Below are positions 1-64,000 of a stretch of DNA of 64,000 nucleotides, in pieces. Positions within the stretch are counted from its first letter, which is position 1. Each line of letters starts with the position of its first letter. The notes beneath the pieces are model-generated. The model searched no databases and was not told where the DNA came from. It saw nothing but the letters and a program-made list of their open reading frames with translations. Source of the DNA: Squalus acanthias (lineage: Eukaryota); NCBI GenBank assembly GCA_030390025.1, contig CM059431.1:138944001-139008000 (forward strand), written 5' to 3'. The position numbers and the translations under genes are program-made.

Positions 1-212
1 TTACTTTCTTCAGGCTATCTATCAAATGTTCCCGGAGATGTGCCAACGCCATTGTATTTCTAGTTTTACCTTTCAACACGCACTTTACCGCTTCCTTCCT
101 TAAGTTAGAATAAAAACTATACTCAGTCTAAGCAACGATCACGTGCATTTGACCGAGTCTCTCCGGTCCATCCGGTCCCCTCGACCGGAACCTTACAACT
201 CCTAACTCTGTG

Positions 213-230
213 ATCCCACTTCTGACAATA
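213..230 (-). promoter_or_regulatory. Primer-binding site complementary to the tRNA-Leu 3' end
   Basis: Minus strand TATTGTCAGAAGTGGGAT versus canonical TGGTGTCAGAAGTGGGAT (16/18), 1 nt after the LTR-terminal CA. Confidence 0.75.
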
Positions 231-231
231 C

Positions 232-1222
232 TGTATGATTAGGATCATTGGCCACACACAGATTACACAAGGGGTTTTAGCAGTTGCAAGGCTTTTATTA
301 AGGAGCTGCACTTTTAAAGCATAATCAGATATTACATATGGTTTAAGCGGAGTATAATAGACATACAACCCGTGACAGTAGAGAGCGATCTTCGACTCCC
401 GAATCGGAATGCCATGATCGGACGGAAGGGGAGGCAGTATGGTGGTCTCGGATTGGGTGGATTCCTGCAGTCTGCTGCAGCGGTCACTTCCGTTGGCTCA
501 TCTCTCAAGCTGTTGGAGGTGTTAGGCCATCAGCCAACTCAGAGGCTAAAGTTGACCAAGGTGTTAGGCCGTAGCAACCTCGGGGAAGCCTTCGCCCCCA
601 ACTGCCTGATTTCCTCTCTCGGTTTTCCATATTTATAGTTATTTCGGTGGGCTGGTAATCACCTGGTGTCAATCATTTGATCCCCCATTCTATTTCCCAA
701 TTTTGAAGCGGAAAGGCATCCCTCGCCGTCCCTTTCTGCATGACTAGAGAGGCCTCCCTCTTATCTTTCTGAGGAATGTTTTGTTATGTTTCTTTAAGGG
801 CATTTTATGACAGTTCGGCTGCATCTTTGTCTATATCCCACCAGCCTGTGTTGTTTTGCATTTTACGATTCCCTTATCACTTCTGTTTGTCTTTTGATGC
901 TTGATATTCGACCCTGCTATCTGTTCCCGGCTGCATGTTGTCAGTCTCAGCTCTAAGAATTAAAACCCATCTTTGAATCTAACAGCTATTTCTTAAATCA
1001 TTACTTGACAGCTGGAAATTTGCTGTAGAAGCTCTCATCTCATAGCTGTTCACTTTCCAAGCTCAGAATCTGTTGCTTACAGCATTTGGAAGACAGATTG
1101 AGCCTTATGCAGGTGTAAGTGTGTGGAGCAAACTCTCTATCCATTGTCCCCTCAATGGAACAACCTCACTCACCATTAACAAATTACTTCTGTCATCTCA
1201 AGTTCACTTGCCATCTATTACA
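232..1222 (-). mobile_element. 5' LTR of an LTR retroelement (Gypsy/ERV-like); the internal region runs off the window start
   Basis: TGTA...TACA termini. On the minus strand there is TATAAATA near 630-637 and AATAAA near 294-299, about 60 bp before the LTR end, which abuts a tRNA-Leu PBS. A possible gag start (MALAHLREHLIDSLKKV) lies at 52 on minus. The 1222 end is inferred. Confidence 0.65.
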
Positions 1223-2412
1223 TCAGCATGGGTACGGTTTACACTGTCTCACCTTGGGCATCAGAGGCCCACCAAGATCAGCCCCAACACCTGCAGCACC
1301 TGTCACACCAGCAGCACCAACAACAACACCAACCTGTTCCGCAACTCCTGATGCTGCACAGCACAGAGGGCATCAACACCAGTCCACATTGCTGACCGGG
1401 ACACCAGAGATGGCCTCAGCATGGCCAGATTTACTTCACTTGACGCTGCACGCCCTGGATGCCACATGGTGCGCCAGGTTGCCACCAGCCCACACCAACA
1501 ACATAAATCATCCCTAATATGCCCAAACCATTCCTGTCACACTCATCAGCATTGCGGGGGTTACCGTTATGTCTCACCATTAACTGCAACTAACTAAGCC
1601 ACATCCAAAGGTGCACACAAATCTGTCGAAGAACGGAAAGTGGTGATAAAGTGTTCAATGTTTGACACCACATTAACAGAAACTTCACATGAACATTGGC
1701 TAAAACACACAATCGCTTAACCTTGTGTGTTAGCTGGTACGATTAAACTAGGATGAGTGTGAGGGGTGGCTAGTGAGATGGGGATGTGATAATATAGATA
1801 GAGACGGATGGGTGGAGGTGCAAGGTAAGTTGGTGTGAGTAAGGATGTACAGGAGTAGGGTTGGGAAGGCAAGTGTGTTGAGGTTGTGATGAGTGGCACA
1901 GCAGGATGAGGTTCAGGGTGGCCTTGCAGTAATGTTTCGTGATCTACTCAGATCATAAAAATGTTTGCGCCACTGCAGCCTGATCCTCTTTACGACATTC
2001 CTGCTTGAGCCCCACTGTGCAATGTGCAACCAGACTGTGTTGGTCTCTTTCGCACGTTGGAAGTGAAGAGAACCTCCCTGCGTGTTGTGGTTCCCTCCAT
2101 AAGCATATGGATGGAGTTATGGGAGAGCCTGGGTGCAGCCGTGCTCCTCTGTGCAGAGGTTGTCAGTGTTTGCAGCACCTTAATACTGTAGAACAGTGAC
2201 ATCACAATGGGTAAACTCAATGTGCACGTCGTCAAATGAAGTCATCAAACCCGCTTCCTCCAATTCTCCAGAGCGAGGCCGCGACCCCGGCCGCATCCGA
2301 TCCGACCCCGGCCGGACCCGAAACGCCACCGCACTCGGCGCACCCGACGAGCCATCGACCCGCCACCGACCCCGGCCGCATCCGACCCGCCCAGGGAGGG
2401 AAATCGCGGGGG
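1223..2412 (-). mobile_element. Degenerate Harbinger remnant (Myb/SANT-like exon about 1935-2160 plus GC-rich subterminal repeats)
   Basis: Minus translation AAPRLSHNSIHMLMEG..RREVLF..RKRP then, after a frameshift, SSRNVVKRIRLQWRKHFYDL, which parallels QCRKKFNDL of the intact element at 22618-22854. CGACCC repeats at 2280-2400. Confidence 0.6.
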
Positions 2413-2529
2413 GAAACCGGGTTATAAATTTCCTTAAGTACTTTCATGTATTGCTGTAATATCCCAGAGAGAAAAAAATATATCAGATCCGGGGTTTGAT
2501 TCAGTTTGTTTCTCTTTGTTTGTGTTCAG

Positions 2530-4781
2530 ACTGAGGGACAATAAACTGGGAGATTCAGGAGTGAAACTATTGTCAGCGGCTCTGAGGAACCCGGACTGTA
2601 AAATACAGGAACTGCGGTAAGTACCAGACTGTGTGAGATTGTGTTTATAATAACTGGATGTCGAACACAACATTATTATTATCAGTAACAGTGTTATTAA
2701 TAAACACTGGTGATTTACTCTGATTCCTGTTATTTCTCTGTCGGATCCCCAGGCTGCGTGCTGACGGTCTCACAGATTATTGTACGAAGGATCTCGTCTC
2801 CGCTCTCAGTACAAACCGCTCACTGACGGTTCTGCTCCTGGGTAATAATAAACTTGGAGATTCAGGAGTGAAACTGCTGTCTGCGGCTCTGAGGAATCCG
2901 GACTGTAAAATACAGCAACTGTGGTAAGTACCCGACTGTGTGAGATTGTGTTTATAACAACTGGATGTCTGACACTGCACATTATTATTTGTATCAGTAA
3001 TAGTGTTATTAATAAACACTGGGGATTTACCCTGATTCCTGTTATTCTCGCTCTCATTCCCAGGTTGGATGCTGTCGGTCTCACAGATTCTTGTGCTGCG
3101 GATCTCGCATCCGCTCTCAGTACAAACCGGTCACTGACGGTTCTGATCCTGGGTAATAATAAACTGGGAGATTCAGGAATGAATCTACTGTCTGCGGCTC
3201 TGAGGAACCCCGAATGTAAAATACAGGAACTGCTGTAAGTACCAGACTGTGTGAGATTATGTTTATAATAAGTCGATGTCTGACACTGTACATTATTATT
3301 GTATCAGTAATAGTCTTATTAATAAGCACTGTACATTATTAATAGTATCAGTAATAGTGTTATTAATAAACACTGGGGATTTACTCTGAATCCTGTTATT
3401 TCTCTCTCTGATCCCCAGGCTGTATGAAAACGGTCTCACAGCTTCTTGTGCCGAGGATCTCGCCTCCGCTCTCATTACAAACCGGTCACTGACGGATCTG
3501 AACCTGAGTTACAATAAACTGGGAGATTTAGGAGTGAAACTATTGTCTGCGGCTCTGAGCAACCCGGACTGTAAACTGCAGGAACTGCAGTAAGTACCAT
3601 ACTGTGTGAGATTGTGTTTATAATAACTATGTCTGACACTGTACATTATTATTAGTATCAGTAACTATTATTATAAACACGGGGGATTTACTCTGATTCC
3701 TGTTATTTATCTCTCTGATCCCCAGGCTGGAGGATGTCGGTCTCACAGCTTCTTGTGCCGAGGATCTCGCCTCCGCTCTCAGTACAAACCGGTCACTGAC
3801 GGTTCTGAACCTGAGCGACAATAAACTGGCAGACTCAGGAGTGAAACCACTTTTTGCGGCTCTGAGGAACTCGGACTGTAAAATACAGAAACTGGAGTAA
3901 GTAAGAGACTGTGTGAGATTGTGTTTATGATAACTGGATGTCTGACACGGTGCATTATTATTAGTAATACTAAATGTGTTATTAACAAACACTGGGGATT
4001 TACTCTGATTCCTGTTATTTCACTCTCTGATCCCAGGCTGTTTGGTATCGGTCTCACAGATTCTTGTGCCGAGGATCTCGCCTTCGATCTCAGTACCAAC
4101 CGGTCACTGACGTTTCTGAACCTGAGTAAAAATAAACTGGGAGATTCAGGAGTGAAACTACTGTCTTCGGCTCTGAGGAACCCGGACTGCAAAATACAGG
4201 AACTGTGGTAAGTATCAGACTGTGTGAGATTGTGTTTAAAATAACTGGATGTCTGACACTGTAATTCATTTTTAGTATCAGTAACAGTGTTATTAATAAA
4301 CTCTGGGTAATTACCCTGATTCCTGTTATTTCTCTCTCTGATCCCAGGCTGGATGGTGTCGATCTCACAGATTCTTGTGCCGAGGATCTCGCCTCCGCTC
4401 TCAGTACAACCGGCTCTCTGACTGTTCTGTCCCTGGGATCAAACTCCTTCACAGACCGATCTGTCCCCGCTCTCCGCCGCCTCATACTGACCTGCAGGAG
4501 TCTGGAGCAGATCGGTGAGTTCTTGTGTTAATGTTTAATGTAATAAATAAAATATCAATGGGATTCAGTCAATTTATTAGGTAATATTTGTCTGCAATTA
4601 TCATTGAATTATCAACCACAGGGTCGCTGAAATTTACACTGTTTTGCAAGTTGCTTATTTCCTGCCTGTTTAATCTTTAATCTCTTTCAGTCTGGGGGGT
4701 AATCAGTTCAGTTCAAATGGCGAGAGAGATCTGGAGTCGCTGCGGGGATTCAGACGTGGACTGAGTGTGGAATTTGATTGA
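2530..4781 (+). CDS. NLR (NACHT-LRR, NLRP/NLRC3-like) gene, C-terminal LRR exons: 2530-2616, 2753-2923, 3064-3234, 3419-3589, 3726-3896, 4037-4207, 4348-4514, 4691-4781; the 5' part is outside the window
   Basis: Five exact 171-bp phase-2 exons with AG/GTAAGT boundaries encode ribonuclease-inhibitor-type LRR pairs (LxxxGLTDSCAEDLASALSTNRSLTxLxLxxNKLGDSGVKLLSAALRNPDCKIQEL), the typical NLRP exon architecture. The terminal exon LGGNQFSS... stops at 4779-4781. The penultimate exon is 167 bp, 1 nt short of phase 2. Confidence 0.88.
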
Positions 4782-5029
4782 TGAACATTAAACGGTGTCC
4801 AGCTCGAGCTAATCGCGCGTCATCTCCCATTGTGAGGTCGAAGGCCCAGCCACAGGGTCCAGAGACTCAGCCGCCCGGAGCCACAGCGCTGCTTCTGCAG
4901 GATATCCGGTGTTGAATGTTCCCCAAAGGGGCACTGGGGAAATGCAAAACAGGAAGGGCCCAGGGTGGGGCTCAGTCTGGGCTGCAGTGGGGCACTGACA
5001 ATTACACTGAGTTTTGCTGGGTGCCTCTC

Positions 5030-6133
5030 CCACTGAGGAGTCGGATTCTGTAACAAGTGTCCCTGTGTACAGTGTGTGTCTCTCCCAGTGAGGAGTCGGA
5101 ATCTGTAAGAAGTGTCCCTGTGAACAATGTGTGTCTCTCTATGTGAGGAGTCGGTATCTGTAACAGGAGTCGGACTCTGTAACAAGTGTCCGTGTGTACT
5201 GTATGTGTCTCTCCCATTGAGAAGTCAGACTCTGTAACAAGTGTCCCTTTGAACAGTGTTTGTCTCTCCCAGTGAGGAGTCAGAATCTGTAACAAGTGTT
5301 CCTGTGTACAGTGTGTGTCTCTCAGTGAGAATTCAGACTCTGTAACAAGTGGCCCGGTGTACAGTGTGTGTCTCTCACAGTGAGGAGTCAGACTCTGTTA
5401 CAACTGTCCCTGTGTACAGTGTGGGTCTCTCCCAGTGAGGAGGCAGACTCTGTAACAAGTGTCCCTGTGTGCAGTGTGTGTCTCTCCCAGTGAGGAGTCG
5501 GACTCTGTAACAAGTGTCTCTGTGTACAGTGTGTGTCTCTCCCAGTGAGTAGTCAGACTCTGTAACAAGTGTCCCTATGTACAGTGTGTCTCTCCCAGTG
5601 AGGAGTCAGACTCTGTAACAAGTGTCCCTGTGTACAGTGTGTGTCTCTCCCAGTGAGGAGTCAGACTCTGTAACAGGTGTCACTGTGTACAGTGTGTGTC
5701 TCTCCCAGTGAGGAGTCAGACTCTGTAACAACTGTCCCTATGTACAGTGTGGGTCTCTACCAGTGAGGAGTCAGACTCTGTAACAAGTGTCCCTGTGTAC
5801 AGTGTGTGTCTCCCAGTGAGTAGTCAGACTCTGTAACAAGTGTCCCTGTGTACAGTGTGTGTCTCTCCCAGTGAGGAGTCAGACTCTGTAACAAGTGTCC
5901 CTGTGTACAGAGTGTGTCTCTCCCAGTGAGGAGTCAGACTCTGTAACAAGTGTCCCTGTGTACAGTGTGTGTCTCCCAGTGAGTAGTCAGACTCTGTAAC
6001 AAGTGTCCCTGTGTACAGTGTGTGTCTCTCCCAGTGAGGAGTCAGACTCTGTAACAAGTGTCCCTGTGTACAGTGTGTGTCTCTCCCAGTGAGGAGTCAG
6101 ACTCTGTAACAAGTGTCCCTGTGTACAGTGTGT
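5030..6133. repeat. 55-bp tandem repeat, about 20 copies
   Basis: Unit CAGTGAGGAGTCAGACTCTGTAACAAGTGTCCCTGTGTACAGTGTGTGTCTCTCC; more diverged at the 5' edge. Confidence 0.95.
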
Positions 6134-7164
6134 CTGAGAATTGCCTTGTGTCGTTTAATTACATTAAAGCCGCTATATAAATGCAAGCTATTGTTGTTGT
6201 CCCTGTGTTGTGTTAATAAAACCCCACCGCCTACTTCAGCTCACGCCTGGTCTCCTCGTTATTCGCATAAGAACTGGCTTCATTGTTTGAACATCTTAAA
6301 TAAAGTTTCATCCAAAGTACATCCCATCATCTCCAAACGACACTGTAGACGCGACCTGTCGGTCTATTGAAGCGGGTGGTCTTACTCGCGAGACTGGATA
6401 TACAATTTACACAAGATGGTGAGACTGAGTCTCAGCAAAAGAGCGCAGCTGGGACTCTAAAAATGGCCCCACAGGCAACGGGAAATGGCCGCCATGAACC
6501 TGCAGCAAAAAGGTCAACATCACCCTGCAGCAAAAAGGCCCCCATCAATCTGCAACAAATCATAGAATCATACAGCCCATTCGGCCCATCCTGCCTGTGG
6601 CGGCTCTTTGAAAGAGCGATCCAATTAGTCCCCCTCTCTCCCCGTAGCCCTGCAAACTGTGACTTTACCAGGATACAAGTACAATCTGCCTTCACCGCCC
6701 TTTCAGGCAGTGCATTCCAGATCAGAACAACTCGCTGCATGAAAAATCCTCCTCATCTCTGCTCTGATTCTTCGGCCAATTATTTTAAAACTTTGCTTAC
6801 CCTCCTTCCTGCCACTGGAAATAGTTTCTCCCTGTTTAATTCATGAAACACCCACAAAGGGCCTCCATGTCCACTCAAAGTTGTCGCATCGCTCCGAAGC
6901 ACAACATTATTTTGAAATTCCATCCACGGGGTCACGTTTCCGACTTTAATTTCCTCTCAGCCCCGGTTCCTCACGCACCGAGTTAACATGTTTTTGTAAC
7001 ACTGCAGGCAGGGCTACTTTAACTCCAGGCTTTAAACTCTTTAAAACACAAGGGCCACAATCGAACAGGAACTTGTTTACCCGAGGGCAGAAAGCAAGGG
7101 CCCAGAGAGGTAATAAATAGACGGAAATCAGGTGGGCCCCACTGGGTACAAGCTCTGGCGGACC

Positions 7165-7802
7165 TCGTCAGTCCCCTCTGGCGGAGGCCTGGATCAGTCT
7201 CCTCTGGAGACGGTCTCGGTCAGTCCCCTCTGGAGGAGGTATCGGTCAGTCCTCTCTGGAGGAGGTCTCGGTCAGTCTCTGGAGGTGGTCTCGGTCAGTC
7301 TCCTCTGTAGGAGGTCTCGGTCAGTCCCCTCTGGAGGAGGTATCGGTCAGTCCTCTCTGGAGGAGGTCTCGGTCAGTCTCTGGAGGTGGTCTCGGTCAGT
7401 CTCCTCTGTAGGAGGTCTCGGTCAGTCCCCTCTGGAGGAGGTCTCGGTCAGTCCCCTCTGGAGGAGGCCTCGGTCAGTCCCCTCTGGAGGAGGTCTCGGT
7501 CAGTCTCCTCTGGAGGAGGTCTCGGTCAGTCCCCTCTGGAGGAGGTCTCGGTCAGTCTCCTCTGGAGGAGGCCTCGGTCAGTCCCCTCTGGAGGAGGCCT
7601 CGGTCAGTCCCCTCTGGAGGAGGTCTCGGTCAGTCCCCTCTGGAGGAGGTCTCAGTCAGTCTCCTCTGGAGGAGGTCTCGGTCAGTCCCCTGTGGATAAG
7701 GTCTCTGTCACTCCCCTCTGGAGAAGGCCTCGGTCAGTCCCCTCTGGAGGATGCCTCGGTTAGTCCCTTCTGGCGGAGGTGTTGGTCAGTCCCCCGCTGG
7801 AG
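7165..7802. repeat. 26-bp minisatellite, about 24 copies
   Basis: Unit GGAGGAGGTCTCGGTCAGTCCCCTCT. Confidence 0.95.
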
Positions 7803-8419
7803 CAGGCGTCTTCAAACATGGACGTCGCAGCCAGGATGTGACATCATCAAAAATTAACACCCCGGGCTGCACTCCTTTCAAAATGGATGTGTATGTGTGT
7901 GTGTGTGGGTGTGTGTATATGTGTTTCTGTAAATTGCTGAGTGTATGACTGTGTGTGACTACGAAAGTGTGTATGTGGCTGTGTTTCATGTCACTTTAAA
8001 TTTTAGTTCAATTTGTGTACGGGGAGAGTGTGCGTGTGAGAGAGAGAGAAACAGACAGATAGACAGTCAGTGAGAGAGCGAGACATGAAATCAAAAGGCA
8101 CTATTTTAAATAGAAAGCCTGGTTCTGTAGGCCACAAAGTGAAAAGATAAGTTACTGAAAAGATTCTTTCTGGTTTTGAACTTCCAAAACAGCAGTCATT
8201 CCTCTACAGGCTGGCCTGCGTGCGTGTGTGTGTGTGAGAGAGAGAGAGAGCAAAAGCTGGTCTTTGTGTGAGATGTGGTCTGGTGTCTTATTACCTGCTG
8301 TTGTTGTATTAAACCCTACTTATTTCATTCTGGCCTTGTCCACATGTAATGCTGCTGTGTGTCACTTTATTGCACTTCACTTCAAGACAGAGTGAGAGAG
8401 ACACACTAATCCAGACAAC

Positions 8420-8645
8420 ATGCAGAATAGAAATCAAAAAAGAAAATGTTGGAAATACTCAGCAGGTCAGGCAGCAACTGTGGAGAGAGAGAGAAACAGA
8501 GTTAACGTTTCAGTTCGAAAGGTCATCGAGCTGAAACATTTACTCTGCCTCTCTCTCTCTCCACAGATGCTGCCAGACCTGCTGAGCATTTCCAGCATTT
8601 TCTGCTTTTTTTTCCGTTTTCACGCATCAGCAGTATTTTGCTTTT
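8420..8645. mobile_element. Inverted (hairpin) pair of Penelope-like element termini
   Basis: GGAAATACTCAGCAGGTCAGGCAGC...CTGCCAGACCTGCTGAGCATTTCC inverted about 8520. The same motif recurs at 11549-11611, 39840-39975 and 45435-45570. Family assignment is from recall. Confidence 0.6.
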
Positions 8646-8810
8646 GATGCAGAAGAGAAAAACTGTTTCTGTAGGCCGCAAATAGAAAATATAAGATACT
8701 GAAAGATCTCGTTTTGTTTTTAGGCTGCCAAACACAGCAGCGCAATGAGAGAAATCAACTTTCTTTCATTGCTGACAGTTTTGTGTTGCAATTTTGCAGG
8801 CTGGCCTGTT

Positions 8811-8862
<52 letters not shown>

Positions 8863-9169
8863 CAAAAGCTGGTGTGAATGCAGGGCTCGGCTGTGTTCAA
8901 TTTACCTGCCTTGTGCATTGGTACTGCATCTCATGTCTAACAAAACAGAAAGTATACACCATTAGATCATACTGATTTCATTCCAGACCGCGCTGCTGTG
9001 GGATCGTACTTTGCCTGTCTTTCAAGACTTTGCATAAAGCAAAGCTACATATATACAACAACCCATTTGATTTTTTTCTGGACTGGACTTTATCGGGGAA
9101 TGTTTTTATTGTGTTTCAGAGAATATCCTGCGGTGGATCATACTCTCCATTTAATTATTTAATTTTAAT

Positions 9170-10280
9170 ATTTATTGAATTCGCTTTTGAAAGCTACTAT
9201 TGAAACTGATTCCAACACCTTATCAGGAAATGCATTCCAAATGCAACCCAAACGCTGCTTAATAACAATTTTCCTCATGTCACCTTTTGTCAATCACCTT
9301 AAATCTGTTGCCTTTGGTTATCGACCCTTTTACCATTGCAAACCGTTTCTCTTTGTTCACTCTATCTAATCCCTTCGTGGTTTTAAACACATGTATCTAA
9401 TTGCCAATTAAACTTCCGTGCTCTAAAGAGAACAGCCCCAGCTTCTCCAGTCTAACCAAGTAGCTATAATCCCTCAACCCTGGAACCATTGTAGTAAATC
9501 ACTTCTGTCCCCTCCCGAAAGCTTTCATGTCCCTCCTAAAGTGTGGAACACAGAATTAGACACAATACTCTAGCTGGGAAAGGGGTGGGTGCGAACTAAT
9601 CTGTTATACAGGTTTAACATAGTTATTTGCTGTTGTACTCTATGCCTCTACTTATAAAGCCCAGGATCCCATCGGCTCTATTAACTGCTTTACTAATTTG
9701 TCCTGCCACCTTTAGAAATTTGTACTCAGACACCCCCTGGTCTCTCTGTTCTTGCACCCTCTGTAAAATTGTACCATTTAGCCTATATTGTCTCTCCCCA
9801 ATCTTCCTACCAAAATATAGCCCGTCGCATTTGTCTGCGTTGAATTTAATCTGCCATGTGTCTGCTCATTCCATCAACCTAACTATGCCCTCTTGAAGTT
9901 AATTTCTCTAATCTTCATTTTTTACAAAGCTTCCAAGTTTCGTGTCATTTGCAAATTTCGAAATTGTGCTCTGTACCCCTAATTTTAAGTCATTGGTGTA
10001 TATCAAATACAACTGCACTCCCCCTCCAGTCCGAAAACAGTCATTCATCAAACTCTCCCTTTTCTATACTTTAGACAATTTTGTATCCGTGCAGCTACTG
10101 CTCCTTTTATCGCATGTGTTCCAATTTTGCTATCAAGTTATTCAAACACGATTTACCCTTAACAAATCCGTGCTCCCTCTCATTTGTTAGTCCATGTTCA
10201 ATTGAATGTTAGTTTTCTTCCGGATTCTTTTTTCTCAAAGTTTCACTGCTATCTACGTGAAACTGACTGGCCTGTAATTG
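9170..10280 (-). mobile_element. Old degenerate CR1 LINE 3' fragment
   Basis: Reverse complement resembles the RT and C-terminal CR1 sequence of the younger copies in this window (e.g. KFANDTKL motif near 9930-9955). Confidence 0.7.
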
Positions 10281-10299
10281 GCAGTTTTCTTTACAAAAA

Positions 10300-10980
10300 A
10301 AAGCAGCTTGTATTTATATAGCGCCTTTAATGTAGTAAAACGTCCGAAGGCGCTGCACGGGAGTATTAAAAGACACAATAATTAAACTGAAACACATAAG
10401 GATAAATTAGGGCAGGTGAGAGGTAGGTTTTAAGCAGCGTCTTAAAGAAGTAAAGAGAGGTAGTGAGGCAGAGAGTTTTAGGCAGGGAATTCTAGAGCTT
10501 AGGACCGAGGCAACAGAAGGCACGGCCACCAAAGGTTGAGCGATTATAATCAGGGATGCTCAAGGGAGCAGAATTAGAGGAACACAGATATCTCGCGGGA
10601 TGTGGAACTGAAGGTGATTATAGAGATAGTAAGGGGCGAGACCATGGAGGGATTTGGAAACTAGGATGATAATTTTGAAATCGGGGCGCTGCTTAACCGG
10701 GAGCCAATGTAGGTCAGCAAGCACAGGGGAGAGGGGCTAACGGGACTTTGTGCGAATTAGGATACGGAGAAAGATGTGAGTTCAGGGCTAAGTCAGGGCG
10801 AAACCTTAGAGCAAGTTTGGCCCAGTGGGCTAGGGGAAGGAAGGGTAGTGGCAGAGGTGCTGAATGAATCGTCTCATTCTTAGAGACAAAGAAGTCCATG
10901 AGCTCCTCACAATTGTTATCCGAGATGAGGGTGGAGGAGACAGGGGAGAGGGATTTAAGAAGACGAAAGTCAAGGAGATG
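10300..10980 (-). mobile_element. L2-like LINE 3' fragment
   Basis: TTTATATAGCGCCTTTAA tail and body are shared with the copy at 37105-37535. Confidence 0.6.
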
Positions 10981-10984
10981 GGGT

Positions 10985-12390
10985 GAATAGAACGAATCCC
11001 GCTCGGAGTTCTGTGCCAGTTATAGCTACACACGATGGCAAAGGTCCCCATGGAACTGGGTGGCAGGAGGAGCCGTGGTACGGCCGGAGTGAACCGAATA
11101 TATTTGGAAAACCAATACCTTCGACAATTGGCACTAGAAGGCCTAATGAAGCGCGTTCTAAGTCAGCAGAATGGGTTGGTAGAAATGAAAGATTAACTAC
11201 AGGCCGTCCTTTCATTTATGGAATTGACTCATGAGGATAAGGAAGTCGTGGAAAAACTAAATGCTGTTAAAAATAATCAGGACAAAATAACCTGCAATAT
11301 TACAAATGCAGTGGCATGTGCCATCTATCCGGCATAATGGGAAAACGCAGTTACAATAAGTTTGATGGATCTCTGGGAAGGTCGCATCCCAGAATGTATT
11401 CCCGACTCCACATCAGATGGATGTTTGGGAACACGACACCATACTTATCTGGCTGGACAGTTTGTTAATGCTTAACTGCTTAGGAGTTCGTGAAAAAAAT
11501 ACGAGAGACACTACCCGTATTCCTCTGTTGGTTGGTTGATAAAGAAGGTTTCTCTCTTCACTGATGCTGCCTGACCTGCTGAGTTTCTCCAGCATTTTCT
11601 GTTTCTATTTATGATAAAGAAGGAAATCCGGTTCCACTTGTTCTGAGTACAGTCCATTGGGCAAGTCGAGGGTGGTCGCTTTGTACAGATGAGAGACCCA
11701 CCCGACTACTTGCCAAATGGAGAGAAGGAGTGGGGAGCCGGAGGTCTTACAGGATGTGAGTGAGACGGGAATACTTGGTTATGTGGATATGACGTCATCA
11801 AAGACCAGGCGTGTGGTTACACATTGCCTCCCAGTGCCCGGTCTGTAAGATATCCCTGATGTCGAACTGAGAAGGAAAAAGTACAAGTACCGAGGGAAAG
11901 GGGAGGATTCCTTCACCACCTCAGCAATCAGCTTTATGCATGGTAGCGTCACCTGTCCACAGCCCTCAGCCAGTGGGTGTGTCGGACCCCGCTGTAAAGT
12001 GACCATGGGGGATAAGGTACTTGTGGCACAAAGATGCCACAATGTCACACATATTCAGGTAGAGGCTTCATCCATAGAAGGAATACAACAGGGAATTGTC
12101 GCCTTTGGGCAGCCGATATTCCCGCTCTCCTTTGATTTCATGTCGGTTCTGGATCGGACTGCAACGTCCCAAGAGGATCTGCTCTACAGACAGCAAAATA
12201 ATACCAGAACCAAACAGGAGAATCAAAAGATAGGGAACCATTCATGGTAGGAGATGGTGTAAAAAGCCGATAAACAGCAATGGTATCGCCTGCTGTCAGA
12301 ATTTCTAATCAATGGCCAGATCGCGCTGCTGGGAGTTTACTCGCCTTATTCTGGTGGATCAGACGGGCGAGCTAAAGTACATGAAATGGT
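10985..12390 (+). pseudogene. Decayed env gene of an LTR element, resembling a class I fusion glycoprotein
   Basis: Reconstructed across stops and frameshifts: RWQR|SPWNWVAGGA.GTAGVNRIYLEN (cleavage site plus fusion-peptide-like segment), heptad region LRQLALEGLMKRVLSQQN..., DLWEGRIPEC, Cys-rich GLTGCE*DGNTWLCGYD..CG..C..TCPQP..GCVGPRC, then a W-rich juxtamembrane and a hydrophobic TM-like segment WYRLLSEFLINGQIALLGV.LALFWWIRR. Confidence 0.65.
11549..11611 (+). mobile_element. 63-bp Penelope-like terminal fragment inserted in env, with a 12-bp TSD
   Basis: Direct repeat TGATAAAGAAGG at 11537-11548 and 11612-11623. Confidence 0.75.
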
Positions 12391-12404
12391 ATCACGACTC
12401 AAAA

Positions 12405-13040
12405 TGTAATCTTCTTATAATCGTATAATATTATAATAATATATATATATGTGTGTAATCAGGCTCCAATGCCAATGTTTGTGCGCGGTTCTGTAACATT
12501 GTCACGGGATGCGCAATGATGTCACGTGCCTGAATGGTGAGATTGACATGGCCCGACTTCAAGCGATGTAAAGTCAGTAATGTTGTTCAACCATTCTGTG
12601 ATGCTCCACAGGAAGGAGGTATAAGAAAGTTTTCCGTTTTTTCATCTCGCCCTGCCTGTTTACAGCAAGTTAAAATGTCCTTGTGTCATACTGGCTGAGC
12701 TCGCGGATTATTGCTTGGGAACTAACTGAGCTTGTTGTTGCGAGAGCCTGACACTTACAGGTAACAGCTGGTGAACAACATGCGGTTAGGGACAAGGGCA
12801 GAGTGTACTAATTAGACACCAGCATATTGTGTATAATTATAGGGCGAGTGGTCAGTGGTTTTTAGCGGTCTGGGGCGTTGTGTTTCCTGATCACACACCT
12901 TCGTGTCACAGTCTGATCAGCTCGCGATCCACGGTAGTCAGTTTGTATATATGCTTACTGTTGTCATACAAACATTGTTACTGTTACTTAGCTTCAATAA
13001 ACGTAATCTTTGTACGGAACCTCGCCATCACAAACTTACA
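12405..13040 (+). mobile_element. LTR of the env-bearing element
   Basis: TGTAA...TTACA termini, TATA-like near 12831, AATAAA at 12996-13001. It lies directly after env and directly before a PBS. An alternative start at 12454 is possible. Confidence 0.7.
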
Positions 13041-13043
13041 TTC

Positions 13044-13057
13044 TGGCGTCCCTGGGT
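13044..13057 (+). promoter_or_regulatory. Primer-binding site complementary to the tRNA-Asn 3' end
   Basis: TGGCGTCCCTGGGT is a 14-nt match to the tRNA-Asn PBS TGGCGTCCCTGGGTGGGC, 3 nt after the LTR end. Confidence 0.75.
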
Positions 13058-13122
13058 AGACGACAGATCTCAGGGTGTAAGGGAGTTCAAGGCCCTTATT
13101 ACATCGCGTGTGACTAAACCTT

Positions 13123-13307
13123 GGCCTAGAAATTCGTCTCGGGCGGTGGCGGAAAACGGGCGGTATCAGATCGGCCGCCCGTTATAGTCAGGGCCTGATA
13201 TCCAGCTCCATTGACGGCACTAGAACTGAATATCAGGCGCTGAGTATAACGGGCGGCCGATCCGATACCGCCCGTTTTCGCCACCGCGCGAGACGAATTT
13301 ATAGCTC
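13123..13307. mobile_element. Palindromic Harbinger-type MITE with 3-bp TSD CTT
   Basis: Inverted arms of about 65 bp, GGCCTAGAAATTCGTCTCGGGCGG.../...CCGCGCGAGACGAATTTATAGCTC, with CTT on both sides. A related remnant lies at about 54985-55080. Confidence 0.85.
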
Positions 13308-13749
13308 CTTGTGTTCCGACCTTGAAGCGGCAGCGAGCAGCAGCTGCGGCTCTGGAGCAGTGCCCGTATCCCATTGGGTTTGGCTGTGCAGAGTCTGGGC
13401 TCCCGGAAGTGCAGAATGTCGAAGGCCAGATGTGGAGTTGTTGAATTTATTGTCTCCTGGCCGGGGCCGGTATCTTAATCTCAGGTCCCGGAGTGGAGGC
13501 AGTGGGAGAGGTGCAGAATATTGGAACCGTCCCAAATTAAAAATGGTACACCGCAGTCCGGCACACCGGGAAACCCAGGCGATTCAGTAGGAACTGGAGC
13601 TCCGGGTGGAGGAATAGAACTGGGTTAAATGGCATTGTTTGGGGAAATTTATGTTGATCCAGTTCACATCACGGAGCTGCTGCCAAGGAGTGAAAGCGAA
13701 GGTAAACTCTGATGGTTCTGAGAACTCTAATGGGAGACACACCGGATCC

Positions 13750-16700
13750 TGTTTGCCAAATATGTAGTTACCGTGTCTTTAAAATGATTTGTGTTCAGGC
13801 CTGTCAAAGCAGACACGACTACAGATATCTGCACATACTAAAATCAAACCTAAGCTTTATTTCTGACAGACTTGGCGACATTCCCCAACAGTAAGAGGAT
13901 TATCTCACGACATTCCAGAATCAGACAATCTTACCGAGCGTAGGACACAGCAATCACAGCCCACACTCTCTGTCCGGGGAACTGTGGCAGCTGAGGCTCT
14001 TCTATGGAGGGTTCTCGCGGGTCAACTTCTAGATGGAAAATCACTATTTTGATATCTTTCCTTGTGATTCTGCCCATGGGGATGTGACTGTCAGCATTTC
14101 TCACCAGTTGTATTCCTTCCGATCAACACACTCTTTCATTCACATGGAGTGTCAAATCAGATGTTTCTCTTCCGGCAACCTAACACCTCAGCTTATTCTC
14201 CATAGTCTAACACCATATCGCCCAGCACATACTCTTATGCAGCTGGTTATTGGTCTCTGACTGAGAACGTGCAGCTCTGAAGTATCTTTCTCAACGATGT
14301 TCTATTTAGACACGAGCACTTCTGTTCGTAGCTTTCTATCCAACGTCATGTTCTCACATTGGGTACCCCTACTGTGTCAAGGCAATAAGCAGACACGTTT
14401 GTCTCCAGTTTTTCTTTTCTCCTTTTGGTTGAGAAATCTATTGAACCGAAAGTTCCCTTTTTATACACATTTGCAATAGTGGCTCTTTCTTCTAGTATGC
14501 TTCGATGTAAAAGTTGGACTACCGTGTTAACAGACAGGAGCTGAGAATGAGCATCACTACACTCCCGCAGATATAGAGTTAGACTAACGTGTTAACAGAC
14601 GGGAGCTGAGAATGATCATCACTACATTACCGCAGATATAGAGTTAGACTATCGTGTTAACAGCCAGGAGCTGGGATTGATCATCACTACACTCCCGCAG
14701 ATATAGAGTTAGACTGTCGTGTTAAAGGACAGGAGCTGGGAATGATCATCTCTACACTCCCGCAGATAAAGAGTTAGACTATCGTGTCAACAGACAGGAG
14801 CCGGGAATGAGCAACACCACACTCCCGCAGATATAGAGTTAGACTGTCGTGTTAACAACAGGAGCTGGGAATGTTCATCACTATAGTCGCGCAAATATAG
14901 AGTTAGACTATCTTGTCAACCGACAGTAGCTGAGAATGATCACCACTGCACTCCCGCAGATATAGAGTTAGACTGTCGAGTTAGTAGATGGGAGCTGGGA
15001 ATGATCATCACTGCACTCCCACAGAAATAGAGTTAGAATGTCGCGTTAACAGACAGGTGCTGGGAATGATCATCACTGCACTCTCGCAGATATAGAGTTA
15101 GACTATCGTGTTAACAGACAGGAGCTGAGAATAAGCATCACTACACTCCCACAGATATAGAGTTAGACTATCGTGATAACAGACAGGAGCTGGGAATGAG
15201 CAACACTACACTCCCCCAGATATAGAGTTAGACTGTCGTGTTAACAACAGGAGCTGGGAATGATCATCACTACAGTCCCACAGATATAGAGTTAGACTAT
15301 CGTGTTAACAGACAGGAGCTGGGAATGATCATCACTGCTCTCCCGCAGATATAGAGTTAGACTGTCGTGTTAACAGACAGGAGCTGGGAATGATCATCAC
15401 TGCACTCAAGCAGATATAGAGTTAGACTGTCGTGTTAACAACAGGAGATGGGAATGATCATCACTACACTCCCGCAGATATAGAGTTAGAATATCGTGTT
15501 AACAGACAGGAGCTGGGAATGATCATCACTACACTCCCGCAGATATAGAGTTAGAATATCGTGTTAACAGACAAGAGCTGAGAATGATCATCACTACACT
15601 CCCGCAGATATGGAGTTAGACTATCGTGTTAACAGACAGGAGATGGGAATGATCATCACTACACTCCCGCAGATATAGAGTTAGAATATCGTGTTAACAG
15701 ACAGCAGCTGGTAATGATCATCAATACACTCACACAGATAAAGATTTAGACTATAGTGTTAACAGACAGGAGCTGGGAATAATCATCACTGCAGTCCCGC
15801 AGATATAGAGTTAGACTGTCGTGTTAACAGACAGGAGCTGAGAATGATCATCACTACACTCCCGCAGATGTAGAGTTAGACTGTCGTGTTAACAGACAGG
15901 AGCTGGGAATGATAATCACTACACTCCCGCAGATGTAGAGTTAGACTGTCGTGTTAACAACAGGAGCTGGGAATGATCATCACTGCACTCCCGCAGATAT
16001 AGAGTTAGACTATCGTGTTAACAGACAGCAGCTGGTAATGATCATCACTACACTACCGCAGATATAGAGTTAGACTGTCATGTTAACAACAGGAGCTGGG
16101 AATGATCATCACTGCACTCTAGCAGATATAGGAGTTAGACTGTCGTGTTAACAGACAGGAGATGGGAATGATCATCACTACACTCCCGCAGATATAGAGT
16201 TAGAATATCGTGTTAACAGACAGCAGCTGGTAATGATCATCAATACACTCACACAGATAAAGATTTAGACTGTCGTGTTAACATACAGGAGCTGGGAATG
16301 ATCATCACTGCACTCCCCAGATATAGAGTTAGACTATCGTGTTAACAGACAGGAGCTGGGAATGATCATCACTGCAATCCCACAGATATAGAGTTACACT
16401 GTCGTGTTAACAGACAGGAGCTGGGAATGATAATCACTGCACTGCCGCAGATATAGAGTTAGACTATCGTGTTAACAGACAGGAGCTGGGAATGTTCATC
16501 ACTGCACTCCCGCAGATATAGAGATAGATTATCGTGTTTACAGACAGGAGCTGGGAATGATCATCACTGCACTCCCGCAGATATAGAGTTAGACTATCGT
16601 GTTAACAGACAGGAGCTGGGAATGATCATCACTGCACTCCCGCAGATATAGAGTTAGACTGTCGTGTTAACAGACAGGAGCTGGAAATGATCATCACTGC

Positions 16701-16950
16701 ACTCCAGCAGACATAGAGTTAGACTATCGTGTTAACAGACAGGAGCTGGGAATGATCATCACTGCACTCCCGCAGATATAGAGTTAGACTATCGTGTTAA
16801 CAGACAGGAGCTGACAATGAGTATCACTACACTCCCGCAGATATAGAGTTAGACTATCGTGTTAACAGACAGGAGCTGGGAATGATCATCACTAAACTAC
16901 CGCTGCACGTTGTTAATGAACATTTATGAACCTTCCCTAATTCGGCTACA
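13750..16950 (-). mobile_element. Solo LTR with a 6-bp TSD (GGATCC) containing an expanded satellite
   Basis: TG...CA termini (TGTTTGCCAAAT / ATTCGGCTACA), GGATCC at 13744-13749 and 16951-16956, minus-strand TATAAAA at 14459-14465 and AATAAA at 13856-13861. Confidence 0.7.
14512..16902. repeat. 65-bp tandem repeat, about 37 copies
   Basis: Unit AGAGTTAGACTATCGTGTTAACAGACAGGAGCTGGGAATGATCATCACTGCACTCCCGCAGATAT. Confidence 0.97.
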
Positions 16951-17153
16951 GGATCCCTGCTGGTGTGGCTGCTGCCCCGGCGAACACAGCAAATAATTGT
17001 TAACTTCATCAGCTTTTATTTTACTTTATTTATATATTTTCCAAACATCTCTCATTTTGAGATTTCCAGAAAGAAGGACGCTTTTAAACAGAAAACGAGA
17101 TGAAATTTCGCTTTACTTACTAGAGGAACATTTGGTTTGACTTAATGTTTTTC

Positions 17154-18741
17154 TCATCTTTTAATCCAGTTTAGAATGAGTTTCATGGGAGATATTAGTA
17201 AATTCTTCAACTCCTCTCTGAATTTCCTCTGGGTAGCTGCATAAATACATGTGTTTGTGCAGGAACTCAAATACAGTTCTGTGGCGATATATCCAGGGTT
17301 TGAGTAATCCCCTTGGTAATAAACGGTGCTTGAGAGCCTGGTGGCTGCAAAACTCCTGACAGATGTCAGCGACAGGAGTATAAAACTGCCCGATATAGTG
17401 AAGAGTAAAATAATGGATTTCCTTCGGTTCTCCATCTCTGGATCGCTCTGATTCTCACTGCTGTGACCCCGGAGTCCCCTGCGGGCTCTACTGGCCATTA
17501 AAATACGACTCACTGTCAAAGAATTAAACAGGGCCATGAAAGTGAAAGGAAGCAATGGGACTGACAGAGTCTGGATCCAGATGTATACTGAGCATGCAGG
17601 TAATGTAAAAACGTCCACAGTTGTCCGGCAACCTTACAGCACATTGTTAATTATTCGTTCAGCTTCATATGAAAACAAGATAGGGATGCCCTTTAAATAG
17701 GTCAGGACAGAGACCGTTACTATAACCGCGGTGGCGGTTCTCTTGGTGCAATTCTTCCCTTTAAACCCCTGACAGCAGATCACCACAAGTTAGACAAATG
17801 TGAAGGAGACTGTAAACCACACCGACATATCCAGTATGGCAAAGGTTATATACAGAAGGAACTTACAAACGGCAGTATTGGACAGGAATGAATATGGAAA
17901 GTGATAATTGAATATCAAATACATTATTACATTGACGATAATGACCAGTAGATCTGCTGTTGCCATGGCCAACACGTAGACAGAGATACACTTGGAAAGG
18001 CCGCAGTTTCCTCAGGAGAGAATCACAATTGTCAGTAGGTTTGCTGCAAGAGAGAGAGAGAAGAGGAAAGTTATTGGGGGACACACGGAAGTGTTCAGCT
18101 GTGTCGCTGCCTCGGGTGAGATTCACGGGAGCCTTTTTAATAGCGAGCATTAAAGAGAAATTTAAAAAGAAAGAAAACATTACACAGAAAAACTAGAGGG
18201 ATACAAATCCGTGATCCTTCCAGTAGAGTCCGGCTGGAAGTTTCCAAGGGAGCGGGATCGGGCGGGTTGGCTGGGCGCAGGGTTAGGAAGACTCAGGTGA
18301 GGTGGATATGTCTGTAACACGAGTAATGGTCCACATTATGTAAAGTGATCAAAGATAGTAATTGAATCAGTCTCATGGAAACCAAACAGCCAATATTTAG
18401 TGAGCGGCCTCCTGTACAAGGGAAAAGCGAACCCCGCCGTCCCGCGGAATAGGGAGGAGATTCGAGCGCCGAGTCCCCACGATTAATCGCCCAGAATAGC
18501 GCCTCACCTGCCGCCCGGACAGGTGTGAGAACCGATGATATTCCCGAGTTTATTCCAGCGGGCTCTGTGATTTTACAGGGTGGATAAAATCGGGAAGTTG
18601 TTACAATATTCAACAGGCACCAAAACTGTCAGCTAGTCCACAACTATTACTCAACAGGATGCACTAACTTACCGGGAACACCAAATGCTGCGAGAAGCGG
18701 GAAGTAAATGTCCTTTATCTGTAGAATTGCTGCTTTCCCAT
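17154..18741 (-). pseudogene. GPR139-like class A GPCR pseudogene, copy 1 (exon 1 18673-18741, exon 2 17154-18043)
   Basis: Motifs ANLLTIVILS*GNCGLSKCIS..AMATADLL, DMSVWFTVSFTF, DPEMENRRKSIILLF and LSSCTNTCIYAATQRKFREEL. Lesions: 1-nt deletion in exon 1, TGA after TM1, DRF replaced by V*L, and a further stop in ECL2. Confidence 0.9.
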
Positions 18742-18809
18742 TTTCACAACAACAGCTGAATTCTCTCCGCGCTCCTCAGTTCCTACTGAAGTACATTTGA
18801 GATCCGATA

Positions 18810-18945
18810 ACGCTCCCTCTTTATACAGCAATCGGTGCCCCGGTGAGAAAATAAGGTTATTTAATAATTGGCGTTAGTTACAGTCACTCAATAAATAAAG
18901 GGAGATTTTCCGCTTCAGCGCACCCGGGAGGCAATGGGAAATTGT
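18810..18945 (-). promoter_or_regulatory. Proximal promoter of GPCR copy 1 (TATAAAG at 18819-18825)
   Basis: Block strongly similar to 45640-45790 upstream of copy 2; TATA about 80 bp before the ATG in both. Confidence 0.6.
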
Positions 18946-19592
18946 GCTCCTCAGTTCATGAAGCTCCGCCCATTAAAATTACTGAACGGAATGTAATCTC
19001 AGAGGGAATGCTCTCTGGGCACGGCCCCGTATCCCTGAAGCGAGCGTCTCCTCTGAATTCTGGGTTACAGATATGAGACCGAGGGGGAAAAATTCAGTTG
19101 GTTGCGCCTCCCGTTAGCGCCTTAAGAGGGCGCTAATGGGGCGCAAAGCAGCTAGTGCCCGGGCGCAGCGATGTTTGCGCCGCTCACGAAATTAACTACA
19201 CATTTTGCGGCGGCGCTAAACTTTATCGCCGCGATCTCCTGCGTGCGCAGATTGTGACATCATACGAGAGTGCAACGCCCTTGTGGCGCCCCGGAGCAGA
19301 ATTTCAGTGGCGCCCCCATCCTTACCGCCTGGCGCATCCAACGACCAGTAGAGTGGAACGCTATCAATCGCTGTGGGGCTGGGGGCGGCGCTATTTAAAG
19401 GGGGCCTCTTCCTGTCTTTCTCTGTGGTTGACATTTTTGCACCACTCGTTCTGAGAGAGAGAGAGAGATTCGGAGAGAGAGAAAGAGAGACTTCTGCATT
19501 GAGTCAACGCTGTGTGAGGTAGTTTTGGCTACTCATCCTAACTTCGCTGGTACTTTGGTTTCTGGCCTTCATAACTTTGCTTGCTAAGAGAT

Positions 19593-20623
19593 ATGGGGGC
19601 TGCACTGATGGGGGGCGTCGTCCTGCGCCAGCTGAATCGGAGGAGACAGAGACGCAGAGAGAGAGTGGCAATGATGGCCAGATGGAGGAGGGCCAACAGG
19701 CGTCTGTACAGGAGAGCTTACCCTCCCAGGGTATATCGTGAACAGCTCGCCTACATTCATATGTCTGAGGAGCAGTGTCTGCAAAGGCTGCGCTTCAGCA
19801 AGGAGGTGGTCACTGAGCTCTGCCACCTGCTGCAGCCAGATCTGCAGCCTCAACTGAGGTCCAGGACGTCTCTGTCGGTGTCAGTGAAGGTCACAGTGGC
19901 TCTGAACTTTTATGCTACTGGCTCATTTCAATCTGCTGTTGGGGACATCGCCAATATCTCCCAGTTTGCGGTGCATTGCTGCATCTGGAAGGTCACAAAT
20001 GCCCTCTTTAAAAGGAGACGAGAGTTCATCTCTTTCCCCATGACCCCAGACAAGCAGCAAGAACGCGCTCTGGGCTTTGCGAGGATAGCGGGCTTCCCCA
20101 TGGTGCAGGGCGCCATTGACTGCACGCATGTGGCTTTGCGTGCTCCGCATGAGAATGCCGAGGATTTCCAGAACAGAAAGGGGTTCCATTCCTTGAATGT
20201 TCAGTTGGTCTGTGACCACAGACAGCTGATACTCGCTGTCAATGTCCACTATCCTGGCAGCTGCCACGATGCTTTCATCCTGCGCCAGACTACTGTGGCA
20301 GAACTTTTCGAGGCACCGCATCAGCCAGTTGGTTGGCTTCTCGGGGACAAGGGGTATCCACTGAGCACCTGGCTGATGACACCGCTCCGTACGCCCAACA
20401 CCCCTGCTGAGCTGTGGTACAACGAGAGCCATCAAGCTACCAGGAACATCGTGGAGCACACAATGGGCGTGCTCAAGCAACGGTTCCGCTGTCGCGACCA
20501 TTCTGCAGGAGCCCTGCAGTACTCGCCTGAGCGAGTTTCCAACATCGTAGTTGTGTGCTGCATGCTGCATAACATGGCAATCCTCAGGACCCAGCCAATG
20601 CCACCAGGCCTTGGAGCACCACC

Positions 20624-20654
<31 letters not shown>

Positions 20655-20753
20655 GAGGAGGATGATCAGCAGCAGCACCAAGGCGTGAGGGTGGCCCACA
20701 ATGGTGAAACTGCAAGGGCCGTCCGTCAGTGGCTGATAGCAAGCCGCTTCTAG
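19593..20753 (+). CDS. Harbinger DDE transposase (HARBI1-like), intact, 386 aa
   Basis: GAIDCTH, NRKGFHSLNVQLVCD, PGSCHDAFIL, LLGDKGYPL, YNESH..TRNIVEHTMGVLKQRF and CCMLHN motifs; no stops; first ATG at 19593. Confidence 0.93.
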
Positions 20754-21064
20754 GCCCCTGCTGTGGAAGTGGCTTCTGCCATTGAGAACAGCAAGAATGA
20801 ACCCAACACGCAACCCCTAAGCCGGCCAAGGCACCAATGATTCCAAACACCAAACATGTATATTTTGAGTAACAAAACTTATTTATTTTACAAACTCTGT
20901 GTGTGTCATTTCTTCATGACAAACTCATACAAAGAAACACAAAAAAACAGTCATTACCATAACTGGTTCTCACAACCTGGAGATCATGTGCAAAACACTC
21001 AACAAAAGTTTGACCACGAACCTCGGCCTTTAATAAAAAAATGACCAGCATTTTGTCAAACCTC

Positions 21065-22854
21065 CTACATCGAGGGTGAACTCCTTCCCGTGCGCCCTTC
21101 GCCCCTTCTTACCCTACTGCTCCTCCGCAATGGGACCTCAGTGGCTGCAGCAAGGCTGGTGGAAGGCTGCTGACTGTCAGGCCCTGACAATGCAGATGCC
21201 CTTGAGGGACGGCCTCGACCAGTTCTGGGCCTGGAGGGCCCGGCTGCAGACTGCACCAACTCTGCATGGGCGGCAGCAGTCTGTCCTACAGGCGGTGGCA
21301 ACTGCAGTGGAGAAGTGACAGTGGTGGCAGCAGGAATGCTGTCATCTTGAGCGAGGACAGCAACTCCCTGCTCGACCGGCACACTGGCACTCCCACGGGG
21401 CAGCACCTCAGCATCCGGAGCAATCTGCTGGAGCACAGATTGCTGGCCTGCTGCGGCGCAGTGAGAGCCCCGGGGAAATGTGAACGAACCAGCGAGGATG
21501 GCAGCAGACAGTGCTCGCGTGGCCTCAATCTGAGTCTGCATGAGAGCAGTCTGAGATTGAATTGCAGCACTGAGCTTCAGTGTCGCATCCGCCTGCGCTG
21601 CAGCGAAGTGCTCCACACTCCTTGCCAGTGCTTCAATGCATTCGGGCACCCTACCCACTGCAGCCATGAGCTCAGTGTGCATGCCCACCGCCTGGGTGTT
21701 CATTTCCACGATCAGCCACTCCTCCTCTGCGTCCAGTGCAGCAGGACTCGCTGGCATACTCTCCCTCCGGGGAGAAGGCCCCCGAGCTTCCCTACCCCCA
21801 TCGCGTTGCTGCAGCCCGCTGGGTCCTGGAGCTTCACCCTCATCAGACCCTTCGCCCCTGCTCCCCTCCAGGGAAGGCGTGTTCCCAGTGTCGGCATGGG
21901 CTTCCTCGGGAGAGGGTGGCACTGATGCTCCGGCTTCCTCTTCCTCCTCGGCTGCAGCTTCACTCCCACTGGCAGCTTCAGGGCCCGTCTCCTCAGCTGG
22001 TGAATCACCATCTGAAAGCAGGGAGGTACAAGAGTGGCTTTAGCGTGAGGACAGGGTGGCAGTAAGGGAGGAATAAGTGCAGCGAGTTAGTAAGTTGGAT
22101 TGAAAGTGTCAAAGGCTGGTGTTGTGAGGGACAAGTGGAAGGACAGAGGACAAAAAGGTGATGACCTTACCATTGCTGTCCAGAACGGGGTCGGCGTCTC
22201 CAGTGGCGACGGGACCGATCACCCGGCTTGCCACAATCCTGTGGACGCGCTCCTCAAGATCGCTGAGGGGTTGCAGCTGAGGCCGCCCTCCACCTGTCCG
22301 TTGCTGCTGTCTCCTATTATGCGCCAGCTTGGCCTGCAAGAAAAAGGACGGCGTCTGAGTAAATATACAGCCATGGTCTTGCCTGATATGCCTCCCATAG
22401 GTGAATAGCCCTTACTGTATACAGCCATGGTCTTGCCTGATGTGCCTCCCATAGGTGAATAGCCCTTACTGTATGCAAAGTATGGAATGTGTGTGTGTGC
22501 TTCATGAAAGGGCCATAGGTGTTGGATGAGTGTTGTTAATTGTGGTTTTAAGACCCTCTGGCCATAGAGTGAGGTTGAGATAGAGGGATGGAGAGGTATT
22601 GCAAAAAAGCCACTCACCCTGACGACCCGAGTGAGGTCGTTGAACTTTTTCCGGCATTGGACATGGGTCCTGGGCACCATGCTCCTGGAGGAGACGCGCT
22701 GAGCCACCTCCCTCCACACTCTTCTGTAGTCGTGCGGCAAAGGCCTCCTGCCACTCTCTGGGTACAGTATTGCTCTTCGACGCTCCACCGCGCCAACCAG
22801 AGCATCCAAGGCCCGCTCGGTGAAGCGCTCAGCTCGTTCTCTCACCCTCTCCAT
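21065..22854 (-). CDS. Harbinger Myb/SANT-like DNA-binding protein, 3 exons (22618-22854, 22171-22333, 21065-22011), about 448 aa
   Basis: RFTERALDALV..W.EVA..VS..RTHVQCRKKFNDL, then AKLAHNRRQQQRTGGG. GT-AG sites have compatible phases (0, 1) and give a continuous ORF. Confidence 0.85.
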
Positions 22855-23234
22855 CCTTGGCTGGAAAATGGATTCACAGGTCTCTCCAGGCCGAGATTCA
22901 AGGCTGCAATGAGCAGGGTGTGGCTGGGGAGCAAGATCGCCCCCCCCTTTAAGAACTGGCCGGCGCCAGTGTGTCTGTGTTCCCTCGCTAACTGGCAGCA
23001 CCTGCGCTGCGCTCGTGCTCTGAGTTAGCGCCTCACTCCTCGGCCTTTGCGCCTTAAGACAGGTGTGCAGCGCCTGATTTAGCACTCCAATCACCTCCCG
23101 GGGCGTTAAAAGTGAAGTTTCCAGTCAGTGGCGATAATTAGCGCCAGGCGCTAATTTTTGCGCCCGGACGATATTTGCGCCCCAAACGGGGCGCGACTGA
23201 ATTTTTCCCCTCTAATATTTCTAACTCAGTGGAA

Positions 23235-24070
23235 AATGTAGTTGGTACACACTACAGCCACGGTACGCCAGTGGTGGAGGGATTGAATGTGTTAGATGGT
23301 GGATGGGGTATCAATCAAGCGGGCTGCTTTGTCCTGGATGGTGTCGAGCTTCTTGAGTGTTGTTGGAGCTGCACTCATCCAGGCAAGTGGAGAGTATTCC
23401 ATCGCACTCCTTACTTGTACCTTGTAGATGGTAGAAAGGCTTTGGGGAGTCATGAGGTGAGACACGCTCCACAGAATACCTAGCATCTGACCTGCTCATG
23501 TTGCTACAATATTTATGTTGCTGGTCCAGTTAAGTTTCTGGTCATTGGTGACCCTCAGGATGTTGATGGTGGAGGTTTTGGCGATGGCATTGCCGTTGAA
23601 TTTCAAGGGACGGTGTATAGACTCTCGCTTGTTGGAGATAGTCCTTGCCTGGCACCTGTGTGGCGCCTGCCACTTATCAGCCCAAACCTGAATGTCGTCC
23701 AGGTCTTGTTGCATGCGGGCATGGACTGCTTCACTGTCTGAGGAGTTGTGAATGGCACTGAAAACTGTGCAAGCATCAGCGAACATTCCCAATTCTGACC
23801 TTATGTTGGAGGGAATGTCATTGATGAAGCAGCTGAAGTTGGTTGGGCCGAGGACACTACCCTAAGGAACCATGGCCGCGATGTCCTGGGGCTGTGATGA
23901 GCGACCTCCAACAACCACCACAGCCATCTTCCTTTGTGCTCGGTATGACTCCAGCCAGTGGAGAGTTTTCCCCCCGATTCCCATTGACTTCACTTTTATA
24001 GGGGCTCCTTGATGCCAGACTCGGTCAAATGCTGCCGTGATGTCAACGGCAGTCACTCTCACCTCACTTG
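23235..24070 (-). mobile_element. Non-LTR retrotransposon RT fragment from a family distinct from the CR1 copies
   Basis: VTAVDITAAFDRVWHQG, MFADACT, IYKVQVRSAMEYSPLAW with frameshifts. Confidence 0.85.
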
Positions 24071-24119
24071 TTCAAGCTTTTGCTCTCTATTTTACTTGTT
24101 GTTAATAGATGATTTGTTT

Positions 24120-25130
24120 GATTACATATCGGCTGCTCACGATCGAAGCCGCGTGCAGATACATCGCTGACCGATGGAATTAAAACCTCTGCCTGCCGCC
24201 TAACACGTGCCTTAAATATCGTTGGTCGTCTGAATCCAGTTAAATGAGAATATGCCTATTACACTGACAGCCCGGAATGAATCGCCACTTCCCCCAGAAG
24301 CTGGATGCCAGCCGGATCGGCTTAGTCTGGGCTCCAGGGGACCTGAATCCATTTGCAATTTGGGTTTTGGAGAAGCTCAGGATAAAGTGAAAGATTGGAG
24401 AGTGACGGGTACAGGGAGTATTTAGTAAATGAAGCCCATTCAAAATTAAGATACCAATGTTATTGTTAGCGTCAGGTTTTTGATACGTTTCTTGAACATT
24501 AAAGTGAGATTTCATGGGTTTATTAAGCGCATAATACACGCAATAGTACGTAAGCATATAATTCAAATGTACAAATTATAGTCACATCTGATGACGGTGG
24601 GTTGGGGATTCAAAAGTGTTACAGTTCTGAGCTCAGTATTTTGTAAAAATATCTAATAATCATTAGAAACAGCTCAAATTCGTATATTTCATTCACGCCC
24701 TCTACATGGAAATGCACACAATTCTGTATAATATAATTATATGAAAATTATTATTCAGCTTCATATAAGGAAAATTTAGTTTGGTTATCCTTGATCAATA
24801 ACGACAGTTTTCCTTGCTGAACGAGCTGTTTTCCCATTGGGCTAACAAGTATTCAAACCTTAGTTCATTATCTTATCGATAGTTTCACTCTTAATCCACA
24901 TAATTGCAATTCTACCAAGTGAAACCATGAATGAAATGTCTTGCTTGTATATGAATCATTGATGTCAATTAAAAATGATGATGTATGCCCAGATATTTCC
25001 CTTTGTAGAACTAACACATTCCCACACGTTATCAAATGATTAATGAATTTTAAATTGTATAATCAGTATAAAATGGCATGTTTTTAATTAAATCTCTCAT
25101 TACTTCATCCCGAAACTGACCATTGTTGCT
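24120..25130. repeat. Block A, inverted paralogue of 52570-53450
   Basis: CCCAGAAGCTGGATGCCAGCCGGAT (24293) is the reverse complement of ATCCGGCTAGCATCCAGCTTCTGGG (53231); several further collinear matches. Confidence 0.8.
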
Positions 25131-25362
25131 GAGTCAGCCCTGGTCCAACAACTCAGTGATGCTTTAAATTGACTTGTAATTCCTTGCTTAACAAACAAAG
25201 GCTAAAGATTAACATGATTAAAATAAAAAGAGAAAACAGGACAATATAACATTATCAGGTGTCAGGACAGCCTGATTAAGCCTCTCCTCATAGTAACCCC
25301 TCTATTGGCATTAGAGTATTTAAGGGCAACATTAAACAACATCTCATTAGCATCATATTTTT

Positions 25363-26623
25363 TTGGAAATTTTTGAGGATGTAACTTGGAAAATAGATAA
25401 GGGAGAACCAGTAGATGTGGTGTATTTGGACTTTCAAAAGGCTTTCGATAAGGTCCTGCATTAGAGATTAGCGTGTAAAGTTAAGGCACATGGGATTGGG
25501 GGCAAGGTATTGATTTGGATAGAGAACTGGTTGGCGGACAGAAAGCAGAGAGTAGGAATTAATGGGTCTTTTTCCGAGTGGCAAGCAGTGACTAGTGGGG
25601 TACCACAGGGATCGGTCCTTGGACCCCAGCTATTCACAATATACATTAATGATCTAGATAAGGGAACTAAATGTAATATCTCCAAGTTTGCAGATGACAC
25701 AAAGCTGGGTGGGCGTGTGTGCTGCGAGGAGGATACCGAGAAACTCCAGGATGATTTGGACAGGTTGGGTGAGTGGGCAGAAGCGTGGCGGATGCAATAT
25801 AATGTGGATAAATGCGAGGTTATCCACTTTGGTGTCAAAAACAGAAAGGCAGAATATTAGCTGAATGGCAATAGATTGGGAGAAGGGGAAGTGCAACGAG
25901 ACCTGGGTGTCCTTGTGCACCAGTCACTGAAAGTAAGCATGCAGGTGCAGCAGGCGGTGAAGAAGGCAAATGGTATGTTGGCCTTCATAGCGAAAGGGTT
26001 TGAGTATAGGAACAGGGATGTCCTGCTGCAGTTGTACAGGGCCTTGGTGAGACCACACCTTGAGTACTGTGTGCAGTTTTGGTCGCCTTATCTGAGGAAG
26101 GATGTTCTTGCCATGGAAGGAGTTCAGCGAAGATTCACAAGGCTGATACCTGGGATGGCAGGAATGACATATGAGGAGAGATTGGGTCGATTGGGCTTAT
26201 ACTCGCTGGAGTATAGAAGAATGAGAGGGGATCTCATCGAAACATATAACATTCTGACAGGTCTGGACAAACTAGATGCAGGAAGAATTTTCACGATGGT
26301 CGGAGAGTCCAGAACCAGGGGTCATAATCTAAGGATAACGGGTAAGCCATTTAGGACAGAAATGAGGAAGAATTTCTTCACCCAGAGAGTGGTGAACCTG
26401 CGGAATTCTCTACCTTAGAAGGTAGTTGAGGCCAAGTCATTAAATATATTCAAGAATGAGTTAGATATATTTCTTAAAGCTAAAGGTATCAAGGGATATG
26501 GGGAGAAGGCAGGTACAGTGTACTGAGTTTGGATGATCAGCCATGATCTCATCGAATGGCGGAGCAGGCTCGAGGGTCCGAATGGCCTACTCCTACTCCT
26601 ATCTTCTATGTTTCTATTTTTCT
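25363..26623 (+). mobile_element. CR1 LINE, 5'-truncated, young subfamily
   Basis: RT motifs GVPQGSVLGP and KFADDTKL, then the 3' UTR and (TTTCTATG)n tail. Near-identical to 32902-35292 and 50946-52336. Confidence 0.95.
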
Positions 26624-26624
26624 A

Positions 26625-26900
26625 AAACGCTCCCCTCAACCTGTCGTTGCTAGCGTCAGGCAGTAAGGCAGGGGGCGCCACTCAATATCCACTCCGGTGC
26701 GCTACCGGGGCACACTCGACTGACGTCATGATCTGCCGGTGCAGGAGATCATGGCGGTACTGTTTAGCGCCACCGCAAAATGTCTAGTTAATTTCACGAG
26801 CGGCGCAAACATCACCGCGCCTGGGCGCTAGTTGCTTTGCGCCCCATTAGCGCCCTCTGAAGGCGCTAACGGGAGGCGCAACCAACTGAAGTTTTCCCCC
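26625..26900 (-). mobile_element. Inverted left-end fragment of the Harbinger at 19083
   Basis: Reverse complement GGGGGAAAACTTCAGTTGGTTGCGCCTCCCGTTAGCGCC... matches 19083 to about 19220. Confidence 0.85.
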
Positions 26901-27599
26901 AAGATATATTGACAAGGGCAAAGCGCTTTGCTATCGGAAAATTACCTGAACAGCAGTGGTTAATTAATGGTTTGATGCTAGAACGTTCTAAAGCCCGACA
27001 ACTTGCAAAATACATTTGGAATGAAGACAGATGGCCCCACCGAATAAATAAATAAATCAATGTTACAGATACATGAAAATACACTGGCAAGCAGCAGAAG
27101 CATGAAATGCATTTACTTGTAAAACAACTTAAAAATCAATTTGCATCTAAAACGGAGAGATTCAATGATATTGGGAATGATCCTAATGATTCCTGGCACC
27201 GTTCCCCGGGAGTCTAGTTGTTGGTCATTGGCGATCTTACCGCTCCAGCTCCTGTCCAATCAGCATTGATGGGATTAACTCTTACAACAGCTGTTGATTC
27301 ACAACCTTTTAAAATTCATTATATGTGAAAAATGTTTTAATCCCCATTAATTAACCGATAATGTTCTTTTGCAAAATGAAAGAAATGCTAACATGGTGAC
27401 TGAGGGACAGTCCAAGCTTCAATCACTTATTTTGCTCTTTGCATGTGATGAACATTTATCCTTATCGCCTTTCAATTCTATATTTTGGAGCCTGGTTTTA
27501 AATGTTCTGTGCTGATGACTCCAGGAATCTGGGGCAATTTTTGTTAAGTTTAAGAGGATTGCCTAGTTCTCAGAAAAAAATCATTCTCTAACACAATGC

Positions 27600-28210
27600 T
27601 TTTAGAAAATACACTGACTTATCTTTCTGAGGTCCAAAGTGGATGACCAGACTATTCCCCACATTGAAATCCATTATTCACAGTTTAATCCATTCACATA
27701 ATCCATCAATATCCTTTTACAATTCACTGCTCCCATCTACACTGCTTACGGTGCTCCCAACTTAGTGCCATCAGAAAACTTGGATATCCGGTTCTCTATT
27801 CCTTCATCTAAGTCATTTATCAATATAGTGAAAAGCTGAGGCCCCAGTCCAGCTCCCAGGGGACACCACTAGTCACATCCTGCCAATTGGAGCACATTTC
27901 TATTATCCCTACTCCGTGTCTCCTACCTCCTAATCAATTCTCTACCCGTGTCATTACATTGCCTCAAATTCCATGCGCTTTGGTTTTTGCTCACAATCTC
28001 ATGTGAGGAACCTTATCAAATGTCTGCTGGATGTCGTTATATTAAATCTTGTAAATCCCTCTCTATGATTTCGTTTTCTTATTCTCCATGTCTCTATTAG
28101 TTTATCCTCTACTTTGAAGACCGATACAATGTAATTGTTTAGCATGTCTGCCATTTCCTTATTTTCAATTACAATGTCGCCTGCGTCTGTCTTTAAGGTG
28201 CCCGCATTGT
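27600..28210 (-). mobile_element. Degenerate CR1 fragment
   Basis: ENKEMADMLN and reverse-complement RT-like sequence. Confidence 0.65.
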
Positions 28211-28980
28211 CCTGAGCCTCTCTGTGAGACCGTGAATAATTATTTTGCTGCAGACTGAACGAAATGCTCATATGTTTGACGAGTGACAGAAACAATGTAA
28301 TGGCTTTTCTGCTCTGTATGTCCTGAACTTTTAACCTTCCCGTTTTGCTGTATTTTAAGAGTTTGGTTAAAAATGTTCAGTGCCTATGAAACCAGGAATC
28401 TGCTGCAACCGTTGTTAAATTTAAAATGATTGTAGCCTCTTTCACACGAGAAGAATCGTTCATGAGGAGCAAGTTCCCACTAATTGTTTCCGCCCGGGGT
28501 TTGCACATTGAGGCCCAAAGAAATTTTCCCTCACTCCGGTATCTGTAAATGCTGCGAGAAGGCTGAGTGACCCGGATATAATCGCCCCGCCTTTTCGGGA
28601 GCCTGTGCTGGGTGTGCGGGGAGATTTGGCCCGGGCCGTGGCAGCTTGCATTCCAGTGATGGGCAGTAACCCGCTGATTGAGGCTGCATTCGCCGCTTTC
28701 CGCTGGCAGCGGGTGATTGGAGAGCGCGGGACCGGAATGTTGCTGCTTGTCCCGGCCTCACTCACTCTGGAGCTGGGGAAGAGCGGATCATTGATGGGTT
28801 TGTTCCCGGGTCTGAAATGTGGCTTCGAACTGCTGCTGTTGACCGAGGCAGCCCTGCAGGATCCTTGAATCATCTCTCACAATTCAACTGATATCAGCCG
28901 GAATGTGCAGCTATGAGAGGGGCTTTCTGCACCGTCAGGACTGTTGACGGAAGCGAGTAAGAGAAGAGAGAGCACAGTGA

Positions 28981-29545
28981 CATAGGAACAGGAGCAGACC
29001 ATTCAGCCCCTCCGGCCTGTTCCGCCATTCAAATAGATCATGGCTGATCTGCGACCTAACTCCATATATCCGCCTTACATATCGTTTCATACCTTAACTT
29101 AACAAAAAACTATCAATCTCAGATTTAAACTTAACAATTGACATTGCATCAACTGCCATTCGCAGAAGAGAGTTCCAAAATTCTACCACATTTTGTGCGT
29201 AGAAGTGTTTCCTAATTTCACTCCTGAAATGTCTGTCTCTAATTTTTAGACTATGCCCCCTACTCCTAGAATCCCCATATAGCAAAAATAGTTTCTCGCT
29301 ATCTACCATATCTGTTCCCCTTATTATCTTGAAAAATTCGATCAGGTCACCCCTTAACCTTCTAAACTCTATTGAATACAACCCTAATTTATGTAATCTT
29401 TCTTCTTAACTTAACCCTTGAAGTCCGGGTATAATTCTGGTAAACCTGCGCTGCACTCCCTCCCAAGCCAATATATCCTTCCTAACTTGTGGTGTCCAGA
29501 ACTGCTCACAGTACTCCAGGAGTGGTCTAACCAGGGTTTTCTATA
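28981..29545 (-). mobile_element. CR1 3' fragment
   Basis: YSIEFRRLRGDLIE...SRGHSLKI plus 3' UTR. Confidence 0.85.
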
Positions 29546-29584
29546 GTTGCAGCGACCCTACATACAGAGATACAGAGACACTCA

Positions 29585-32141
29585 TAGAGTCATAGAGTTA
29601 TACAGGACAAAAAGACGACCTTCGGCACAGCGTATCCGCGCCGGCCATCAAGCCCTGTCTATCCTAATCCCATTTCCCAGCACTTGGTCCGTAGCCTTGT
29701 ATGCTATGGCGTTTCAAGTGCTCATCTAAATGCTTTTTGAATGTTGTGAGGGTTCCTGCCTCTACCATCCTTTCAGGCAGTGACTTCCAGATTCCAAACA
29801 CCCTCTGGGTGAAAAAGTTTTTCCTCAAATCCCCTCTAACCATCCTGCACCTTAACTTGAAACTATGCCCCCTGGTTATTGATGCCTCTGCTAAGGGGAA
29901 AAGTTCCTTTCTATCTACCATCTCTCTGCCCCTCATAATTGTGTACACCTCAATCAGGTCCCCCCTCGGCCTTCCCTGCTCTAAGGAAAACAACCCCAGC
30001 CTCTCCAGTCTCTCTCCAGTCTCTCTTCATAGCTGAAGCGCTCCAGCCCAGGTAACATCCTGGTGAATCTCCTTTGCATCCTCTCCAATGCATTCACATC
30101 CTTCCTATTGTGTGGAGAACCAGAACTGCACACAGTATTCCAGCTGTGACCTAACTAGCATTTTGTAGCGCTCCATCATAACCTCCCTGCTCTTATATTC
30201 TATGCCTCGGCTAATGAAGGCAAGTATCCCATATGCCTTTTTAACCAGCTTATCTACCTGTCCTGCTGCATTCAGGGATCTATGTACATGCACACAAAGG
30301 TCCCTCTGAACCGATGTCCTTCCTAGGGTCCTACCATTCATTGTGTATTCCCTTGCCTTGTTAGTCCTCCCAAAATGCATCACCTCACACTTTTCAGGGT
30401 TAAATTCCATTTGCCAGTGTTCTGCCCATCTAACCAGCCGGTCTATATGGTCCAGTAGTCTGAGGCTTCGCTCCTCGCTATTTACCACTCCACCAATTTT
30501 CGTGTCATCTGCGAACTTACTGATCATAACTCCTATATTCATATCTAAATCATTAATGTACACTACAAACAGTAAAGGACCCAGAACCGATCCCCACACT
30601 GGACACAGGCTTCCAGTCACAAAAACAACCTTCGACCATCACCCTCTGCCTCCTGCCACTAAGCCAATTTTGGATCCAATGTGCCAAATTGCCCTGGATC
30701 ACATGGGCTCTTACCTTCTTGGCCAGTCTCCCATGTGGGAATTTGTCAAAAACCTTACTGAAGTCCATGTGGACTACATCAACTGCACTACCCTCATCCA
30801 CACACCTAGTCACCCCCTCGAAAAATTCAATCAAATTGGTTAGACATGAACTCCCCCTGACAAAGCGATGCTGACTATCCTTGATTAATCCTTGCCTCTC
30901 CAAGTGGAGACTAATTCTGTCCCTTAGAATTGTTTCCAATAATTTCCCTGCCACTGATGTTAGGCTCACTGACTAGTCATTCCCTCGTTTATCCCTACTT
31001 CCCTTCTTGAATAATGATACTACATTAGCTGTTCTCCAGTCCTCTGGCACCTCCCCTGTGGCCAGAGAGGTTATGAAAATGTGTGTAAGAGCCCCTGAAA
31101 TCTCCTCCCTTGCCTCAGACAGCAGCTTGGGATACATCCCGTCTGGGCCTGGGCGTGTATCCACTTTTAAGCCCGCTAAAACCGCTAGTAGCTCCTCCCT
31201 CTCAATACTAATTTCTTCAAGTATATCACAATCCCCCTGCCTGATTTCGATGCCTACATCGTCCTACTCCGTAGTGAACACAGGTTCAAAATATTCACAC
31301 TTCTAGCTCTACACACAGATTGACACTTTGGTCCCTAATGGGCCCTAATCTTTCCCTGGTTATCCTTTTGCCCTTAATATACTTATAAATCAATTTGGGA
31401 TTTTCCTTTATTTTGCCCGCCAGTGATTTCCATGCACCCTCTTCGCTCTCCTAATTTAATTTTCAAGTACCCCCTGCAATGTGTATACTCCTCTCGGGCT
31501 TCCACTATGTTTAGTCCTTTGTATCTGCCAACGGCCTCCTTTTTTTTCCTAATCCATTCTTGTATATCCCTTGACATCCAGGGTTCCCTGGGCTTGTTGG
31601 TCCCACCTTGATCTTTACGAGAACATGTTGGCGTTGTACTCTCTCTATTTTCTTTCTGAAAGACTCCCACTGCTTTGATGTGGATTTTCCTACAAGTAGC
31701 TGATCCCAGTACACTTTGGCCAGATCCTGCCTTATCATATTAAAATCGGCCTTCCCCCAATTTAGAACCTTTATTTCTGGTCCATCATTGTCGTTTTCCA
31801 TGTGTCCCTTAAATCTCACCGAATTATGGTCACTGTCACCAAAGTGCTCTCCTACTGACACTTCTACCACGTGCCCGGCTACATTCCCTAGAATTTGGTC
31901 TAGTACCGCCCCCTCTCTTATAGGACTTTCTACATGCTGGCTCAAAAAGCTCTTCTGGATGCACTTTAAGAATTCCACTCCCTCTAAGCCTTTCACACTC
32001 TAACTATCCCAGTTAATATTGGGGAAGTTGAAATCCCCTAATATTATTACCCTATTATTTCTACACTTCTCTGAAATTTGCCTACATATCTGTTCCTCTA
32101 TCTCCCCCTGATTGTTTGGGGGCCTATAGTACACTCCCAGA
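29585..32141 (-). mobile_element. CR1 LINE ORF2 (endonuclease C-terminus to 3' end), different subfamily, frameshifted
   Basis: GDFNF...GDSDHN, PGPDGMYPKLL, DFSKVFDK, KFADDTKI; (CATAGAGT)n tail. Confidence 0.93.
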
Positions 32142-32149
32142 GGCAGTTA

Positions 32150-32450
32150 TACAAAGGGGAGAAAGTTTTGCTACAGCTGTACAAAGTTCTGGTTAGACCA
32201 CCTCTGGAATACTCTCTACAGTTCTGGACACGGCAACTCAGAAAGGTTTGACATTGGCCTCGGAAGCAGTGCAGCACAGATCCACCAGAATGTTTCCAGG
32301 GTCCAATGGTGAGATTATGAGGCGATATTACATAAACTAGGCTTGTATTCCTTGGAATATAGAAGGTTAAGCGCCGATTTCATTGAGGTTTTTAGAATTA
32401 TGAAAGGAATTAATGGGGTTAAAATAGAGAAACTTTTTTTCACTTGATCA
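32150..32450 (+). mobile_element. Degenerate CR1 fragment
   Basis: LLQLYKVLVRPPLEY-like sequence. Confidence 0.7.
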
Positions 32451-32901
32451 TTGTGCACAGGACCCTTACTTGGAAAAATGATCGATAACTTTCTATGACG
32501 TTGGAGTATTTTTGTTGTCCTGTTCTGCAAATTCTGTCATCAATCTACCCACTGAAATGATCTGGTAGCGCAGGTGTTGGACAAACTCCATGTGTCATTA
32601 TACAAGTCGGTTGCTTTACACGTAGTGCGTTCTGCCCTCATCTTGAAATGCGAGTCTCTTCAATATCCAATACAAACGGAATTGCAAACTTGAAGGACAA
32701 GCATGGGAATACAAGTCACTCGTGAACACAAACCTCATGCTGCTCACTTTCAAGGTCATAGCAGTCAGCTTTTATATAAAGTGAAATAAATATGCATTGA
32801 TAAGATTTGGAAATAGATGTTACTTGTATTTGTGTCTTTTGTTGTTCTATTTATTAAACTTTCAGGCGTCTGACTCCCGTTCAGCCTCTTCTTCCTCTAT
32901 T

Positions 32902-35292
32902 AACATAGAAACATAGAAGATAGGAGCAGGAGCAGGCCATTCTGCCCCTCGAGCCTGCTCCGCCATTCGATGAGATCATGGCTGATCATCCAAACTCAGT
33001 ACCCTGTACCTGCCTTCTCCCCAGATCCCTTGAAACCTTGAGCTTTAAGAAATATATCTAACTCATTCTTGAATATATTTAATGACTTGGCCTCAACTAC
33101 CTTCTGCGGTAGAGAATTCCATAGGTTCACCACTCTCTGGGTGAAGAAATTCTTCCTCATTTCTGTCCTAAATGGCTTACCCATTATCCTTAGATTATGA
33201 CCCCTGGTTCTGGACTCTCCGACCATCGGGAACATTCTTCCTGCATCTAGTTTGTCCAGACCTGTCAGAATTTTATATGTTTCGATGAGATCCCCTCTCA
33301 TTCTTCTATACTCCAGCGAGTATAAGCCCAATCGACCCACTCTCTCCTCATATGTCATTCCTGCCATCCCAGGTATCAGCCTTGTGAATCTTCGCTGAAC
33401 TCCTTCCATGGCAAGAACATCCTTCCTCAGATAAGGCGACCAAAACTGCACACAGTACTCAAGGTGTGGTCTCACCAAGGCCCTGTACAACTGCAGCAGG
33501 ACATCCCTGTTCCTATACTCAAACCCTTTCGCTATGAAGGCCAACATACCATTTGCCTTCTTCACCGCCTACTGCACCTGCATGCTTACTTTCAGCGACT
33601 GGTGCATAAGGACACCCAGGTCTCGTTGCACTTCCAATTCTCCCAATCTATTGCCATTCAGATAATAGTCTGCCTTTCTGTTTTTGACACCAAAGTGGAT
33701 AACCTCGCACTTATCCACTTTATATTGCATCTGCCACGCTTCTGCCCACTCACCCAACCTATCCAAATCATCCTGGAGTTTCTCGGTATCCTCCTCGCAG
33801 CACACACTCCCACCCAGCTTTGTGTCATCTGCAAACTTGGAGATATTACATTTAGTTCCCTTATCTAGATCATTAATGTATATTGTGAATAGCTGGGGTC
33901 CAAGGACCGATCCCTGCGGTACCCCACTAGTCACTGCTTGCCACTCGGAAAAAGACCCATTAATTCCTACTCTCTGCTTTCTGTCTGGCAACCATTTCTC
34001 TATCCAAGTCAATACCTTGCCCCCAATCCCATGTGCCTTAACTTTACACGCTAATCTCTTATGCGGGACCTTATGGAAAGCCTTTTGAAAGTCCAAATAC
34101 AGCACATCTACTGGTTCTCCCTTATCTATTTTCCCAGTTACATCCTCAACAAATTCCAGTAGATTAGTCAAGCACGATTTAACTTTTCTAAATCCATGTT
34201 GACTTTGTCCGATACTGTCACTGTTTTTCAAGTGCTCAGCTATTACATCCTTTATAATGGACTCTAGCATTTTCCCCAATACCGATGTCAGACTTACCGG
34301 TAATTCCCCGCTTTCTCTCTACCACCCTTTTTGAATAGTGGGGTTACATTAGCTACCCTCCAATCCATGGGTACAGTTCCAGATTCCATCGAATGTTGGA
34401 AGATCATCAGCAATGCATCTACTATTTCTAGGGCCACTTCCTTAAGTACCCTAGGATGTAGATTATCAGGCCCTGGGGAATTATCAGCCTTCAATCCCGT
34501 CAATTTCCCTAACACCATTTCCCTGCAAATACTGATTTCTTTCAGTTCCTCCCTTTCATCAGACCCTATGTTCTCCAACATCTCTGGGAGGTTATTTGTG
34601 TCCTCCTTTGTGAAGACAGAACCAAAATATGCATTTAATTGGTCTGCCATTTCTTTGTTCCCCATTATAACTTCCCCCGCTTCTGACTGCAAGGGACCTA
34701 CACTTGATTTCTCTAATCTTTTTCTCTTCACATATCTATAAAAGCTCTTACAGTCAGTTTTTATGTTCCCAGCAAGCTTACTTTCATATTCTATTTTCCC
34801 CTTCTTAATTAATCCCTTTGTCCTCCTTTGTGGAATCCTAAACTGCTCCCAATCCTCAGGGCTACCGCTTTTTCTGGCCAATTTACATGCCCTCTCCTTG
34901 GATCTTATGCAATCCCTAATTTCCCTTGTTAGCCACGGTTGAGTCACCTTTTTTGTTTTATTCTTATGCCACACTGGGATGAACAAATTCTGTAGTTCAT
35001 CCATGCAGTCTTTGAATGTTTGCCATTGCCTATCCACCATCAACCCCTTGAGTGACATTCCCCAATCAATCCTACCCAATTCGCGCCTCATACCATCATA
35101 GTTTCCTTTATTTAAATTCTGGACCCTAGTCTCTGATTCAACTACTTCACTCTCCATCCTAATGCAGAATTCTATCATATTATGATCACTCTGACCCAAG
35201 TGGCCTCGTACAACAAGATTGCTAATTAATCCTTTCTCGTTACATAATACCCAGTCTAAGATGGCCTGATGTCTGGTTAGTTCCTCGACATA
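32902..35292 (-). mobile_element. CR1 LINE, 5'-truncated, young subfamily
   Basis: ORF2 pieces of 301, 236 and 189 aa with RT motifs, and a (CATAGAAA)n tail. It interrupts block B, whose empty paralogue is at 40260-40500. Confidence 0.95.
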
Positions 35293-35892
35293 TTGAGAAA
35301 GGAGGAGTTTGACGTTGACCAGAGCCGCACTGGGCCTGATATTTGTGAGCTCATCCTTATATTTACTGTTCTATGTCCCTTTGTTCGGTGTCAGCTTAAG
35401 CTCATTATATTATACAAATATGGAACTATTAAGAGGGGTGACCCAAACTGTTCAAAGCCTTCTGTTTTAAGGAGGGTCTGAAAGGAGGTGAGGGAGGGGT
35501 AAAGGTGGAGGGGTTTAGGCAGGGAGTTCCAGAGCATGTCACCTACACAAATATTGCATCATGTTCGCATGTGCCTGCTGTCAGACCGCAGTGTTTTACA
35601 ACGTTTTACATTGAAAAAATACAGTTATTAGATGCAGCTAAATTATCACTAAATGGCCCAGGGTGTTTCAAATTGTTTTCCCTAATGCCAGCTGTACAAT
35701 AGCCACACATTCAATGTAGCCTCACACGGTGCGATGTCCTGTTCCAGTTCCATATATGTAGATGCAGAATAAATTTCCATTAGTTTATTTGAACCCAAGA
35801 ACTTAATATATTTCTAACGGGTTGGATGAAGGAACATGATCCATCGACATGTTTTTATTATTTGATTTGAAATGAGGGCTCATAAAAGTATT

Positions 35893-36190
35893 TTGGTGGT
35901 TAGCACTGTTGCCTCATAACGCCAGGAACCCGGTTTCGAATCCGGCCACGGGTGACTGTCTGTGTGGAATTTGCTCATTCTCCCCGTGTCTGCGTGGGTT
36001 TTCTCCGGGTGCTCTGGTTTCCTCCCACAGTCCAAAGATGTGAAGGTTAGGTTGATTTGGCTATGATAAATTGACCCTTAGTGTTAGGGGGATTAAATAC
36101 GTGGGGTTGCGGGGATAGGGTGGGATATGTGTCGGTGCAGGCTCGATGGGCCGAAATGGCCTCTCTCTGCACTGTGGGGATTCTGTGTGA
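35893..36190 (+). mobile_element. tRNA-derived V-SINE (HE1-like)
   Basis: A/B-box head TGGTTAGCAC...GGTTTCGAATCC, V-domain GTGTCTGCGTGGGTTTTCTCCGGGTGCTCTGGTTTCCTCCCACA, CR1-like tail. Confidence 0.85.
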
Positions 36191-37104
36191 AAACTGGCGA
36201 ATGTATTTTATTTTTTGGATTTTCCTGCTCCTAACTGGCAATATTTTCCAAACTTAGTCGGTTTGCTTCATGTCCAGGGATGAGGGAATTCAGTTATGTG
36301 GAGCGACTATCGAAGCTGGGAATGTTCTCATTAGAGCAAAGAAGGATTAAGTGGCGATTTAATGCAGGTGTTCCAATATATGGGGGGGGGGAGGGGGCGG
36401 GGTAATAGAGCAGAGAGGGTGAAACTGTTTCCACTGACAAGAGGGTCGGTAACAAGGGGACACTGATTTAAGATAATTGGGTAAAAAAAAGCCGCGGCGG
36501 GGGAGGTGGTGTGGGGAGATTGTTCTTTACTCAGCGAGTTGTCACGGTCTGGGTGAGAGAGCGTGCACTGCTTGAGGGCGGGGAAAGCAGATTCAATAAT
36601 AACTTTAAAAAGGGAAGTTAACATGAAAAGCATTGCAGGGCTATGGGGAAAAAGCAGGGGAGTGGGAATAATTGGATCGCTCTTTCAAAGAGTCGGCACA
36701 GGCTCGGTGGGCCTAATGGCCTCCTACTGTGCTGTGTGATTCTATGATTCTGTGTCCGATCCTTGACAACAGCCTCTCCCCGCGGTTTCCCACCTCTCCC
36801 ATGTTCCTATCGTTGTCTCAATGGCAGCAACCGTGACGTCACACTCTGGAACGCTCACACCATCCAGGACACTGGAAGTGGAACTAGGAGAAGTCATTCT
36901 AGAGCTCGATGGGATTTTCGGCAATAATCGAGAAATGAGGTCAATCACAGTCTAAAAGTTGTATATAGCAAGGATAAAATAAAAAGCAAATATGATAATG
37001 GATAGTAGGCAGGTGGGTGGAGTTAAGATACAGATCAGCCGTGATCTAATTAATAGGCGAAACAGGCTCGAGGGGCTGAATGGCCTCCTCCTATGTGTCT
37101 AACA

Positions 37105-37535
37105 ACAAGAACTAGTATTGATATAGCGCCTGTAACATATTAAAATGTCCCAAAGCGCATCACATAAGGAGATATTAGGGCAGATGACAGAAAGCTTGTT
37201 TTAAGGAGCGTCTTAAAGAAGGAAAGAGAGGAGAGAGAGAGGTGGAGAGGATTAGGGAGGGAATTCCGGAGATTGGGGCCTTGGCAAAATGAAGGCAAAG
37301 CCACCAATGGTGGAGTGATTAAAATCGGGGATGCACAAGAGGCCAGAATTAGAGGAGCGCCTCAATCTCGGAGGGTTGTAGGGCTGGGCGAGATTATCAG
37401 AGATAGGGAGAGGCGAGCACATGGAAGGATTTGAAAACAAGGATGGATATTTTAATATCGAGGCGTTGCCTAACCGGGAGTCAATGTTGGACAGCGAGCA
37501 TAGTCGTGAACGGGACTTGATGCGAGTTAGGGCGG
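37105..37535 (-). mobile_element. L2-like LINE 3' fragment
   Basis: Collinear with 10300-10770. Confidence 0.6.
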
Positions 37536-38189
37536 AATTCAAATCCACGCGAACTTCACACAATTGATTCATAATCCATTGCTGAATAACTCGCCCCCCG
37601 CGTCCCAACCGAACACTTACACCAACTGCATGTGCCCAATATTACTGAAATATAAATGTTAAGTGTCAGTGCCACAAAAGCTTAAATAATCTTCCTCATG
37701 CACAAGCCTTCAACCAAACCATAGATAAAGACCCACTCCACCTGGGATGTGATTCGATTAACCAAGAGAGATGAACTTTGATTTGATTTGCTATTAAGAT
37801 AAAGGTGGATTGAATAGTTGTATGGCATTTAGGAAAATATTTGGAGAAGGTGCGTGTGGAAACTGAGAAAATGTTGAGTGTCGATCTTTGAAGATTTGTG
37901 ATCATTTTATTCAACAACTGATAGTCAGAACTTTCATAACTTGGTTTAGAAAAAGGTAGGATAATACCGAACAACCCACACAACAATACAGCAACAGATG
38001 TAGGGTTCAACTAGCTTTGACTCACTTCCAGCACTCTCATCTCCGCCTCAGAAGATCGTTGAGTGAAATTGGTCGACGCCAGCAGCGAACCGGCGGTAAA
38101 CATTTGAACTGTTGAAGCCCGGAACCAGTTAAAATGTAGCTCAAGTAGATGAAGTTTGCACGAGGGAATGTCTTTGCTGTATTACACAA

Positions 38190-38790
38190 TATTACACAGT
38201 ATTTGGAGCAGAGAAAGAGGCCATTCAGCCCAACATGTCCAGCCCAACAGGACCGAGCCTCCTCCCACCCTCCTTCATCTAACTCCAGCAACATATCCTT
38301 CTACTACTTTCTCCATCATGTGTTTATCTAGATTCCCCTTAAATGCTTCCATATTGTTCACCGCAATTAATGCTTTTGGTAGCGAGTTCCACATTCTAAG
38401 CACTCTCTCGGTCAATACATTTCTCCTGAATTACCTATTGGATTTATTAGTGACTACCTGATATTTATGGCCCCTAGTTCTGATTTCTCCCGCAAGTGAA
38501 AACATCTTCTCTACGTCTATCAAACGCTTTCATAATCTTAAAGACTTCTATCTGGTGACCCCTCAGTCTTCTATTTCCTATAGAAAGGTACCCCAGCCGA
38601 TTCAATCTTCCCTGATAGGTATAACCACTGAGTTCTGCTAGCATTCTAGTCAATCGTTTTTGTAACTTCTCCAGTGCTTCTATATCATTTTATAATACGG
38701 AGACCTGAACTGCTCACAGTACCCCAAGTGTCGTATAACCAAGGTTCTATTCGATTTTAAAATAACTTCCCTGTTTTTCCAATTCTTTCT
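38190..38790 (-). mobile_element. CR1 3' fragment
   Basis: Collinear with 63320-64000. Confidence 0.75.
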
Positions 38791-40259
38791 GAGCAGCAAA
38801 CTCACCATTGCCCCAAATGCCTGTATGTTGGATCAGTACCCCAGTGGGAAAGAGGATTGTGATTTCCAGTTGTTACTCGCCATCCTATTTGTCAGTAATT
38901 TTCCCTTTAGCTGAAAATAAGACGAGAAAAAACGAGCAGATCCAACGAACCGGTCTGTAACACTATGCGGCATCTACACAGTTGTCTCTTGCACTTACAG
39001 TGAAGCAGAAGCCAGTTTTAACTCTTAATCTGCCAACATTAAGAATAACGTGTCTGAGAAAGACTGGATTTCATTGTGGTGACATTAGGGCAGAGCAATG
39101 TTCAGTTGATTTGATGGCCGAGCGGCCAGCGGGCGGATTTGCAATTCGTATGCGGCTGCACTGTGAATTTCCCAGATTAATCGGAATAAAGCTTGAATTG
39201 AATCTATTGACATCCGTCTTGGTTATATTCAGGACGGAGATCCATAGATTTTTGGATATTAGAGAATCAAGGGATATGGGGATAGTGCTGGAAAGTGGAG
39301 TTGAGGTTTAAAATCAGCCATGCATTCATCTCAATCATCAATAATACAATCAGATCTTCCGCTTGTTAGCAGCACCTTCTTCCAAACATTTTACTCAGTA
39401 TTTGGAAATTATTTTTGCGTTCGATTGAAAATGCGAATAGTCGAGGCATTTTTTTTTTAACAGGGGTGCTGAAATGGCCGTAATTGACACGAAACAGGAG
39501 TCGTATTAGAATAATTTAAAGGAGAATTCTAAAATTCACCGAGTGCTAATTGGATTAGACACTTTACAACCTCAACATCGAGTTCAACGATTTTAGATTA
39601 GAATCTCTGCTCTCATTGTTCGGACAGCAGCTGTTGGTAATGATTCTGCTGTTGTCATTCACAGCCTCTCAGACACCTCGCTTTTTCTCCCAGTATCATT
39701 CCCGTTTGCCTTGCACCATCATCCCCTTTGTCATTTAATCACTCCTGCCTTCCACCCTATCACTGTCCTTCCCTTTTGTACTTTCCTCCCCCTCTCCCAC
39801 CCATTTCCCTGCTTCTTTCTTTTACATCTCGAACATTTCCCAGCTCTGATGAAAGTTCATGAACCTGAAACGTTAAATCTGTTTCTCTCTCCACAGATGC
39901 TGCCTGACCTGCTGAGCATTTCCAGCGTTTTCTGTTCTTATTTCAGATTTCCAGCATCCGCAGTATTTGGCTTTTGTCCGGCAAAACACTTTCTGCCTTT
40001 CTATTGAAGACGCGAAAAGCCGAGACATTTGTTGTTTTCAACACGGCGTCTGAAATGGCCGGCATGACACGTGACAGGAGTCGTTCCTGAACCATTTAAA
40101 GGTGGATTCTAAAAATCACCGAGTGTTAAATTAAAATCACGGTTACAGTTTGTTTCAGTGTAAAGGGTGCGGATTGAAAATAACAATAAAACGCCAGGCA
40201 GCGCACGCGGTGAGACACATTCGAACTCCTGATGAAGTTGGTGCTGCGAAGTAACCGCT

Positions 40260-40500
40260 GAGCTAAAGCTGACCCCGATCAAAGGGGAGAAAACACTAAA
40301 TATAAAGGATGAGCTCACAAATATCAGGCGCAGTGCGGGTCTGGTCAACGTCAAACTCCTCCTTTCTCATTCAATAGAGGAAGAAGAGACTCACCGGGAG
40401 TCAGACAGCAGAAAGATTCATAAATAGAACAAAGAAAGACACAAATACAAGTAACACCCACTTTCCAAACATTCTCACTGTGAAATTATTTCACTCGCGC
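40260..40500. repeat. Block B', inverted paralogue of 32780-32900 + 35293-35405 (empty site)
   Basis: Reverse complement reads ...TCTTCTTCCTCTATTGAATGAGAAAGGAGGAGTTTGACGTTGACCAG, joining the two flanks of the CR1 at 32902-35292. Confidence 0.85.
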
Positions 40501-41687
40501 CAGTGAGTCAATAACCTAAGGTCATGGATTTAAAATCACTGGCAAATGATCTAGAGGGAGATGAGGAGAGTTATTTCACTCAGAGAGTTGTCGGGATCTG
40601 GAACGCTCGACCTGAACAGGTGGTGGAAGCTGATTCTATCACTAATTTTAAAGGGAGTCGGACAGGTACTTGAGGATGAGGTACCTTCAGGGTTAGGGAC
40701 AAAAAGCGGGGGGTGGGGGTGGGACTAAGCACGGCTGCTCTTTCTAAACCAGCACAGACACGACGGGCCAAATGGCCTCCTGTGCTGTGATTTCTATGAT
40801 TCTATATACACACCCACAGTTTATATTTTCACACGGCCTTGTTTGCAGTTCTCACTATTGTCTACACGCCGAAAATTTAATTGTTTTTCGGAAGTTGCTC
40901 GACCTGTTGTGTGTTTTGAGCAGTTTCCTAGTTTATTTTGTTGTGATGTGGAGAACTCGTGGAGCAACGGTAGCCCGTCTGACTCCAGCTCAATAAGAAT
41001 GTGTGTTTAAATCACGTCGGATTCAGAGCTGATTTTAGCGATGATTGGAGTCTGGATAATTCCAGAACCATATATTCTTTGCTTTTTCATAATAATCAGA
41101 ACCTTGCTATAAAGTCTGTCTCACTGGTTCCCCAGTGTCAGGGAGAGAAGCGCCAGATGCCCTCATTTATTTAATGTAACAAACAGACACAAAGACACGT
41201 GTTCAGTAAAGTGTTCCACACAGCTCAATAAACCCTGGCCCCCTCCCCACTTTCAGGGAATCTCCCAATGCGCTTCATAGATGAGGAAATTCAGCCCATC
41301 CTGCCTGGGCCGGTTCTTTGAAACCCACACCCAGCGTTTTCCGTCATATTCCTGCTAATTATTTATCTTCAAATACATGTCCAATTGCCTTTTGAATGTT
41401 AGCATGGAATCTGATTCCACCATCCTTTCAGTCCCGATCTTAACAACCCTCAGTGTGAGAAGAATTCTCCTAATGTCCCCTCTAGTTCTTTTGCTAATTA
41501 TTTTATTTTAAATTTCTGACCTCTGGTTTCTGATACACTCGTCCTACTTGCTCAATCAAAATCCTTCATAATATTGAACACCTCTAGTCGGTATTTCCCG
41601 TATCGTTCTCTAAGTAGAACAATCCCAGGGTTAGTTTTCCAATAGCAGCAAATCGACTATGAAGCAGCTGATTCCACAAAATACAAT

Positions 41688-42435
41688 GGCCTAGAAATTC
41701 GATTCGGAGGCTTGCCACGGGGGTAAGGATTGCGCGCGCTCTTACCCACCACGTCTGCCGTTCTTGTTTGCCCCCGCAGGAACTTCGGGTCCTGGGCCTC
41801 TCCCTAGTGCGTGTTCCAGGGGCGCAGTTAGTGCGATGTGACCCCTGGGATCACGTGGGCCATGGAGAGCCAATGGCAGCAGACCATCTTTCATTCATAG
41901 ATTTGACAGGCGACCTGTCAAATCTGTGAATTGAAATCGGCCCCAAAAGAACAGCCAAACCTCAAATAATGTTTTTTAAAAACCCATCACATTAATAAAA
42001 TAACTATAGTTAAATAAATTAACCACTTTAAACAAAAATTTAAATTTTTGAAAAAATTAAAATACTTTTTAAAAGTTATAAAAATAAACTTACCTTTCTT
42101 TAAAGTCTCTAAAAAAGATAAACCTGTTGAAAAAAATTTTAAATTATACTTAATTAACTACTTACCTTGTTAAAAAAGGGGTCTTGCGCCTCCTTTTTAC
42201 TAGCGTAGAAGATTCAATATTTACCCTCGCTTTGAAACCTGAAAAAAACCGAAGTGTGCTGCGCGCGCGCAGCCTCTAGTGCGCACGCGGTTCACCTAGG
42301 AAGCGCCCCCTTCCTCATACCGGAAGTGCCGGTTTTCCGCGCATGCGCAGTGCATGCAGGAAACGTGCACTTCGGGAATGAATACGGGTGAGTAAGCACT
42401 GAGTACTCACCCGAGAACGGCCGAATTTTTGGGCC
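41688..42435. mobile_element. Harbinger-type MITE with TSD AAT
   Basis: TIR GGCCTAGAAATTCG / CGAATTTTTGGGCC with AAT on both flanks; inverted sister copy at 46989-47745. Confidence 0.88.
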
Positions 42436-42464
42436 AATGTCACGGAGAAGTGAAAAGATCTGCA

Positions 42465-42548
42465 TGTCAGAAGTGGGATTTGAACGCATGCCTACTAGAA
42501 AAGATTGCGATGTGAATGCAGCGCCTTAAACTATTCGGCCACCCTGAC
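42465..42548 (-). pseudogene. tRNA-Leu(CAG)-derived pseudogene
   Basis: GTCAGGGTGGCCGAATAGTTTAAGGCGCTGCATTCACATCGCAA...GTTCAAATCCCACTTCTGACA aligns to vertebrate tRNA-Leu-CAG; anticodon mutated to CAC and stems mismatched. Confidence 0.85.
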
Positions 42549-43666
42549 TCAAGGACCGCTTCAATGTGCCTAAATTTCCCCACAGTGGCCCAAATACAGT
42601 TCCACTCATTTTGTTCCTCCGTAACTATTGGAAACCTCCGTAGACTTGAATAACTTCACTTCTGTCCCACACTAAAAACTCTGAATCTTTCTCCTCCGTT
42701 ACCTTTTCCAGGCATTTCACTGATCGAAACCACACAACTCACACAGGAAATTGATTTTTTAAGTGATTAACTTTCTGAAGGAGCTCCAGAATTGTCCGAC
42801 CCTAATCTACTGAAACAGATTATTCTCGCTGGAATCCTTTTCATATAATCATAGAATTATATAATGATACAGTACAGAAGGAGGGCGTTCGGCCCATCCT
42901 GCCTGTGCCGGCTCGTTGGTAGAGCTATCCCATCAATCTCAGTCCCCTCCTATTTCCCCATAGCCGTTTAAATTTATCTTCAATTATTGATCCAGTTCTC
43001 CTTTGAAAGTCACTGTTGAATCTGTTTCCGCCGCCCCTTCAGACAATGCAATCCATATCACAAAAATGGCTATGTGTAAAAAAAAGTCGTCTCGGGTTCA
43101 TCTTCGACGTGGATCGGCTGCTCTCGGCCCCCAGGACGGGGCCATTCTAATTCTGTGACTGTAGCCAATTTTGTTCGGGCAGAGTTTTGACTGAAACGTC
43201 ACACTTGCCTCGTAAAGGACAATAAAGCAGGGGAGGCTGCAACCTCTGAAAAATCTGAGGCCAATCAGAAAAGTTTGTGCCTCTGAATCTCTAACTTGTT
43301 CTGTTCCTTTTAAAAGTTTTACCATTTATATGTACATTACTTGAAGAGAAAAATACTGGGCAATATGTAAAGAGAAGGGGAGTGGGATTAATGCGATAGC
43401 TCCGCCAAAGAGCCGGCACAGACACGATGGGCCAATAGCCTCCTTCTGTGCTGTATCATTCTATAATTCTATGATTACGCGGCACCTACAATCTTGTCTC
43501 TGGCACTTACAGTGAAGCGGAGACCAGTTTTCACTCTTAAACCAGCAATTATAATATTAAGCAAAAGTGCAGGAAAAAAATCAGTTTTTAGCGCGATGAC
43601 ATCGCGGCAGGAATTCAGACCTGGGGACCGAACGTGAAAGCAACATGAAAGGATGATACAAATATT

Positions 43667-43739
43667 CACCCAATGTGGATCTCGAACCAACCACACTAAC
43701 ATTAAGAATCTGAAGCTTTTCTGACTGGACTAGCCGGGC
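43667..43739 (-). pseudogene. tRNA-Lys(CTT)-derived pseudogene
   Basis: GCCCGGCTAGTCCAGTCAGAAAAGCTTCAGATTCTTAATGTTAGTGTGGTTGGTTCGAGATCCACATTGGGTG is full length (73 nt) with a CTT anticodon and many stem-breaking substitutions. Confidence 0.85.
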
Positions 43740-44749
43740 TGACTAAATTCTACGTTTTGTCGCTTATTAAAGTGAGGCGACTGTTGGCTCCGCCCCAGCG
43801 GTTCGACATGTGCTAAAAACCACGGACCAAGTCCTCCTTAATTCCAAGGTGTATAAAGAAGTCAACCCTCAAACCATTCATTGATCACAGGGGTTCTGAC
43901 AATGTTCTGATGGCCTTTGACCTTGTCAATATCTCTCGTCTATTTCCCGGTGTTTCCTGATACTCTCCGTATCTCTGGCTCTGTTTATCTGCGTGTGGCT
44001 ACCTGCAGGTTGATTTTGTGTCTGTTATATTAAATAAACGAGGGCATCAGGTGCTTCTCTCCGTGGCCCTGCGGAACTAGTATGAGAGACTTTAGAGTGA
44101 GGTACTAGTTATGTGGAAATGTAAAGAAAACATGTGTGTATCTGAACTTGGTCGAACACAATAAAAAGATTTGTATTTGCAAACGATATTTTCGTGTCGG
44201 AACTGAACTGCTTACATCTCCTCAAACTACTAATTAATATCGCGCTAAGTTTACTCCGCACCTGCTGTGATTTGTGGGGATTATCCATGTTCTGAGATGA
44301 ATGTAGATGCAGTGAGAGGTTACAGAAAGGCCAGGGGTCAATTGCCGCAGTGAGTTCCGCTGGTAGAGCCGGACTGTGTAACTCAGTGAGGACAGGACGT
44401 TCCTCGGCGTGGAACCGGGAGAATCTGCAGGACGTTGACATAATTCTGGGGAATCCGCTGTCTTTGCACAGACACGATGGGCCAAATGGGCTCCTTCTGT
44501 GCTCTATCATTCTATGACATTATGATTAAGTGGCACCGACGAAATTATCTCTGACACTATCGTTGAATAAATTCAAGGCTGAGATAGATAGATTTTTGAC
44601 CCGAGGGGAATCTGGGGATATGGGGATCGAGCGGGAAAGTGGAGATGAGGTCGAAGATCAGCCATGATCTGATTGAATGGCGCAGCAGGCTCGAAGGGCC
44701 GTATTGCCTACTCCTGCTCCTAATTCTTATGTTCTTATGTAGAGTAGGG

Positions 44750-45320
44750 TTACCATCAGAAATGTTAAAGTGTCGCCATTATCGCTAACGTAATTGTACA
44801 GTCATGATCAATAACGTTAGAATCGGGTTACCGCCAAAGATGTTAGAATTGACTGACCACCGGTAATGATATTGTAGACTCTCCATCGGTACTGCCACAG
44901 TTCGTTCACCGCAAGTAATTAAAGTAAAGTCACCACCATTGGCATTAGAATAAAGGCACCAGCAGCAATGATAGATTGGGGTCACTACCAGTAATGCTAG
45001 AGCTTTGTCTTCACCAATAATGTAGGATAGCTACAAGCAATGCTATAGTAGAGTCCTCAAAACTCATGTTAATGTACGGCCATCACCATTAATGTGAGAG
45101 TAGGGGATCACCAGCAAATTTACAGTAGTGTTACCTCTAGTAATGCTACATTAATGCTAGAATCATCACCAGCAATGTTGCAAGTGAGTTATCACCAGTA
45201 ATGTTAGAAGAGAGTCAGCACCAGCAATGTTAGAAGTGAATCATCACCAGTAATTGTAGACAGGAATCATCGCCAGCAGTGTTAGCAGTCAATCATCGCC
45301 AGTAATGTTAGAGAGGAGTC
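44750..45320. repeat. Degenerate tandem repeat of about 26-30 bp (CACCAGTAATGTTAGA core)
   Basis: Recurrent CACCAG[TC]AATG[TC]TAGA. Confidence 0.7.
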
Positions 45321-45639
45321 ATATCTAGTTATCATTAAAGTAAAAAAACGAATTTAAGTTATGCAATGGATGACTGAAGTTTTCTCTGAATTAATATGAG
45401 ACCACAAGAGCCTACCGCAGAGTCCAGGAGTTAGTTCTGACGAAGGGTCATCGACCTGAAACGTTAACTCTGTTTCTCTCTCACTACAGATGCTGCCTGA
45501 CCTGCTGAGTATTTCCAGCATTTTTTGTTTTTATTTCAGAATTCCAACATTCGCAGTAATTTGCTTTTGTCCAGGAGGGATGTTCCATTCAGAGCTCAGG
45601 GCCATGCATAGGGCACATTCCCTCTGGGATTACTTTCCT

Positions 45640-45790
45640 TACAATTTCCCCATTGGCGGCCCGGCCGCACTGAAGCGGAAAATCTCCCCTTGTTTGTTAA
45701 GTGACTGTAACTAACGCCACATATTGTGTCACCTGTTTTCTCGCCGGGGCACCGATTGTTCTATAAAGGGGGAGCATTTACGGATCACAG
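45640..45790 (+). promoter_or_regulatory. Proximal promoter of GPCR copy 2 (TATAAAG at 45762-45768)
   Basis: Conserved with the copy 1 promoter: GAAGCGGAAAATCTCCC..AGTGACTGTAACTAACGCCA..GGGCACCGATTG..TATAAAG. Confidence 0.6.
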
Positions 45791-46849
45791 ATACACTCCA
45801 GTCGGAATAGTAAAGCTGGACACAATTTGCACATTCTTCTAAAAAAATGGAGCGGCCAACAATTCTACAGATAAAGAGATTTTACTATCCTATTCTCGCA
45901 GCCTTTGGTGCTCCCGGTAAGTCAATATATTCTGTTGTTTGACTATCTCAGTGTTAATGTAACAGATTCCGAGAATGTCTCATTGCAGAGTCATTGACCC
46001 ACCGGGATCAGTCGGTGAATTTCAGCGGGAATCCTACTAGTCCTCGCGGCCGCTGAAGCGCTGTTCTGGTCGGTAGATTATCTGCACCAGACACCGTATA
46101 CTGAGTGAGGGCGAGGATGAATCCCCGGCCCCTCCAACAGTACATAGATCACTAAAGAATGTGTTGCTTAGTGTCCATGGTAATCATTTCATCTATTCCA
46201 TTATTTCCTGTCTACATTAAGTTGATCATTCCTTGTACTGCAGCCACCTCCACCCATCAGAGGACTGTGAAAGATATTTGGAGCAATAATTGCCGCTCAG
46301 GGAGCCGCTCCCCTCCCCTCGACTGCAAAGAACCTTCGCGGCTCCATCAGCTCCCGCTCTGTTACCGAGCAACTCCCTCGGGGGGAATATAATTAGAAAA
46401 AGCGCAGAGTTTCCACCTGCATCAAATGTTTGTCTCTCATCTGAATGTATTATTTGCATTCATGTCAATCCAGTAATTGTTTCTAAATTATATTGAATAC
46501 AACTGACATCTGATGCCGCTCCCGAGATCCCCCTCGCCAATTAAACCGATGAGATTAAATGTAAAATTCCATCGATTGCTCCCTGGGGCCGCTGTAGTAA
46601 CTCATCAAATTGGCTCGGTGCATCACATGTTCCCAGCCTCATGGCGTGATGGTTTCAGTGCTCCACACTGCAATGGAATGTGTGTTTGGGTGTATGTAAG
46701 GGAAACCGCTTCTTTATTGACTGTGAAAATGAATCTGTAACTGTACCGTCCCTGCGAGGTACTGTGTCTTGACCTGGACCGCACCGTTAAAGTGTGAATA
46801 GAGACTCAATTGTTCGGTTCGCACAGAACTGTCAAGAGTATGAATGGGG

Positions 46850-48520
46850 ATCACATTTAAAAACACACTAAAACATTAAAAAAATACTTATTTAAAGTTA
46901 ATTAAAATGACATTTAATTAAATATTTTAAACAAAAATTTCATTTTTGGGGAAAAAAATGTTTTAACAGGGCTAAAAATAAACTTATTGGCCCAAAAATT
47001 CGGCTGAATAGGGGAGAATACGAACTGTGTAGTCTCGCGTATTCAGTCCCGAAGTGCCAGTTCCTGCATGCACTGCGCATGCGCGGGAAACCGGCACTTC
47101 CGGTATGGCAAAGGGGGCGGTTCTAAGTGAACCGCGTGCGCACTACAGGCTGTGCGCACGCAGCACACTAAGTTTTTTTTCAGGTTTCAACGGGAAGGAA
47201 AGTATGGAAGATTTTACACATGAAGAAAGGAGGCGTAAGACCCCCTTTTAACAAGGTAAGTAGTTAATTAAGTATTATTTTAAAAAAATTTCAACAGTTT
47301 ATCTTTTTTAGAGACATTAAAGAAAGGTAAGTTTATTTTTATAACTTTTAAAAAGAATTTAAATTTTTTCAAAAATTAAAATTTTTGTTTAAAGTGGTTA
47401 ATTTATTTAACTTTAGTTATTTTATTAATATGATTTTTTTTTTTATTTATTTGAGGTTTAGCTGTTCTTTTGGGGGCAATTTGTATTCATAGTTTTGACA
47501 GTTCTCCTGTCAAATTAATGAATGAAAGATGGTGTGCTGCCATTGGCTCTCCATTGCCCACGTGATCCCAGAGGTCGCATCGAACTAACTGCGCCTCTGG
47601 GACACGCACACACTGCGCGCCTGCACCAGGGAGAGGCCCAGGAGCTGAAGTTCGTGTGGGCCCGAAACACAACGGCCGGCGCGGAGTACGATATCGCGGT
47701 TGATCCTTACCCCCGCGGCAAGCCTCCGAGTCAAATTTCTGGGCCAATATTTTGAAGAGTATTTTTAATTTATAAATGAGTTATCACATTTAATGTTTCT
47801 ATTTTTTAAAACTCTTAATCTGTTAAAAGCTGGCATTACACTTGCTTTTACCAGGTGTAATAATTTGACGGTCATTCAGCGGGCGGAAGTTTTGCAAAAA
47901 GCGAAACACTCCACCCGCGGAGGCACTTTTCTTGGGCATGCGGATGATCTTAGCACGCCTGAAACTGGCACTTGCGCACCCGTAGGGATCGCAAAATCCG
48001 GCCCACCGGTTCATCTACCTACAATAGGCCAGATTTTCCGAACCCACGAGTGCGTACGAGATGCGTATGCACCCATGGGGCCGAGCAGGTGCTGGGTTTA
48101 GGCATGCGAAGCGCATGCGCTAAAACCCGACACTTGCGATCTGTCAAGAATACGCTTGACAGATCATCCACATGCCGAGGAGATGGACGCTTTCTGCACA
48201 ACTTCCGCCCGCTGAAAACCTTTAAATATCTTATGCCTGGTAAAAGCATGCGAAAAGCCCGCGAAAAGCTTGCTATTATCAGCATAAGAGTTTTATAAAA
48301 TAATACAATTTTTTTTTTCACTGATTTATAATTTTAAAACACTTTTTAAAAATGTACGTTAATTTTTAGCCCCGTAAAAATCTTTATTTTTTTCAAAAAA
48401 TCAAATTTTTGTTTAAAATATTTAATTTAATGTTATTTGCGGGGCCAGCAGGTAAGCTCGTATATTTTTTCAATCGGAGGCATCCGCCCGCAGGAAGCCT
48501 GCGATCAGAAATTCAGGCCC
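46850..48520. mobile_element. Large palindromic non-autonomous DNA element in the copy 2 intron, hosting a nested MITE
   Basis: Inverted arms (e.g. CAGCGGGCGGAAGTT at 47877 / AACTTCCGCCCGCTG at 48200) centred near 48060; AT-rich arms at 46860-46985 and 48290-48435. Confidence 0.7.
46989..47745. mobile_element. Harbinger-type MITE, inverted sister of 41688-42435
   Basis: TIR GGCCCAAAAATTCG / CAAATTTCTGGGCC; flanks ATT/AAT. Confidence 0.88.
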
Positions 48521-50229
48521 CATATGCTATAATATTTATTTGAGCGTCCCCATGACTTACCCTTGTCCCTCTTTCTTACAGCGAACTTATTGACAATGGT
48601 GACTCTCTCCAGAGGAAAATGCGGCCTTTCCAAATGTATCTCGGTCTACATGGGGGCCATGGCAACAGCAGATCTACTGGTCATGATCTTCAATGTAATC
48701 CTATATCACATTTTGAGTAAACACTTCCCATATTCATTTCTGTCCTACACTGCCGTTTTTAAGTTCATGATATATATGTGTAGTGTCAGCCTATATATGT
48801 CGGTGTGGTTTACAGTCTCCTTCACATTTGATCGATTTGTAGCTATATGTTGTCAGAAGTTTAAAACAAAGTATTGCACAATGAGAACTGCGGCCGCGGT
48901 TATAACAACGGTCTCTGTCCTCGTTTATTTAGAGAACATCCCCTTTTGGTTTGCATATGAACACGAACAAATAATCAACAATGTTCCCTGGGGGTTCCGC
49001 CCCAGTGCGGCCTTTTTTTCATCGCCTGCGTAGCATACTCCCAGTTAGAAAATATTTTAATTACATATCTTCCTTTTGGTTTGATATTACTGTTTAATTG
49101 TTTGACAGTCAGACGTATTTTAGTGGCCAGTGGAGCCCGCAGGGGACTCCGGGGTCACAGCAGTGAGAATCAGAGCGATCCAGAGATGGAGAACCGAAGG
49201 AAATCCATAATTTTACTGTTCATTGTATCGGCCAGTTTTATATTGATGTGGCTGACATCTGCCGTGAGTTCTATAGTTAACAACCTGGCCGTGCATCACC
49301 GACTCGATTATACATCTCCTGCATACATCGCCACTGAAACCGGATATCTGCTCATGTATTTGAGCTCCTGTACAAACACGTGTATTTATGCAGCTGCACA
49401 AACTAAATTCAGAGAAGAGTTGAAGAAGGTGGTGAAATCTCCTTGGACATTTATACTGATATTGGTTAAAAAAAAGAATAATCAAACTAAAGCTTCCTGT
49501 CCAAACTAGAGTTAAATTACTGACCGTGTTCCATTTTAGAATGACTATCTTTCTCTTAGGAAGAAATAGGATTGTTGTTGTGAAAATAAGCATTAATCAG
49601 GAGCCATTTCTCCCACTTTGTGCCGTGTGTTTGATGTCTGCTGCTTTCCCCGGGTGAACATAATAGTTTCCTGCTAAAACAGTGCACTTCCCGCTCAAGA
49701 TTCAAAGAGAAGTCATGACTGAGCTTCAGCAGTGGAGTAGAACATGTGGGCGTCAGCGTTAACTGCCTCACGCCGCAGGCACTGGAATGAGACGCTCAGT
49801 TTAATTAACAGATACAGTTTCCTTTAGTGTAGAAACAATGTGTTACAATGGTGGTTAGATGTAATTCTGTAATCTTGGTATAAATGTTGCAGGCGCTGGT
49901 CTCCCCATCAGACTCCGCCCCCCATTGTCTCCTGGACCAATAGAACGGGACCCTATCTCCTGACCAGTGTCAAATGATGGAGACAGTAGGAACTTGACTC
50001 GTCAATGTGACATTAGACATATTTGTTCACAAATGTTTACTGAAAATCATAACTGGTCATCAAACTGTTGGAAAGTTATAACGGAGAAACAGATTATTAG
50101 ACCCAACCAGTACTTGTCGGCCTTTACACTCCACCCGATCAAATAGTCCCAATCACTTTACCCAACCTTTCTCAACATCTCTTCCACCTATTGTTATTCA
50201 TCCATCTAGCGAATTTAAGCGTGAACATT

Positions 50230-50515
50230 GGCAGTGTCAGCTGTGGCTCAGTGAGAAGCGCGCTCGCCTCTGATTTAGAATCCATGGGTTTAAGTCATTC
50301 TCCAAGAACACAATCAATCTATGTTGACACTCCAGTGGGGTGCTGCACTGTCAGAGGTGCAATATTTCGAATGAGACGTAAAACCGGGGCCCCGTTTGCT
50401 CACTCAGGTGGGTTTCCCACAACACAACAGTGACTGCACTCCAAATATTATTCATTATCTGCAAAGCGCTTTGATACATTCGGTGGTCGTGAAAGGCGCT
50501 ACATAAATGCATATT
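50230..50515 (+). mobile_element. DeuSINE-like (SacSINE1-type) SINE
   Basis: tRNA-like head TGTGGCTCAGTG, Deu-domain-like CTGTCAGAGGTGC..TTTCGAATGAGACGTAAAACCGGGGCCC, L2-type tail AAGGCGCTACATAAATGCA. Family name is from recall. Confidence 0.65.
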
Positions 50516-50945
50516 TTTCTTTCTAATTTCTGCCTCCGGGAATTCCACAATCTCATAAATCTCCATGTAAAGAGGTTTCTCCCACCCTCAGATCTAAATC
50601 GCGTCTCCGTCAATTCCACAATCTCATAACTCTCCATGTGAAGAAGTTTCTCCTACCCTCAGATCTAAATCGCTTCCGCATTTAAAAAAAATCTATGGCG
50701 GTTAGTTCTTGATCGCTCAAATAATGGAAGGTGTCTGCTTCTATCTATCATGTCCCGTCCCTTCTTAACTTAAATCACCTGGGTAACACTTGCCAAAATA
50801 TATGAGTCTGGTATCAATGCACAGTCGAGTGAAAGTCAGGAAAGTAGTTAAGATGGTTAATTGCTAGCTTACTCTTGGAGATGGTTGTGTTCTTGCTTTA
50901 GCTGAAAAAAGAAAATAAAGTATTTGAAAGCCTGACAAATTCCCC

Positions 50946-52336
50946 AAATTACAGACCGGTAAGCCTGACATTGGTATTGGGGAAAATGCTAGAGTCCATT
51001 ATAAAGGATGTAATAGCTGAGCACTTGAAAAACAGTGACAGGATCGGACAAAGTCAACATGGATTTACAAAAGGTAAATCGTGCTTGACTAAACTACTGG
51101 AATTTTTTGAGGATGTAACTGGGAAAATAGATAAGGGAGAACCAGTACATGTGGTGTACTTGGACAATCAAAAGGCTTTCAATAAGGTTCCGCATAAGAG
51201 ATTAGCGTGTAAAGTTAAGGCACATGGGATTGGGGGCTAGGTATTGACTTGGATAGAGAACTGGTTGGCGGACAGAAAGCAGAGAGTAGGAATTAATGGG
51301 TCTTTTTCCGAGTGGCAAGCAGTGAGTAGTGAGGTACCGCAGGGATCGGTCCTTGGACCCCAGCTATTCACAATATACATTAATGATCTAGATAAGGGAA
51401 CTAAATGTAATATCTCCAAGTTTGCAGATGACACAAAGCTGGGTGGGCGTGTGTGCTGCGAGGAGGATACCGAGAAACTCCAGGATGATTTGGACAGGTT
51501 GGGTGAGTGGGCAGAAGCGTGGCAGATGCAATATAACGTGGATAAGTGCGAGGTTATCCACTTTGGTGTCAAAAACAGAAAGGCAGACTATTATCTGAAT
51601 GGCAATAGATTGGGAGAATTGGAAGTGCAACGAGACCTGGGTGTCCTTGTGCACCAGTCGCTGAAAGTAAGCATGCAGGTGCAGCAGGCGGTGAAGAAGG
51701 CAAATGGTATGTTGGCCTTCATAGCGAAATGGTTTGAGTATAGGAACAGAGATGTCCTGCTGCAGTTGTACAGGGCCTTGGTGAGATCACACCTTGAGTA
51801 CTGTGTGCAGTTTTGGTCGCCTTATCTGAGGAAGGATGTTCTTGCCATGGAAGGAGTTCAGCGAAGATTCACAAGGCTGATACCTGGGATGGCAGGAATG
51901 ACATATGAGGAGAGATTGGGTCGATTGGGCTTATACTCGCTGGAGTATAGAAGAATGAGAGGGGATCTCATCGAAACTTATAAAATTCTGACAGGTCTGG
52001 ACAAACTAGATGCAGGAAGAATGTTCCCGATGGTCGGAGAGTCCAGAACCAGGGGTCATAATCTAAGGATAATGGGTAAGCCATTTAGGACAGAAATGAG
52101 GAGGATTCTCTTCACCCAGAGAGTGGTGAACCTTTGGAATTCTCTACCACAGAAGGTAGTTGAGGCCAAGTCATTAGATATATTTCTTAAAGCTAAAGGT
52201 ATCAAGGGATATGGGGAGAAGGCAGGTACAGGGTACTGAGTTTGGATGATCAGCCATGATCTCATCGAATGGCGGAGCGGGCTCGAGGGCCCGAATGGCC
52301 TACTCCTGCTCCTATCTTCTATGTTTCTATGTTTCT
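50946..52336 (+). mobile_element. CR1 LINE, 5'-truncated, young subfamily
   Basis: 331-aa RT and C-terminal ORF, 3' UTR and (TTTCTATG)n tail. Confidence 0.95.
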
Positions 52337-53524
52337 ACATTGGGACAATTCAAGGGCGATCCTAATCAAACACCCACCGACCTCCAATCCATTGATAGAT
52401 AGGCAGAAAGGGCAGGAATCGTTTGTATCGGCACTGTAAGATCCTGGGATATCGCCGTGTTTGCAGAAGTGATGCGTTTTGCATGAAGCAACCAGCATGC
52501 TCTATGCGTGATGAAGATATTCTGAGGTACGGAGCCAAACCTTGGTCAGTTAGGCAGACAGCACCATTACATGAAATGGTTAATGTGGCTCTGGAGAGTG
52601 AGATTCGTCAATTTCAAGAAACTTTAATCATTTGGTAGCAGTTTTGGAAGACAGTTAGTTCTACAAGTTCAATAGATACAGAAACAGACAGTCTTACTGT
52701 TAAAAGTTTCACTTGGTGCAATTGCAATTATATGGATCAAGACTGAGAGTATCGATCGGATAAATCACTTAAAATATCTCTGTGTAGAGTTTTATTTTAA
52801 CTTTGATATCATTAGGTATTGCAGATATGCGAGGATTGTCAAGTACAGGGAGTGAGAAAAATGAATAAAAATGTATTCGGTTTTTGTAAAGACCCAAAAT
52901 ACTGAGCTCAGGACTGTTATATGTTTGGGTCACCACCCAACCATCATCAGGTGTGGTTCACATTTCTAACTTTTAAGTGTGTGTTTAAGTAATATTACAT
53001 ATATTATGTGCTTAATAAACCTATGGCACCTCACTCCAATGTTCAAGAACATTATTGAAAAGCTTATGCTGACAATAGCTTTTGTACTTTAATTGTGAAT
53101 GGGCTCCATTTACTAACTGTGATTAAGTGCCCCCTTTACCCGTCACTCTTTAACGTTCCACTTGACCCAGACGTTCTCCAAAACCAAAATCCTCTTGGTT
53201 GCAGGGCCTCGTGGAGCCCGGGTTCTGCAAATCCGGCTAGCATCCAGCTTCTGGGAAAAGTGGTGATTAGTTGCGGGCGGTTTTGTGTAAGAGCCACATT
53301 CTCATTTACCTGGATGCGGACAACCAGCAGTATTTAAGGCCCGAGTAAGGCAGCCGCCAAAGGTTTTAGTTCCATCAGTCAGCGATGTTCTGCACCCAGC
53401 TACAATCCCGAGAAGGCGACCTGCAGTCAACCACATCATCCAAACTGCACAGGTAAAATAGAAAGCAAAGGCATGAATAATTAACCATTACATTACCGGG
53501 TCACATTCAATCTGATGTGGTTGT

Positions 53525-54070
53525 GATTCCCGTCTCCTATTTCTAATTAACCAGTTGTTGTATTCCCTTGTGTTTCTCAATTTCTAATTAAACATTTACT
53601 GTGTTTCTATGACATTCCCATCTCCTCTATTTCTAAATAAACAGTTACTGTCTCCCCAGTCACCTACTTTTATATTAATAGTTATTTACTGTGTTACCCC
53701 ATGTCTCCTTTTATTCTATTTCTAATTGGACAGTTAGTTGATTCCCCTGAATGTCCGTGTCCTCTATTTCTAATTGAACAGTTGCTGTCTTCCACTGTCC
53801 CCTTCTTCTAAATGAAGGGTTATTGTGTTCCGCTGGTCCCTATTTCTAATATCAGTTGCCATATTCCCCTGACCTCTTTTCCAAATTAAGCCATTACTGT
53901 GTTCCCCTATATTCCCTTTATTCTATTTCTAATTAACAGTTCGTTGGTTCCACTTAATTTTCCTGTTCTCCATTTCTAATTAAACATTTACATTGTTCCC
54001 CTAAATTTCCCTTTATTCTATTTCTATTTATGCTTCTCGTGTTCCGCTGAATTCCCCTGTCCTCCAGTTT
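53525..54070. repeat. Degenerate tandem repeat (CTATTTCTAATTAAACAGTTACTGTGTTCCCC core)
   Basis: About 12 recurrences of TTTCTAATT. Confidence 0.7.
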
Positions 54071-54386
54071 TCATTCGAAAGATGAGGAGCAAGTCTCTTC
54101 CATAGATCGACCGTCGCTCATAGAAATAACGGTTCCAGAAATTAGTTTTGAATTTACCCCCACCAATCTCAGGCCATGTCCTCTGGTTTTACAGTTCTGG
54201 ACAAGGTGAAACAGCTCGTTAAGATCCACTTTACCTGGTGGATAAAGAACAGTGTCTCGCACATATTCAGGTCCCAGATATTCCTGTGCCCTTTTTATGT
54301 TTGTCATAGGATTGTTAACATGGAAAGGGTAATGGAACTTCTGGTGCTGAGGCCAGCTACAATTCAACAGTTTCAGTGGTTTACAC

Positions 54387-55845
54387 GGGGCCGTATTTTG
54401 CGGACTTACGGGTGCGTACGAGGTGCGCACGAGTCCGTAGGGGCCGCGTAAGTTCTGGGTTTAGGCATGCGAAGCGCATGCGCTAAAAAATTGGAAATTG
54501 CGAGCTTGCGCAGATTTGCGCTATTTGTCCAACTACTGGCCAGCAGTTACTGACGAAACTGCAACGACAGAGAAAAAAAGCAGGCGGACAGCCGGCATTC
54601 TATCTAAAGAAGAAGCAGGAAGAAGACGTGGAAGTCAGGGGGCTGGAAACCGGACTGTTTTACCTTTTAAAGTTAACAAAGTTCTTGTTATAAAGCCTGA
54701 TTTAAGTTTCTAACAACTTTAATTTGTTGAATATTTCTTTGGTTTTAGATGTAGTTCTGAGGAGTGTCGGTGATTAGAAGAGGAACTTTCGCTGTGGACA
54801 AGGTGAGCATTCTGTTCAAATAGATTTCTTCTTTTTAACCTTGAAAATGACTGTTTAAAAATGATTTTGTTCACATTTACTCATGTTTAAAATTATGCCA
54901 AAATATACGAATGTTTTAAATGTTAACTTTTTTATGCTGTTTAAAAATTAATGTATGACTTTGTAAAATGTTTTAAACGTCTTAGAAATTGTTCTCGGGC
55001 GGTGATATTGATCAGGCGGGTCTGACGGGCGGCCGATCCGATACCGCCCGTTTCACATCACCGCCCGCCGTGAATTTCTTACATCTCACTTTATTAATAT
55101 GACGTTTACAACTCTTTCCATTTCTTCCCAACAGTTACTGCATCTATTTAAAGAGGAATCCTGTGCGGTAGAATCATGCCTCATGAGGAGTTTGTCCCGA
55201 TCTTTTGTGTGATTCTGGCCCATAGATTCGAAAACGCCAGGGAACAATAATGAAGACTGAGGAACCATGACCGCCACCTAATCAGGAGGATCTACTACCC
55301 ACCCAGAGAGGGTACAGGGAGAGGCTGTCTTTTCAGATGCTGTTGCAGGATTTGTGTGTGAGGAGGCTGCGCTTTTGTAAAGAGACATTTGACCTACTAT
55401 GTGACATGTTGAAGGACGTCCGTCAAACACGCTCGAAGACCCTCACTGCCTTGTCAGTGTCCATGAAGGGAACCACAGCACTGAACTTCTTTGCATGCGG
55501 GTCAGTTCAGTCAGGCACCAGTAACATTTCAAACATCTCCCAGAGTGCTCGAGGACCTGCATTCACCAGGTCACAGATGCCATATTCCGCAGGGCTTCAG
55601 AGTTTAAATAACAGCAAACATTAAAAAATTGTCAGATATTCCCCCTCGCGTCTGTGCCTGAGGATCGAAGGAGGTGAATTGTGCAAAAGGTGGCACCCTA
55701 CTGTCTCCTGTGCTTTCCCCCTCCCCGTGACTGGAGACCTCTGACCCAAGTGAAAGGCCCCTGTGGACAATCTCTGGCCCTTCAGCAACTGGCTCGTGAC
55801 AGGGTTAGTGCTGCTGCTGCTGCTGCTGAAAGGCAAGATATACAT
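54387..55845 (+). mobile_element. Degenerate Harbinger: left end plus transposase N-terminal remnant (about 55285-55620)
   Basis: GGGGCCGTATTTTG end. LCVRRLRFCKETFDLLCDML..TALSVSMKGTTALNFFACGSVQ..SNISQ is homologous to the 19593 transposase. Confidence 0.75.
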
Positions 55846-55859
55846 GCAGATTAAAACTA

Positions 55860-56430
55860 CCTCTACACCGTCCCATCAAACACTCCCAGGTCAGGTACAG
55901 CATGGGTTACATACAGTGTAAAGCATATTTAAACTGCCGATAAAATACTCCCACGAAGGTCACATACAGAGTAAATCTCCCTTCGCACTATCCCATCAAA
56001 GACGCCCACGAAAGGTCCAGCACGGGGTAGATAAAGAGTGAAGCTCCCTTCACACTATCCCATCAAAGACCCCAAGGTGAGTTACAGCACGGGGTAGATA
56101 TAGAGTAAAGCTCCCTCCATACTATCCCATCAAAGACTCCAAAGTGAGGTACAGCACGTGTCGCATACAGAAAGTTCCCTTGACACTGTTCCATCAAACA
56201 CTCCCAGGGCAGGTAGGCAGCAGTTGGATACATTGTAAATCTCACTCTATTATCGTTTATCAAGCACAGTGAACTCAGATACAGCATTAGGTCAAAGCAG
56301 CGTACAGCTCCTCTTAAACTACCCAATGAATCTCACCATCTCACGTACAGCATGGTATGAATACAGGCCAGAAATCCCTGTACATGTGAGTATCACGCAC
56401 TCCCAGGTGAGGTATGGGCGTGTTTTACAT
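55860..56430. repeat. Degenerate tandem repeat of about 65 bp
   Basis: TCCCATCAAACACTCCCAGG..GGTACAGCACGGG..AGATACAGAGTAAAGCTCCCT repeated. Confidence 0.8.
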
Positions 56431-56764
56431 ACCAGTGAATCCACAGCCAAATTATCGCATCAAATACCGAGCCTTTTGCCAGAAATTAAACGGCGCCCAA
56501 TAGCTTGATATAATCTCACCTTGAAAAAATCCTGTACTGATGGGTTCTCAGCCTTTCCAATCATTGATGAAGCTTCCTGGTTTATGCCGTCTTGTCCAAT
56601 GGGAGTGTTAGTCACACCAGGTCTGTTCTGTGAAATCAGAGACCTTTCTGTAGTCCCAGTTAGTTCATAAAATCAGCGTCAGTTCTTTATATTATCGGCC
56701 CGCACCACAGAAAATACTCCTGACCCCGCAAAAGAGGCAGGAAATCCCCCTTAGAGAGACCACA

Positions 56765-57045
56765 TTGGCACGGGTGTGGGGATTGAATCCCTGTTGTACT
56801 GGGAGGCTCTCTGAATCTGTTGCTGAGGCCCATGTGCTGCCTTTGGCCGATACTACAATGGGGCTGGTGTGGGGAATGAAACCATGTTGTACTGCAGTCT
56901 CTCTGAATCTGTTACTGAGGCCCATGTGCTGCCTTTGGCCGACACTACAATGGGGCTGGTGTGGGGAATGAAACCATGTTGTACTGGGAGTCCCTCTGAG
57001 TCTGTTGCTGAGGCCCATGTGCTGCCTTTGGCCGACAGTACAATG
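56765..57045. repeat. 92-bp tandem repeat, 3 copies
   Basis: GTGTGGGGAATGAAACCATGTTGTACTG...GAGGCCCATGTGCTGCCTTTGGCCGA x3. Confidence 0.9.
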
Positions 57046-57059
57046 CCTTCCCAGCACGG

Positions 57060-57800
57060 TGTTAGAGTTTGAAAATGACACGCCGGGAGTTGCTGGGTAG
57101 ATTCAGTTTATTGCAGAATGACTGGAACCAAGTGAACTCAGAAAGTCCACCAGTGGGTGAAAGCCCTTTGCTCCGGGCTGTAAAAGCCAACATTCCCCTG
57201 TCGGAATCACTGGCCATGACGGGAGCGCCTGGATTTGCTCAGAGTTACCGGCGTTTAGTGAATTTGGCGAAGAGGGTCTGAGAGCCATTGATCCTGGAGC
57301 TGAATTTCCATCAATCGACACTGGACCTCAAGATCCCATTCAGCTGTGGACAGACTCCAAGAGCTGTACGCATGGGTCGAGGATTTCTGGGACTATCGCT
57401 TTGTGTCCGGAATGGTCTGTCCGGAATGATTCCACTCTTTAAAGAGCCGGGAAAGAATCCTTCAGCACCTTGCACTCCCTCCATGGTCTGTGGGATCTAC
57501 AGCCCGATCCTCTGTTGGGATCCAGTGCGTCGTCTCACGGGAGCATCACAACCATCAAGGCCTTTCTCACAGTTTTACTCCTGAGCCCTCAGCCCCATGG
57601 GATTAACTCTATGAACAGTAAGTTCAGGAATCTAATCCTTTTTAATCAGTAGTATTTCTCTATTTGGAGTTCCAGCTCCTGCTCGCTCCCCTAGTTTACC
57701 AGGAGTTCACTGATCAGGTGTCCCTTCATTTCTTTGCGATGGTTGTTATTTTCACCATCCTGTGATCCCCTGGCCTGCAGCAGCGGTCGCGGTTTGTGGT
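57060..57800 (-). mobile_element. Possible LTR-like fragment
   Basis: The minus strand ends ...GCAATAAACTG...CTCTAACA at 57060; the other end is not defined. Confidence 0.3.
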
Positions 57801-57875
57801 TATAATGCTTTGTGTCTCAGCTGAATGTAATGTTTGAATTCATATCTTTCCAGTAATTGTTTGTAAATGATATTG

Positions 57876-59871
57876 GACTGGGTACTGTGCAATGAGAAGG
57901 GACTAATTAGTAATCTTGTTGTACGGGGACCCTTGGGTCAGAGCGATCATAACATGATCGATTTCTCACTCGAAATGGAGAGCGAAGAAATTGACTCAGA
58001 GACTCAGGTCCTGAATTTAAACAAGGGGAATTATGATGCCATTAGACGGGAACTGAGTAGGTCTGATTGGACAACGTTCCTGGGAGGACTGGAGGTAGAT
58101 AAACAATGGCAAGCATTTAAAGATAGAATGACAAAATTGCAAAAATTGTTTATACCAATCTGGCATAAAAGGAAATCTAAAAAGGTGACTCAACCGTGGA
58201 TAACAGGGGAAATTAGAGACAGCATAAAATCCAAAGATAGGGCGTATAAAATAGCCAAAAAACGCGCCAGAGCGGAAGATTGGGAACAGTTTAAGATAGA
58301 GCAAAGGAGGGCAAAGGGCTTAATCAAGAAGGGCAAAATAGCTTACGAAAGCAAGCTGGCGGAAAATATAAAAACTAACTCCAAAAGCTTTTATAAGTAT
58401 ATCAAGAGGAAAAGACTGGTGAAAACCAAAGTTGGTCCATTGCAGTCAGATACGGGGGAATATATAATGGGAAATAAGGAAATGGCAGACCAACTAAATG
58501 CATACTTTGGGTCAGTCTTTACGAAGGAAGACACAAAAAACCTCCCTGGGATATCGGGAAAAATAGGGACATTGGCAAAGGAGGAACTGACGCAAATCAA
58601 TATCTCTAAGGATATGGTGTTAAGGAAGCTAAAGGGATTGAAGGCGGACAAATCCCCAGGGCCTGATAACATGCATCCTAGGGTACTGAAGGAGGTGGCC
58701 CTAGAGATAGCGGATGCACTAAGCATGATTTTTCAGAATTCATTAGACTCGGGAACAGTGCCCATGGATTGGAGGGTAGCTAACGTTACCCCCACTATTC
58801 AAAAAGGGGGGTAGGGAAAAAGCAGGTAATTACAGACCTGTAAGCCTTACATCAGTTGTGGGCAAAATGCTGGAGTCCATCATTAAGGATGAAATAGCCG
58901 AGCACTTAGCAAATGGGGACAGGATAGGACAGAGTCAACATGGATTTACAAAGGGTAAATCGTGCTTGACTAATCTATTGGAATTTTTTGAGGGAGTAAC
59001 TGGTAAAATAGATGGGGGAGAGCCAGTAGATGTGGTGTACCTGGACTTCCAAAAGGCCTTCGATAAGGTCCCACATAAAAGATTAGCATGGAAAATTGAA
59101 GCTCATGGGATAAAGGGGAAAGTATTGACGTGGATAGAGAACTGGCTGTCAGATAGAAAACAGAGAGTTGGAATAAACGGCTCATTTTCTGAATGGCAGG
59201 CAGTAACAAGTGGGGTACCACAGGGATCTGTCCTGGGTCCCCAGCTGTTCACAATTTATATTAATGACCTGGATCAGGGAGTCGAATGCAGCATTTCCAA
59301 ATTTGCAGACGACACTAAACTAGGAGGGGGGGTGGGCTCAGAGGAGGAGACCAGGAAGCTCCAGAGCGATTTGGACAGACTGGGTGATTGGGCGGATAAA
59401 TGGCAGATGCACTATAATGTGGACAAGTGCGAAGTTATCCACCTTGGGTGCAGGAACGGGAGGGCAAATTATTATTTAAATGGCAATAAATTGGGAGAGG
59501 GGGAAGTACAGAGAGACCTGGGTGTTCTTGTACACCAGTCACTGAAGGCGAGCATGCAGGTGCAACAGGCGGTCAAGAAGGCAAACGGTATGCTGGCCTT
59601 CATAGCAAAAGGGTTGGAATACAGGAACAGGGATACCTTGCTGCAGCTGTACAGGGCACTGGTGAGACCACACCTCGAGTACTGTGTACAGTTTTGGTCG
59701 CCTCATCTGAGGAAAGATGTTCTTGCCATGGAGGGGGTGCAGCGGCGATTCACCAGGCTGATACCAGGAATGGCGGGATTGACCTATGAGGAGAGACTAT
59801 GTAGTTTAGGGATGTACACACTGGAGTTTAGAAGATTGAGAGGGGACCTCATAGAAGTGTATAAAATTCTG
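57876..59871 (+). mobile_element. Internal CR1 ORF2 fragment (no 5' end, no 3' UTR or tail) inserted in the copy 3 intron
   Basis: Open for 2 kb apart from a +1 C near 58790. The flanks rejoin as TAAATGATATTG|AATACAGCTGAC, matching copy 2 intron TAAATTATATTGAATACAACTGAC at about 46484-46507. Confidence 0.92.
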
Positions 59872-60641
59872 AATACAGCTGACATCTGATGCCGCTCCCG
59901 AGATTCCCCTCGCCATTTAAACCGATGAGATTAAATGTAAAATTCCATCGATTGCTCCCTGGGGCCGCTGTAGTAACTCATCAAATTGGCTCGGTGTATC
60001 ACATGGTCCCAGCCCCATGGCGGGATGGTTTCAGCACTCCACACTACAATGGAACATGTGTTTGTATGTATGTAAGGGAATCCGCTTCTTTATTGTCTCT
60101 CGAATACGAACAAGTTACAGAACCATCCAAGGTTGCCCTTTAAGGGGCTTTTATCTGTAACTGTACCGTCCCTGCGAGGTACTCCGGCTTGACCTGGACC
60201 GCACAGTTAGATTGTGAATGGAGGCTCAGTCCAGTGTCAGGGGCGATAGTGATTGAAATGACAATCGGGAGAGATGTATGACGGTCGGCTGATCAAATGT
60301 CGCCGGTTTTACATTATCTCACAAAGTTAATATCCTCCTATATCAGTGCCTGGTTGTCTGTGGTGGTGGGGATCGCTCTCCGTGTCCATTCCAGATACTG
60401 AATCCGAGCGACCCTCCTCCCCGCGCCGCCTGGACAACATCTGACTGAAGTATGCTGGAAGGATGGTCATTCTCAGTCCCTCTATAGTGAGTGTAGAATG
60501 ATGCGTTTATTTTGAAGAACATGTCGACAACGCTCACCTATATTAAAAATAATAGGAACACATCTCAACATTTCCCCACAATAAGCTGTGAGATTTATCT
60601 GAGTGTCCCCGTTACTGACCTTCTGCCCCTTTTTCTCACTG

Positions 60642-61535
60642 CGAACCTACTGACAATGATGATTCTCTCCAGAGGAACCTGCGGCCTTTCCAAGTGTATC
60701 TCTGTCAACATGTTGACCATGGCAACAGCAGATCTACTGTTCATGATCCTCAATGTATAGTGTATCACATGTGTACAAATCACTTTCCACATTCCTTCCT
60801 GTCGTACACTGCAGTTTGTATGAAAATTATTTACATCCATTCTGCCAGCTTGGATATGTCGGTGTGGTTTACAATCTTGTTCACATTTGAACGATTTCTA
60901 GCCTTATGTTGTCAGAGTTTGAAAACAAGTAATTGCAGAGTGAAAACTGCGGCTGTGCCCATAACAACGGTCTCTGTCCTGATCTATTTACAAAGCATTC
61001 CAGATTTGATTGCCTATAAACCTGATCGAATAATTAACAATATTCATTGGGGTTGTTACCCCGGATTGGACTATTTTTCATCGCCTGCAGGTGTCGGGTT
61101 CTCCCGGTTACAAGGTATTTTAACGATGTGGAGTCCATTTGCTTTGATATTACTGTTTAATTGCTTGACAATCAGACGTATTTTGATGGCCTGTAGAGCT
61201 CGCAGGGTACTCCGGGGTCACAGCTGTGAGAATCAGAGCGATCCAGAGATGGAGAACCGGAGCAAATCCATCATTTTACTGTGTATCGGGCAGTTTAATA
61301 TTGTTTTCGCTGACATCTGCCGGAGGTTTTTTAACTGACAAATCCCGCTCATAAGCCACCCGATTATACATCTAATGCACACATCGCCACAGCAAGTGGG
61401 CTTATGCTCATGTATTTGATTTCCTGCACAAACACGTGTATTTATGCAGCTACAGAAACTAAATTCAGGGAAGAGCTGAAGAAGATGGTGAAATCTCCTT
61501 GAACATTTATTCTGATTTTGGTTAAATTAATGTAA
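60642..61535 (+). pseudogene. GPR139-like GPCR copy 3, exon 2 only
   Basis: Same TM motifs as copies 1 and 2. Acceptor AG mutated to TG (60640-60641), frameshifts near 60757 and 61280. Intron homology to copy 2 at 57812-57875 and 59872-60230. No exon 1 found. Confidence 0.88.
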
Positions 61536-61885
61536 CATTAAAGCAAAGCTTCCTGTCCTAACTGGAGTTAAATTACAGCCCGTGTTCCATTTCGGAATGA
61601 CCGTCTTTCTGTTGGGACGGAAACCAATTGTTGTTGTGAAAATGAGCAGGAATCAGAAAAGATTTACTCCAATTTGTGCCGGGTGTTTGATGTCTGCTGC
61701 TTTCCCCGGGTGAACATAATCGATTCCCGCTAAAACAGCGACCTTCCCGCTCAATATTGAAAGAGATTTCCTATCAATGCAAGTTGCTGTTGTAGTGTAA
61801 TTGATCAGAGATTGTTTGCTGAGCTCAGTCAATAACTCAAGTTGTTGTTGTAGTGTAATTGATCAGAGATTGTTTGCTGAGCTCA

Positions 61886-62862
61886 TATCAATGACTTAGA
61901 TGAGGGAACCAAATGTAATATTTCCAAGTTTGCTGACGACACAAACCTAAGTGGGATTGTGAGTTGTGAGGAGGATGCAAAGAGGCTTCAAGGTGATTTA
62001 GACAAGTTGAGTGAGTGGGCAAATACATGGCAGATGCAGTATAACGTGGATAAATGTGAAGCTTTCCACTTCAGTAGGAAAAACAGAAAGGCAGAGTATT
62101 ATTTAAATAGTGATAGATTGGGAAATGTTGATGTACAAAGGGACCTGGGTGTCCTTGTACACCAGTCACGGAAAGCAAACATGCAGTTGCAGCAAGCAGT
62201 TAGGAAGGCAAATGGTATGTTGGCCTTCATTGCAAGAGGATTTGAGTACAGGAGCAAGGATGTCTTACTGCAGTTGTACAGGGCCTTGGTGAGACCACAC
62301 CTGGAGTACTGTGTGCAGTTTTTGTATCCTTACCCAAGAAAGGATATACTTGCCATAGAGGGAGTGCAGCGAAGGTTCACCAGACTGATTCCTGGGATTG
62401 CAGGACTGTCGTATGAGGAGAGATTGGGTCAACTAGGCCTGTATTCCCAAGAGTTTAGAAGAATGAGAGGGAATCTCATTGAAACGTTTAAAATTCTGAC
62501 AGGGCTAGACAGATTGAATGCAGGGAGGATGTTTCCCCTGACTGGGGTGTCTACAACGAGGGGTCACAGTCTCAGGATACAGGGTAGGACATTTAAGACT
62601 GAGATGAGGAGAAATTTCTTCACTTAGAGGGTGGTGAACCTGTGGAATTCTCTACCACAGAAGGCTGTGGAGGCCAAGTCACTGCATATATTGAAAGAAG
62701 GAGATAGATAGATTTCTAGACACAAAAGGCATCAAGGGGTATGGGGAGAGAGCGGGAATATGCTATTGAGATAGAGGATCAGCCATGATCATATTGAATG
62801 GCGGAGCAGGCTCGGAGGGCCAAATTGGCTACTCCTGCTCCTATTTTTCTATGTTTCTATGT
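61886..62862 (+). mobile_element. CR1 3' fragment
   Basis: KFADDT..., LVRPHLEYCVQF, 3' UTR and TTTCTATG tail. Confidence 0.93.
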
Positions 62863-63122
62863 ATCTGAGTCAATGGGACTCTCTCTGACCTTTCTCCTCA
62901 GTCCATCTCCAGGACCAGTGTGTATCTGAGTCAATGGGACTCTCTCTGACCTTTCTCCTCAGTCCATCTCCAGGACCAGTGTGTATCTGAGTCAATGGGA
63001 CTCTCTCTGACCTTTCTCCTCGGTCCATCTCCAGGACCAGCGTGTATCTGAGTCAATGGGACTCTCTCTGACCTTTCTCCCCAGTCCATCTCCAGGACCA
63101 GCGTGTATCTGAGTCAATGGGT
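62861..63122. repeat. 61-bp tandem repeat, about 4.3 copies
   Basis: GTATCTGAGTCAATGGGACTCTCTCTGACCTTTCTCCTCAGTCCATCTCCAGGACCAGTGT. Confidence 0.95.
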
Positions 63123-63319
63123 CTACCTCCCTCTCCCTTTATGACAGAGGCGGGCTGTGTTTGGCTGTGCGGGGCAGGGCAGGAAGGTTTCTAGCGATAA
63201 GTGAGGCATCTTAATCAGAATATTCAACAATCAGAACCAGCATTAACTGTGGCTCAGTGCAGGAACACTCGGACTGAACTGTCCCCGTGTTGGAGAGCGA
63301 GAGACAAGAGGATCACATA

Positions 63320-64000
63320 CATCGGATTACATCGGATATACAGGCGCAGTAACGGGCCATTCGGCCCAAACAGGCTATGCCGTCTTTAATGCTCCTCTCG
63401 AGCCCCCTCCCGCCTTTCCTCATCGAAATCGATCAGCATAATCCTCTATTCCCTTCTCCCTCATATGCTTGTCTAGCCTCCCCTTAAATGCATCTATACT
63501 TTTCACTTCAACCACTCCCTGTGGCAGCGAGTTCCACATTCTCGCCACTCTTTGGGTAAAGAAGTTTTTTCTTAATTCCATGTTGGATTGCTTGGTGACT
63601 ATCTTATATTGATGGCCTTTAGTTATGATCCTCCCAAAAGAGTGGATACAGAGAGAATGTTTCCACTTTCAAAAGCTTTCATAATTTTAAATACCTCTAT
63701 TGGGTCACCCCTCAGCCTTTTTTCAAGGAAAATGAGACCCTGTTCATCCTTTCCTGATATGTATACCCTCGCAATGCTGGTATCATCCTTGTAAATCATC
63801 TCTGCACCCTCTCCAGTGCCTCTATATCCGTTTTATAACCTGGCGACCAGAACTGTACGCAGTACTGCAAGTGTGGTCTAACCAAGCTTCGATACAGGTT
63901 TAGCATAACTTCCTTACTTTTTAATTCTATACCTCTAGAAATAAAAAAAAACAAACCAAGAACTAGGGTTTAAGGCCTTGCTAACCAGTGTCGCAACTTC
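63320..64000 (-). mobile_element. CR1 3' fragment running off the window end
   Basis: Reverse complement of [17 protein letters not shown] sequence and 3' UTR. Confidence 0.8.

Follow-up and report, generated by a model that had tools for sequence, protein, structure and literature searches.

The window, i.e. the whole stretch of 64,000 nucleotides that was analysed, carries at 2530-4514 the LRR exons (87, 5 x 171 and 167 nt) of a shark NLR gene, which is complete in the germline assembly and belongs to a family of at least about 245 copies in that assembly. We consider it likely that these exons encode the LRR tail in a multi-exon NLR gene that is complete, and that germline crossover and short-tract conversion, together with diversifying selection, have given rise to a repertoire of predicted cytosolic sensors. 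In the mechanism that we propose, duplication, unequal crossover and short conversion tracts would spread neutral sequence across the family and even it out, with conversion, rather than repeated duplication alone, doing the homogenising. Selection would keep or favour different residues on the face formed by strands and loops, conversion would also recombine existing patches, and the outcome would be a set of germline-encoded sensors differing in surface and length, whose variable residues would bind variable ligands, probably of pathogens, and which may signal via a CARD-like N-terminus.

LRR exon array and gene structure

The array lies on the forward strand and opens with an exon of 87 nt that encodes one repeat (2530..2616, phase 2-2) and is preceded by the NACHT exon. 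Downstream follow five middle exons of 171 nt (2753..2923, 3064..3234, 3419..3589, 3726..3896 and 4037..4207), a terminal LRR exon of 167 nt (4348..4514) and the last coding exon (4691..4781), in which the homologous frame stops at 4781 and the frame coming from the 167-nt exon stops at 4764. The middle exons have the NLRP-type design, i.e. 171 nt, frame-preserving, two repeats of 28+29 aa and the exon border inside a beta-strand, and the fourth of them matches Pfam LRR_6 (E 7.5e-7); 171 nt is also the length of 140/153 middle exons in the sampled family arrays. The six introns between the LRR exons (2617..4347; 136, 140, 184, 136, 140 and 140 nt) are homologous, and TRF reported the array as 6.0 copies of a 311-nt period (score 1665, 70% matches).

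The first-pass annotation had placed exon starts at 2753, 3064, 3419, 3726, 4037 and 4348, recurring at about 311 bp. All six are present with AG acceptors, at start-to-start spacings of 311, 355, 307, 311 and 311, the five 171-nt exons are phase 2-2 with GT donors, and after splicing one frame is open from 2530 to the end of the exon starting at 4348. The period is broken at 3235..3418, because the 184-nt intron there has a 44-nt internal duplication (3283-3375). The initial G that was thought to keep the frame does begin all six of these exons but is no rule of the family (G in 85, T in 62 and another base in 6 of 153 middle exons), and it is not what preserves the frame.

The exon at 4348..4514 had been read as a sixth copy of the same unit; it is a different, terminal exon type, with about 60 differences from the middle exons. 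Its length is 168 nt in 94/99 sampled arrays, and in the window one G is missing at its 3' end as compared with a copy of the gene on contig C1406 that is about 98% identical. The resulting 167-nt exon ends in phase 1, therefore the frame of the last exon is shifted and, as assembled, an out-of-frame tail replaces the last 29 residues. The one-base deficit is either a real frameshift or an assembly error in the G run, and the 3' end of the window gene copy may thus be frameshifted. Screening of the 64-kb window for tRNA genes found none, and a tblastn search of the window for spare LRR exons returned only the array itself.

The proposed identity of the exons as NLR LRRs was borne out by the LRR_6 match and by the domains found upstream. 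On the same strand, an open frame of 604 codons at window -8995 to about -7184 encodes NACHT, winged-helix and HD2 domains (PF05729, E 2.8e-37; PF17779; PF17776). The NACHT exon ends in phase 2 at a GT donor upstream of the window (G000:C7:138936815), a phase that fits the 87-nt LRR exon, and N-terminal exons extend to about window -26100, the NACHT and N-terminal exons together lying 7-26 kb upstream of the LRR exons. Of 2347 homologues, the best 120 derive from automatic annotation of eight shark species and are 81-90% identical; nearly all of these 120 bear the name 'NLRP3/12-like' or a similar one, and their lengths are often 57 residues apart, e.g. 906, 963 and 1020. In homologue P0002 and one N-terminal exon, Pfam found no PYD or CARD match at E<=1, and hence not the N-terminal pyrin domain by which the NLRP subfamily is defined, while Atlas features point, as a weak lead, to a CARD at the N-terminus (score 0.87). 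B30.2 was absent from the Pfam scan of P0002.

Elsewhere in the window, a DDE_Tnp_4 frame (19575-20750, forward strand, E 5.6e-40) and a Myb/SANT-like frame on the opposite strand (22222-23124, E 8e-9) have a layout (19575-23124) that we take to be that of a Harbinger/PIF-type transposon. Two partial frames of rhodopsin-family GPCRs (7tm_1; 48961-49506, E 4.9e-9, and 60619-61335, E 1.8e-6) probably represent pieces of receptor genes from a repeated family that is interspersed with the NLRs. Frames judged by eye to be LINE-like endonuclease/reverse transcriptase lie at 33572-35370, 51241-52236 and 57867-59886, and there are three minisatellites (5165-6133, 55 nt x 17.8; 7167-7806, 26 nt x 24.8; 14512-16903, 65 nt x 36.9). 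A long higher-order satellite about 53-79 kb upstream of the window (L006-L008) contains many spurious minus-strand open frames.

Family size and number of LRR units

Haplotigs and pseudogenes included, the assembly holds at least 245 exact matches of the NACHT motif, at least 189 of the terminal-exon motif and at least 541 of the LRR exon-end motif, those listed being concentrated on C7 (137-158 Mb) and C29. We sampled 99 arrays from the 100 listed of the 189 terminal-motif matches (89 are unlisted); three of the 100, namely the window, the C1406 copy and one at a contig end, were not re-extracted. Collapsing of 13/99 arrays as at least 98% identical left 86, and the analysis passed over exons of other lengths, exons containing stops or faulty splice sites, and introns shorter than 125 or longer than 150 nt.

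The C1406 copy (G000:C1406:128001-172000, L009-L013) is colinear over the whole gene, 97-98% identical, and represents either the other haplotype or a recent duplicate. The five units recur in it in unchanged order, its terminal exon is 168 nt long, and an additional stretch of about 1.6 kb immediately precedes its first LRR exon. Its five units were retained in the piN/pi, per-base diversity and codon-model analyses; for intron distance, consensus and PHI-like tests, species neighbours, haplotype linkage, NACHT and residue combinations, either this copy was removed or window pairs were excluded.

The number of middle units is variable, as had been predicted, although between paralogues and not between individuals: among the 71/99 arrays without long introns, 28 have none, 12 have one, 13 two, 11 three, 3 four and 4 five. 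Near-identical copies with zero middle units lie near the starts of three large contigs (L038, C9:152061; L039, C13:26199; L040, C16:161981), possibly as a subtelomeric duplication, and their first LRR exon has no AG acceptor.

At 1.63 LRR motifs per sampled array, the 541 motifs imply about 330 arrays, which is in line with the at least 245 NACHT matches, so there is no large orphan cassette pool. This bears on the possibility that LRR combinations are assembled per cell, in the manner of VLRs or by splicing, through somatic conversion or combinatorial exon skipping. Such assembly would fit the frame-preserving middle exons, all of which share this property, the short conversion-like tracts found in the germline (see below) and human NLRP3, which according to the available text of PMC6642158 stochastically skips one 171-nt exon; it is nevertheless highly unlikely given that the gene is complete in the assembly, that the motif counts leave no large donor pool and that the near-identical C1406 copy keeps the same five units in unchanged order. 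Contigs from putative RNA runs (4/15 listed runs, 85% likeness) do contain exon-to-exon joints in related copies, as well as loose ends that fit the end of the NACHT exon. Since their sides are short, the units are interchangeable and DNA genes with fewer units exist, these joints are not assignable to exon skipping. We give equally little credence to the wider idea that sharks possess, beside antibodies and TCRs, hundreds of cytosolic LRR receptors whose patches are micro-converted somatically too or whose exons are skipped in a cell-specific way. If true, it would give a jawed vertebrate a diversified receptor system resembling that of the VLRs, but inside the cell.

Position and diversity of the variable residues

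Residues are numbered by their position in the first (A) or second (B) repeat type of the 171-nt exon. The junction codons (R, W, L, Q, E, W), the triplets that follow (RAD, DAV, YEN, EDV, FGI, DGV) and the second-strand words (VLLLGN, VLILGN, DLNLSY, VLNLSD, FLNLSK, VLSLGS) were found as first annotated. To locate them we used the AlphaFold2 model of homologue P0002, not of the spliced protein of the window, in which the LRR blocks are confident (pLDDT 82-94) while the mean pLDDT is 63 overall and the NACHT part is poor. In either repeat type the strand spans positions 3-5 (residues 763-765 and 791-793), and positions 7-8 fall in the following loop, which, together with the diversity counts, supports the placement of the variable codons at strand and strand-following positions. 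The triplet had been assigned as a whole to the x positions of the LRR motif; by our own motif numbering this does not hold for its third residue, A9, which is the ladder position (Asn/Cys) and is mildly variable (V in 94 and N in 17 of 116 units). The top fold match of the model is NLRP3 (E 1.9e-25), and it deviates from ribonuclease inhibitor (RI) by 1.9-3.9 A over about 300 columns. The same LRR face is established as ligand-binding in RI and in VLRs. The LRR concave face is likewise named as a ligand-binding surface, for PGIP and VLR, in the available part of PMC3341825, and the variable residues are accordingly predicted, from the homologue model, to be ligand-facing surface positions.

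Over 116 intact middle units from 54 arrays, piN at the eight codons singled out by the first-pass annotation was 0.429, as against an intron pi of 0.081, i.e. about five times the intron diversity, and the scaffold had a piN of 0.069 and a piS of 0.099. Several bases of the variable codons are near saturation (0.6-0.72), and every inner intron column is lower (maximum 0.51). The third positions of A8, B3 and A3 are quiet (0.02, 0 and 0) while their first or second positions vary; at A5, A7, B7 and B8 silent diversity is raised as well. The eight residues occur in 99 distinct combinations in 111 units, and in 9/9 shark species sets A5, A7 and B8 rank within the top eight positions for variability.

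Variation extends to LRR strand positions inside the NACHT exon (last 60 codons), with an entropy of up to 3.0 bits over 27 copies; residue 115 of the last 300 in this exon (L001) is highly variable among the 27 paralogues. This exon is not modular, and cassette modularity is therefore not needed for the variation.

Selection on the variable codons was assessed with a codon model (our own GY94 grid script) on 98 units, with two trees (all sites; scaffold and intron) and intron pseudo-codons as control. Pooled omega at the variable codons was 5 on the all-site tree and 11 on the scaffold and intron tree, both values being probably too high on account of recombination; the other 48 codons gave 0.7-1.0. 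In the control, omega was 1.0 over 117 pseudo-codons, of which 2-4 narrowly passed the LRT cut-off; the top LRT was 12-22 in pseudo-codons versus 96-357 at A5, A7, A8 and B8. Codons A5, A7, A8, B5, B7 and B8 passed on both trees, as did A3, which had not been listed before, whereas A9 and B3 passed on one tree only; weak passes were seen at the non-strand sites A16, A20 and B19, for A20 on both trees. The proposed diversifying selection is thus supported by both the diversity and the model values. The excess over introns holds family-wide and disappears in recent sister copies: in 27 unit pairs from 9 sister gene pairs (7 from the array comparison and 2 chosen by eye, with units not of 171 nt in both skipped), variable codons differ at 10/648 bases (0.015), scaffold at 0.012 and introns at 0.014, and in these pairs no ongoing fast point change at the variable codons was seen. 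The diversity is therefore old or arrives stepwise, and the model omega is likely recombination-inflated.

A decaying family under relaxed constraint, or with local mutation hotspots such as a junction CpG or error-prone patches, could vary with no selection for diversity. The scaffold omega near 0.7-1.0 would agree with this, as would the 40/99 arrays that are not fully intact, the 74/153 middle exons with CG, TG or CA (the CpG decay series) at the junction and the recurrent single-base deletions near the second variable patch. Scaffold omega and the count of only 59/99 arrays that are fully intact indicate copies that are relaxed or dead, or else errors in the assembly, and CpG decay accounts for part of the junction codon variation only. 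The explanation is already largely refuted, and in our estimate extremely improbable, in view of the fivefold excess near saturation, the quiet third positions, the recurrence of the same positions in every species set and the recent sister pairs, which lack the excess that a hotspot would give. A hypermutation hotspot at the variable codons was not supported by the quiet third positions (A8, B3, A3) and the sister pairs.

Single-base deletions do recur near the second variable patch. An identical one at exon nt 83, where this patch starts, occurs in 4 exons of 3 arrays (L062, L071 and L083, on unplaced contigs) and is either a common converted frameshift or a recurrent sequencing error.

Similarity of units and exchange between them

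Homogenisation within the window array was part of the initial proposal and proved wrong at the level of the array. The four window introns compared, the 184-nt intron being excluded, are not near-identical; they are 10-16% apart in 6/6 pairs, above the family mean of 8.1%. Across the family, introns are as far apart within genes as between genes (0.081 in both, 73 versus 4762 pairs), and only 1/77 units has its nearest neighbour in its own gene; array-level homogenisation was rejected on these two results. Units are arranged star-like around a consensus at a median distance of 3.3%, the window units being among the more diverged (6-9%). By scaffold, the nearest neighbour belongs to the same species for 231/306 units versus 60 expected, a count that isoform models may inflate, and the variable residues likewise group by species (202/306).

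Silent divergence in the NACHT exon (0.086-0.093) is close to intron divergence (0.075-0.081), therefore recent expansion of the family explains much of the likeness between genes. In 136 gene pairs, with 5/32 NACHT pieces dropped for stops, NACHT pS was 0.093 versus an intron distance of 0.075, and the two were correlated (Spearman 0.53). Units at different positions are, in turn, equally alike, which requires repeated internal duplication or exchange.

Direct marks of exchange were found in individual arrays. Array L025 has one unit fewer than its sisters L021 and L023, with the reading frame kept, and its second intron starts like intron 2 of the sisters and after about 10 bases continues like their intron 3; this switch inside an intron is the mark of an in-frame unequal crossover. 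The preceding exon of L025 differs from the sister exon at 7 sites, all within a 30-nt tract at nt 65-94 that covers the second strand and all matching the neighbouring unit (p 8e-5, post hoc). Similarly, all 10 differences between L022 and L024 lie in the last 67 nt of one exon (p 9e-4, post hoc). The unit loss and the clustered tracts support the proposed unequal crossover and conversion. The further idea that diversity is generated by whole cassettes alone was not supported, as exchange tracts go down to tens of bases and LRR positions in the NACHT exon vary too.

At the exon start, two 7-nt haplotypes, in which one base is silent (r2 0.56 for nt 1 with nt 4, 193 exons), carry different codon sets at A7, occur together in 22/55 arrays and are unlinked to 22/22 other polymorphic sites (r2 <= 0.14). 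Furthermore, 78 unit pairs whose introns and scaffold diverge by less than 2% show 4.4 differences among the 8 variable residues, and where near-identical units differ in a codon, roughly half of the changes involve more than one nucleotide (2.4 of 4.6). A PHI-like test (own script) was significant at windows of 50 and 100 (p 0.0025 and 0.0065) and not at 10 or 25.

The same family could have arisen by birth and death only, a few master units having been copied, as genes and as exons, in recent bursts, with strong positive selection on point mutations at the variable codons and little conversion. Its correlated NACHT and intron divergence, the star-like arrangement of the units and the weak PHI signal are what such a history would leave. 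It is less easily reconciled with sister copies that have no variable-codon excess yet have clustered tracts, with a partly silent haplotype whose flanks can be identical between classes and both classes of which can sit in one array, and with the multi-nucleotide share of codon differences. We regard it as unlikely; the tract and linkage evidence favours conversion on top of duplication, as in the germline mechanism proposed above.

Comparison with known systems

Vertebrate NLRs are usually viewed as few and conserved. For human NLRPs, LRR exons of 171 nt, frame-preserving and of 28+29 aa, are described and the VLR analogy is drawn in the available text of Hoss et al. 2019 (PMC6642158); both the modular design of the exon and the analogy have therefore been published before, and exon modularity is ordinary NLRP anatomy. 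The shark family shares with human NLRP3 and the NLRPs the 171-nt exon design and the border inside the beta-strand, and the top fold match of the homologue model is NLRP3. Unlike the human NLRPs, it comprises hundreds of paralogues with 0-5 middle units, introns about 8% apart and variable strand residues, and the homologue has no Pfam PYD and an N-terminus that looks, on a weak lead, CARD-like. What is new is the combination of a known exon anatomy and a known mode of diversification in a very large jawed-vertebrate NLR family.

An expansion of NLRP-related genes, with 43 putative NLRs in all, was reported in the whale shark (Tan et al. 2021, PMC8455134) and is probably the same family, the link being made through automatic homologue names; the available part of that report contains no analysis of LRR exons, variability or conversion. 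We found no literature on LRR hypervariability or conversion in shark NLRs in a search confined largely to openly accessible papers and to their main texts. In the zebrafish, the accessible text of Howe et al. 2016 (PMC4852459) describes hundreds of clustered NLR-B30.2 genes with gene conversion and with 0-6 variable middle LRRs beside a fixed terminal one, again compared with VLRs. There, however, the authors describe the LRRs as 'not particularly variable' and judge that the recognition module lies elsewhere, with selection on B30.2, whereas in the shark family the LRR strands carry the variation and the homologue scan contains no B30.2. Outside the animals, the ROCO LRR-GTPases and NB-ARC-TPR genes of the brown alga Ectocarpus are described in the text available of Zambounis et al. 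2012 (PMC3341825) as having one repeat per exon, exon shuffling and diversifying selection on the concave face, with a VLR comparison; their exons are of 72 nt, with spare inverted or non-coding LRR exons in introns, and those of the shark are of 171 nt.

Lamprey VLR genes are incomplete in the germline and are completed somatically with cassettes that flank them. The shark genes resemble them, by analogy, in an LRR solenoid whose variable concave face is built from modules. The likeness that had been drawn to VLRs is apt to this extent and finds no support as a mechanism, as the shark gene is whole and undergoes splicing, the number of cassettes agrees with the number of genes and no donor pool was seen in the motif counts.

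The closest in mechanism, by analogy, are the fungal HNWD/het-d/het-e NLRs, for which the parts available of Paoletti et al. 2007 (PMC1805685) and Ament-Velasquez and Saupe 2026 (PMC13449251) report concerted repeat evolution, variable repeat number and few positively selected surface residues. As in HNWD, the shark genes are NACHT receptors with repeats alike within and between loci, variable in number and with few positively selected codons. Homogenisation within and between loci with grouping by species is seen in the equal within- and between-gene distances and in the same-species neighbours, and positive selection on few interaction-surface codons in the results of our own implementation, with its recombination caveat and no sister-pair excess. 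The fungal repeats are WD40, TPR or ANK at few loci while those of the shark are RI-type LRR exon-intron units at hundreds; in the fungal sources available, repeats tend to group by gene, which they do not in the shark family, and function has been shown. LRR strands diversified like those of fungal HNWD and plant resistance receptors suggest that a jawed vertebrate uses NLRs to sense rapidly changing ligands directly. The family would thereby be a predicted natural library of binding surfaces on an RI-type scaffold, in which a few codons per unit can now be named as candidates for specificity.
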